From: Gekko japonicus
Lineage: Eukaryota
Direction of reading: 5' to 3'
Assembly: GCF_001447785.1 (NCBI RefSeq)
Contig: NW_015170898.1
Span: forward strand, 1,144,549-1,208,548
Length of the DNA: 64,000 nt
A model generated the notes under the pieces. The model was not told the origin of the DNA. It did no database searches and worked only from the letters and a program-made list of their open reading frames with translations. Made by a program: the position numbers and the translations under genes. Below, piece after piece: positions 1 to 64,000 of the stretch. Each line of letters starts with the position of its first letter. The first letter of the stretch is position 1.

Positions 1-86
1 GAGGTATCTGATTAAGTTGAACACTTTTGGTTCGTGACATCCTCACTCTTTTCGGTATAAAATCGAAGCAAGATGAGAATGTATCC

Positions 87-93
87 ACCCTGT
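87..93 (-). promoter_or_regulatory. miR-10 seed match (7mer-m8) in HOXA1 3' UTR
   Basis: Plus-strand accctgt reads ACAGGGT on the mRNA strand. HOXA1 is an established miR-10 target. Confidence 0.55.
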
Positions 94-942
94 TTAAGCT
101 CATAATCTATCTAAACGTTTCTAGAAAATCCATAAAAAGATAAATCTCTTGGACAAAAGTATTTACAACCAACAAACTCATACACACAAGGTGGGGGGGA
201 AAGGAAGCTTTAAATTAGAGGGTGGTAGAATTAGTGTAAACGCTTTCAATAGTGCATCTCTTCATGGACATTTTTTTTTTTTGGTATGCTTTCCACGTCG
301 CTTGTCTTTGCTTCCCTCTAGGTTTTCTTCCGTGGTAACTTTATTCCGGTCTACCAGATTCTTATGATAGTTCCCACAAATGGTTTTAGGATGAATACAG
401 AGACATAAATCCTGATCCATAGGGCTTGAGGTGGAAGAGTAATATTGAATACCGGACGATATCAGTATGATAAATAGAACCTATTAAGGCTAAGACCGTA
501 AACGCAGCGGACACAATCCAGCCGAAGCTAGCAGTAGCTAATCTCCATCAAAACAAACGGGGTTTAAATGAACCAATCCTCTACATGTTTACCCGGGAAC
601 AAAGCCCATCGCAATCAACTTACTTCCTAGGTGCCAACGGTTTTGCTGCATCCCCCATTCCATTCCTTAGGACCGAGGCCTGACTAGCTGTGGCTGGATT
701 GTGTTTCTTAACTTAGAAGTAAATTCCATTGAAACCAAGGGCATTTGCTTCCAGATATATGTGGGGGGTGACTTCTGTTGAGTAAGCTCAGGAGTATGAA
801 ATCCCTGGAAACCAACGGGGAACCTGGTGGGGGAGGGGGATCTGACACATTGTTTAAAAAAGCGATTTTGAACACAATTCAGACAGGGCATGGGGCTGTG
901 TTACGCGTGCCTGAAAGACTGCGACAGACGGAGCAGCAGCGT

Positions 943-1298
943 TCAGTTCGAGGTAGTCAGAGTGTTTGAGGTAGAGGAGGCTGGTGACGGGGTACAGGGG
1001 GATGAGCTGGACTTTTCCGAGGACTCCTCTGTTTTTTCTTCACTTCCGGTCGGGGTGGCCGGGGAGATGGGCAGCAAGCCCTCCTTCTCCCTCTTCTTCT
1101 GCTTCATTCTGCGGTTCTGGAACCAGATCTTGACCTGGGTCTCGTTCAGTTGCAGCGAAGCAGCGATCTCCACCCTGCGGGCCCTGGTCAGGTACTTGTT
1201 GAAGTGGAATTCTTTCTCCAGTTCAGTCAGCTGCTTGGTGGTGAAGTTGGTTCGGACGGTGTTAGGCTGACCGACGTACCCGTACTCGCCAGCTTTGC
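943..1298 (-). CDS. HOXA1: Homeobox A1, coding exon 2 (homeodomain)
   Basis: Acceptor tctgcag|GC. PG1 homeodomain [58 protein letters not shown] at 945-943. Spliced CDS is 1002 nt (333 aa). Confidence 0.98.
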
Positions 1299-1728
1299 CT
1301 GCAGACACGCAAATATGATTCATTAACCAGCAGCAATGATTTGTAGGCAGCATTGATCAATAGGGACACGCGCACAGGTTACAGCGGTCGAGAAAAGCCG
1401 CCGAGACCCTTGCGGCCCAATCATAAACAGGTTTATTCAAATTCATAGCTAGTAAATGCGCAGCATCGAGGATCAAGGCTGGAAACCTCCACTGAGGTTA
1501 AAGGAGAACTGGGAATAGGGGATGTGGCTCAAAGATAAACCCAGAATTTGCACCCAAATATATATTTTTTTAAACCCTCCCCAAAAATGACACCATGACA
1601 TGTTCAGTTCGCCTTCAGGACCCAGAGCAAATCTCTTCTCCTAACGTCTACGCAATCAAGTTGAAGGGCATCTGCCTAGAAGGAAAGAAGATGAAAAACT
1701 TTTCCAAGTCTGGCAGGTGATGACTGAC

Positions 1729-2374
1729 CTGTTTTAGGCGGGTTCCTCTTCACTTTCATCCAGTCAAAGGTCTGGGCTGGAGGGGAGCTCTCCGAAGAAG
1801 GTGAGCCACAGGTCTCCTGGTGGCCGGAGTGCAGAGGGGACAAGGGGTGGCTGTAATTCGTGAGGGGCAAGTTCTGTTGCTCGTCTCCGTAAGAGTGTGG
1901 GAGGTACTGAGCAGAACCCACTGCCCCCCCAGAATAGCTCTGAGGGTGCTGCACGTTACCCGAGTAGAGCGCAGGAGCGCACTGAGGGTAGCCCCCATTA
2001 ATCTCTGCCTCTTGACCGAGGGGGTAATGGCCGTAGCCCCCCGCGCCGAAGTTCTGCGCTCCGTAGCTTGGCCCACAGCTGGGGTGTGAATAGGACATCC
2101 CCAGACTGGGGTGATGCTGGTAAGCACCGGTCTGGTGGTGGGGGTGGTGGGGATGGGGGCTTATCTGGACCCCCCTGCCCACCAGGAAGCGATCGTCCCC
2201 GCTGCAGCTGTTGGCACTGACAGCGCACGACTGGAAAGTGGTTGTAATCCCATGGTCGGGGTGGTGGTGATGGTGGTGGTGGTGGTGGTAGGCACGGGAC
2301 GAGCAAGTGGCGGAGTCGCCGCCGTTGAGGATGGGCGGATAATCGAGGAAGGAGTTCATCCTCGCCGTGTCCAT
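1729..2374 (-). CDS. HOXA1: Homeobox A1, coding exon 1
   Basis: [13 protein letters not shown] start, [11 protein letters not shown] block and labial-type [14 protein letters not shown] hexapeptide. Donor ACAG|gtcagt at 1729/1728. 646 nt, phase 1. Confidence 0.97.
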
Positions 2375-2449
2375 CTATCACCGATTGACCGGCTCTTCGG
2401 AGTCCTGGGTGACCGTGCCAACTTCCCCACTTCCTCCATGGGGGCCAGA

Positions 2450-2560
2450 AGAAAAATGATATGAATGTACAGTGAGGCGGCGGCCACGTGAGGGCGGCAG
2501 CCAATGGCGGCGCCTCCTGCCAGAGTTGCCCTGCTCCTGCATGGTGATGGATCACCCGGG
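2450..2560. promoter_or_regulatory. HOXA1 proximal (probably bidirectional) promoter
   Basis: CACGTG E-box 2485-2490, CCAAT 2501-2505 and Pbx/Hox-type TGATGGAT 2545-2552, in a CpG island directly upstream of the HOXA1 5' UTR. Confidence 0.7.
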
Positions 2561-2599
2561 CTGTGGCATTTAAATTCCGAGCGCTCCTCCATCAAGGTG

Positions 2600-5395
2600 A
2601 CGCCCCCCCGCCCACCTCCCTCCCTCCCTCCCCCCGGTTCTCCTCCCCGTCCCCGTCAGCGCGGTGGGGCTTCAGAGCCCGGCCAGAGAGGCAGTGGGAG
2701 CCCAGGCGCTCAGCCTCCAGCAGCGGCAGCGGCAAGCAGGCAGGCAGGCAGGCACCGAGCCGCCGCCGGAGGGGGCTGCTCTTGCTTGGAAGGACGGCGG
2801 CGACAGCCCTGGCGGAGCAGGTAAGCGGGCGGACTTGGCCAGCTCCGGCTGCGAGGCGGCTTTCTCCAGGGCGCGGGGGGGGAGGGGCAGTGCCGGCAAG
2901 ACCCCCTTTTTGGTGCTTTGACTTGCTCCCCTCTCCCCCCCCCCGGGCTGGTGTGGANNNNNNNNNNNNNNNNNNNNNNNNNNNNNNNNNNNNNNNNNNN
3001 NNNNNNNNNNNNGGAATGCCCTGGAGTGGCGAGAGGGGGCTTCGAGAGACGCCGGAGGGGGGCCTCGCTCCAGAAGCCTCGCCCGGGGTCCGGAGAGGCG
3101 CTTCTGCCTGGCGCCTGGGCACCGGACTCTCCGCCAGAGCCGAGGCAGCCGGGAGAGGCAGCGCTTACAAAGGTTGCGAAGGAAGCTGGCCGAGGTTCGC
3201 TCCAGCCCCTCAGCGAAGCCCGCAGAGCGCCTGTGCAGACTCGCTGGCCTCTCCCTCCCCTTCGCCGTCTCTCCTCCTCCCTCCCTCCCTTGCAACCTTT
3301 GCTTGTTTCAGCGGCCTCTTCCCCACCACCCCTCCCTCTCCCCCACACGGATCCACACTGTTTAAAAACAGGAGATCTAGGGGGGTGTTCTTCCAACCAC
3401 CAGCACTGGACGCCATGCCCAGTGGCTAGGGGGCGGAGCCTGAGCGGTGGGGCGAGGGGTCCACGGCGCGCTGATCGGTCAATGGGGTGCTGCTCTCGTT
3501 CCCAGCCACGGGGTGGGGGGAGGGGGAGTGAGTGAGATCCACGGCGGGTGGTGGAAGCCGCTTCCTCTCGTTTCTCGTGACTCCTCCAGGATCTTTTGTC
3601 CCAGGATATAAACCCCGGTTCTCATCCCTTGCCCGCCCCAGAGGGTCTCACCGCATCTCACTGGCCATAGAAACGGAGCATCAGGATCTGGCTTACAGGG
3701 CAGCCCGCAGATAACTTGGCAATTGGACAGGTGCTTAAATCTGTATAGGAAAACGAGGCTGGCAGAGAAGATAAACTGCACAGTACTGGGCATAAAACAG
3801 AAAAGACAAGAATAAGGAATGTGAACTTTGTCTTAAGGTGACTGAACTTCGTGTGTACTTAGGCTGATTTCCACTTTCCCCTATCGGGCATTATTACCTC
3901 CATGAAAGATTACATCCATGCCTGTTCTTTTTGCATGATCTCAGTAGATCGATAAACGAAGCCCATACTGTACAATTATGCTTTAAAGTAGACTTTTAGT
4001 TTCATTAATTCCTAAAATGCCACCAATTCGGATCAGGCTGCCTACTGAGTTGCTTTCAACTTCCAAGGCCCTCTTTTACTATCAAAGCGTCAACAGCCAC
4101 AATCCAGTCAGTTAAGCATTAAAACTGCAATTCTATGAGCGCTAATTGGGTAAAAATCCCCACTGAATCCCCTATAGAATTCATCTAACCCAATGGGACT
4201 TGGAAAGAAAGTTAGCTTGGACTGGGTCCTGTACATTCCCTCTTAGCTGCCTGTTCCTTATATTTCTACGTTTTGGTAGGAGTAAGGGGGAGTCATAAGA
4301 AATATGTTACCACTGACCAAGTCCATGTTGATATCCATGCACGACTATTTGGGCCTAAATGCCATAGATATTCACCGCAAAACCAACAGCTTGAGTACAA
4401 GATGCTAAAGTACTGGTTATACTGCTAAAACCCACGTATATAGAGAGGCTTAATGTTTCTCTAGCACTATTCCAGACGAATGGTTGGTGTTGGGTACGAA
4501 AATATCATATAAATATAGTTAAGAGATATCCCTTGGGTTTATCAACCAGAAAAAAGTTAAATGAACGTCGGTCTAGATGATCATCCATCCCTCCCTTTCT
4601 TGCAAAAATCCACTCTTCCAGGATTGCCTTCGCTCCTTTCTTAAATGTTTTCCTCCGTTTCTCCGCCATTGTTCTGCCCCTTTTGTTACATGGCCCCCCT
4701 TTTGTTATATTGCCTCTTGCCCAATGCTTCGCATTCTGAGGCCAACACAGTCTCTCCGCTTTCTAGAATACGAAGAATTTCTAGAATTGGGTGGGGGGCA
4801 AGGACGGGGGGGGGGCAGAGATCGAAATGTTGCCTCTGATTTGCAGCCACCCAAAGTTTTCGTCCACCCGCACAGACTCCGAAAACCTCCCGCCCTGCCT
4901 GGCGTTTCCAAAACAGGCCTGCTGCTCGTTTCCCCCCTCCCCCACCCTCCACCCTCTAGCCGCCTTTGTTGTATCGGTTCATCTCGGTTTCTTTTCTGAA
5001 CCTGGAGAAACCACTGATGTAACCCCCTACCCCGTCACAGAACGTAAGGGAAATCCCAAAAAATTGTTAGAATTTTTGCTGTTGAAAGACAAGAAAATTC
5101 TTCCGCTTGTTTCCATATCGAGGGGAAATCGACTGGGGAAGGGTGCGGGGTGAAGGGTTGGTATCTCGTTCTTCGAATACAAGCAGCCCACTCTGGAAAC
5201 GAAAAAGTGCTAAAAAAAAAAAAATGCCCTCTCCTCGGTGCAACTCTGCATCCAGCTTGAAAGCAGGCAAAGCCTCGAGGGGAGGGGGGGCGGGCTGGCG
5301 GGGGAGAGAACAGGCCCGGGATTCCCTGCCGCACCTGAAACCTAGCCAAGCTGTTGTTTTAACAGAGCAATAAAAATGAATTATGACTAACCGCC
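2600..5395 (+). ncRNA. HOTAIRM1-like antisense lncRNA (predicted; boundaries approximate)
   Basis: Position between HOXA1 and HOXA2, divergent from the HOXA1 promoter. Strong donor CAG|gtaagc at 2820/2821, candidate acceptor tctgatttgcag| at 4846/4847, and AATAAA at 5369-5374. Confidence 0.5.
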
Positions 5396-7123
5396 TTCTA
5401 GTTAATGGTTTTAGACGGGGATCCCCAGCCCCAGCAAATACGTAAGAGGGTTTTTATTTGTGCATGTGTTCCTGCAATTGATCTCTTTGATGACATTCTC
5501 ATTCACAGAAAGCGTTTGATTTATGGGTTTAGGGAGAATTGCATCCAATCCTTCCAGCCCACGCAGCCCATGCATCCAACCCACGCAGCTCCGCGCCGCC
5601 CCACTTAGATGGGGCGCAAAACAGGGAAGCCAGCCACGATCAAAATAAACGCGCTGGAAGGAGGGAGACGGGTGCGGGCAAAGCCCTGGCCGAGGCTCTC
5701 CCCTTCCTCGCCCGCTCGTCCTATCGAGACACGCCGGCAGACCGACAGGCGCGAGGGAAATGTTGCCTGCTGGCGCCCGCAGTCCACAGAGGGGTTGAGG
5801 CGCACAAAGCAAACCTCATGTGGACCCTGCTGGTCGTCTGAAAGCGGGTGCCAGAACCTGCACATACACAACACACACTACAGAGCCCCAGTTAGTGGCC
5901 GCGAACTCTCGGCTGTTGCTTCAGTTGGGTTCCTTCAGGGGACTCCCTTGCCGTGGTCTCCTGAAAGGTGCACTTGCTAGCCTACTTTCTCCCTTCTCCG
6001 TCCTTAAGTCCCCTTTCCTACAACCACCAGCTTTCGTTCTCTAACCCTTTTGCGAGAAACTGGTGATTGAAATCTGTATATATATATTTTCGTGCATTGT
6101 TACGGATAATAATAATAATACCCTTTTCTGATTTCCTCTCTCTTAGGTTTCTTTTTTCTGGATCTTTGGACATCTGGGAAATCTTTGTGGGCATTTAAAT
6201 GCTGGTTCCCTCCTGGCACCTTCCCTCCCTCCAGAGACACGGTTCGCAAAAGGAATAGATAGAAGCTTTCAATAATGGGAAAAGACATGTGCGCATTAAA
6301 TTGTTGACTGTTTGGCGTAGCCTGTAGATGCAAGCGCCTGAAACTTGCAAGGCAGACTAGACGGCTTCTCGCCAAACATTAGTAAAAACACAGAATCCAC
6401 ACGAATGCACAAGCGCATAGGTTACAGGCTATAAACATCTTAACTTGTCCCTGCATCGTAGATTCTAATGTGTAAGGTTGAGGGGGTGGGCCTTTGGGGG
6501 CATTTTTGTTTTTCTGTTTGATCGCTGAGAACTTTGGAAATAAAATATTTGCAGGTGCTGACCCCAGAATAAATATATTGCTAACGAAAAAGGACAGAGC
6601 TTGTGACCGAATTGTTTGGTTTTATTGTGGAATTTAGACTACTGGGAGGGGGAGAAAATCCCTTGTGCATAAAGAGAGAGAGAGGAGAGAAGTGCTTGTA
6701 GCAAACAAGAATTTATTCTACCAAAAATACTTATGACAACGCATCCTAATGTCATACAAAAATAAAAAGAAAGTGAAGAGAGAGTTCAATACGATCACTT
6801 TCTTGCAGGCCTTATATATTGCTTTCACAGGAGGACCTAGAATGTGGCTAGGTTATACTGAACACAACTAAACAAAAACCAAAAAAAAGAGAGGAAGGCA
6901 TAGAAAAACGGCAAAAAAATGGCTCTCCAACACATTATATATCAAAAAGGGAAGGAATGAAAAAGAAAATACTGACCAGGAAAGGGAAAGATATTAAATC
7001 GAACCATCTTTTCCCTCCCTCTTTTTCCCTCCCCCCTCCAAAAAGAGAGAGAGAGAGAGAGAGAGAGAAAGGGAAAGGAAAGAAAGATAGCATAACCCTT
7101 GGCGAGCGCTGGTCTGTCCATTC

Positions 7124-7893
7124 TCAGTAATTCAGATGCTGCAAGTCAATTGTGGTGAGTGTATCTGTAAAAAAGTCAAAGCTGTCAGCTGAAATATCTA
7201 CAGGACTGTCGAGGGATCCTGGCAGGCTGGGGGAGACGGCATCCGAGAGCTGTAGGCAGGAATCCGCGGAGAAAACGCTGAAGTCCTGCAAAGAAGGGAC
7301 GTCCAGGGCCTCCGGGCTGTCATTGTTCAGGCCGGCCGCACAGTTCTGGGCCATTGTTGACAGGCAGTTGGGAACAGTGGGTGACTGGTGCTGAAAATGT
7401 TTCAGATTTTTCTCATTGCTGGTTAAAGGCGAAACTGGGAAACTTTGGGAGTCTCCATTGTGGACAGACGGAACCTGCTGCTGTGCCAGGGCGTTCTGTT
7501 GAAAAGTGTAGCCTTCCCTTTCCAGAAGGGCGCCGGAGACATTGTTGAGGGCTTGCTCGAAGAGGGATTTCTCCTCCTCCTCCTCTTCCTCCTCCTCCTC
7601 CTCCTCGTCTTCTTCGGCTTTCTCCGAGTCCTCTAAGCCTTTGAATTTCCCGTCCACGTTCTGGTTCTCCTTGCATTGGGTCTGTCTCTTGTGCTTCATC
7701 CGTCGGTTTTGAAACCAGACTTTGACTTGCCTCTCCGTCAGATCCAGGAGGGCGGCTATCTCCACCCTCCTAGGTCTGCAGAGGTACTTGTTGAAATGAA
7801 ATTCCTTTTCCAGCTCCAAAAGCTGCGTGTTAGTGTAAGCAGTCCTCAGCCTCCTAGAACCACCGTTACCATTATCGGGGATTTCAAGCGATT
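7124..7893 (-). CDS. HOXA2: Homeobox A2, coding exon 2 (homeodomain)
   Basis: Acceptor aacacag|AA. Homeodomain [57 protein letters not shown] and C-terminus [16 protein letters not shown]. Spliced CDS is 1149 nt (382 aa). Confidence 0.98.
7140..7570. promoter_or_regulatory. Exonic Hoxa2 rhombomere-2 enhancer (Sox ACAAT motifs)
   Basis: Five ACAAT motifs on the minus strand (7149, 7322, 7353, 7457, 7541) within coding exon 2, where the amniote r2 enhancer is known to lie. Confidence 0.55.
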
Positions 7894-8224
7894 CTGTGTT
7901 TAAAAAAAACAAAAAAAACCCCAATAATAACAACGACAATCATGCAGACACCCAAGAGAGAAATCTGATAGTTGGAGATTTTAAATCTCCAGACATGTTG
8001 AGGAAGGGGTGGTAGGAGAGAAGGGGGGGGGGACACGACTCAAAACCCTCTGGCTTTCTCTGCAAAGCATAAAAATCTCAACTGCAACAAAATGGCCGCC
8101 CTTGAATGCAGTAAATCCATTGTTTTGCACTCTGGTGCACCGGGTCCCTTGGACCCCCTTTCTCCTGAGCTCAAGGCAACGCTTTGCCTCCATCTCCCAA
8201 CCTAGAGCCATCCCCGAGCAAACT

Positions 8225-8375
8225 TTGATATTAGCCATACAACAATTTATAATTAATGCATCAGCTGCTTAGCTGAGCAAGAGCAATCTATCACTCTTCA
8301 TTACTGTCAAATATCCCAACTCTAGGACAGGGAGACAAGAGGAGGTCACCTCCAACTCAAATAAATCATCCAACG
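8225..8375. promoter_or_regulatory. Hoxa2 intronic rhombomere-4 enhancer
   Basis: Pbx/Hox-type sites TGATGCATTA (~8254-8263), TGATAGATTG (8284-8293) and TGATTTATTT (8359-8368), plus Prep/Meis TGACAG (8304-8309), all on the minus strand. Confidence 0.7.
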
Positions 8376-8594
8376 CTAAACAAGTTAGGGGGAAGAAACT
8401 TTGCTGGGGGGCGGGTTGGGGGGGCTATTCTGATTTCTCTGGCTGTGGATCCCACCAGTTTGCTCTCTGGCTCTTCCTCCAGAAACCCTGTTCGAATCGC
8501 TTAAGTTAGGAAGGCAAGGACCGGGGCGGCTGGGGGGGGGGGGAATAGGGAGCCCCGCAGAAGGCGGAATGTGCGGCAAAGTCTTTCAACTGAC

Positions 8595-8973
8595 CTTTGT
8601 GGCTCAGGCAAGCTGGTCCCGTGGCGGAGGCCGAAGACGGCGGCGGCAGGGCGGATTTCTTGGAGGCTTTTTTCTCCTTCATCCAGGGGTACTCCGGAGG
8701 CTGGAGGGCGCCGGATGGCACGGGGCTGCCGCTGCTGCCATTGGGGCTGTGCTTGGGGCGGCCGCTGCTGCTGTGGCGAGGGTGGTTGCCTGGGTTCAGA
8801 CTGGGGATGGTCTGCTCAAAAGGAGGAGGAATCAGTGTCGAGTGTGAAAGCGTCGAGTTCTTGATTGATGAACTTTGAAATGTATCACCGACAGGGGGAA
8901 AAGATGTCAGGCACTCAGCGAGCGATGGCTGGCTATTGATAAAACCAATCTCTCGCTCAAATTCGAAATTCAT
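8595..8973 (-). CDS. HOXA2: Homeobox A2, coding exon 1
   Basis: [38 protein letters not shown] and EYPWMKEKK. Donor AAAG|gtcagt at 8595/8594. 379 nt, phase 1. Confidence 0.97.
8862..8871 (+). promoter_or_regulatory. Exonic Hox-Pbx response element in HOXA2 exon 1
   Basis: TGATTGATGA inside the SSSIK codons, matching the known coding-sequence r4 element. Confidence 0.65.
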
Positions 8974-10994
8974 GGCCTTCAACTCGCAGCCCCCTTGGAG
9001 AAAAAGTTCCCTCTTATTTAGCGCTTCTGGGAGGGGGAGGGGGGAGCAAGGCCCAGGAAGGGGGGGGGGACGAGAGAGGGAGAGAAAGGAAGAGGGAGAG
9101 AGAGAGAGAGAAAAGGGGAAAAAATATCATAGAAAATGGCNNNNNNNNNNNNNNNNNNNNNNNNNNNNNNNNNNNNNNNNNNNNNNNNNNNNNNNNNNNN
9201 NNNNNNNNNNNNNNNNNNNNNNNNNNNNNNNNNNNNNNNNNNNNNNNNNNNNNNNNNNNNNNNNNNNNNNNNNNNNNNNNNNNNNNNNNNNNNNNNNNNN
9301 NNNNNNNNNNNNNNNNNNNNNNNNNNNNNNNNNNNNNNNNNNNNCATTGGGGGCCAGAAAGCCATTATTTACACTTTGTAAAAAGGGGGGGAGGCGGCTA
9401 TTTGCCCAGTTCTCTCTCTCTCTCTCTCTCTCTCCCCTTTCGCCTCCTAATCTGGACGGATATCTGGGTGCGAGTGTGTGTTTGTGGTTGCCTGGTGGTA
9501 GTTGTGTGCTGCTGCTGCTGCTGCTGCCGCTGGCGGAGAAGTGCTGGGCTCCTCCATCCGGTGGGCTCCTTCCTGCCCCTTCTCTTCCCGCACGCTCCTC
9601 TCTCATTGTTTGGGACTGTCAGGCAAGCGCTTTGCACCTCACAAATCATTTAAGCGCCTCAATCCGACGCCTGGAGTCATTAACAAAGTAATCCATTAAT
9701 CTTCAAAGTTTTGTCACTACCGGCCCCCACATCTCAGGCACACTGGAAGTTGCACCCGGTCAGCGACGCCAAACACTTCCTTAGGTTCGGTTTTAACCCC
9801 CCCCCCCCTTTCAGGAATAACCACTTCCTTAAAAACATGGAGGTGGGGTTCTTCCCCCACCCCCCCTTTTACTTGCTCCCAACCTGGGATCTGTACGCCA
9901 TCCTCCCCCCCAACTGGGTGTACAGTACGGAAAACAATTGACCGCCGGTCCCCGAATCCATCTATTGTGTCGAAGGAATTTCTTTCACAGCCCTTTTGGC
10001 TCCTATGGGAAGGGCAACAGAACGCAGCCGGGTGGCTCGCGACTTTCCCCGGCAGTCGGCTCGACAGTGGTGGACGATCAAAAGAGATGTTTCCACTCCA
10101 CCCGGGGACTGTAAATAGGGGTTCCAGGAAAGGGGAAGAAGGAGATCACAAAACAACATCTAAAGCATTAACTATATCACTGGAATCTGCTGACACATTG
10201 TGTTTAAGTAGCCTCAGAAAAGCTGGTCAGGGTATTTTCGATACCAATGAAATATTTCAGAAGTCAGTGCTGTAAACGGCTGAAAGCCGACGAACCCCTT
10301 TTGTTCCACCCACCTTGTTAGGGGCACACGACACCCCCCCCTCCCATTTGCTGGTTTAACCTGCCGATGGTTTGGGGAAGAATACCTTTACAATAGCCGC
10401 CAAAGAAAAAGGTAAGGAGAGGAAGGCGGAGAGACTTGGAGGCGAGGAAAAGAATCATAAGAAGGAGATGGAAACCAGACAGATTTCCTCTTCTCCAAGG
10501 CAGAGGCCAAGAGTCCTGTTATTTGGGGAGAGAGCATTCTGAAAGGGGGGGGGGAAGAGAGAAAGGAAACCGGGTCGCTCTATTTTTATATTTATGTATT
10601 CCAATGAAGCCAAAAGTGCATCCGTTACCTTTTAGTCTATTTAGACTGCCGAGATGAATCGTGAGAATGGCTGGCAAGTGGTTAAAATAATAAACTGGTC
10701 ATTATACCACTAGCTTAAGTGAAACTGACCAAAAAAAAAAAAAAAGCAGCCATCATTTTAGTTTTAAGCAAATAACACCCCCTTATAGGGATCACAGGTG
10801 GGGGAGGGGCTGGGATCATGTAATATTTGTAACCTAAAATGTAGAAGAGGTGGCGGTGGTGGTTATTTAATTCTTCTTTGAGAGCTGGGGGGGGGGGGAG
10901 GGGAGGAAGGAAGGATGCCTTACAAATATACATGCTGTTGGAGATGTTAGGGGTTTTTTTTAATTTTCTTGCTTTTACTCCAAACAAAGCTCCG

Positions 10995-11420
10995 CTAAAG
11001 GCTGCGCGCGATCAATCTTCCCGGCCAAACGCTTTGACAGCTTCTGGCCCTTAAGAACACATTTCAGGCTTCTTGCTCTTTCCTGCCTCAAATGTGGCTG
11101 AGAAAAGAAGTGGAGAAAGAGCAAGAAACGCAAGTAAACAAGGGCTGTTTCTTCTTTTCCTCCTCCCCAAAAGGGGTTTTAATATTGAGGATGGGGACCT
11201 CAGCTCTCTTGGATGGCCCTAAAACAGCGACCATCCTAGATTTTTCTCCCTTCCTTTTTTCCACCTCTCTCCCTGCCTAGAATATGAGGGTTGAAAGTGA
11301 AATGGACTAGGGGGCGGGGGAGGTAACCCAAAAGGGGGGGGTTCCTTGGGTTCAGTTCAGAAAGCCTTTGTGAGTCAAATCCGTGTGGGAGGGTTATTCC
11401 GAGCATTTTGTGGTGGGCTG
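10995..11420. promoter_or_regulatory. Hoxa2 upstream r3/r5 and neural crest enhancer
   Basis: Pbx/Hox AGATTGATCG (11009-11018, minus), Meis TGACAG (11035-11040), block AAATGTGTTCTTAAGGGC (minus), BoxA/Sox-like ACAAAG (11366-11371, minus) and Krox20-like GTGTGGGAG (11383-11391). About 2-2.4 kb upstream of the ATG. Confidence 0.65.
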
Positions 11421-14112
11421 TCTAATAGAAAAAACACCTGGGACAAAGAATTTTTTTTCTATTGGGGGTGGTCAACCAAACCAAACCAAACAACAAAAAA
11501 AATCATGCAAAAATACATTCTGAGACACAAACAACAGTATACCTGCCTGCCGGGCTGCGTGGAGAAATCTTTTGCTGTTAAAAAAAAATAGGCGGATGAA
11601 ATATTTGCTGGAGGGAAGGAAAAAGGCTGAAGACGTGCCTTTGAAAGGAGACAGAAATGGGGACGCCGCTGCCTTTTCCTTGTAGGTAGGTCCTCTTTGG
11701 AAGGTGGGTTTTCCGCGCCCAGGCCAGCCGGTTAGTCGCCACGGATGCCTGCTAGAAGGCATCCTCTTTGGCATTCGTTTTGACGAGGGAAAGATCCGCC
11801 ACCATCCGCCCTCGCTTCAGTTTCCTCCAAAAGCGACAAACCGGAGCTTCACATTGATTTTTCCATCATAAGCCTCTTTTAAATATGATTACTTTTTAAA
11901 AGCTTTTGGGCAGCTCGTGTTCGTTTGGCAGAGCGCAGCGCTAGATATAAACGGAGCTTCCTCGAAGGAAGCAAGAAGGTATGTATAGAATGCCAAAGAA
12001 TGCCGGAAAATGTGTATTCGAACATTACAATTCTGTTTCAGTTATTGGGGGGGGGGATATTACTGGAATGTGAAACCAGGATGATTCTTAGATTGAGGTA
12101 AAAGAGGGCAAATCATATTTCAAAAAGGGAAATCAATATGGCGACATTTTTCTTGAGACAAAAAAATAAAAAAAAATAAAACATCTACCAAAGTAGTATA
12201 GAACATCCTGGGTTCCCGGAATTCCAAAATCAAGTGATATTAAGAAATAAACTTCAGATCTTAAAAACATCAGATCTCTTTTCGATTTGTGGGAAACGAA
12301 CCAACCAATCTTATCCTCAATCCCTAAAAAAAATAATCTTTGTTGGAAGGTTTTCTTAACGCAGATCGGAGCCTGGGGGTCCTTCTGGGAAAAATTTTCT
12401 AGAGATACAGCCAAAGCTATTAACAAAGTAGCTATTTTCTTAAAAACAAATGGGGGAAAAACCACCCCCGAACCTCTGCCTCGAAGGAGAGAGGTTCTCT
12501 TATCTCCCCTCCCCCACCCAGTCTCGAAAGAAGGGTGGGTGGGGAAATGGGCTGCGAATTATATCAGCAAAATGTGCAAAATCAGTTGTTGTTTTTTTTT
12601 TTAAAAAAAATCTTCTCGGTTTCTGAAACAGTAGACGAAAGCAGCTCAGCTGACGGGGAACAACCACGGTCTCTCTTTAACCCCCGGGGAGGGTCCAGTT
12701 CGCCTTGCGCACAGGCCCGGTTTATTATTGCTGAACCCCTTCCTTCAATATGGAGATGACAGACTGTATTTTGCTTGTTAGCAAAGGTGTCCTGAATTCG
12801 TGCCATCCCAAATACGAGTCTATACACGGGTCTCCGTGCTTATCCTTTGTTCTGCCGCCTTTTATTTAATTTCGCCTTAAAAAAAAAAAAGATCTATCTT
12901 TGTAAACAGTTACTGAATTGTCCACTTTGACCCCCGGGAGGAAAAGCGTGGGTGTAGAAGGCGCCCGGCCTTTTTCAAAGGTCCTCAGCGCAGAGGCGAG
13001 AAGAAGCGGCTTCCAGGGACCGGCTGGCCTTTCCCAGCAGAAAGAGCCCAACATGGCGAAGGAAGCGAACAGCCTGCAAGCGGGACCGAGCTCAGGCTGA
13101 GGCCTCCAGAGGCGACTCCCGCGGCAAAGCCACAGCACCTGAGCTCCACTTACGGACTGTACCGTACCGTCTCTTGGACAAGGCCACGGGGCCCAAAAAA
13201 GGACAAGAAGGAAACGCTGCACTCCCTGTGGCTGTATCTATTTTTTTTTTTTAATAGAAATCTGTATGTCCTCAGCTGTGGTTACAGAGGGCGGACGCCT
13301 CTTGGATATTTCCAGTGGCCTGTTGTTTGCAACAGACGAATGCTTATTTAAGGCTTGGGAGGCCAACCAAAGCAACTGGGAAGAGCTGAAGGGCGGATAT
13401 GGGCGATTTATGTATTCAGAAACTGAACTGACAGGATCGGCTGATGCCTTATGTTCCCTCTCAGGCAACCTCCTCTTTTAAAGGCAAAGGATCGTATCTG
13501 AACTCTGTATTATTCAGAATAAAAACTTTATTTTTTTTCCAGAATGTGAGCAGCAAGGAATGTATAACTTTCAAAACAAATCTAGGTTTTTTTTTCTTGT
13601 TCATGTTTACACATTTTCCGTTTAGTTTGATGTTACAGACATCCTTTTCTTTGTTCCTATGGCAGCCGGTTGTTTGCTTTCGAGATTTTATTGCATTTTC
13701 TTTTTAAATAAAGGACTTCTCGTTTCCTTTTCAAACGATATAACCTATGTATGCTATCTAACATACAGTCTGGTAAATATCTCCTGAATATTCAGGGTAC
13801 AGGTTTTTTTTTAATATCTTTATATATATAAATATGAACAGATGGGGATAAATAAAAAAATTTAAACACTTAGATTATTCAAAGTTTGCAAAAAATATAA
13901 ATAAATCTGAATGTTCACCAGCATACACACGTTGAAAGACGTACACGTATTAATATTTTCACCCAGGGAGCCCCTGTTCAAGCGCCTTTGATTTCTCTCT
14001 CGCTATTTAAAAGAAGTGCAATTAAAATAAAAAATGCTTCCCCGGTTGGGATCAATTTTGTACGAACAAATTCACATTTAAGAACCATCTGGATAGAAAA
14101 AATTTGTTCATA

Positions 14113-14120
14113 TACCCTGT
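14113..14120 (-). promoter_or_regulatory. miR-10 8mer site in HOXA3 3' UTR
   Basis: Plus-strand taccctgt reads ACAGGGTA on the mRNA strand, about 270 nt after the stop codon. Confidence 0.7.
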
Positions 14121-14392
14121 TTTGATAAAAGAGTTGACTTGAAAGTACAAAGCCTCCGCATACTCTCAAAGCGAGGACACGAGGCAAGAGTTCAAGGAGA
14201 TAAATATTCACTATTGAAACTAGAGAGCAATTCAAGCAACAAATATTGCTACGTCACATAAACTAGAAAACGCTTTTTACCGAAAGAAAACAAAACAAAG
14301 TAAAATAGAGGGGGAGGGGCCTAAAGTGTTTTCTTTTCTTTTTTAAAAAAAAAGACGGTAGAGGGATTCACGTAGTAACTGATGATGATATA

Positions 14393-15156
14393 TTACAGAT
14401 GGGTAAGTTTGGGAGCTTCCTGAATTCTTCCCTGAGAAGGATGGTGAGAAGTAAGATCTGTGTAGGTTGGGTGTGGCTCGCAAGGTCCATGGTGATGATT
14501 GTTGCCCATTGGTCCACTGTAGTCCATATTGGTGGAGGAAGGGTGAGTGAGGTGAGTCAGACCAAAAATGGAAGGCCCAGAATTTGCCATGGTATCCACA
14601 TAATTGCCCCCAACATAGACGGGGCTTCCCTGTATATGTGGATTGCCATAACCATTGCCTTGAAGAGGATGAGGGTCATATTCAGGAGTCACTGCTGCAG
14701 TTCCGGTGTATCTCTTTTGAGCAGGTGGGCAGCTATTGAGAGGAGCCGGATATGACGTAGGGATGCCATAGGCATTCTGATGAGGCTTGCTGAAGGATGG
14801 AGGTGACTGGGGCTCGTAGGGAACACTGTTTACTAATGAATGCATAGAGTTCAGGTATCCTCCAGCGGCCGGTGGGACAGGACTTCTGCTGGGGGACTGT
14901 CCTCCAGAAGAGGTCATCATACCTTTCCCCTTCTGATCCTTTTTGTATTTCATCCTGCGGTTTTGAAACCATATTTTGATCTGTCTTTCAGTGAGATTTA
15001 GCAAATTAGCCATCTCTACCCTTCTTGGCCTGCAAAGGTATCTATTGAAGTGAAATTCCTTTTCCAGTTCTACCAGCTGGGCACTTGTATAAGCCGTGCG
15101 GGCTCTCTTAGAGGAAGCTTGCCCAGGGGGGCTTTTATCACCAGCACAACTCTCAC
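14393..15156 (-). CDS. HOXA3: Homeobox A3, last coding exon (homeodomain)
   Basis: Acceptor gcatag|GT. Homeodomain [58 protein letters not shown] and C-terminus [15 protein letters not shown] at 14395-14393. Confidence 0.98.
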
Positions 15157-16067
15157 CTATGCAAATCATAACAAAGAACAAAGTGAGTATGGTGGCACCT
15201 GGGCACCAACAAAGAATCAACATCTGTCATACTAGCATCAACATACAGCAGGGCCTAGTGGTAGAACTGGCTGTTTCATGAGTCAGATTGTCTGCTGTGT
15301 CCACCATATGCTCAGGTGATAGTAACACCTTTAAGAAATGTATACAGATTGTAGGTGTCATTCTAGGACCCAAGACACAGCCCTTGAAGACGGATGGATG
15401 GGAATGCAGCCCCATAGATACTTCTGTTCAAAAGACAAATGCAGTTGGGATATAAAGATATAGATTTTGGGGTTGCACACTGTCAGTCCCCCAAACACCA
15501 AATCAAGAGTCGTTTGCTACATTAATTGGCTTTCTTCCAAGTAATTGAGTGAAAGTCCTTTTGAAGTCCATAGGCTGAATTATTTTGTTGCTTAGGAAAT
15601 TTTAGGGAGAACAATACTTGACCCCTTTAAATCACATTTGAAGGTCTAATTGACCTTTGTGGGTTCCAGACACTGTACCTGAATTATTCAAAGCAACCCA
15701 GAAGACTTCAAAATGGTATCTTTCATTTCTCACGCTAAAATATGCTGCCAATCTGAACATAAGACCCAGTGGTAAAAGCCATCCTCCAATTATTTCTTTC
15801 CCCTGCAGCTTCCAACTGCCAGTTCCACAAACCAGTAACAAAGAACAGGTGGGTTAAAGATAACTGTGGCCCATGGGATGAAATGTACACACAGGGCCTG
15901 GTCTACCATGAGCCTTCTCAGGAGGCAAATTTTAGGATGTCATTAAAAAGTAGGATATCTTGGATCATTTAGTGTATTGTTTTTTCATCACCATGAGAAG
16001 GGGACACTGCTTAGATTCCATTCCCCACCCCAACTATTTTTGGCCTTGCCTTTGTGCACCCCTCATA

Positions 16068-16354
16068 GAAGAAGAAGAAGAAGAAGAGATTGGATTTATA
16101 CCCCGCCCTTCACTACCCAAAGGTGTCTCAGAGCGGCTTACAACTCCTTTCTTCCCCTCCCCACAACAGACACCCTGTGAGGTAGGTGGGGCTGAAAGAG
16201 CTCTGACAGAAACTGCTCTTTCTCAAGAACAGCTCTTATCAGAACTACGGCTTGCCCAAGGTCATCCAGCCAGGTGCAAATGGAGGAGTGGGGAATCAAA
16301 CCCAGTTCTCTCAGATTAGAGTCTGCGCACTTAACCACTACACCAAACTGGCTC
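16068..16354 (-). mobile_element. tRNA-derived SINE, Squam3(B)-like, in HOXA3 intron
   Basis: Minus-strand head with A box TGGTGTAGTGG and B box GGTTTGATTCC, a (CTT)n tail, and flanking direct repeat ctcatagaa at 16062-16070 and 16352-16360. Family name is from recall of squamate SINEs. Confidence 0.85.
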
Positions 16355-17598
16355 ATAGAAAGCTAAAAATGTCTAAAAGTTCCATTCAGTCCCAGATACC
16401 CTAAACTCCTTTGGAAGTAAATTCTACTGAAATCCATGGAGTTGCTTGCAGTTTTAATATCAAGCTGTATGTACAAGTTGAACAGAGTTCGATGGGACAA
16501 CTGTCTCTGATTGCACATCAGCCCCATAAGTCCCAGAAAATTGAATAGGATTTACTTCCTACTTTAGGATTGGGCTGCCGCCATTATTATTTAGACTGAA
16601 CTGGGTTATTAAAGGGGAAAGGCAAAGCTCAAAATACATAGTTTACAGCTCTGTATATATTAAATAATAAAACACGTCAGAGTTAATTTTCCAGTATAAC
16701 AGCATTAGAAATGCATTGAAGAAAACATTTGCAAAAAAATTAGAATCTATTTTCTCAGCAGAAGATAAATTGAGGAAGTAAGTGGTAAATAGAAGCCAAA
16801 TGCCTGGGGAGGCTGAGGCTAATACTTTCCCCATCGATTTGGGTTTACTTATGTAATAGCACTGTTGATAAACACCATAATCCTCCCATAATGTATTTAT
16901 GNNNNNNNNNNNNNNNNNNNNNNNNNNNNNNNNNNNNNNNNNNNNNNNNNNNNNNNNNNNNNNNNNNNNNNNCCAAAAACAAGAGGTTATGAATATCAAA
17001 CCGAGCATTGATCCTGACTGCAGATAATGATGAGCTGTATTACTCGTGTTACACTTCAGCTAGGATAGGTCACTGTCTTGTGACTGTAAGCGTAGTGTTC
17101 CTCCCCCCCCAAAAAGCACACAGATCCTGCCACTGGTTGAAGACAGGCCTAGACCTTTGTATCTTGACATATTTTAAAGCGAGGGGGAAGGGGAAGGGGA
17201 GGGGGCGGGCTTGGCTATGGAATGTTGAAGGCTCAGAGATGGCTGTTAGGGTCATCTCATAGTCTGCAAGCAGAAGAGCTGGGAAGCTCAGTAAACTTCA
17301 TATTGTGGAATAAGTCAGGTAACACAACCTCAAGTTTCTCTTCTCGTTCCTTTCTGGTGAGAGGGGCATGTTTTGGTCAGCTTTTTTAAAAAGCACATTT
17401 TAAACAAGAGAACCCTTGGGATCTCAAGAGGCTTTAGGTTTCAGTTTCCCTGTGAAATATTTAGGGGACGTTCCAAAACCTGTCTGGCCACAACTTTGCG
17501 TGAAGGATCCAAAGAACTGGGTGGTGCAGCTGTCTGTGTAAGTATTTTCCTTATTCGATAGCAATCGGCCTCTTCTCCCCCTCCCCTTCCTTCCCTAC

Positions 17599-18082
17599 CT
17601 GAACTGGAACCGCTGTTCTTCTGCTTTGTGTTTTGTCGAGACTCTTTCATCCAGGGGAATATTTGTTTGGACATGGTGGGTGAGTTCATGATGGAGCTCT
17701 TGGTGGCGTTGGCTGGGGTGGCATTGGTGCTGGCATTCTGAGGTGGTGACACAGAGGGGGGTGGCGGTGGCGGCGGGGCCTGTTGGCTGGGAGGCTGCTG
17801 CTGGGGTGGCTCTGGAAGGACCGGGGGCTGGAGGGATTGGCCGGTGATGGTCCTCATGCAACTCTCATTGATTTCATTGGCCTTGTGGTGGGACACGGCG
17901 CTACTGCCACCGCTGGGGGATTGCAACGAGCAGGCAGGTCGATGGTACTCTGTTTCCACCAGCGAGGAAGAAGGAGGCGGAGGATATTGCTGCTGACTAG
18001 CATTGTAAGCGAAACCATTTGCTCCTTGGTAGGGATAGCCGCCATAGATCGCAGAGCTGTCGTAGTAGGTCGCTTTTTGCAT
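17599..18082 (-). CDS. HOXA3: Homeobox A3, first coding exon
   Basis: [19 protein letters not shown] and [13 protein letters not shown]. Donor TCAG|gtaggg at 17599/17598. 484 nt, phase 1. Spliced CDS is 1248 nt (415 aa). Confidence 0.97.
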
Positions 18083-20536
18083 TTCGTTGTTTCCCAATAT
18101 TTATTTCACAAACTGACAGGGTCTTGACACCCTTAAAGAATAACATTGGCACCCCTCTGTCACGTGACGTTNNNNNNNNNNNNNNNNNNNNNNNNNNNNN
18201 NNNNNNNNNNNNNNNNNNNNNTGAAGAAATAGTACAAATCCATCTTACTTTCAATAGCTAAGTGACATGAAAGCCATAACAGAAAAAGTGGTCAGCAATA
18301 TTTAGCAGCATGACTTGGCCTGAGGCAAAGAGTGGTGCAATAGAAAAACTGCTTGGATTTACTGGCAGCCAGGACCGGGTGGTTTACTGCTCTAGGAGAG
18401 ACGGGTTTTCTAGGATTTCCGAACTCCCCCCCCCCTCGTACTGAAAATGTTTTATGGTTTCTCACAGAAAGGAACTCCTGGCTCATGTGAATCCAACACT
18501 TCCAGTTAAGGGAAATCCCCCCCCCCCATTATTACTATTGCATTAATCGGGAGCTCTTTCCTGCCACAAGCTTAGAAGTCATAATTTTGCTTCCCCTTCA
18601 AAAAAGTGATTGAAGCCTGGTTACCATTCTGAATACAATTTATTTCGGGGGGGAGGACAATAAATGCCTATCAATATTCACAATTCATGGGCAGCCCCAA
18701 ATTCTTGCCGTGGAGGGATTCCAACTCGTAAAATATTTGATAGGAAGCTGCATTGTAACACATAATGACACTCATGTAATGAAACTGCTGGTCGACTAGG
18801 GATATCCCCTTACTTCGCTGTTTAATAACCAGCCAACTTCCTGAGCATAAATTAAGCTTAAATGCTGCGACTGAACAGAGTGACACAAATCTGGCCTCCA
18901 GGATCACAGCAGCCTCCACAGGGAGCCAAGCCTGGGCATCTAAGGGTGATCTTCTAAAACGCCATTCTAGGTGGAAGTTTCTTTCTGTGGCTTCGGGCCT
19001 ATGCTTAGATTGCTTTCTGAGGGAAGTGAAATAAACTTATAGGGAGTCCTTCAAACCCATAAGCACTTTTAAAATGTTCTTCGAAATCTCCTTTCCCTCC
19101 CTCCCCCAATAAGATCCCCTGAATTCTACCTGTTCAGACATGATGGATTGGGGAGAAAACACACACACACACCAGGAACCTGAAAAACCAGCGTTCATCT
19201 CCATGACCACGGCTTGAACTTTCCTACCAACTCAACGATAATAGGTTCTGTCTTTGGAACTGCTATGTAATTTGATGTATGGGGGTCATTTGGCTGCAGA
19301 GAAGCGAATGGACACACACAAAACCGCAGAAGGCTCCTCCAGCCCAGGCGAATCTTTCCTGCTCACTCAACAATGTTTACCTGTCTGAGCACGGCCAGCT
19401 AGGGATGGGCTCCCATTCACAGAAATCTTATCTAGCATCTAAGAACTTTTTATAGGCTCACCAGCACCAGAAATTAAACCCATCTCTCCACACCTTCCTT
19501 GCCTATCCTTGTCTTCCCACTTACACTGTCCCTTCACCATTCAGATCAAAACACTTCTCTGCCAAGGCTCATTGCTGGAGGGGAAGTTGCACAAGATCAT
19601 ATTCTCTCTCTCTCTGTGTTTCAAATTAATTGTACGTGTTTGTGTTTCAATTAAGATCCGTTTCTTCGAAATCGAGGCACATTATAGGGACGAATTAATT
19701 TAATCACTCTTTTCCATCTGGCTGCTGCCATTTGATTTCTTAAAAACCCGGAAAACAACGACCAAGTCTTTCGGTGGTTACTAGGCAAACTGACTAGTCA
19801 AGATGTAAATATGTAAACAGTTAACGACGTCCCCAAATCACAGATGCTGCAAGGACTGAATTCGATTTCATCGGGTTGGAAAGTAAATCAACTTAAACAG
19901 AAGTACTTTACTTTTAACTGGGTGGTAGATCATATTGTTGTTCCTTCATATTTCTGGGCTTTGAGGGGGTTACATTTCGTGTGCCTGAGTCTGGCCTGTT
20001 GACTTTTCTGAAACACAGCTACATAAAACCGGTGACGACTCCTATAACCCCCTTTCCCCCCTTAGGCCGTTTGATACATTTCCCTGCCCTCCTTCGGTCT
20101 CACCATCTTGTCCAGGCCAATCATAACTGGAGGGGGGGGGATAATGCTAAAGAGTTTTATGGAGTAAGGTAGGGTTTTCCCCATTCTTAACAGCCAACAC
20201 GTTCCTCACAAGGTCCTAAGGCGTTTAGTAAACTAGGAAAGGAGACCAGCAAGCCAGCTTCCACTAAAGTCAGTGGCAAAACTCCCAGCATGACTGTGGA
20301 TTACCCTACATTAAATTACACCCCCCCCCAAGGTAAATGCTTCCTCCATATAACTCGCCTCTTGCAGATACAGCCCAGCTATTCTACAGCTACAGAGGGG
20401 GAAAGGGAGGGGGGTTATATCGGCAAAAACAGGCCCCAAACAAGTTCGGCTTGGAAGACGCAACCTCTGCTGGAACTCCCGATCTTTTATCACAGGACGA
20501 GGTTCCGTCTGATGCAACAACCCTGTCCCTCACAAG

Positions 20537-20622
20537 GCAGCCCGATCCTGTGCGTGTTTACTTTGAAGTAAGTCCCATGGAGCTTAAAGGGATTTACTTC
20601 CTGGCAAATGCTATAGGATTGC
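20537..20622. repeat. Short palindromic MITE-like repeat (clearest copy)
   Basis: Inner arms gaagtaagtccc / gggatttacttc are 11/12 inverted, with outer atcct / aggat. Similar copies occur elsewhere in the window. Confidence 0.7.
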
Positions 20623-21169
20623 TAAATTCCACGATGGTGGTGGTGGTCTCGGGGTGAGCAAGGTCTGCGTCGGCCCTTTTAAAGAAAGGTTCCGATCTGC
20701 TTTTTTAATAAGCACCTTGAAGGGGGGGGGCGGTTAAGGCAAGCAGCTCGTTCCTTCAGCCTCCCGGTCCCAAACAACCCCGCCCTTTCTCCCACTGGGT
20801 CCGGATCCATGTCCCAGGACAGGCCGAATGTTTGGACTTGTGCCGATTTCGTTCCCGGGAAAGGGGTTTGCTTGAAAGGGCCTAAAAGTTCCAGAGGCCG
20901 GCCCCTCGTCTCCCTTGGTCTGTGGACCGGACCTCAGGCTCACACCAAACCTCTTTCGCCCTTGTCGCCCCCCCCCCCACTCTAAAGAGGTGACCTTCGC
21001 GGACACCCCTCTCCCAGCCGCCCCCCCTCGCCTCCCCCTCCGCCAGCCCTCGCCTCTCACCGCAAGATTTCCTGCTAGAGAAAGGAAAGTGGCGGGGCCA
21101 GGGGCCACTGGCTTGAACTCGGAGTGTAAAGGGTCTATCCGTCACTGCCTGGAAGGAAGCTCCAGCCTG

Positions 21170-21186
21170 TGAACTCTTCTTGAACC
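21170..21186 (-). promoter_or_regulatory. DR5 retinoic acid response element upstream of HOXA3
   Basis: GGTTCA agaag AGTTCA, the paralogue-group-3 DR5 sequence. An adjacent TGATTTATGA Pbx/Hox site lies at ~21204-21213. Confidence 0.9.
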
Positions 21187-21271
21187 GAGATTTAAGTCTC
21201 TGGTCATAAATCACCAGGACATAAACTCCGCCATTCACCACTGATAGCAGCGTATTTTGTGGCCTGCTTAC

Positions 21272-21480
21272 CTTAACTTCTGACGACTGAGGGGGAAGCC
21301 AGCATTTGCTCTTTGGAGGCTCGGCGACAGTCGCTCGCTCCCGGCCGGCCCTGGGGGCAGGACTCTGCCCCCCTCGCCCCCGCCCCAGCCAAAGCCCCTA
21401 GGCTCCTCCGGGATGGGAACCAGCTCAACGCATCCCCACCGGCAGCCAAGACAGGACGAGCCCTGCCTTAATCCGGAGGA
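21272..21480 (-). other. Probable proximal non-coding first exon of HOXA3 (5' boundary uncertain)
   Basis: Consensus donor TTAAG|gtaagc at 21272/21271, at the edge of a CpG island about 3 kb upstream of the first coding exon. Confidence 0.5.
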
Positions 21481-23124
21481 GGAAGAGGAGGAGGAGGAAG
21501 AGGACACGCGAGGGGATCTTTCTCCAGCTCGTCTCGAACCGACAGGCCCCCTCCTTTCTCCCTTACCTCGCTCCAGCCCCTACCTCCACTCCCCCACCCC
21601 TCCGGCCAGCCGCGATCAGAGAGCCCCCCCCCCCGTCCCACTAAAGGATCCAGGTCCCTCCTAATGTAGCTCGTCCGAAAAGCAGAGAATGTCTCTTATG
21701 AAATCTTGCACGCCCAAGGGGGCGTCCGTTGGGGAAAGGCAGCTGCCTCGGGAAGTCCGGGGGAAGCAGTCCAGCCGGCGGGGTGGGGGTGGGGGGAGGG
21801 AATGGAGGGAGGGAGGGAGGGGAAAGAAAGAGGACGAGGACGAGGGGAGCGCTGGGGCGGCACCGGAGGAGGCCCAGAGACTTATGCTAATGGAGACAAA
21901 GGGTCCTCACAAAAGGGTCACTCTGCCCAGACCTCGTGGTTTTGGTTTTATTAATCTGACAATAGTTTTGGCTCTCGCGTGGTGAAGATGGGTTCTTCCG
22001 GTGAGGGGTGAGATGGGCTGAGGCGGGGCCCCTCAAGACTGGGATACCCCCTCTCCATGATCCAGAATGAACTCTTTGGTCTTTCTGGCACCCGGGGCCG
22101 GTTCAGGACCACCCTCTCCAAGGATCGAATAAGGACGTGTCGGACGAGGAGCTGGGGCACGAGAGGCACCCACGGCCAGATGCCCATGTAAGGGCGCATC
22201 AGCTCTCTGAACCTTCCCCCGGGCAGCCGACCCGCGCATGCACACACGCACACACACCACACACACGATCAGCGTACACGTACAGTGCCACGCTCTAAGG
22301 TCAAAGAGAGGCATTTGCTTTGGATTCCATTCCTAGAAACCAGTGCAGAAGGCATTCACCACTGTCAGACCCAGCAAGCCGAGCTGCCTGCCTTTTGTCT
22401 CCAGAGCGACCGGGACTGGGGTACGACCCTAATATGTAAAGTAAACCCAGTCAGGAAACTAAGGGGCTTTGCTTGTGAGCAAACTCTAAACACAACACAA
22501 TAAAGAATCCGATGGACCTTCCAAGCCATTCTGACCTGGGTGGATTGTGGCTTGGGTCGGCCAAGACCCCTAAACAGCTAGACAAACCCGCAGTCTTCTT
22601 TACACGGAGAGACAACACGTCAGTAGGCATTATGAAATATACTCACAAAGACTTATGGGATACTGTGTGTACATGCTGCTGGCCTGAACGTTTTGGTTTG
22701 ACGGACTTCGACGCTCCCTCCTTTTCCTTCTCCTCTTCTTCCCCATTTCTTTTCGTTCATCTCGCCCCCCCCCCCCCACACACACACAATTCAGTCCATC
22801 CTTCAACCCAAGTTCACGTTAAAAAACGCCGGCAAGCGGAATGCCTCTGGGTCCCAAGAAAGCCGGGCGCCGTTGGTGAGGCTCCAAAAGCCACACAAAA
22901 GAAGCCGCTTGGCGCGCAGGACGTTCAAAGGAACCTCCAAATAATGCCTAGGTGTGAATTTGACAGGACTTCGTTACCCGAAGGTGTTAAAACTACAAAG
23001 CGCCTCTGGCAACCGCAATGTCACCTTAAAGCCAAAACAAAGCCAAAGGAGGGCGGGAAGAGGGGGCTTTTTTTAAAAAAGGAACCCACAAGTACTCTAA
23101 GGCCAGGGTGGCCTCTTATGCATA

Positions 23125-23420
23125 CCAATGGTTTTTTGTCATTTATGGCTCGGCAAGATTTATGACTTCACGCAGCCAAGCTGTAAACAGAGCGCCACAA
23201 CAGAAACACTTGCTCCTCGCAGCACATTGCGGTGTCTCAACATGAAAGGAGAAGCGAAGCAGCGTAGGAGGGCGGGGCGGGGGAAGAAGGGGCCAAAATC
23301 CGCGGGTTGGCATTTTTGCTACAAACGACCCCTTGAAAATTGCGCGGGATGAAAACGCCCCTTTGGTCAATAATCAACCCCGCACTTTCTTTCTTCTGAG
23401 AACTGCTGATGTGACTTTCT
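23125..23420. promoter_or_regulatory. Hoxa3 rhombomere 5/6 enhancer (kreisler/MafB plus Hox/Pbx and Prep/Meis sites)
   Basis: TGACAA (23136-23141, minus), AGATTTATGA (23156-23165), TGATTATTGACC (23365-23376, minus) and Maf half-site aacTGCTGAtgtgac (23401-23415) preceded by ccgcactttct. This is the arrangement recalled for the mouse and chick element. Confidence 0.7.
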
Positions 23421-26080
23421 TCGTTTTCAACACTCCCGCGCCCCCCCTTAGCACTGAACGGGGGGGTCCCCTCTTCTGAGCGATAACCGAGCGAGGACCG
23501 CGCCTTTCAGTCCACCGCAGCCCAGGACCACGAACGCCGGGGATTCTTCCGGGCAGCGGGGGGGGGGGGGGGGGGGAGAGGTGGCAAGCCTTTTAAGGAC
23601 TCTGGGATGTTTTGTTATGAGCACGTCTAATGTTCTGATGCTCCGATAAGGTTTGGTTTCCCCCTCCGAGCAACAGAAGGCAGACAATTTGTCGCGTTCA
23701 GGAACAGGAATTTGTAAGGCCCGGGTCTGAAAGGCGAGGATCTCTTCTTGCAATAATACTGGAGAGGTGCTCTCTCCCCCGCCCCGCGCCGCCCCCTTCC
23801 CGTTTAATTTTAATGGTTGGGGGGGGGAATATGAGGGCTTGATCTGTTTTCATAACCCTTTTGACTCTTTAATGCCAAACTGCATAGATCCAAGGGGGTT
23901 CAATTGAAGGGGGGTTCGATATTCCTTTCTGAATCGACCCCTTCCCAAACACCCTTGCTGCAATCTGGGGAGGGCTGCCCTACCATCACCCCCCCCCCCC
24001 CCCCGCGGTCTTCTTCCACAAACAAGAGCAATCTGGGGAGGGCTGCCCTACCATCACCCCCCCCCGTCCAGCGTTCTGATCCAATAATGAAGACTGACCC
24101 CCTCCAGTTCTTTCCTGGACTGAAACCTTTCAAATTTTTCTGATCTCCGCAAACACTGGCAGGACCTTGGGTGCCGAAAATGGAGGAAACGTTCCGAATC
24201 ACTGGGAGAGGAGCTGTTATCCTTCCAGGGGAGAGAAGCCGTGAGATTGACAGATTCTGGACAGAATGCCAGTCCCAAACGCCTCACAGGGCGAAGCCCT
24301 CCTCGTTTACTCGGAAGTAAGTACCACTGAATCCAGTGGCGCTTATTTTCTCAGTAACAGTCTTCAGGTTCGCTGCTGCAGAACTGTAGCCCGCTGGCCG
24401 GTCTTGGAAGAAAACGGTTTTTGTCCCGATCACGGATTAGTTTTCCGGTTTGCTCAGAAGTATACTCGGGGTTTACACACGATTCCCTGTTCACCTTCCC
24501 CCGCCGGGTCTTTTTCCCCTCTCTACGTTTAGGAGAGGAGAGGACCGGGACACTCCCTCATTCATGGCTGCTTCAACTGGGTCAAAGAACTGGGTCATAA
24601 ATCATAAGTAACGATGACAAAGTAATTGAGCCGCAATTAAAACTTACACTGTATTTTATTTGTTTCCAAGCCCGTGTCGGCCTAGTTGAAATTTGGGGTT
24701 TCCCCCTCCAAAAGGATTTTTAAAGCCATACTTAAATTATATTTAATTGCAGGTTTTAAAAGAAAAGATGCAAGTGAATCTTTTTAATTGCTGTTTTGGT
24801 TTGCCGCCTGATTAGGGAACGAGGGGGGCAGGTCCCCTTCTGCATCTCCGCATTAGGAGGGCGCAGAAAGCTCCTGGATTCAAATTGCCACAACATTTTC
24901 GGCAAGGCCAGTTTTATTTCTAATAGTTCCAACCTTTTTCTCCAGAAATCCATCCCCAAGCTGAACAATCGCAATTGACCGGTAATTTGGGAAGAGGAAA
25001 AAACAAAACACAACAAAAACCCAGGAATAGCGGCGTGTAGGCGAGAGCTCTGCCCCAGCCCACTGGCCACATAAATCAAAAATCAGCACTCTGACCTTTC
25101 GCAAAGCTGGGACTCAGTGGTGGATGTAATTTTATATAACATTTGTCTCCTTGTATAACACAAGCAGGGCTTTCATTATTCCCCCCTCCCCCAGTTATTT
25201 AGTGCACATTTCCCTTCCATAAAACTAAAGAAATGGAAGGTTAAGACACCGTGATCAGTATAGGAAATCTAAGGAGAATGTAAACCTTTATGTAAAGGGA
25301 GGGAGACAGATAAATGCGCCCCTTTTCCTTTCCAGATCCCTGACTGTACAAACAACCCCCCCCCCCAGTACCTCGTGAATTATTAGGGAGCTTTGGGGGG
25401 GGACACTTTTATTCCAGTCTCCGAGTGAATGTTAGCAAGCAGAAATAGGGAGAAGGGGCCGTTTCTCCACCGGAATTGTCAAGGTGCTGGCGGCGCATGT
25501 AACTGGCCCCCCCGTAAATATAGTACCACTAAGCATCATAAATAAAATGGCAGCGGAATTGCATACTCATCGATTTGGCACTTCTGAATCAAAAAGAAAG
25601 AGAGCCAGNNNNNNNNNNNNNNNNNNNNNNNNNNNNNNNNNNNNNNNNNNNNNNNNNNNNNNNNNNNNNNNNNNNNNNNNNNNNNNNNNNNNNNNNNNNN
25701 NNNNNNNNNNNNNNNNNNNNNNNNNNNNNNNNNNNNNNNNNNNNNNNNNNNNNNNNNNNNNNNNNNNNNNNNNNNNNNNGACGTTTCTCAAAATGCATTT
25801 CGATCAGCATCTGAGGAATATGTTAAACAATAAAAACCGACGATAATGACCCTCCCCGGAAGGGTTATAAAGAAACAACGAGCATGCAGCAGTAAGGCAG
25901 AAAGGCAGGCACAAGAACAACGCGCAGAACCGCAAAAGCCGTACGAGGAAGGGGGGGAAAGAGGCAGCTATTCTCTGATCTATTTATTGCAAGACCTCCC
26001 CCCACCCCAGCACAGTGAAACAAAGGGGGAAACGAGGCTTGACTGGGATCCATATACACCCTTAAGCCTTTTCTCCTGAC

Positions 26081-26430
26081 CTTTGCCTCGGCAAGCAATA
26101 AGTCACACACGTAAATGAACAATCAACGGAAATACCTTAAAATAAAATCCATCCTTTTTAACGAAGCATCGCGTCCTAACAGCCCGGCAATAACCTTTCC
26201 ATAAGGACCGAGCGCCGTAGCCCGACTGGAAGCTCTCCGAGGGGTGAGCGGGTTGGTCGCTTGCAGGGGGTTGGGGGGTGGATAATAGAAAGCAGCTCTT
26301 GCTCTGAACAGAAACTGGAAAAGCGTAATCACAGGCGAAGCCAGTCCGGGTCTCCACTCCAAATGCCACAATAATGCGCTGTATTATGTGCTCACGTGGT
26401 CATACGTCAACTTAAATCCTTTTATTTGAA
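26081..26430 (-). promoter_or_regulatory. Candidate alternative HOXA3 promoter and first exon
   Basis: CACGTG (~26394-26399) and CRE-like TACGTCA (~26403-26409). Candidate donor AAAG|gtcagg at 26081/26080. Confidence 0.35.
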
Positions 26431-29381
26431 ATAGAGAATCACTGAAGGAACAAGGGTTCGAAACGCGAGCCTCTGGGATTTGTTTTGGGTTTGTTTGTTT
26501 TTTAACCTTCACGCAAGTGCATTAAAGAAGAGAAAAATCAAGTAATGGAGATTTCCCCCTCCCCTTTCCTTCTCTCACATTAATATTTCTGTACACAAAA
26601 TTCAGACGGAAAGGTGAGAATTCTCATTTTCATAGGATGTGATTACACTGAACTTTGAGACTAGTAAAGTGGCCCTTTTGAAGACGACTCTCCGGTGACC
26701 CGAAGGGCGGAAGGGGGCAGGCGGCGCCATCCGAGGAAAACTTCGGCCACTGCACTCCCCTCCAGGAAGCCCCCTTCAGAACGAGGAGGATCACCCGCCA
26801 GCCCACGGTCTCCTCTGTCCTTCTATTGAACGGAGCTTGCTGAACACCCACATGTTACATCAGAGCAGTTGTAGGAACCCCAAAGACCTGTAATTACCTG
26901 ACAAAAGGGAAAGGAGCCTCTGGTAGAGAGTGCCGGACTTCTGTCCTCGCAGCACCCTAGGAGGAGGTGGAGGAGGAGGAGGAGGAGGCGGTGGAGGAGG
27001 AAAGCGTCATCCTGCTTTGTGGTGGATCTGAATTTTGCAAACTCTTTTGGGACCTTCTTGTTCAACCTGAGCTTACGCATTTCCTATGCAAGTACTTGAG
27101 TGATGTACAAAATTATAGGGTTCTCGAACTATGAAATATTTAGAGGGGAAGAATGATCAGCAGTCCAGAAAGGGACGATTTTTTAAAAATAAGGAAAGAA
27201 AGAAAAGAAACTCATGCAAATCCCTCGAGTAACTCTAAGAAAAGAATTGATCTCGACTCTACACGCAGATCTAAGAGCTGCTCTTGTTTCTACCGTGCGC
27301 TTCTCCCAACCTACACAATGCTTTAATAACAGGCAGCTAGAGAAAATCGTTCATACCCAGATGCCTTATATAGGCCTACTTTGGTTATTTTGGTCCCAAA
27401 TGTCTTACCCCATCTTTGCATTTTAAAAGCATGTAATTTATTTCAGCTATTCTCCCCCCACCCCCACACTAAAGAAAATTTTATTCTATTATGCTTCTTT
27501 CAATACCTGCCCTAGACTTTTTTAACCTAGTTGTGTGAGCAGATGAAATGGATCCTTCATCTGCCTTATTGTCAAAGTGTGAGCAGTCTTACTTATTTGA
27601 CTTCAAGCCTCTGTGGGACTGTAACCACTCTAACAGCAATCTTCCTGATCCACAGCCTTGTTAAGTCAAAGTGCTGGGACCTTCCCCTGTTGTAATTTTA
27701 GTGCTGCTACTACTACACACTGAGATATGGGCCAGGACTTTAAAAAAAAATGCATCAGTAAGTATTGCAATTTTCTTGTAACATCCTAAAAAAGAATTTG
27801 CCACTGTCTCTTTTTCCTCAGCCCCTCTTCCCCTTCAAAACCTACAGCCAAAGCCATACTAAAGTCCATTGCAAGCAGCTCTGGTGACTTTTACCAGTGT
27901 GGATTTCTTTCCAGTTAACTGTGCGTAGAATCCCAGCCTTCCTGGAGCCCTTGGACAGTAACAGAACCAAAGACCTTCTCTCACAAGCAACTTGGGCACA
28001 ATTCCTTAGCATAATAGCCATCTACAGGTCAATCAGCGCTGCCTAAGAAAAAGTTTCATTGACAAGCTCTGAACACAAGAGGGGGAATGAAAACTGTATT
28101 CGTGGGTACTGAAATCAACGTGTCCTCAGGCCTGAGGTTCTTCAGCAACAATGCAACTGAAATTAATGGATAATGGAGCCGACCTAGGAAAAAGCACATC
28201 AAACTTTCCTGAGCCTCAAGAAAAACCTTGACGACTGCTTTGAGCCTTGTCGACTAGCTTTTGCGAACAGAAACTACAAAACAGTAGTCACGCTCATAAA
28301 TCTGGGGTCCAGCAGCAACTTACTTGCCTTAATACTGTATAGTACTGACGGTTCCCCTTTTCAAACGTCCCTCCCCCAATACGATCCAGTTAATGTGAAA
28401 ACTGCAGTTTAACTATTAACATGGGATATAGTAAGTGGAATGAACCAGTTTTGAAGAAAAGTCAACCGGCTCGGTGGTGACCTATTTCTTCATTGTGAGG
28501 CCAGGAAGGAAGAAAGTTCACTCTGATTGGTATGGAGTCTTGGGTCTTGGATGAATATTTCTCTTAAGCAAAACATGGTTCTGGAATTAATTTGCTTTGA
28601 TCGAACCTCAGGGATTATGCTTTTGAGTACAAATGCGAATTGACTTCAAAGCAGCAGCAGCAGCTCTTCGATTTGCGTCGCCACCCATTTTGCCTCATTC
28701 GGAGAGATTCTCCATGCTTTTATTTGATATCTCGAGGACAGGACGCTCTGTAAACGTTTCGAGGACAGGAAGGGCTCAAAAGTGTTACATTTTCTTTAGG
28801 AATGAAGGAAGGTGTCCTCCTCCCCCTCTGCTTTGTGCGCCGGACAGTCCACTCTGGAATCCATTACGAAGAAACAAGAAACAGACCTGAGGCTGAGGTC
28901 CTAGTTGGAACTCTGGTTGAGGAGGAAGGAGAGGTTGGGGGGCTTAGTGGGCACTTAAACATGCTTGGGGTATACAGTTGTCCACTAAGTTGTGAAGTGT
29001 CTGTATTAAGACTGTAAAGCTTGAAAACCTGTCTTAGCCCTTATTCACTTAGAGGTAAGTCCTATTGATTTCAGTGGGACCTTTTTTCCAAGCAAGTATG
29101 CTGCAGCCTAGGCAGACCGTGGGCCTTGCTTCCGAGCAAAGATGCTTAGGATGCCTGATACAAATGTCAAACGATTGACAGTAAAGACTGACGTTTTGGG
29201 TTTTAGGAGTAAGTCCTCCTCTACCAGATACCCATTCAACCGCATATTCTACCCGAGACACTTAAAATATTTCAGATTATAAATGATCTGGCTTTGGCTC
29301 TTGACTTTCTGTTCACAGTTAAGCCTGAAACACAGATAAAGTCATGCGATCTGCGGAGTGACCTCTTGTGGGAAACACTTT

Positions 29382-29471
29382 CAGCTCAATTCTGTGCAGG
29401 TTTACTCGGAAGAAAGTCCCACACAGATCTATGGGGCTTACTCCCCCGGTAACTATGCCGAGCTTTGCAGC
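29382..29471. repeat. Short palindromic MITE-like repeat (second copy)
   Basis: cagctcaattctgtgcaggtttactcggaagaaagtccca...tggggcttactccc... aligns by eye with 20537-20622. Confidence 0.65.
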
Positions 29472-30750
29472 TTTGACCCAGAGTTTAACAGAGAGATGGG
29501 CGTAGAATTGTTTATGTGAGGCGATTTTCTGTATCTTTGCTTAGTTTAGTTGTAGGGTGCTATTGTTTCAGTCAGGGAAGGAGCCACACTGCATGACATG
29601 GGTTTTCATCTAGGCACCCCTTAAGCCAGGAGGTTTGTTCACGTCCCTATCGGAGACAGCAAAAAGACTCTTGAGGGTTTTCCCTCCCAATGATCACGCC
29701 TTGAAGTAAGATTGTTAAGAGTCATGTTAGCAAATAACGAGGCTGTTTCGGGGATGCTATTCTGGCCCTGGAAAATAAATCATTGATCTCCCCTTTAGAA
29801 TGCTGCTAATTTAAAATCAACATTTTGTCTTGAACCGGCTTAAAGGAAGCGGTTTGGAGACTCCTTTTAGCAGGAAGGATTTCAGCCAGCAGCTAAATCA
29901 ACACAACAAGCCCCTCTCGCCTGGTAATTTATGCCTGCCTTTAAAAGGTAGTAAACGAAACTAATTGTACTTCAACCTCGTAAAAGCAGGTAATTCTAGC
30001 AGGAAATTCAGACAGCTCTGCGTAGCCTTTAGTAGTCTACCGGTGCTGCTGCTGTTCGTTTTAATCATCCATATGGTGGAGCTTTAAAGTTTTCATTGAT
30101 TCTAAGGATTAAAATGGGGGGGCGGCGGCGGAAGGCAACGACATTAAAATCCAGAGACGATGTCCAGTCGCCTTCAATGGGGCGCCCAGGCCACCGCAAA
30201 GAGTTTAAAGCTCAATGCACAGGAGGGGTAGAGATGGGACGTTCCTGAGGTGTGCCTGCAGCCCTCCGCCAGGCTCCCTTAAATAGTCTAAATTCTAACG
30301 GTGGTTCGTATTTTTCCGGATTCGCGCAGTAAACGTTTTAGAGGACCTTGGAGAGCTACAGAAAGCAAAACGTCCAGAAACGAAATCACCAACATAATCT
30401 GAAACCTCGATTTTAAAAGACAACTGAACTTTTCACACAAGACTCCCACAGCCTCTCTGGTTCCCCCCCCCCTGTACCCTGGTCCCAGAGTTGAATGGCT
30501 CTTAAAGACCTGGCTCTTAGTTAGGGTCCTGTGTATTTCTTTGTTTGACAAGACACGCATTCTCCGGGCAAAGAAGACGAATCGACGCGGCGCGGGAGAA
30601 AAATGCCAACCGATCTAGCGATTTATCAAACCCGAATCTCGTGGCAACTTTTGTAACAAGCGCCCGCAAAACCCATATTTGCAACACGAAACTATTCGAA
30701 ACCCTCCGGCAACAAATTTCGATGTCTTTTTCCGCCCACTGGGCTCTTAC

Positions 30751-30832
30751 CTCCTCGTGCTCCCAGCAAGCCAACGGGATCCTTCCCAGCTTTTAGGCTC
30801 CTTGAAAGCGCATTTTTCGGTGCACCGGAGTG
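30751..30832 (-). other. Non-coding internal exon of long HOXA3 leader (82 nt)
   Basis: Acceptor ttctttgtttacag| and donor GAG|gtaaga. Confidence 0.6.
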
Positions 30833-32669
30833 CTGTAAACAAAGAACAGGCGAGAGCTGAGTAAGAGAAGGGGACAGAAGATGGATTTTAATTCAGAGCC
30901 CAGGCAGGGGTCAGCTGCTGAGTTATCCTAGGCGAGGTATGTCATCATGAAAACGAAGCTGTTGATTCGTGCCATAAACATGTAACAATATTGCCTTTTG
31001 CAATCGTGTATGAAATTGGAAGCCCCCACCCCTTTTATGTATGCAGGCGGCTTCTTTACGATATATATGCCTTTTATATGAAACGCAGGCTGGAGACTCC
31101 TCTGGGGAAACCTTTGTTTAGCATCATTTAGTCAAATAAAACAATATTAAATACAACCGAGCCAGCCTCATCTTTGTAGGAGGGCATGCAAATGGATCTT
31201 TAGTTTCAATGCAAGGTACAGGACTGAACGCATCCTTGAATGGTTGGGCCTGATCGTTGACCGGTATCCAGTGGTCTCCCAGTGACTCAGGTCAGTTAAA
31301 TAGACCTATGTATATATACATGGGAAACCGAGAAATTAGGGAAGGTACTGAAACTGAGCATATTATTGTCCTTCACAAAGTAACACCCCCTCCCCAATAT
31401 ATCTATCATCTAAAGTAACAATGAGCCTTCTTCCCTGCCCTCCTCGATCCTCTTCACGCATTATATTCAGGCCTAAAAAAAAATCCCATTCGATTCGTCT
31501 TAACGGGGCTAGTAAAAGTGACTGCTAATAATGCTAAGTGCCATTTCTTGGAAGAATGTCGCCAGAGTCTTGCAAAGTCTAAAATCCATTTTGGGAGAGC
31601 TTTCCGTGATAGAATTTGGTTGTTCTAATTGGCTCGTTCGATAATTGCGGCCATAAGTTTAAATTTAGACCGAAAGGACGATCTCGTGCAAAAGAAAGAG
31701 AAATAACTATTAGGCGTCATAATCGCTTACAGGGGTGTTTATTGCTTCCGGAGCGCTCTGATGGCACAAGCGGGCAGCGGGTCTTGCCAGGCAGCTAGTC
31801 CTCCAGTAAGGAGCACTCCGGGCTCGGAGATTAATCCTCCCCACCCCCCTCTTCCCCAGTCTCTGCTGGCTCTCCGTCCCGGCTGGGGAACTCCGCTGGT
31901 GGTTCGCGCTCAAGCGCCCCACTTTCCTCCGTAAACAACCGCCAAGGCGATCGATCGTGATCGGCTTGATCGGGCTGCCTCCCCGCTTATTTATTTATGG
32001 TTTAGATCAGCATCCTGCCCTGCCAGAAACCTGTCGCCGGTGTATTTTGGAGCGATTAAGCCACACGCCGCAATATATTAAACTGCCGGGGGGGGGAGAT
32101 GGGGGGTCAGTATGGAACGAACGAACACGACCCGTCTCTCGGTTCCAAGAGCTGCTAAGTAGCCACCGAGCGCGCAAACGTCACAGGCATTTAGAGAAGC
32201 GCGGTCCTTCTCCTCCGCCCGAATATTAATTGCGGGGCTTTAAGTCGGTCCTAAATCGCTCAGCCGCAGTGATGAGTCATAGAGAGGCATTTTGCCTGCG
32301 ACTCCCCTCTTTTTGTCGTCGTTGTCGTCGCCCCCCCCCCCCCATGCTGGCCGCCGCCTCTCGGGTTTCTTCCTCGGCCTTGCTCAAGGACCGGTGATTT
32401 ATGAACGCCAGGCAAATTGGGGAAGGGGGGGAGGAGGAGAAAAAAAGGGACTCCCGCACGGTGGTAGGCAACTTCCGCAGGGTGAATAAATACCAGGACG
32501 CTATCAAATCGCTGCGCCCGGCTCGGAGGCTTAATCACCAAAAAGGCACCTAGCCACTGAGACCTAACATTTCGTAAATCTTCCCCCACTCCAGGCAAAG
32601 AGTTCCCAACAAAGCACGTGCGAACAAGGAAAAGCAATCAAGGCACACGACTGGTCTGTGTATACTTAC

Positions 32670-32900
32670 CAGCCTCTATTGCTTGCTTAAAGAAGTTTTA
32701 GGGGCTCTTCCGGGGCGGGGGACAAATAATAAATCAAGCAGGTTGGTTTTTGTTTTTTGGAAAGTCGAAAAAGAGGAAGTCCCCTCGGAAAGAATCACTC
32801 CTCCTAGTGAGAACTGACGGCCACCGATCCATTCGTGACGAGCGATATTAATTATTTAATAAGTCACGTGACCCGCCCCCCCTCTTCCCGATTAAAATTT
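32670..32900 (-). promoter_or_regulatory. Candidate promoter/exon between HOXA3 and HOXA4
   Basis: Palindromic GTCACGTGAC E-box (~32863-32872), GC box and consensus donor CTG|gtaagt at 32670/32669. Confidence 0.45.
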
Positions 32901-34420
32901 CAATATCTACCCAAGAACAGACAGCAGCACCTTTATCTGCCCTAGCAGCGTTTCTCGCGTTGCTTGTTTAGGCCTCATAATCTCCGCGAATTTTGACATC
33001 TTTTCAGTTGCAGGGGAGCTCGTCTGGACATCAATAACGCGAGTCTGGCAGTCCCCGGCTCAGTGAAGCATTCAAGCCCAGAATTAGGGTTCGGATTTTT
33101 ATTGCTCGCCAGCAGCAGGCTGGGCCACCCTGACGAACTGGGACGCCCCGCGCCTGATAGAAGGCCTGGCGTAAGAGACCTCAGACAGGCGGGCTCAGAA
33201 GGGGCTTCATGCTCCCAGGTTATCAAGGGAGGCCCCCCTTCTGTCGGGGTCAGCTGGGGGGTGTTACCATCCATTTCAAAGGCCTAAAGGCTTCCCACCT
33301 TGGCGAAAGGCAGAGGGCAAACATGGCACCTTGGAGGCCATTCTCTCGGGCTGCTGGAGAGAATCAGTTCCGTTCAATGAGATTTACACCCGTTTAATTT
33401 CTTTTGATTAGCTCTTCTGGTGTCTAAATAACTTCGAAGGACAAACAACAAATAGTTCTAGGACCGGTGCGAACATGTCCCGGAGAGATTATGCGAAATG
33501 GATGGCCTGGTCCCACTCTGGATGGATCTCCCGCTGCAAACCTACAGATTCACACTTTGACCAAATCAGCTGAGCTCACAATGGGATCGTCACGATGAAC
33601 CCGGGGCTCACACACCTAGCCCGAAACACTGCCCGCTCTCACCCCTCAGGGAACTTTCTCTGCTGAAGGACTAGAGCTCCCGTATCTAGCCTCGTCTCCA
33701 CGTCTCTTGTAAGGGAAATGTAAAGAAAAGTCAACTCTTGCTGACAAACCCGGAACTTGGGGGGGGGGGCTCTCCTCCGCACAAAATAAATCACTGAGAA
33801 AACGCTACAATTCTTGTTTATTGGTCTTCCAGTAGGTTCAGTCTGAGGTTGCCCAGTGGAATGGTGTCACCGAGATATTGATCTCCTCTGTATATTTCTG
33901 TAGTGAACAAACTAAGCAAAGGGAGGGGGGTGCTTTAAAGGGGGGGAAAGGTAGTCGACTCATGCCAGGTCGGGGGCCTCTGAAGGCAAGGAGAGTAGAA
34001 ATGTTTGAAGGGACCAGTCAATGGTTGAGAAATGGTCAGTGCTTGAAAATAAGGCCTGAAAGGAAGAAGGGAGGGAGACCCGGGGTGCCACCCAAGGAAG
34101 GCCACGGTCTTCTCAACCCACCACCCCGATTCCCGTTTACAACTTTGAAGGAGCTCTTGTAAGCAAATATAGGCAACACGGAATGGTTGGGGAACCAATC
34201 CAGTTACAAGTTTCTGGGCTCCTCTTCCTGCCCCCCCCTTCATGGAACAAACCAGAATGAAATTCAGTCCAATCATACAAAAAAACCTGGAATTGTCTTT
34301 ACTGATCATGAGGACTGAAGTGCCAGGACTGCTTTCATTTCGCCTTTAGCTGAAATGTTAAAAATCTTTAGAATCCAGAGTAGTCGCCTTTATAGCAATA
34401 GGGCATGCTCCTGGTAGAAA

Positions 34421-34465
<45 letters not shown>

Positions 34466-34530
34466 TGAGAGAGATTTTGTGTGTGAGAGAAAAGAAAGTA
34501 TGTTGTGTGCGTGTGTGTGTGTGTGTGTGT
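34421..34530. repeat. Compound (GT)n(GA)n microsatellite
   Basis: Directly visible dinucleotide runs. Confidence 0.95.
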
Positions 34531-34644
34531 ATGAGGGGAATATTGAGGTCCGAGGGCCAGATTTAAAAGAATACTGTCTTTAAAGGTCAAGGGTTTGATG
34601 GGTCAGTCGCCTTCTCTTAAAAAAACAATTAATGGGATAGAAAC

Positions 34645-34661
34645 TGTCCTTTCGGTGAACT
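34645..34661 (-). promoter_or_regulatory. DR5 RARE 3' of HOXA4
   Basis: AGTTCA ccgaa AGGACA, in the position and form of the group-4 3' neural RAREs. Confidence 0.8.
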
Positions 34662-34824
34662 CTCTTGGTTGCCCTAGCAGAGACAGGACAATGGCAGGGT
34701 TTATACTCCACTGTGTAGATTTCCAACTTATTGTAACACTGATTATGGTAAGCTAGCACCGACAGGCACACATCATAGCAAACTCTACTGAGAGAGAGAG
34801 GGAAAAAAAAAAAGAAAACATTAC

Positions 34825-35002
34825 CTTGAATGATGACAATCTGCCATATGTATTTTTCAATGCGCGCTCCATTCTCCACCCAGAAAGTATATATTTTCAT
34901 CGCACAGCCCAGCGACTGTGTCTTTATACATGAACACATTTTCCCCAGGAAAATCCTTCGAGTCTCCTCAGACCTTTTCCAAGAGAATGCCTTTCAGAAT
35001 CG
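34825..35002 (-). other. Non-coding internal exon of long HOXA3 leader (178 nt)
   Basis: Acceptor ttctttgtaattcaacag| and donor AAG|gtaatg. Confidence 0.6.
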
Positions 35003-37333
35003 CTGTTGAATTACAAAGAAGTATTTATTGGAGGAAGTGATTAATGATTCCCAGTAAAATTGCTATTTTCAGCGTGATTTCATTTCGCTTTTTTTACAAT
35101 GGGAAGGGGGGGGAGGGGAGTTTCAAGCATAAGACTGCGGAAGTCAAAGAAGAACCTCAACGCTCTGTTCAAATAGTTGATTTAGCATCTTGAGAGTTCT
35201 TGTTAATTTTGAAGTTTCAGTAAATTAGCAGAAGAAGATTCTCCACAGTAAGCCTAACAAAGGCTTTAGACAAAGAACTCTGGTCTAGAAGGGGAGCGCA
35301 AGGAAGGCATCTTTTTCCAAACAATTTTTTTTTCATTTCTAAACAGAATTTGGATATAATGGGGATTTTAAAGACTGGGAAACACCTGGAAAGAAACCCC
35401 TTCAGTTGTTCAACCTGGGGACAGGATAGTGAGGTAACGGAACAGGTGAGGCCTCCTGGGGTTGAACAAAGGTATCCTAGATGCTAGATTTTTTCCTCCC
35501 TGGTGTCTTCCCTTTCATTCCATTAACTGGAACCATTGAGGCAGTGGGCTTCACTTGCTGAGTAATGGTTATGGAGCTGCTTACAAGGTACTCAACTGAA
35601 TTCAATCATTTCTTTCAAGCCCCCAGAACAAGAGCATCGAATTCTGGTTATAAATGCATATAAGGCCCCAGTATCCATTTCATATGAACAAGAACGCCGC
35701 CCAACTATTATTATCATCGTCAGCTCTTATTGCAAGTCTGGACAAACATTTCAGAAGACTTCAGATAACGTCCCAAGTCAAAGCCATCTTCTAGATCCCA
35801 CAGGATTCCTCTACCGGGCCCTAAAGCATCCGGTTTATTGGTGCCCCTCAAAAGGGAAGGACCATTCCAATTTGGCTGTCTTACCCCTTCCAAAAGTTAC
35901 AACCACTGTCTCAGGAACAAAGAACGGAAGATGTGCTACTGAAGTTGCAAAACGGTTCTGACATATGGGTCACACAAAATGAAAATCACCACCACAAGAA
36001 CATTAAGCACTCTGGTTTATTGGACTCATTGGAAGATTTGTTTCTGTTCACAGAGGGCTGGAATTCGCTATGTGTGCACAAAAGTGTGATCCACTGGGAA
36101 TGAGAATAGACAAACAGAAGCACCATCTTTCTGAGTGCATGCACAATAAGGCCTTGAAGTAATAAAAAGGAGGTAAAAGCAGATGGCCAGGCCCATCCAC
36201 ACCTGGGTTGAGGAGGAGTACTTGGAATATTGCCGATTTTACTCATCGATTTATTTCAGGGGTAGGTATTTGCTCTCTGTCTGATTTCAAAGTTGGGCTT
36301 CGCTTTCATGTGAAAATCGGGTCTCATACGTCTTTCAACCAAGCTTCATTAGGAGTCGAAGCTCAGCACAGCTTAGTTCAGGCTTCAGCCCTAGTTCTCC
36401 AGCTTGCCACAGAAACGTGTGCGTGTTTTTGTGCCTGTGTCTACGGGCAAGATTCAACTCAAGTGAATCTTTCATTTTTCACATCACAGAGGGGGTAACG
36501 TGATATTCAAAAAGCGTGACTGCATGCTTCTCATGGTGCCTCTAGTGCTTTTAATTTTTTTTCTATACAGAGTATTTATTTGCAGCACTGGATTTATGTA
36601 CATCACACATTCACAAATGTATACACACAGAATCCACGAACTGTACACAGACTTTGACGTGGCAGGATAAGAAGACAGAACAACCCTTAATAACAATATT
36701 GGCCTACTTTTTGTCTTTCTTTTGAATAAGTGCGTGGGGGGGAAGTATGGAGGGTAGACATACACACTAACGAAGCACAATTACAGCAGGGACTACACCT
36801 TGAAAAAGTTAAATTGTTCTTGGCACATAGAGAACCTCTTTTCTCTGTCCGTAGGGGGGGCGTGGACTTGGGGTGGTTCCCGACCCCATCAGGTTGTAAA
36901 GGCTTCCATGAAATGACTGGGAACCAGTCTACGCTTGAGAGTCCACGAATAACATTCCACAGAACAACACAGGCCTATGGCTCACACACATACACAGGCA
37001 CACCTCTCACAAGGTCACTTAGAAACATTGTCGACTCCTGAAGGCGTACACATAAAAGGTCCTTCTTAGGTACAAGATCCATCCACAATTCTTTAATGCT
37101 GCAGGTAGACGGAATATTCCATAAATTAAAGAAACAAACAAATATGGCGGGAATAAAACATAATTACAGACCATAAAGCGCATTGTTCAGTTTTTTTGGT
37201 TTGAACACCCTTCGGACGGGCACTGGTTCTTGCTCTGCCCGCAGTTCAACACAGTCGATTGGTCCCCATGCTAAAGGAAACAAGGCGCGGATGGGGGGGA
37301 GGAGGATGGGGGTCCCTTGACTATGAGGGGCCA

Positions 37334-37668
37334 TCATAGCGCTGTTGAGTTGGGGGTCAGCCTCCCCCGGGGTTGCTGCTGCTGCTGCTGCTGTGGCGGC
37401 GCTTTGGCCTGCTGGTTGAGACCGGAGGGGTTGGAGGAGCGCATCTTAGTGTTGGGCAGTTTGTGGTCCTTCTTCCATTTCATTCTCCGGTTCTGAAACC
37501 AGATCTTGACCTGACGCTCGGAGAGGCAGAGCGTGTGCGCGATCTCGATGCGTCGCCTCCTGGTCAGGTAGCGGTTGAAATGGAACTCCTTCTCCAGCTC
37601 CAGGACTTGCTGTCTGGTGTAGGCAGTTCGGGACCTTTTGGGCTCCCCTCCGTTGTAGTTGGGATTGA
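37334..37668 (-). CDS. HOXA4: Homeobox A4, coding exon 2 (homeodomain)
   Basis: Acceptor cgctcag|[80 protein letters not shown]. 335 nt, requires a phase-1 intron. Confidence 0.97.
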
Positions 37669-37879
37669 CTGAGCGGACCCAGGCGGCAGGCACACCGAGA
37701 AGGAGAAGAAGGCAACGGGACACCGTCATTATTATGTAATAACTCGACAGTGGGGTTTAGACAAGATGGGTGGGGTAAGCGCCTGTGGACAATAGGAGAC
37801 AATTGGGGAGCCATAAAAAATGGTGATGGGCGTTTGGGTTCAAGAAAAGCTTCAAAGACGTGCGGCCCAGCGTCACTGC

Positions 37880-37950
37880 CAGGGCAATTAAATTTATGGG
37901 GGCTGTAATGACTGCCCTATCGGTTTGGTGCCTCGTAAATCTCTCGATAA
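37880..37950. promoter_or_regulatory. HB-1-like homeodomain/Cdx-binding element in HOXA4 intron
   Basis: Clustered caattaaatttatgg, gtaatgac and tcgtaaat motifs, characteristic of group-4 introns. Confidence 0.7.
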
Positions 37951-38084
37951 AGGGCTTTGCCCACAAAAGGTTTCTCACGTTTTCTTTTTTTGGGGGAAAT
38001 ACCTCCTCCCTCCCTCCCTCCCCCCTCTCTCTCACACACAGGCACACAGAGGGTCCCGGCTCCCCTTGGAGAAGGTCAACTCAC

Positions 38085-38711
38085 CCGTGCTCACGTGGAT
38101 CTTCTTCATCCAGGGGTACACCACCGGCTCTTTAGGGGGCAAGCGGGGCTGCCGGCCACCGGGGCCGCTTCGCAGTGGCGCTGGGGGGGCTGGACCGGGT
38201 GCTGCGGGACGTGGCCTTGGAGCAGGGGCTGCGCCTGGACAGGGTGGCCTTTCAAGGCGGGAGGAGCGGGCGCTGGAGGAGGAGGGTTGGGGGGCGGCGG
38301 CGGCGGGGAGGTCTCCAGCGGAGGCTGCTCCGGGCCCGCGGTGGCGCCGAGGCTGCCATAGCTGTAAGGCGACTCGGAGTAGTGCGGTGGCTGCGCGGGG
38401 TAGAGAGCCTCGGGAGGAGGAGGAGGCGGCGGAGGAGGAGGTGGCGGCGGCGGCGGCGGCTGGTATCCGGGCTCCCTGCTCGGCCGCGGGTAGTACTGGC
38501 GGAGCGGCGGGCCCGGGTGCTGCTGCTGCGGCTGGGGGTGCTGCTGCTGCGGCTGCGGCTGGGGGTGGTGGTGGTGGTGCTGCTGGTGCTGGTGATGCGG
38601 GTGGTAGCTGCTGCCCCCGCCGCCGTTGCCACCGTGCTGCGAATATTCCTCGCAAGGAGGGAATTTGGGCTCGATGTAGTTGGAGTTTATCAAAAACGAA
38701 CTCATGGTCAT
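38085..38711 (-). CDS. HOXA4: Homeobox A4, coding exon 1 (frameshifted as assembled at ~38134)
   Basis: MTMSSFLINSNYIEPKFPPCEEY in one frame and KEPVVYPWMKKIHVST plus donor ACGG|gtgagt in another. The exon is 627 nt (phase 0) but exon 2 needs phase 1. Confidence 0.93.
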
Positions 38712-41700
38712 TAATTTGTGAAGTGCAAAAATACTAATTTTTCTCGCGTTGTCGTTTTTCTGGGCTCGCCGAGGCCCCTCCCCTTCTCCCCCTTCCTCCT
38801 TCCTTCCTTCCCTCCCTCCCTCCCCCCTNNNNNNNNNNNNNNNNNNNNCGGGCGGAGGGAGGCTGGAGGGCAAGCCCGGGACAATCCCGGCCTGCCTCTC
38901 CCCTTCGGGTCCCGGCCAGAGGAGATCCCCTCCAGTGCGCCCAAGAGGCCCTCCGAGTCAACCGCAGCCCCGAGCGGGAAGGGGCGGTCAACAATGACAC
39001 GGGGCAAGAAAAGACGCGCTCGGAGGCAACAGGGACACCGAGATCTGCCCTGCTCTGTCGGGCGGCTTCTTTGACCTTGTTTCATTCCGCCGCCGCCCCC
39101 CCCCCCAGCCCCGAGCTCGGTGGAGAGAGCCAAAGATGCGTACTTGACTTGTGAGATCATCCAGCTAAAATCACGCAGACTAGTTACCTCCCTCCCCCTC
39201 CCTTAACATCGTACTTTAATCAGGTTGGTTGAGGTACCCTTCCCCCCCATACCTGTTTATGGACGGGGTGGACATTTTAATCCTTGTTTTGCGATTGTTA
39301 GAAGGGGGGGTCGGGGGAGGAGGAGGTCCTTATTCCTGATTAAAGGATGCCTAAGGAAGGTCAGCGATGGGGGGGGGGGATTCTGACGATTCCCATCAAA
39401 CCCCGCTCCCTGGAACAACTTGCGAGGAAGTAAGCGGGGAGAATAATGTATCTAAAACAGATCATCCAACACAGCGTGAGTTTTAGTCTGTATCAGCTCC
39501 CTGGTCCCCAGACTTTTTGAGGATTTGAAAGACGACTGCAAGAACTAGCGACAACTTTATCTTTTCTTGCGCTTAACGAGATTGCGCCGAGCAGCCGCTG
39601 GATGGAGGGGTAGGAGTGAGTGATTGGACGGCTTCAGCGCCATTAATGCGATGATTCGATCCTCTGAAATGCAGCGCACCTAATTGCAGCCAGCTATTTC
39701 TTTCTCTCTGATACCTCTCTAGGGCTTTTAATGTTACTCTTTTACGGTCATTTAATTATTTTTAAATCCTCCATCCCTTGGCAAATTTGAAAGCGATGGT
39801 GGCATGTAATTAGATAGAGGAGCCACAATAAGAGGAAATTAAGAAACAAACAAACACCTAGATAGATATTTGAACCTTGCAGTAGATCAGAGAAGCAGTT
39901 AGGTCATCCACATTCCTGAATGAATGAATGAATAAACAAATAACCCTTCGTAGTGACCAGAATAAAGTGAGAATATTTCCCTTGAAGGGGAAGTTATTTT
40001 TTCATACTCTGAATATTCGTTGTTTTAAAAGAAGGGCATTTACTGCCCTCTTTCATAAGTACCGTAAATATTGCAGTTGGGAAATGTGAATAATCTCTGA
40101 CTTCTGCTACGATTGCACAAAATTGATCTGCTAGCCGCGCAGGAAGGAAATGAAAGCGGCTGCCTGACCTGGGGTAATTGAAATCTGAAGGTTAAAACTA
40201 GCCCACTTAAAAAATACATATTAATGTAGTCTTCTGCTGCATCTATTGAACTTCTGCCTGCTATTTTAATATTTGAAACATTAAAGGACACATGCATTAA
40301 AAATGGTCAGGGACTCAAAAGAGGTACGCCCGAAATCTGCTCTGATTAAACGCTTTGCTTCCTTTTTCCCAATCTACTTTTTTTTAACCCATATATTAAA
40401 CGCATTTTTAGCATGTTTATTTTGCCCCAAAGGTGGATTGTTTTATTGTGGTGACCTCAAATGTGTACTAGGCATATCTGGGTAAAATTTACATCGCTAT
40501 TAAACACCCACTTAATGCACTAACAAACGTCTGTCACTCTGCTCATCATATTTCATATATATATTTTAATACCCATGTGAGTCACGTTGCCCTTATCGAG
40601 GGCGGCGGAATTCCCTTACACTGTACTGGCAGATGAGGAGAAGGGCTGGTTTCTGACTAAACACTGGAAACCCTTCCGTCCCAAAAGGGCAGCAGCCTCC
40701 TTATTTTGCTCATCTCTCAGGGACTTTGCAGGAAGGGCTTTCTCTGGTACCTCACACTCGGGAAAGCACATATGATGTCACTAGGTGCCCAGGCAGGCCA
40801 TAAAACACTGGGAAGCAGCGTGGAGGGCCAGCGCTGGACAAAACGACCCGCGTTTAAAGGCGCTGGGCCGGCCCTTGACGCCTGTGAAATCACAGATCGG
40901 CTTCAGCCCGACTTTACGGCTTAAAGGGAGCAGTGGATCCCACTGTAAGGTGTCACCCCGCCGCCCCCCGCACACGCACACAACGGACTTTGCCCCTTAC
41001 AGAGAGCAACATTAGCCCAAGACGGTTTAAAAGGTTAAAGTCAAGCATAGTTGTTGCTCCCCCCCCCCCCACTGATATGGCCAATGTGTAGTGGAGCATA
41101 CACGCTTGCGCCATGTACTCAAGGCAAGTAAGCTGTATCCATCTCCGCTGAGATAAAGGGAGCCCTTGGATCTGAAAGCTATAGTAAATAAAAGAGAACA
41201 AGGATGACTCAAAAAAAACCCCTCAAATACACCGGTTTTTTAAAAGGAAAAAAAAACACCAAGGAAAAAGAGTACCTTCTTGTGTGTGTGTGTGTCTGCT
41301 GATTATTACCTTCGGAGACCGTCCCAGGGGCTGTTTAATATTAGCCCTGCTGATTACATCTGAGAGCTACGCCTGCTTCCCCGGACTGCTTTCCACGGGG
41401 TGTCTCCTTGGTTTAGCTCGACAGGAATGAATACCGGCGCGGGGCTTACAGGGCTGTAAATCTCCAAGGTCACCCGCGCGGCTCCGCGGCAGCCTGTGTT
41501 CCAGGGGGTTCTCGCAGGCTGCAGAGATGGGCCTGTTCCTTGTCTGCGGCGTTCACGTATCATAAACAAGCGCTCAGCCAAGACCACCAAGAGTTATCTC
41601 TCCAGTGGCCTGGACCAGGGTCCCCCCCCCCCCACCTCCTCTCTCCAGAGATTTATGGCTTCGCCGAGCAACCTCCGAACGAACCTGCACCGAAACCTGG

Positions 41701-41996
41701 CCTCGCCAAACGTCAGAGCCTCACACACCTTTTGCAAACGCACACAAAGGACCACATTTCAGCAATAGGGGACGGTCTCCTTTTTGGACCAGAAAAAAGC
41801 ACCAAAGTTTCGCAGCAGGTCCGGAGATTCACCGAAAGGCAACCTGAGAGCCGGACGCCGATCTCATCTCGGACACAGTCAAACGGCGTGCAGAATCAGT
41901 CCCCCCTCCCTTTACTGTTCACTCCCCATGAACAAATAAGAACCAGTTTACAGATCGGGGCTCCTGTGTGTGCGTGCGTGTGTGTATCCAGGATAG

Positions 41997-42032
41997 ATGT
42001 ATGTATGTATGTATATATGTATGTATGTATGT
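41997..42032. repeat. (ATGT)n microsatellite
   Basis: Imperfect tetranucleotide run. Confidence 0.85.
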
Positions 42033-42357
42033 GATTCATTTAAACTTTTCAACTTGTCCACGCGCCTGGGTGACAGAGAAGGGGAGAGAGACGGATGGGG
42101 TGGGGAGAGGGGAAGAGGGGAGCCGGGGGTTGTGGTGGGGAGACACCCGGCAGCCTGGCTTGAATTTGATTTGCGGCATTTTGAATATAGTTAACCCAGC
42201 TTTCCCTCCTGAATGCAACCCTGCCCCACGTTTCAAAGTGACCGAAAAGTGACACCGGGCGCATTTTGTTTCTTATTAATCTTACACATTGACAGTCTTT
42301 GTTAAATAACAAGGCGTGCCCTTCAGCAAGCGACATTTTCATATTTGTTAGACGCGC

Positions 42358-42374
42358 TGACCTGAAGTTCACCT
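42358..42374 (-). promoter_or_regulatory. DR5 RARE 5' of HOXA4
   Basis: AGGTGA acttc AGGTCA, the established HOXA4 upstream RARE sequence. About 3.65 kb upstream of the ATG. Confidence 0.9.
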
Positions 42375-45300
42375 CGCCCTTGGACTTAGTTTTTTCTTCC
42401 CTGCGAGGTCTTAAAAAGTGTCTTTTAAAAGATGGGGAGGGGGAGAGTGTCTTTGCTCAGGTCATTCACTCGAAAAGGAAAACGGAGAAGAAGAGCTGGT
42501 GGGGGGGGGGAGAGTGTAAACGTTATGAAATGGAACTCATTGATCTGTCTCTGGTTTTCCTGGAATCAGAAAAGACCCTGCAATGAAACGATGGAATCTG
42601 ACTCTCTCCAAATTTGCTATTCCTTTTTCTTATGACTCCGACTTTTTAAGTACATTATTATTATTATTTTCCCCCAAATAGGTAACCATTCAGAGGGAGA
42701 GATCTGGTTGTCCAGGACTGTAAATGGTCCCTTGAAGGACCATAAATATCTTAATGCACCAAAAACGGTTCTTGGAAGAAATACTGTAACGCTTCCGCAG
42801 AAGGCAACACAAGCCCAGACGGCGGTTTTTAGTGCTGATAAATGTAAACTTGTTAAAGAGAAGACAATACTTCTTGAGATGGCTCTTGAAAAAGTTCTTG
42901 AGCCAGGAGGGTGAGGCCAAATTTCTCTTCTGTCCCTTTTACACAGGCCAGTGCTAAACAGACTAGCTCGCTTCCAAACAGACTCAAAGGAATATGATCT
43001 GTGCACGGGTCTGCCTATTTCTCTCTCTATAAATTGATATTTAGCAACACATTTCACCATGTTATTTAATGATTCATATAATGAAGGTTTCACGTGTGAC
43101 TCTACCTGTGAGGCTGGGCAGACATAAATTTTAAATTCGATACACAAGCAACCTATGTTGTCACCAGGTGTTGTAGGTATCGTCTACCCACTGTCTGGCT
43201 TTATTTATTTATTTATTTAAACTCCAATGCAAATATTGAAGAGGAATCTGGGTATTCCGAGAAGGATGTGTTTATACAACGAAGAGATAAAAGAGTCACA
43301 GCTTTTCTGTACATTCTGGCACTTACACGTGTCTATAAATACGAAACTTTTTTAAAAAAGTGTTTTCAAGCCACCCCCCACATTTTATTCTCTCTGATGT
43401 TTTCTGATTTGAACGACCCTTTGGATATATTCGATTAGCAATTTACACTGTGCACCGAATCTGCCTATTAAATATTTTGTGTTTCTTCCAACCTAATGCG
43501 TAACTGTGGCCGCGCATGCTGAAAGAAAACCCCCCTCTAGAATTCGGAAGCAACCCTGTTAGGAAACCCAACTGATCCGTTCAAATAAATAAACACATTC
43601 CCATTTCTTCGAAAGAAAGGGTCCTCCAGACACCAAACAATTGTGTTGTTCGGCATTCAATGGCCCCAGCCTCCTCCTTCAGCAACAGTCAATTACTGCC
43701 AGCAGCGCAGTTTGCATAGGATCCGGAGTAATCGTTTCCGAAAGTCAAATCAGAGGAGACTCACGCTTGGAGTCGTTTGGTTTCGCGGCGACTCTATTTT
43801 ATCTTCCCACCCTATTCAAAAGGGAAACGAGCAATGCGGTCCACCCACCTAAGCATATATTATAACGAATTGGTTGGCAGCTTTTTGTTATCCAGGGAAG
43901 GGATTCAGAATGCTGCTGAAAACTCGCTGAAGGCTCCGCTCAGATGTATTAAAATCCCTGGGAGTATTTGCATCGACCCCGCTAGAATGCGCGTTTCACT
44001 TTTGAAAAACAATTCGTGTCCGTGTGTGTAAAGGCAAAGGAGGGTGGTTGTGACACGCGTGTTCACCTGATACATATTCGGGTTTGGGGGGGATGTGATC
44101 GACCATTCAAGATGAAATACAACGGGTATTAATGTTGAAAAGAGGGATTTTTCTCTCCTTCCCTCGGTAATTGAGGTCATTCAGCCCCTCGAGTTCACCT
44201 GGAGTCCATACTGTGATGCACGCCTCACTCAAAGCTATTTTATCTTTTGTGTTGATAGTCAAGATCTTGGCTATAACATTGACATCAAACTCTGTCTGGG
44301 CGCATGACGAAGAGTGGAGCAAAACGTAAACTTTTGACCCTCAACTTTTTGACCCGAAGTTGTTACGCCCTAACCACAAAGATACACAAAAGCGATGCAG
44401 GCTTCTTTGAGAAGAGGCCGGCCTCTTGTTTGTGTCCATGGCCTTGGTGTTTCCTTTCCCCCCTGAATTTCTAAGAAGTTTGTTATTTTTTTAATGTAGA
44501 TCTTTGTGTGTTTTTTTAAAAGAAACCCAGCGCTCTGTAAAACCAGTTTGCCAAAACCTAGTGAACCAGCGCTGGAAAAACTACCTTTAAAGGCAAAGGA
44601 GCGATAAGGTTCCCGAGGCAGGTGGGTAAGTTCTGGATGTGAAGGTAGGCACTGCGCTTGTGGTCTTTTGTGCATCTAGATGCTAGTGAGAGTTTGCTCA
44701 TTTCTCCACGGTTTTTGTGTTTTTAAATTAAGCAAGAGATCTAACGGGTTTGCTTAGGGAGAAGAGCGTTGGCTGTGAACTTGGTCTAAAGCGAGCTCTG
44801 CTGGTGAGTCTTAGAGGGTGCAGATTTATCTTAGTTTCTGCATTTACTTAACCTGGCAATGAACTGCAAGGGCTGCCATTTATTATCTAGAGACAGACTT
44901 CACCTCGAGCAAGGACTGTTTCACAAAATTGCAATAATTACCCAATAACCTTCATAACAAATATTATTATTGAAAAGCCATTTCGGAAGGGAAGTGTGGG
45001 CTGGGCGAAAAGGGGGACAGGTTCCTTCTGTTCCCTGGAAAGGGACCCGTTGCAAAATGTGGCATCTTCTCTCTGTAGCCATACGACATTGTTTGCATCC
45101 ACGAAAGCAACAAAGACATAGTCTCGTGTGTGTTGGTGTGTATATTTCAGAGGAAATGGTAGGGATGGCTGAAGGAGAACTACCTGAATTTGGGAGATTT
45201 TATGTATATACTATACACATGTTACTTCAAAAATAAACACAAGTCTTGTGAGCATTGTATGATCAATGTTAGTAAAAAAAAAAACCCATACCTACAGTGT

Positions 45301-48300
45301 ATTTTCCGAAAAACCAGACTTTTTCTTCCAAATGTGGCCATGTGCTTGAGGTAAAGGGTAGGAAACAGCCGTGTAATCCATGAGGATGATTGGCTCAATA
45401 AGCCATATAATATATAAAAATGCAATGCCCTGTTATGGAAAGTTAAACTGGCCTTATAGGGGGAAAGAAGAGCGTGTAGTGTCACCTTTTTAGATACAGA
45501 CTAGATGGGGGGACTAGGGATTTTCCCATGAGGCTTTGTTAAGAAGGGCACTAACAGACCTACCTATCATGTGACTTTCAAATCCATTTTACACTTTAAA
45601 GAAACTGGAGCTCTCTAACTTCCTGGCTGTAAACACAAACACTATGGCTGGTCTGGTTCTTACCTTTAGATCACTGACCTGTATCTGATATTCAGAAGCT
45701 CAGTGACTATTATTTAAGTAAAATAAACTGTACCCCAGTCAGTTTAAATACAATACAGTGAACAGGGCAGTCATCGTCAGGAAACAACTTTGCTCATAGT
45801 ATAAATAAATAGATTATGTTTCGAATAGTCTTTCTGAAGAAATTTAATATTTCAATTTTCGTGTGAGTTATTCCTTGTCTGTGTGTTTTGACGTTGAAAA
45901 CTACATTGATATATAGTGACGGTTTTCCAGATATTTATTTGGGGGGAGCTGCAGGGTTTTTGTGGGGGAAGTACAAGCGAGTATGCCACCATTTATGCGA
46001 CTACCCTGAATTTTTCTGCGGATCCCATCTTTCTGTTCAACCATCCAACCCACCTATACATTCAGATAAATGAATGGAACAGAATGTTATGAATAAACAG
46101 GCAGGCAGATAGATGGATAAGTAACTAAAATTTCTAGTCAAGGGACTGTGTTTCCCTATTGCACAACAAAGCGGAAGCTCAGGTAAAATGTTGCTCTGTC
46201 GTACAATGGGCAATAGCCCTGCATGGAAGTAAACCCAACCGCTTTAAGAAGGACTCACTTCCAGAGAAGTGTGGGTCGCAGTTTTAAACCACTCCCTTCC
46301 AGAACAACGTCTCCCATTAATTTAATCTGAGCCCCAGGGTGTCAGTTTGGGTGAGGGATAAACTGGATTCCTGCCCCTTTAAACTGAAGTAGCTTTGCAG
46401 TTTGAACAAGGGAGCTGCCCATTTTACTCGGAGGTATATCCCCTGGGTTTCTAGGCTACTCATTTTCAAGAAAGGGCATTAGGAACCCAGACATGGTCCC
46501 ATTGATAGTAATGGAATGGGATATATTTAAATCCAGGCATTAAAAAAAAAAACTGGACTATGGATTAGGGTGTTTGGCTTCAAGAGCGGCTTGGCTTTGC
46601 ATGGCTACGAAAGTGTTGCTCTGCTTGGGAACCCCACCAGGCCAGCAGCCGCCGCAGCCGCAACAGCAGCCGCAGCATTCAATAGTTGGTGGACTTTTTG
46701 CACTCTGGATTGTGCGAGGTACAATTCCAACCACTCCGTTCAAACAGGTTTACTGACATTGGTGCTACAGGAACGTTGGGAAAGCAGGTGCCAGGAAAGC
46801 GACAAATATGTTTAGGATTAGGTTGTATAGGATTAGTTCTACAAAGTAGCGCTGGAGCTAATGTATAAGGCACTTAAATTTCCCTCGCCTGTTTGTTATG
46901 TATACATCAACTCACTCTTCGGTGTTCAGGGAAAGACACTAATAATCTAGGAAAGGGGGGGGACCCTGTAAAAATGGCAATTCACTTATCATGAGAATCT
47001 AGAAATATTGTAAGAAACTTTCCTAACCTTCAAAAAGTGTTTCGGAGGCAAAGCATAAAAAAACCAGGTTCTTCTATTTCGGGAACCTCTTGCCGTAGAG
47101 GACATTTTAAAATACAGAGTAAGTGTCGTTAGGCTGTCAGACACCCTCCAGGCCTTAAGTGAGGTAAGAAAAAAAATAGGAGGAAACGGGGCCCACTTTG
47201 GTTGAAATATTTCACAAGCTTTTGGGGAGTAAATATCCCAGGACCACGGACTTTCTTCTGACCAAAGATCGGATGCTAGTTCTTGCAACGGGAAGAAGAC
47301 TGTTCTTCTAGGATCCGAATGGACTGTTTACCCACAGGAAAGAATCTAGTAAAACTGCTACACGACCAGGTTCTTATCAAGAAAGAGGGAAACCTCCACT
47401 TTAAACCCCCAATATTTCAGCAGCCCAATCACAACACTTTCCAAACTAGAGAATCTATCAGTCCATCTATCCTCTCTTTTCAAATAATTAGGTTTGCGTC
47501 ATACCAGATCTTAATTCACCTGCATAGAATTTAATTACTAGGAAATACAAAGACATTACTGGCCTGCCTACGGCTGGAATGAGTAAGGATTTCCAGGATC
47601 TGACCCTGACTCTACCAAGGAAGAAAGGGAAGAAGGGAAGAAGCCCAGCGGGGAAAGAAAGGGATGCTGTTTCGCGCTTTCTTTCAACCCTGCAAATTCA
47701 AAGACCTAAAGTTAAATCCGGCCATAAAGTTTATTGCTGAGTAATCACACTCTGGTGAGAAGAGTCTACTTAAATAAAAAGAATGCTGATAATAAACAGG
47801 CAGCTGGGGCCTACCCTGCAATTGCCAGCCAGTAAAAAAATAAAGATATCTATATGGGGGGGGGGTATTTACAATCGCCCATAAACCTCGGCTGTCTTTC
47901 ATAATTTCAAGTACTCTAATGGGATGTAGGAGCTCCTGTTACAGTCAACTTGGTCCTTCCAGAAGAAAGAAAATGGTGAAAATACACTGGCATAATTGTG
48001 TACGTTGTATATGGAGACACACACATATAGGTAGAGTCGGTTCTGAACACAGAGAAATCCAAAATAACACAAACACAAACTCAACAGCGCCAAGAGCAAC
48101 TCCCACGTTCTAAGAGACAAAAAGTTTCTCCAGTTCTGATACATCCACAAAGAGAGGGATGCTGGTCAGTTCTACAGATAGCTGGCTGTAGCCTTTTTTT
48201 AAAAAGTCGCCTGCGGTTTTCTCTTCCTCGATAAACAAAATCATTGGAAACTGGGAAGTCCGTGAAGCAAAGGAAGTCATTATCATTTGCTGTAGTCAAA

Positions 48301-48572
48301 GTAATTAAAGTTAGGCCTCAAAATCCATCTCTGCCAAAGTCACTTATTGTGGATTATTTGGGATGTGATTGATAAAATATTGAGTTAACTAACTGCTGAG
48401 CTTGAAGAATTCAAGAAGAGTGAAGGAAAGTCCTTCTCTCCCCCAGTATAAACCTGCAGTCTTTAAAAGAAAACCTTTAGAAATCACTGTGATCATTCAA
48501 GAATCCCAGGCGAGGAAAGCCGAGTTCTCCACCGTACAAAATAAACTCAAGGAACTTGTGCACAGAACTTAC

Positions 48573-48680
48573 CTTAACTTGCCAGGAGCCATTTTTTTTC
48601 ACAAAGATATTGAGAACTTGGGCAATAGATACTCCTGTACCTAAACCTGACAATTGGAATGACCAGGAGGCATCCGTAGC
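48573..48680 (-). other. Non-coding internal exon of long HOXA3 leader (108 nt)
   Basis: Acceptor tttgactcttttgcag| and consensus donor AAG|gtaagt. Confidence 0.6.
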
Positions 48681-48709
48681 CTGCAAAAGAGTCAAATGAA
48701 GTCCAGCGT

Positions 48710-48935
48710 CAGTGAGATTATATGTTATGTGGCATATATTGTTGGATGACAACTCCCCAAAACCATAAAACTTACTTTAATGGCACCACGTGACTTTTTA
48801 TAGCCAGTGAGCCTATCTGTCTGCACTATGGATGATTTTACGATCTAATTCATAGACAAAACCCTATTCATTTGGCACCAAATGTCATATAGCCGGAACT
48901 GGGGCTTACAAAGTTTATTGTTTTATAACTTCTAA
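48710..48935. promoter_or_regulatory. Motif-dense element just 3' of HOXA5 (Cdx/Hox sites, E-box)
   Basis: CCATAAAA, CACGTGAC, TGATTTTACGA, TTTATTG and TTTTATAA motifs. Position matches the Hoxa5 3' mesodermal/Cdx-responsive region. Confidence 0.5.
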
Positions 48936-49864
48936 AGGAAGACATCAATGTACCCAGTCAGTAAATGTGCAAATCTTTAGTTGCTCTTAGAAGCTCAGAA
49001 GAGTTAACCATTCAAGCCCTGGTGGGGGTAAGTAACGTTACATTTCTAGCAAAACTAGCTGTAGCAAAATGTAATAAGAAGAGTAAACCACCCCATAATG
49101 TTTTAAGGAGAAAAGTGGGACGATTATGGGGATGGGTGGGTGTTGGCGGTACTGGATCGTGCTTACAGACTGGCGAGGGTTTGGAACACTGGTCTCCTAA
49201 ATCTATAGGTACAAGGGTAAATCTATGAGAAGACAAACAGGACCTAGAGATACTGAGCAAGGCAGGGTGACTTTTTCCCCACAGCAAACCTTCGGCCGGT
49301 TTCCTCCTGCCCACAAATGTGGATACATAATGTCACGTTCCATCCAAAGAGGAATTTAATAGCTCCAGCGGTATGTTGGGCAATTGCGCTGGGATTATTT
49401 GCATGAGAGATCGTTTCTTCTCCAACTTTGCTCTATTGGGATAGACAAAACTAAGGAGGCACAAACCAGAGTAGGCGCAAAGGGGGGGTGGAGAGAAAGA
49501 AAGGTGGGAAAAACTTACAATAGAAAGTTTATTCGTCCAGTCAGTACTTAAAAAAAACATGTTTTTTTTTTTAAAAAAAGCAGATCACATTTTTGCTCAG
49601 ACAGCCAGACTGTGACTCTATTTTTAACTTCGTTCACAAAAAGAAACAAAACAAAACCGAAAAAGAACTAGACGTTACCGGAGCTGAGCTGAACCAAAGC
49701 CACCTCTAAAGAGTTCGTGCAAAGAGTCATACAAAGGCACAGCAAGGACATACTGTCTGGAATCACAGTTTTCGTCACAGATTCACTATTCACTACACGT
49801 TAGAACACGTTCAGTTGTATTTCATCATTTCACCTCTACAACAGCCATTAATGACACAGGAATT

Positions 49865-49872
49865 TAGGTAGT
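49865..49872 (-). promoter_or_regulatory. miR-196 8mer site in HOXA5 3' UTR
   Basis: Plus-strand taggtagt reads ACTACCTA on the mRNA strand. Candidate polyA signal AATAAA at 49533-49528. Confidence 0.7.
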
Positions 49873-50458
49873 TTTGGATTGGAAATCTTGGCCACAGCTT
49901 GGAGCTATACAGACACTGACACTTTTTGAACACACATGCACGGTTAAGCACAAGCGAGTGCAACACAGAGAACATGGGGGCTAAACAGGAGGGGGAGAGA
50001 AGGGGGGGGAGATCTCTCTCCTGGCCTTTTTCTGTATGTGTGTGTAGGTCTCCCCCCCCCCTTTTACAGTTACTTCAAGTAACACACTCGCTTCATATAA
50101 ATAAGTTAAAACATCTACATTTTTTCCCCAAGACAAAGCCATTCAAGACAAAGAAATGCACGGGGGGGGGGGGGAGCAGATCTACCGGAAACACGCCCTT
50201 AGGGAGGCTCAATTAAACATGCTCATGATTAAAAGATGACGGGGAGCTTCTTTGGCGGAAGCCTCCCGGGGAAGTTGGGGGCAAGTCAACGTAAGGGGGA
50301 AAGAGAGAGAAAGCGGGAGAGGGAGGCATCGACGCCTGGCATTCCACGCAGGGTCAGCTCGTATAATACTGCACAGTACTTTTATTCTCCCCCCCCCCCG
50401 CCGCCGCCGCCTCCCTTCCTCCCTTTCCGGGGAGGAAGAAGCCGGGCTGGGGTGGCTC

Positions 50459-50968
<510 letters not shown>

Positions 50969-51586
50969 TCAGTCCAGAGGCAACTCAGGCAGAGAGCAGG
51001 CAGAGCTTCCCTCCCCAGACCCTTCAGACATTATGCCTTGCGAGTCAGCACCCCATGCTTTCGAGGGACTGCCTTCCTAGCAGTGCTCTGTTTTCTGGAC
51101 CTAAGTTTCTTGGCTATTTATTAGACCAGGGTACAAAAAGGTAATCACACAGAGAGAGAGAGAGAGCACCTTTCCCAAGCCCAGCTTGAAGGCAGACTTT
51201 GGGCGGAAGTCAAAATCGGTGAGAGGGACTTCCAAATTTGTAGCGACTTCAGAGCCTCCCCCCCCCCAGTTGTCTCTTCTGAAGTTCCTTTCCACTTCCT
51301 TTCCTCCCAGAGAATCTCCCCCAGCATCCCCCCCCCCACTCTTCTCTCTCTCTCTCTGTATTTGCTCAACTTCTTTTTTTGATATAATTAGTAACGCTGT
51401 TTTTCACTGGACCGTCCTCGTCATAAATTACAGACGGCTGACATTCACTATTCAGGTCTCTCTTTCTCTCGCCCCACTATTTCAAGGACACCTCACGGCC
51501 CTGGAGACTTGGAGGAGAGACTGGCTCGCCCTGCCCGGGACAGCACAGCCCTTTGCAGGAGGGACCAGTGGGTCGCCCCGGATCCA

Positions 51587-51587
51587 G

Positions 51588-51619
<32 letters not shown>
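51587..51619. repeat. (CT)n(CA)n microsatellite in HOXA5 intron
   Basis: Directly visible. Confidence 0.9.
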
Positions 51620-51620
<1 letters not shown>

Positions 51621-51668
51621 ACACAGAGACCACACAGCCGCACCAGTCCACCCTCCTGCCCCCCAGCC

Positions 51669-52310
51669 CCAAGGGTAGATCTGGGGCTGTGGAGGCTGCT
51701 GGGCTGTGCTTTGCTGGTTCTGCTGGGGGTTCGCCTGCTCGCTGCCGGCCGGGGGGTCGTCTTCGGTGCCAGGCGACGTGCTGAGCCCGTCTCTGCCTAG
51801 GTGGGTGTTGCCAGAGCTGCTGCTGGTGCTGGTGGTATTGCTGCTGCTGCTGGAGGAAGCGGAGGAAATGCTGCTGCTGCTGGTGGTGGTGGTGGCCGAG
51901 TTGGCGGCGGAGTTCTTCACGCCGCCGTGGTGAGCGTCGCCGCTGACAGGCGAGGTGGCCACGGCGGCGCAGGGCAGAGGGTCAGGCGGAGGCGAGTGAG
52001 TCGACGTGGCCGCGGCCGCCGCCCGGTTGGCGTACCTGGCCTCGGGGGCGGCGGTGGCAACAGTGCTGTTGGAGGGGTAACTGGTGCGCGCCCTCTCGGT
52101 GCCCCCGCCTGCCGCCGCAAAGTGGCCGGAAGCCGAGCGGCCGACGCTGAGATCCATGCCATTGTAGCCGTAGCCGTACCTGCCGGAATGCATGCTGGCG
52201 GACTCCCGGAATTGCTCGCTCACGGCACTTGGATCTCCATAATTATGTAACGGGTAGTCCGGGCCATTTGGGTAGCGACCGCAAAATGAGTTTACAAAAT
52301 AAGAGCTCAT
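51669..52310 (-). CDS. HOXA5: Homeobox A5, coding exon 1 (3' end and donor missing as assembled)
   Basis: [19 protein letters not shown]...[13 protein letters not shown]...QPQIYPW, after which homology stops. The expected MRKLHISH and GT donor are absent. Confidence 0.93.
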
Positions 52311-52621
52311 TTGTTTTTTGATCGGGGGGCTTGATTTGTGGCTCTTNNNNNNNNNNNNNNNNNNNNNNNNNNNNNNNNNNNNNNNNNNNNNNNNNNNNNN
52401 NNNNNNNNNNNNNNNNNNNNNNNNNNNNNNNNNNNNNNNNNNNNNNNNNNNNNNNNNNNNNNNNNNNNNNNNNNNNNNNNNNNNNNNNNNNNNNNNNNNN
52501 NNNNNNNNNNNNNNNNNNNNNNNNNNNNNNNNNNNNNNNNNNAGTTGGGTGGATGCTGGAGCGCCGGGGCGCGTGCCCGCCGCGCGAGCCCGCCGCCAGC
52601 TCCGGACTGTCAGTCGGCCTC

Positions 52622-52640
52622 GTGCGCCACCCTCTGGAGA
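52622..52640 (-). promoter_or_regulatory. CTCF-like site at the HOXA5|HOXA6 boundary
   Basis: CCAGAGGGTGGCGC matches CCASYAGRKGGCRS at 12/14, in the expected position just upstream of HOXA5. Confidence 0.65.
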
Positions 52641-54566
52641 CAAGAGAGATCTTCACCCTTCCCAGCCAGGGGCTGCAGCAGGGCTGGGGTCGAATCGAGG
52701 TTACAGACCATTATAGCAAAATTATGGCATCTCTCGCACAGTTCCATTAGTATGTACCAATTGTTAAGGGCTATCGGCTCCAGATCACAAAACCGGCAAG
52801 AATGCAGAAGCGAAGGCGGAAATATATTCATCCTTTATTTTCAATACGATTTCTTTCTAAATCTTTCATGGTTGTTTTGGGGCTTTTTTGTCATTTCTGG
52901 TCTGCTAGAGATTGTAAATTCAAAGCAAAATAACTTTGGCTTTTTTAAACTTAAGGATTTTTTGGAGGGGGAGGGGGGAACAGAATAAATCTCAGCATTC
53001 CCGCACCTATTGTTGAGGCAAGTGCTTAAAAATGGGGAGAGGATGGGGGGGGGGATCGATCGAGCTGTTATTTGCGCAGATTTGAAACAGCAGCTTGACT
53101 TCTGCAGAAGTGTCGCCTGGCATGCTTTCACAAAGGGCGGAAAATCTAATGGAATCTAACCACTAGCACCGCTGGATCTGCTCTCCCTCCTGTTTTCTTT
53201 TTGCATAAATATAATGCATCTTTTGGCAAAAAGACATGGTATGTGAGTTCACTTTTAAAAAAAATATTCGTAGCCGGCACCCAAATGGAGCACTCTGCAT
53301 ATCAAAAGAGATCCTCATGTTTCTGTATATAGATGTATATAGATTGAACAGCAAACACACATACATGTATATACGAAACAAGCAATGTTTCCCCCCACAC
53401 TGTTGTGAGAAGGAAACTGTGCCTTCTCCTTCCCCTACCAATAACAAATCATATAAAATCCTATGATCGAAGCTGCGTTTCTAGATTATTAGATTCTCAT
53501 TTATTACTATTATTACTGCTATTATTATTATGGAATTTAACAAAACAGGAAGGGGAGGGATAAAAGACACAGTTCAATATTCCAGCCATTTGCCAGCTTC
53601 TATTGCAAACTCCGTCCACCGCGCCCCAAAATGGGGGGGGGAGTTGTCTGGGTGGTCAATAAACACCTTTTCTTTAGTTCTAACAAGAACTCTAGAAATG
53701 TGCTTCCCTAGAGACAGTTTCCCCTCCAACGAGTATACAGTTTTGACTACAGTGTTGCCTTTTTAAAACAAATGTAGGATTTTGAGTATTTTATTAAAAA
53801 AAAAACACCTGTGACTATTTTGGAAATGCAGCTGGAGAATCACCAACATTTCAAAATATATTTTGAAAAAAACCCCCCCCCCCCATACACACACACACTT
53901 GAATGTTATCCTTCAGCCGCTTCTTTTGTCCTGTCTGAATCCTACCCACAAAGAGACGCATTTCCTCTAACACTCTCCTGCCCTCCAGTTGCCATGACGG
54001 ACCCGCTGAAACCAAAGGGTCTCGTTTCCGACTAACGGGGTTCAGGGAGGACGCGAAAGGGCGTCGAGCAATGAGCGAGCAACACCTGATCTCGGGCTAG
54101 CAGCAAAGCCTATCAAGACGCCTGTCCCTGCCTGGCCAGTCTGGAGGCTGGAGGGCTTCGCCGGGTACAAGCGCCGGGCTCGGGCGTTTTGACCGCCAGC
54201 TGTACCAGCCAGGTGCCCCCCCCCCTCCTTCCCAAAAACGTGTCTCTGAGCGTGTTTTTAAAAAAGGGGTCGTGCTGGGATCTGATGCACGTGAAACACA
54301 GCCACCTATACTGCGGGGGACCTGACCACGCGCACCGCGCACCTCTACATTCAATAATTCAAAAATTCACAGTTAATTTCAAATATATCTCTATATAAAT
54401 ATGTATATATTTTAATCAAGCCTTTCAGAATCACCAGACTTTTTTTTAAAAAAAGGACACAAAAAAGCTAAGGGAGGGGGAGTTTAGTGGAAAGAAAAGC
54501 GGAAGGGGGGGAAGGGGGGGAGCAAGATACCCAGGCAAGGTCTGTTAATATGGCTCAAGCACGGTC

Positions 54567-55037
<471 letters not shown>

Positions 55038-55352
55038 TCACAGAGCTGAACATGGGAATTTCCCAGTGACACACACGTGGACTGTTGGGGCCTTGTGTGT
55101 TACATTCTGTCGATCTCTCTGTGGGGGAGCTGCAAAATACGATCCAACCAAAATGAGGCATCTTCAAGCCCCTCTGATTTCAGTGGGAGAGCCAAACAAG
55201 TGCCTGGACTTAACCCTCTCCTAATCAAACCCGTGGCGACTGGGATTTAGAGAGGATCGTGACCCTTTGTAGTAATGGAACTTCCGCAAACTGACAGCCA
55301 GATCCCAAATACATGGCAAGTTTACTTGACTGCAATAAGGACTACTTCCAAC

Positions 55353-55559
55353 CAACGCTCCTTCTAAAGCTGTGGAGTCTTGTGAGCAAAAAATCTACTT
55401 TGTGAGCTACTGGCATTAAAGCTGTGAGCCAGTGATTTGGCTACTGCAAAAATTAGTTTGCTCTGGAGCCATCCTTCTTGAGCTAAGACAAAAATGTGTG
55501 AGCCGGAGGCTAAAAAACTGTGAGCTAGCTCATGCTAACTCATCTTAGAGGGAACACTG
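55353..55559. mobile_element. Non-autonomous hAT-type DNA transposon (MITE, 207 bp) in HOXA6 intron
   Basis: Right end cttagagggaacactg (reverse complement CAGTGTTCCCTCTAAG) and degenerate left end caacgctccttctaaa (11/16). Flanked by 8-bp TSD cttccaac (55345-55352) / cttccaag (55560-55567). Internal repeated tgtgagc motifs. Confidence 0.75.
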
Positions 55560-56667
55560 CTTCCAAGTAAGTCTAGATATGAAGTAGGCTGGGGAGGGGG
55601 GGGGGTTGGTCATGTGTTCTTAAAACAAGGAATCTATTCCAAAATCACAACACGGCTGGAATTGACTGTGTTGTATATTCTGAAAGGACTGCAGCGCCTA
55701 CAGTGCTTTGTTTGTTTTTAAGCGATGCCACTTCAGAGGAGAGTTGTAAACAATGCCTCTGAAATTTAATTTTTTTTTCCTTGCTGGTCTCTCCTTTCGC
55801 TATCCATGTTAAACTGCCACATACAAAGGAGGGCAAAGGATGAAATCCTGACCCATTGAAATCAATGGGAGTTTTGTCACTGATCAGATTTCTTTCTCCA
55901 CTGCCATTTTCTTCCCAACCCCCCCCACAAAATGATTTGTGTGTGCGCCCACATAATATAGAAAACGTGCATTCGATAGCTAATACTTACACACTAATGA
56001 GTGGGGGAAGGGAGGGCGAAGAGAGGGAGTGCCTTGCAAATATATGGAGTTGTCAATAGAGAGGGTACCCTCTTTACCATCACTCTCTGAGTCCCATAGA
56101 AAGAGGAATTTGCCTGTTGTCATTATCGCCATGACTGTCACTATCAAATCCCAGAGTTAATCGCCTAGAAGTTAATCATATTCATGTTAATGGATCTAGC
56201 TATAACTTAAGTGTGTTTAGGGATGCAGCCTTCCTGGATGGACTTAAGCTGGTGGCATTTTTTTTTAAAGCCCTGTTTATTCTAGGTAGCTCCAGTATCA
56301 GGTTGGTGAAGGACGTGGGCGAAGCGTCTCAGGTTACCCATTGGCTTGTAGGTGTCATTGCTCTTCAGAGAGAGCCCGAATGAAAAGCACATCCATTCCC
56401 TAAATGATCTCCCTCCGTGGCAAAACCGCACCAGCCCCCCTCCCCCCAGCCNNNNNNNNNNNNNNNNNNNNNNNNNNNNNNNNNNNNNNNNNNNNNNNNN
56501 NNNNNNNNNNNNNNNNNNNNNNNNNNNNNNNNNNNNNNNNNNNNNNNNNNNNNNNNNNNNNNNNNNNNNNNNNNNNNNNNNNNNNNNNNNNNNNNNNNNN
56601 NNNNNNNNNNNNNNNNNNNNNNNNNNNNNNNNNNNNCTCCCCGCCGGCACCTCCCGCCCCGACTTAC

Positions 56668-57154
56668 CAGCGCAGGAGTTAATCCTCTGCATCCAGGGGT
56701 AAACGGGGCTGCTGTACTTCCGGTCGCTGCCGTCGTCACCGAGGGCTTTGCCCGGCCCGCTCTCGGGCTTGTACTGCTGGTCGGAGGCGAAGCAGGGCAG
56801 ATAGTCCCCCGGGTGGCCGGGCCGCGGCTTGCCGGAGCCGTTGGCGGCGGCCAGGTCCTTGTCGGCGTAGCAGCAGGAGCCTCCCGCGTAGTCGTAGGCG
56901 GGCCCGCGGCTGCAGGCGAGGACGGTGGTGGCGGCGGCGGCGGCGGCGGCGGACTGCTGGTAGAAGCCAGGTGAGGTGTAGGGCTTGTCCGGCAGGCTGC
57001 CGGCCCCGTAGGAGGAGGCGGCGGCGGAGGAGGAGGCGGGGAAGTGCCTCAGCGCCTCGTAGCCGGCCGGGTAGAGGGGGAGCTGCCCGAGGAAGGACTC
57101 CTGCCCGCCGGGCAGGCTCCCCGGGAAAGAGGGATTGACGAAGTAGGAACTCAT
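56668..57154 (-). CDS. HOXA6: Homeobox A6, coding exon 1
   Basis: [28 protein letters not shown] and [14 protein letters not shown]. Donor GCTG|gtaagt at 56668/56667. 487 nt, phase 1. Spliced CDS is 747 nt (248 aa). Confidence 0.97.
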
Positions 57155-57516
57155 GGGCGCTCCCCAGACCCCGGACCGTGATTTGTTGTGTATTAGTACA
57201 TCTGGCGATAACTATTAGGAGTCATCCGAGGGGTTTGTTTCTGGATGGCCGAGCGCCAAAAGCGACAGCAGCAAATAGCACCAGCTGACGGCGGGGCGAC
57301 CAATGAGCGAGCGGCGGAGGGCCTTCTCCCCTGGGACCTGCCGCCACCGAGCCAGCAAAGTTACANNNNNNNNNNNNNNNNNNNNNNNNNNNNNNNNNNN
57401 NNNNNNNNNNNNNNNNNNNNNNNNNNNNNNNNNNNNNNNNNNNNNNNNNNNNNNNNNNNNNNNNNNNNNNNNNNNNNNNNNNNNNNNNNNNNNNNNNNNN
57501 NNNNNNNCAACGCGCA

Positions 57517-57534
57517 GGCCGCCACCTTCCGACG
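57517..57534 (-). promoter_or_regulatory. Possible CTCF site at the HOXA6|HOXA7 boundary
   Basis: TCGGAAGGTGGCGG matches the CTCF core at 11/14, with the same orientation and similar offset as the A5|A6 site. Confidence 0.4.
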
Positions 57535-60500
57535 TGCCAGGGAAGGGAGGGGGTCGGAGCCGGAGAGGACTTGCGTGGGGGGGGATGAGGACACAGGGAC
57601 TTGGAGGGGGGGCCATGGCAGCGACAGTTAATCGAGGACTCCAAGGAAGTGACACGGGGGGGCTGAGGACCTCGGGGGCGCCTGGGCGCTGGAACACGAG
57701 GGAGGCTTGTGCAAAGGTCGGGTGTAGCGACTGAAGGGAGATCAGGGGCACCGGTGAAAGTCCCCCTCCCCCAGATGAAAGCCCCTCGGCCTGCAGTCGA
57801 CTGAAAGGGTGATACCTGGGGCTTTTTTAAAAAGAAAAAAAGCGGTTCTGAATGATCTGACAGTCAAGAAGCCGCGCCTGGACGCCCAGCCCGAAAGGGA
57901 CTCTCCCGTCCCGACGTGCCCTTCCGACTCCCGCCCCTCCTCCCGGCTCTGCCCCGGACCCGCGGGCCCCAACTGTTTCCCTTTGAATCGGCATCGACAA
58001 TTTCGTGGCGTAGTCGGAGCGGAACCGGACACAAAAAGGGGGCTTGTACTTTTACGGTGGCGACTCTTCCTTTTGCCGGCTCCTTGCAGAAAACCTCTTC
58101 CAAAGTAACTGCCCCGGCGACCCGCTCTTTCGAAGAGAGAGAAGGTTCACGGTTTGCTCGTTCAAATCAGTTGGCTGTTGTCGTCTGAATCCGGCCTGAA
58201 AACAGAGCACGAGGGGGACGGGCTCCTTCTCCTGCCTCCCCCCTGCCCAAAGCCTCGGTCCACAGGAGGCCCTCCGAAAAGGACTTCCTTCGGCTGTGGC
58301 TTCTGAGCATTTCATTAAGCCAGGTTGCTTTCCGTTTTTTGACTCGCCCGCCTCTGACGCGGCGTCTCCCCGTCTCCACGGTGGCGAGCGATTTCAGGCT
58401 CACGTAACCGAAACCTTCCCTTCGGGCCTGCAGGGCGAGCGGAGATTTAGCGGGAGAGGCAGTCCCTTTTTTGCCTTCGGCCGCAGGCCTCCACGCAAAT
58501 CCCCGCCAACCCTTTTCCTCTGGGTGCCAATTGACGTGGTTTTCACACTTGCCCAAACTTTCTGTTTTCCACCGACCCGGCGGTTTGAATGGACTCTGCT
58601 ATAACCGGCCCTCAATTGGCTTTGGAACCCGCGGGGGTTTGTTGCTGCAGAGGCTTCGATTGGATTGTTTCATTTCCGGAGTCCGATTACGGTATCTATA
58701 AAACAGCAGTAAGTCAAAACAATGTGCATTGTTTTGTGCTCGCAACCGGGGTTTCACAGAGAGCTCTCGATTGCCTCCAATAATGGCTTTTTCAAAGGAC
58801 TTTCCCCCATTCTAAACAACAAGCGACAACTAAAACGTAACCCATAAGTGCAATTGGCAAGGCAGGGGAAAAAAGCATGCATCGATTTAGAAACAGGAAA
58901 GCAAACGCAACTGAAAGTAAAAATAAATTGCCTTCCAAGTTTTATTTTATTTTTTTAGAACGCCAGCACTACCAAAATAACTGCTTTTGGTGAAGTCAGC
59001 ATAGGGATCGGGCGGAGAAAGGACGGACAAGGGGAGGAAAAGGATCCCCACCGTCCAACTCCAGCGCCGCCGCCTCCTTGTCTCTACTTTTAGGAAAAGT
59101 TTTAGCACAGCTAGTTTCTCATTTCTTCTTCTGAGCGCGAAAGATCCCTCCCCCGGCGCACAGCCTGAATTAGGGGCTTGTAAACATAGAGGGGATAGGA
59201 AACCGACGGCTAAATCAAGGGAGGACCTCCTTGGATTTCCTTTGAATCAGTCAGTGGCGAAATTGATCAGAATAATCAAAGAAAACATCTCTGCGAAGGA
59301 AAAGAGCGGCAGGCAAGGGAGATGAAAGCAGGTTATCTAACGAATGAATATCCCCCTCCCCAATATCTTGGTTTCATTCCAGTGAAGGAATAACATCCAC
59401 GTCTGTTATGAGTCAACCTCGCCCCCCCAGCAGAGCCCCCGAGACCCACATCTGCTCAACAGCAGCGCTGCCAGAGACGGGATCTTCTCAGATGAACACA
59501 GGCGACGTCTGCCGGGGCGCACTGCTGAGTGGAAGAAGGTGAACAGACCCCAACAAACAGACCCACTCGAAACAAAGCATTTTGTTTTTTTTTAAACCCC
59601 AAATTCTTTAAATCGCAGAGTGCGTTTATTTATTTCTTTATTAAACAGAGGTCACTACCACTTTAACACCAGGAGGGGTCCCCCCCCCCTTACATTCCAC
59701 CGAAGCCATCAATCAAACAAAAGTTAGAATACAGGTGCGCGGGGAGAAGAGGGGGGCAGTTACCCTCTTAAGCTTAAAAGCCCCATTTCCTCTAAGGTAC
59801 AAATCCACTTACAAATCCGTCTCATGTTCCGAGATGTAACAGAAAGCAACTTTTAGTTAATAGCCGCTAATCCAAACAGATCTCACAATCCCAGCCATTG
59901 TTTAGGTTGAACGCGCGTGTTAGTCACCCTCCGCGTTGGCTGTGCCAAACATACAGTTCAATAACATAATTCAAGGGTCACCTACACATATAACTTTTAA
60001 ATCACCTGTGGGGAAATACCCGTTAAGTAGATACGGTCAGATGAGACACTGAAAACCGATTAAAAACAAAACAAACGGGAGTTGCCGAGGATAAACCATC
60101 CGCCAGGGTTTTTTGGTTTTTTTTTTAAACAGGCGCTTGCCTTTGGCCCTCTTCCCCACCTAGTACCCACTTCGGCCACATCGTGGCAGCACTGAGTACA
60201 AGTCTCTCGGCCATAAATAATCTGACATTCACTGCAGTTGCAGTCAAGGAGATACTGCAATGCAATACGCACGTAATTTTTGCCAACCCGGAGAAAAACA
60301 GAAGAAACCGTTCGTTTTGAGCATCAAAGACACTCGATGCTCATTCTTAACAACAGTCACGAATATTTTAAGACCGCATAATCAGAAATAGTTCCCGCCT
60401 CGAAAAGGAGTTAAACAGCAATACAAAATGGGCGAACCATACCTTATGAATCGTCATAAAATCTTACGTCCAGCTCTATTAACACATCATTCCAGAGTTT

Positions 60501-61235
60501 TAAAGAGAATATCCCCTTCTTTCATTTGCCTTGCATTCTCCCCCGCCCCCCCAAAAAAGCGGCATTGTGAGGATCCGGAATATGGTCCTCTATTGTATTT
60601 CAGCCTTCAATAATATTAGCAAATAAACCGCATTTCCAGACTTTGAAAAAGTCCATAATACTATCCAGGTTCCAAACTGTATGCGAGACATGATCAACAT
60701 TTTGCATCGTTACTGATCTAAAAATAAAACAATCCAACTGTATATAGATTCTCGTGTGTTAGTGGAATTGATCTCCACCTAAAATGAGGCGGCTGTCGAG
60801 ATTTTACTGACGTTGATAATATGATATAATCACCTTTTTTAAAAAGCACGCCTTAAAAACAGCAAACACAAATTCAGTGCGAGAAGAGGGTGGAAAACCA
60901 GGTTTGTTAGTCGTTGAAGGGAGCGTTCTGTGACTCTGTGAATGTAGCGCTTAATTCGATGGCTTTCTCAAACCCACCATCTAACCTATTATTAGTAAAC
61001 AAAATGCCCGATCGACATTGTTAAAACGACACCGAGACGGTGTGGAGACCCGTTCCCTTTCTGCGCTCTGCCCGACTCCCGCAGACGGAGCCTTCCGCCG
61101 GGGCCATTTACTCCTCGCTTGGCAAACATTCTGCCTCTAATACAGACCCATAATAAATACACCCAACGAGAGGTCAGTACGGCAGGCTGCATAAGGTGGA
61201 CCGGGTTTGCTAGCTCATTTCTCTGCCTTTCTCAC

Positions 61236-61590
61236 CTTTTAGGTTCTGGCTGGCAGGAGCCCCTTCGACTTTGACAGCTGTCGTTTTGGCTGCGCCGGAG
61301 ACGAATCGCCCTCCTTTTGGTGCCAGAAGAAGCAGGAAATTAGCCAGGCTGCGAGCCGAAAATCTGCCACTCCAGTGCTTTGAATCCAATCTGCCACACC
61401 TTCCGGCGGAGGAGCTGGAAATTGCCATCCAAGACCCGCGTTCTGGGCGGCTGTTGGAGCCGAACCTCCATGCTGCCCGGCTCCCCATTGACTCGCGAAG
61501 GGCTCACGAGCACCGGGGGTGGGGCGGGGGGACCGAGAAGCCGGAGAGATCCGAAGCAGGACTGAGCTGAGCAAAAGAATGCAGCTCTAT
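61236..61590 (-). other. First exon from distal HOXA6-HOXA7 intergenic promoter (5' end approximate)
   Basis: Donor AAAG|gtgaga at 61236/61235, directly downstream of a TATA/CCAAT-containing block. Confidence 0.5.
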
Positions 61591-61594
61591 TCTC

Positions 61595-61740
61595 GCCAGG
61601 GAAATTATAAAAAAGTTCATGTTCACGGTTACCATCCACATGACCGTCGGCGACCAATGGAGGAACCGAACCACTCATAAAGTTGTATTGCAAAGTTGTA
61701 AATTTTCATAAACAACAACGGATTTATGGCCCTTTTCCTC
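61595..61740 (-). promoter_or_regulatory. Distal promoter / conserved element between HOXA6 and HOXA7
   Basis: TTATAA (~61605-61610), CCAAT (~61654-61658) and several CATAAA/TTTATG Cdx-Hox sites. A distal promoter for long Hoxa5/Hoxa3 transcripts is known here in mammals. Confidence 0.55.
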
Positions 61741-62879
61741 ATCACTAAGAAAGAGGCAGGACTTAGAGAGGCGCCATTTTACCAGAGAGGCAGACCTAGA
61801 TTTTTAAAGGACCCACCGTTTGGATTCCCTTGTCATCATTATTAGGAAAATTGCGCCGAAGGCTTTGCGAATACCGGAGCCTGCAGTGCCTGCTGCCTTC
61901 GCGGCTCCTCTTCGCCTAGCACTTTTACGCATTTTTCTTCACAATTTCACTGTTAATTGTGCTATTTAAAAAACAACAACAAAAAACCCGATCTGGCTCA
62001 TTAAAAGAAAAAAAGAATTGCTTGTATGGAAAATATTTGGCAATATGAGCTCTTTTTTTTGGGTATATGCCTTACAAATACATATGTGTGTATATGTGTG
62101 TGTTTATATACACGCACGCACACAATTTCCTGGGGTGAGGACTCCCGTGCATCCCGCACGGGGCTTTTTAAACCCGCCGTATTCATGCCCTTTATCCCAG
62201 GAATTTCGCATTGCTACGGGCCCAGATGAGGATTCCCGTTTATGCCACAGAAAATGGCTCTTAACCCGTCAAATCGAAAGCCTGCTTATATTTCGAAGGC
62301 TAAACGGGGGAGACCTGAACCTTATGCCTATTTGCTTAGAAGCGATTATCACCGAACTGAATGCTATGGACTTCGGAGTAGGTTTGGGATAAGGAGTGCT
62401 TGCGAGTCGGCCATTCAGGTGAACAAAGGTTTTTAATGAATACTTCTCTTTTCTATCCCCCCCCCCCATGCCAGTTCGACTACTGCTTCGGCTCTGATCC
62501 CGGGCATATTACACGGAAGTAACTTTTACAATTACAGCGGAGCTGACTTCCAGGTAGTAGGGTAGGGGTATGGAATGTTTTCGGGCATTGCTAAGAAACC
62601 TTCCCCACCCACCCCGTCTGACATGTGTGTGTTTGTGTACTGTACACGTGTGTATTCGCACACCCAACAAAGAAAGACCACCTATTGTCAACAAGCATTT
62701 TTATTTCTGTGTAACATAAAACACACTGAATACACGAAAGCACTTCCAAAGAGAATTCACGCACATTCAACTCCCCCCCCATTTATTCTTTTAAAACACA
62801 GAATACCTCAATGTTCACAATGAACACATCGAAAAGCACATTGTAACATACAATTTATGAATAAAGTTTAGCCAAAACT

Positions 62880-64000
62880 TTTCCAGGCGCAATTTATTTG
62901 TACAGAGCTCGTTAACATGGCACCATGCTACAAAGTTACCCCAATTCAGCACAGGTTTCCCAGCTTAGGGCGTGATGTGAAGCCCAAGACAACGGAGATG
63001 GCCGAAGGTGCCCCCCAACATACAAGATGTGCTAATTGTTCGCGCAGTTTCATGCGTATTCCATTCTGGTCGTCAGGAGGACTCGGGGAAAGGTGGCGGG
63101 GAATCAGGTATATGGCAGCTGCCTAGATTAACAAGAGGGGTCCCCCCCCCCAACTGTATCAAGCAGAATGAATGATTTAAACCCAAACATCTAATCGCGG
63201 CCCAGAGCGGAATACAAAACGAAATACCGGAGATGAAACCGCTTTATACAACCTTTTCGAGAAGTTTCTTAAAATTCAGACTGGAGAAGACACGAGCAGA
63301 AAGTTTTATGTTGCAGCATATCACTTAATAACAGACTTGGAATAAATATATTATTTTTAAATTATACTCAGTAATACTCGGCCCCAAATTCTCTATTAGA
63401 GCTAGGAGGCCCCGCATTTCTTTCCCTCCCCCCCCCCCTTTCCATTCCTCCTTCTCTGCCTTTCAGGTCCTGCAGGCGAGTAACCCCAGCATGAACCTCT
63501 TTCCTGTCCTTATTAATAAAATACAGTAGGGCTCAGAAGATATGTAGGCAGAGCTAGTTAATAGGTAGTTTTGAAAATAGGTAGTACAAATAACTGCTGT
63601 TGAGTCTAGTGGTTCAGTCACTGTTTTTTCAAGGATCCCCCCCCCCCCAGGTTTTGTTAACCACAAACAAAAACTCCCACCCCACAGTGAAATGGAAGGA
63701 CATCGGCCTTCCGTCAATAATTAGGTAGTTTGCAAGAACTGATCCTAATGCACTCCCGCCCCATAGGGACTGATTGGGACCAATACAGTCAGGTAGTTTT
63801 ATTCGGAAGCCTTAACTTTTGTGGGGGGGGGGGGTTTGAGGGATTCCTCCCCACATGTGCAAGTAACCAATTTTTTTTCTTTCAGTCAGCAATACCAGTA
63901 TCATCTGTTTTAAAAATGCAACACTTTAAATAGAGACCTGGCCAACCCAGGCCAAAGTGGTCCAGGTTGCGTAGTGAGTAGTTTACTCCTAGTTTACACA
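62880..64000 (-). other. HOXA7: Probable HOXA7 3' UTR (CDS outside window)
   Basis: Gene order, four miR-196 seed matches (63562-63569, 63578-63585, 63722-63729, 63791-63797) and AATAAA at 62898-62893. Confidence 0.7.

What the first reader, a model, noticed from the sequence alone, without database searches (positions are those of the whole stretch)
51638..51680. HOXA5 exon 1 lacks MRKLHISH and its splice donor, but a cryptic donor would restore the same linker length
Seen: the ORF reads [15 protein letters not shown]..., with no M after W and no normal donor, while exon 2 is pristine. A phase-1 GT (ACTG|gtgcgg at 51644/51643) would splice in frame to exon 2 and give [16 protein letters not shown]. 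Established: the canonical junction is YPW-MRKLHISH-DNIGG, also 8 residues, and YPWM is the Pbx-docking hexapeptide. Inference: an assembly deletion in GC-rich sequence next to a microsatellite is most likely, and the equal length may be chance. If real, this is a hexapeptide-remodelled or null HOXA5.
Basis: partly seen in the sequence, partly recalled or inferred. Interest (0 to 1): 0.7.

Follow-up and report, generated by a model that had tools for sequence, protein, structure and literature searches.

The report
Assembly deletion fakes broken gecko HOXA5
The draft genome lacks 147 bases that an independent sequencing run of the same gecko has at the end of the first exon of HOXA5, so the odd protein junction is most likely an assembly error in an ordinary gene, and the public predicted protein repeats that likely error.

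Summary
It is most likely not biology. A 3,957-base DNA contig (depth 62) from run X1 of the same organism carries 147 extra letters exactly between 51669 and 51668, right after the W codon. The same contig changes codon 199 from Q to the D found in 14 of 15 squamates. Of 120 listed HOXA5 homologues, 119 have YPWM, including 4 of 4 other geckos; the exception is the predicted model identical to this window. Neighbouring HOXA4 is also frameshifted and short of about 11 residues beside its hexapeptide. Limits: one contig from one run; the 147 letters were not shown; the three RNA runs gave no test; the reads behind the assembly were not examined, so a private allele is not excluded. Verdict: assembly artefact (about 0.93), propagated into XP_015274068.1. 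Low interest, useful only as an annotation correction.

The parts
51669..52310 (-). HOXA5 exon 1, part present in the assembly (M1 to W214, ends ...QPQIYPW)
51668..51669 (-). Breakpoint: 147 letters absent from the assembly lie here. Inferred content: last 25 coding nt of exon 1 (M of YPWM, linker, phase-1 donor) plus about 122 nt of intron start
   Evidence: tables 5 and 8 (X1 contig: record 37-68 and 216-357, 147 letters between); content inferred
51714..51716 (-). Codon 199: CAG (Q) in the assembly, GAC (D) in X1; probable second local assembly error 45 nt from the breakpoint
   Evidence: (table 3)
51642..51668 (-). G-rich intron sequence that reads GWGAGGWT when fused to exon 1, ending in the weak GT (51643-51642) used by the public gene model; would be about intron nt 123-149 in the long form
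51582..51636 (.). CA/TG microsatellite (51601-51636) and adjoining GA run; X1 contigs break here
50710..51668 (-). Remainder of the HOXA5 intron (959 nt in the assembly; about 1,081 nt with the missing part, inferred)
50459..50709 (-). HOXA5 exon 2, intact acceptor, homeodomain and stop; protein identical to 19 of 19 aligned orthologues from NIGG onwards
38133..38711 (-). HOXA4 exon 1 upstream part, out of frame with KEPVVYPWM at about 38133; a second lesion of the same type in the same cluster (supporting evidence, not read-tested)

Best explanation
The draft assembly lacks 147 bases that run X1 of the same organism has directly after the YPW codons of HOXA5, so the GWGAGGWT junction is most likely an assembly deletion in an ordinary HOXA5 whose missing piece would hold the M of YPWM, the linker and the normal donor. 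Shown: position and size of the missing piece, and a second discrepancy 45 nt away that X1 resolves to the conserved residue. Inferred: the piece is 25 coding nt plus about 122 intron nt; the cause is poor short-read coverage of GC- and G-rich sequence next to a microsatellite, closed without a gap; a gene predictor then chose the nearest in-frame GT, which produced the public 305-aa model. The real protein is predicted to dock Pbx through YPWM like other HOXA5 proteins.
For:: X1 contig of 3,957 nt, depth 61.9, joint 51668/51669 with 147 letters between, 32 letters on the short side (tool's bridging limit is 31); 296 laid letters differ at only 2 places, so it is the same or a near-identical organism; those 2 differences turn codon 199 Q into D, the residue of 4 of 4 other geckos and 14 of 15 squamates; 119 of the 120 listed homologues (best 120 of 325 hits) have YPW-M-R-K; the only exception, P0002, is 100% identical to the window and is a single-member cluster with a PREDICTED label; the genome is a draft of 191,500 contigs; flanks are 68% and 78% GC, the intron side 62% G. 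HOXA4 is frameshifted and lacks the roughly 11 residues that 17 of 17 homologues have before KEPVVYPWM. PMC9516821 (passages seen) describes missing sequence, false SNPs, false indels and splice-junction disruption biased to GC-rich 5' exons in older assemblies.
Against: Only one contig of one run spans the site, and its 147 letters were not printed, so M-R-K-L-H-I-S-H and the donor were not seen. X3 and X6 covered only intron 51460-51581 and X21 had 0 reads laid (3 in 100 of the run read), so RNA gave no test. The coding motif of the missing piece is not on any other contig of the assembly: the 3 pattern matches are HOXB5, a duplicate scrap of HOXB5 and a chance hit; this fits lost coverage but equally a true deletion. 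A GT this good at exactly 25 nt arises at only 0.8% of intron positions. The reads behind the assembly were not examined.
Confidence: 0.93

Rival explanations
1. The assembled animal carried a real 147-bp deletion allele (private or segregating, probably heterozygous) that removes the hexapeptide end and donor, giving a null or weakly rescued HOXA5, while X1 carries the normal allele.
For: X1 need not be the assembled animal, and contigs drop rare variants (tool note). The missing coding motif is absent from the rest of the assembly.
Against: It needs a second, independent change of a conserved residue 45 nt away and a frameshift in neighbouring HOXA4 on the same scaffold. Hoxa5 loss disturbs lung development in mice (PMC8618598, passages) and Hox5 loss in motor neurons kills at birth (PMC11408534, passage), so null alleles should be rare.
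Confidence: 0.05
2. The species has a fixed, remodelled HOXA5 ([11 protein letters not shown]) spliced at the 51643 GT with the same linker length, which would weaken or rewire Pbx docking.
For: Linker length is equal (8 residues) and the public model uses this donor; the coincidence has 0.8-4.5% background.
Against: X1 has the long form at full depth, so the short form is not fixed. The public model is a prediction identical to this window, not independent evidence. The donor scores 6 of 9 against 7-8 of 9 for real HOXA donors. 119 of 120 homologues keep the M.
Confidence: 0.01
3. The X1 contig is itself misjoined or comes from a closely related form mislabelled as the same organism.
For: Single contig; short side only 32 letters beside a repeat.
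Against: Depth 61.9; insert lands exactly after the W codon, where orthologues continue with M; 294 of 296 laid letters agree and the 2 others give the conserved residue.
Confidence: 0.01

Closest known systems
Squamate HOXA5 (gecko orthologues P0003 Eublepharis, P0004 Sphaerodactylus, P0005 Paroedura, P0013 Euleptes)
   Same: Same N-terminus, QPQIYPW, identical homeodomain and C-terminus, same place between HOXA6 and HOXA4.
   Different: The assembly text lacks MRKLHISH and has Q for D at 199; X1 has D and a 147-letter insert at the site.
Predicted model XP_015274068.1 / UniRef100_A0ABM1KK31 (Gekko japonicus Hox-A5, P0002)
   Same: 100% identical to the window's exon 1 and uses the same cryptic donor, giving [13 protein letters not shown].
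False gene loss by splice-junction disruption and missing GC-rich 5' exon sequence (PMC9516821, passages seen)
   Same: Missing sequence and a nearby false-looking SNP pair in a GC-rich first exon of a fragmented draft.
   Different: That paper checked the prior raw reads; here only another run was available, so individual variation is not formally excluded.
Engineered Hoxa5 YPWM>AAAA mutant (PMC11408534, passages seen)
   Same: Shows what loss of the motif would do: reduced Pbx1 association, unchanged Scip association.
   Different: A laboratory construct; no evidence here for a natural counterpart.

Membership tests
HOXA5 (Hox paralogue group 5) | Antp-type homeodomain | tested here: met
   PF00046, E 6e-24 for exon 2; identical to 19 of 19 aligned orthologues
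HOXA5 (Hox paralogue group 5) | Position in the HOXA cluster between A6 and A4, same strand | tested here: met
   Six homeoboxes in order on the minus strand; the A4 neighbour confirmed by homologues; A6, A3, A2, A1 named from recalled motifs
HOXA5 (Hox paralogue group 5) | Best homologues are HOXA5 | tested here: met
   All named hits among the 120 listed that carry a gene name are Hox-A5 or HoxA5a
HOXA5 (Hox paralogue group 5) | YPWM hexapeptide, MRKLHISH linker and phase-1 donor | tested here: inconclusive
   Absent from the assembly text; X1 has 147 unprinted letters at exactly that place
Assembly-caused false gene defect | Independent sequence data hold the missing stretch | tested here: met
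   1 of 1 DNA run laid (X1) bridges the site with 147 extra letters; the 3 RNA or RNA-guess runs did not cover it
Assembly-caused false gene defect | GC-rich 5' exon or repeat context, other errors nearby | tested here: met
   68% and 78% GC flanks, microsatellite 32 nt away, codon 199 discrepancy, HOXA4 frameshift
Assembly-caused false gene defect | The assembly's own raw reads do not support the short junction | not testable with these tools
   Those reads were not available
Naturally hexapeptide-remodelled Hox protein | Altered motif fixed in the species' DNA | tested here: not met
   X1 carries the long form
Naturally hexapeptide-remodelled Hox protein | Transcripts spliced at the new donor | tested here: inconclusive
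   No RNA record covered exon 1 or the donor; joints to exon 2 were outside the laid stretch

The most novel reading that the evidence does not exclude
A 147-bp deletion allele of HOXA5 segregates in this gecko and is rescued by a cryptic donor that swaps YPWM-RKLHISH for [11 protein letters not shown] at unchanged linker length, giving a natural, expressed Hox5 protein with weakened Pbx docking.
Probability: 0.02. Interest if true: 0.65.

Novelty: not a real feature. Interest (0 to 1): 0.06.

Why it matters
As biology it most likely does not matter. Practically, the public predicted protein XP_015274068.1 carries the same junction and could mislead comparative work on Hox hexapeptides in squamates; HOXA4 on the same scaffold also looks damaged, so Hox loss or divergence claims from this draft need read support. 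If the short allele were real and expressed it would be a natural test of Pbx-dependent versus Pbx-independent HOXA5 function.

Tried and rejected
Second copy of the region in the genome: none; one full match (the window) and three short 39-53 nt matches to other contigs. Missing piece on an unplaced contig: the degenerate pattern gave 3 matches, HOXB5 (L005), a 208-nt duplicate of HOXB5 (L007, 206 of 208 identical) and a chance hit (L006). RNA test of donor choice: X21 had 0 reads laid, X3 and X6 had one intron contig each; no test either way, and the tool warns that holes prove nothing. Treating the public model as independent support: rejected, it is a single-member predicted record identical to the window. 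N runs near Hox first exons were not used as evidence, since their origin cannot be told. Earlier scan notes: nothing found by place or words. Literature: searches (listings and abstract starts only) showed no paper on a gecko HOXA5 hexapeptide change; subscription papers and supplements were not seen. No structure or complex prediction was run, as the protein in question is probably not real.

Full report
Observation. On the minus strand an ORF starts at 52310 and reads as HOXA5 through QPQIYPW (W = 51671-51669), then [22 protein letters not shown] to a stop. The first phase-1 GT is CTG|gtgcgg at 51644/51643, and four more open phase-1 GTs follow in the TG repeat. The acceptor and exon 2 from 50709 are intact.

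Is the equal linker length more than chance? 41 of 908 positions of this intron have a GT exactly 25 nt on in an open frame (4.5%), and 7 of 908 (0.8%) have one that matches the donor consensus as well as this GT. The figure is lowish but chosen after the fact, with five candidates on offer. The GT scores 6 of 9 against 7-8 of 9 for the real donors of A1, A2, A3, A4 and A6 (consensus recalled).

Relatives. The exon 1 protein found 325 hits, of which the best 120 were listed. It is a single-member cluster and not independent evidence. The other 119 of 120 have M after YPW (97 MRKLHISH, 14 MRKLHINH, 8 other close variants), including four geckos from four other genera.

Direct test. G000 is a draft of 2.49 Gb in 191,500 contigs with one copy of this region. 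Of 24 listed runs, 17 labelled as one organism hold 0.31-0.75 of the stretch's words. I laid four runs from four studies on 51460-51810. X1 (DNA by the tool's guess) has a 3,957-nt contig at depth 61.9 whose letters 37-68 match 51637-51668 and whose letters 216-357 match 51669-51810, with 147 letters between. The insert falls exactly after the W codon. The tool does not print inserts of this size, so its content is inferred: orthologues need 25 coding nt there (eight codons plus one base), which leaves about 122 nt of intron and an intron of about 1,081 nt. On that reading GWGAGGWT is intron sequence and the cryptic GT lies about 148 nt inside the intron. X3 and X6 gave one intron contig each (51460-51581) and X21 gave 0 reads, so the RNA side is untested.

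Second local error. The same X1 contig differs at 51716 and 51714, which turns codon 199 from CAG (Q) to GAC (D). D stands there in 4 of 4 other geckos and 14 of 15 squamates in alignment A1 (the fifteenth has G). So where X1 and the draft disagree, X1 has the conserved state, 45 nt from the breakpoint. The other 294 of 296 laid letters agree.

Context. The 142 nt of exon before the break are 68% GC and the 32 nt after it 78% GC and 62% G, followed by a CA microsatellite at 51601-51636. HOXA4, 13 kb away, starts at 38711 and runs to ...GSPACPL, but KEPVVYPWM is in another frame; 17 of 17 homologues have a stretch such as LPDKSLAGLKG in between. That site was not checked with reads. Two disabled neighbours in one cluster are much easier to explain by assembly than by biology (inference). 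PMC9516821 (passages) reports that missing sequence, false SNPs, false indels and splice-junction disruptions in older assemblies are biased to GC-rich 5' exons.

Against. The evidence is one contig from one run with 32 letters on its short side. The missing coding motif is nowhere else in the draft (only HOXB5, a duplicate scrap of it and a chance hit), which fits lost coverage or a true deletion alike. The reads behind the assembly were not seen, so a private allele remains possible. Mouse data make such an allele costly: lung defects in Hoxa5 nulls (PMC8618598, passages) and death at birth when Hox5 is lost in motor neurons (PMC11408534, passage).

Mechanism and function. Shown: 147 letters missing at 51669/51668 relative to X1. 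Inferred: a low-coverage GC/G-rich stretch beside a microsatellite was closed without a gap; a predictor then took the in-frame GT that best matched the homologous length. The real protein is predicted to be an ordinary HOXA5 with YPWM, the motif whose replacement by AAAA lowers Hoxa5-Pbx1 association (PMC11408534, passages).

Verdict. Not a real feature, about 0.93. Private deletion allele 0.05; fixed remodelling 0.01; faulty X1 contig 0.01. Searches (listings only) showed no paper on this; earlier scan notes held nothing. Interest 0.06, as an annotation correction.

Noticed in passing
window 38133 (minus strand), HOXA4 exon 1 from 38711: Frameshift between ...GSPACPL and KEPVVYPWM; about 11 residues present in 17 of 17 homologues are missing. 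Probably a second assembly deletion; not checked with reads.
   Followed up: partly
window 51714-51716: Codon 199 is Q in the draft and in XP_015274068.1 but D in X1 and in 14 of 15 squamates.
   Followed up: yes
L007 (G000:C183592, 208 nt) and L005 1377-1584: A 208-nt contig duplicates the end of HOXB5 exon 1 at 206 of 208 letters, likely an uncollapsed haplotype scrap. HOXB5 itself has an intact FPWM, linker and donor.
   Followed up: partly
window 51539: X6 has G>A in the intron in one contig of depth 8.6; possibly an allele.
   Followed up: no
window 51816-51895: AGC/ACC triplet repeats encode a Ser/Thr tract in HOXA5 that varies in length among squamates and is much shorter or absent in the bird, mammal and coelacanth rows of A1.
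   Followed up: no
window 8973 (minus strand), HOXA2 start: HOXA2 begins [10 protein letters not shown]; from recall most vertebrates have Y at position 3. Variant or base error, not tested.
   Followed up: no
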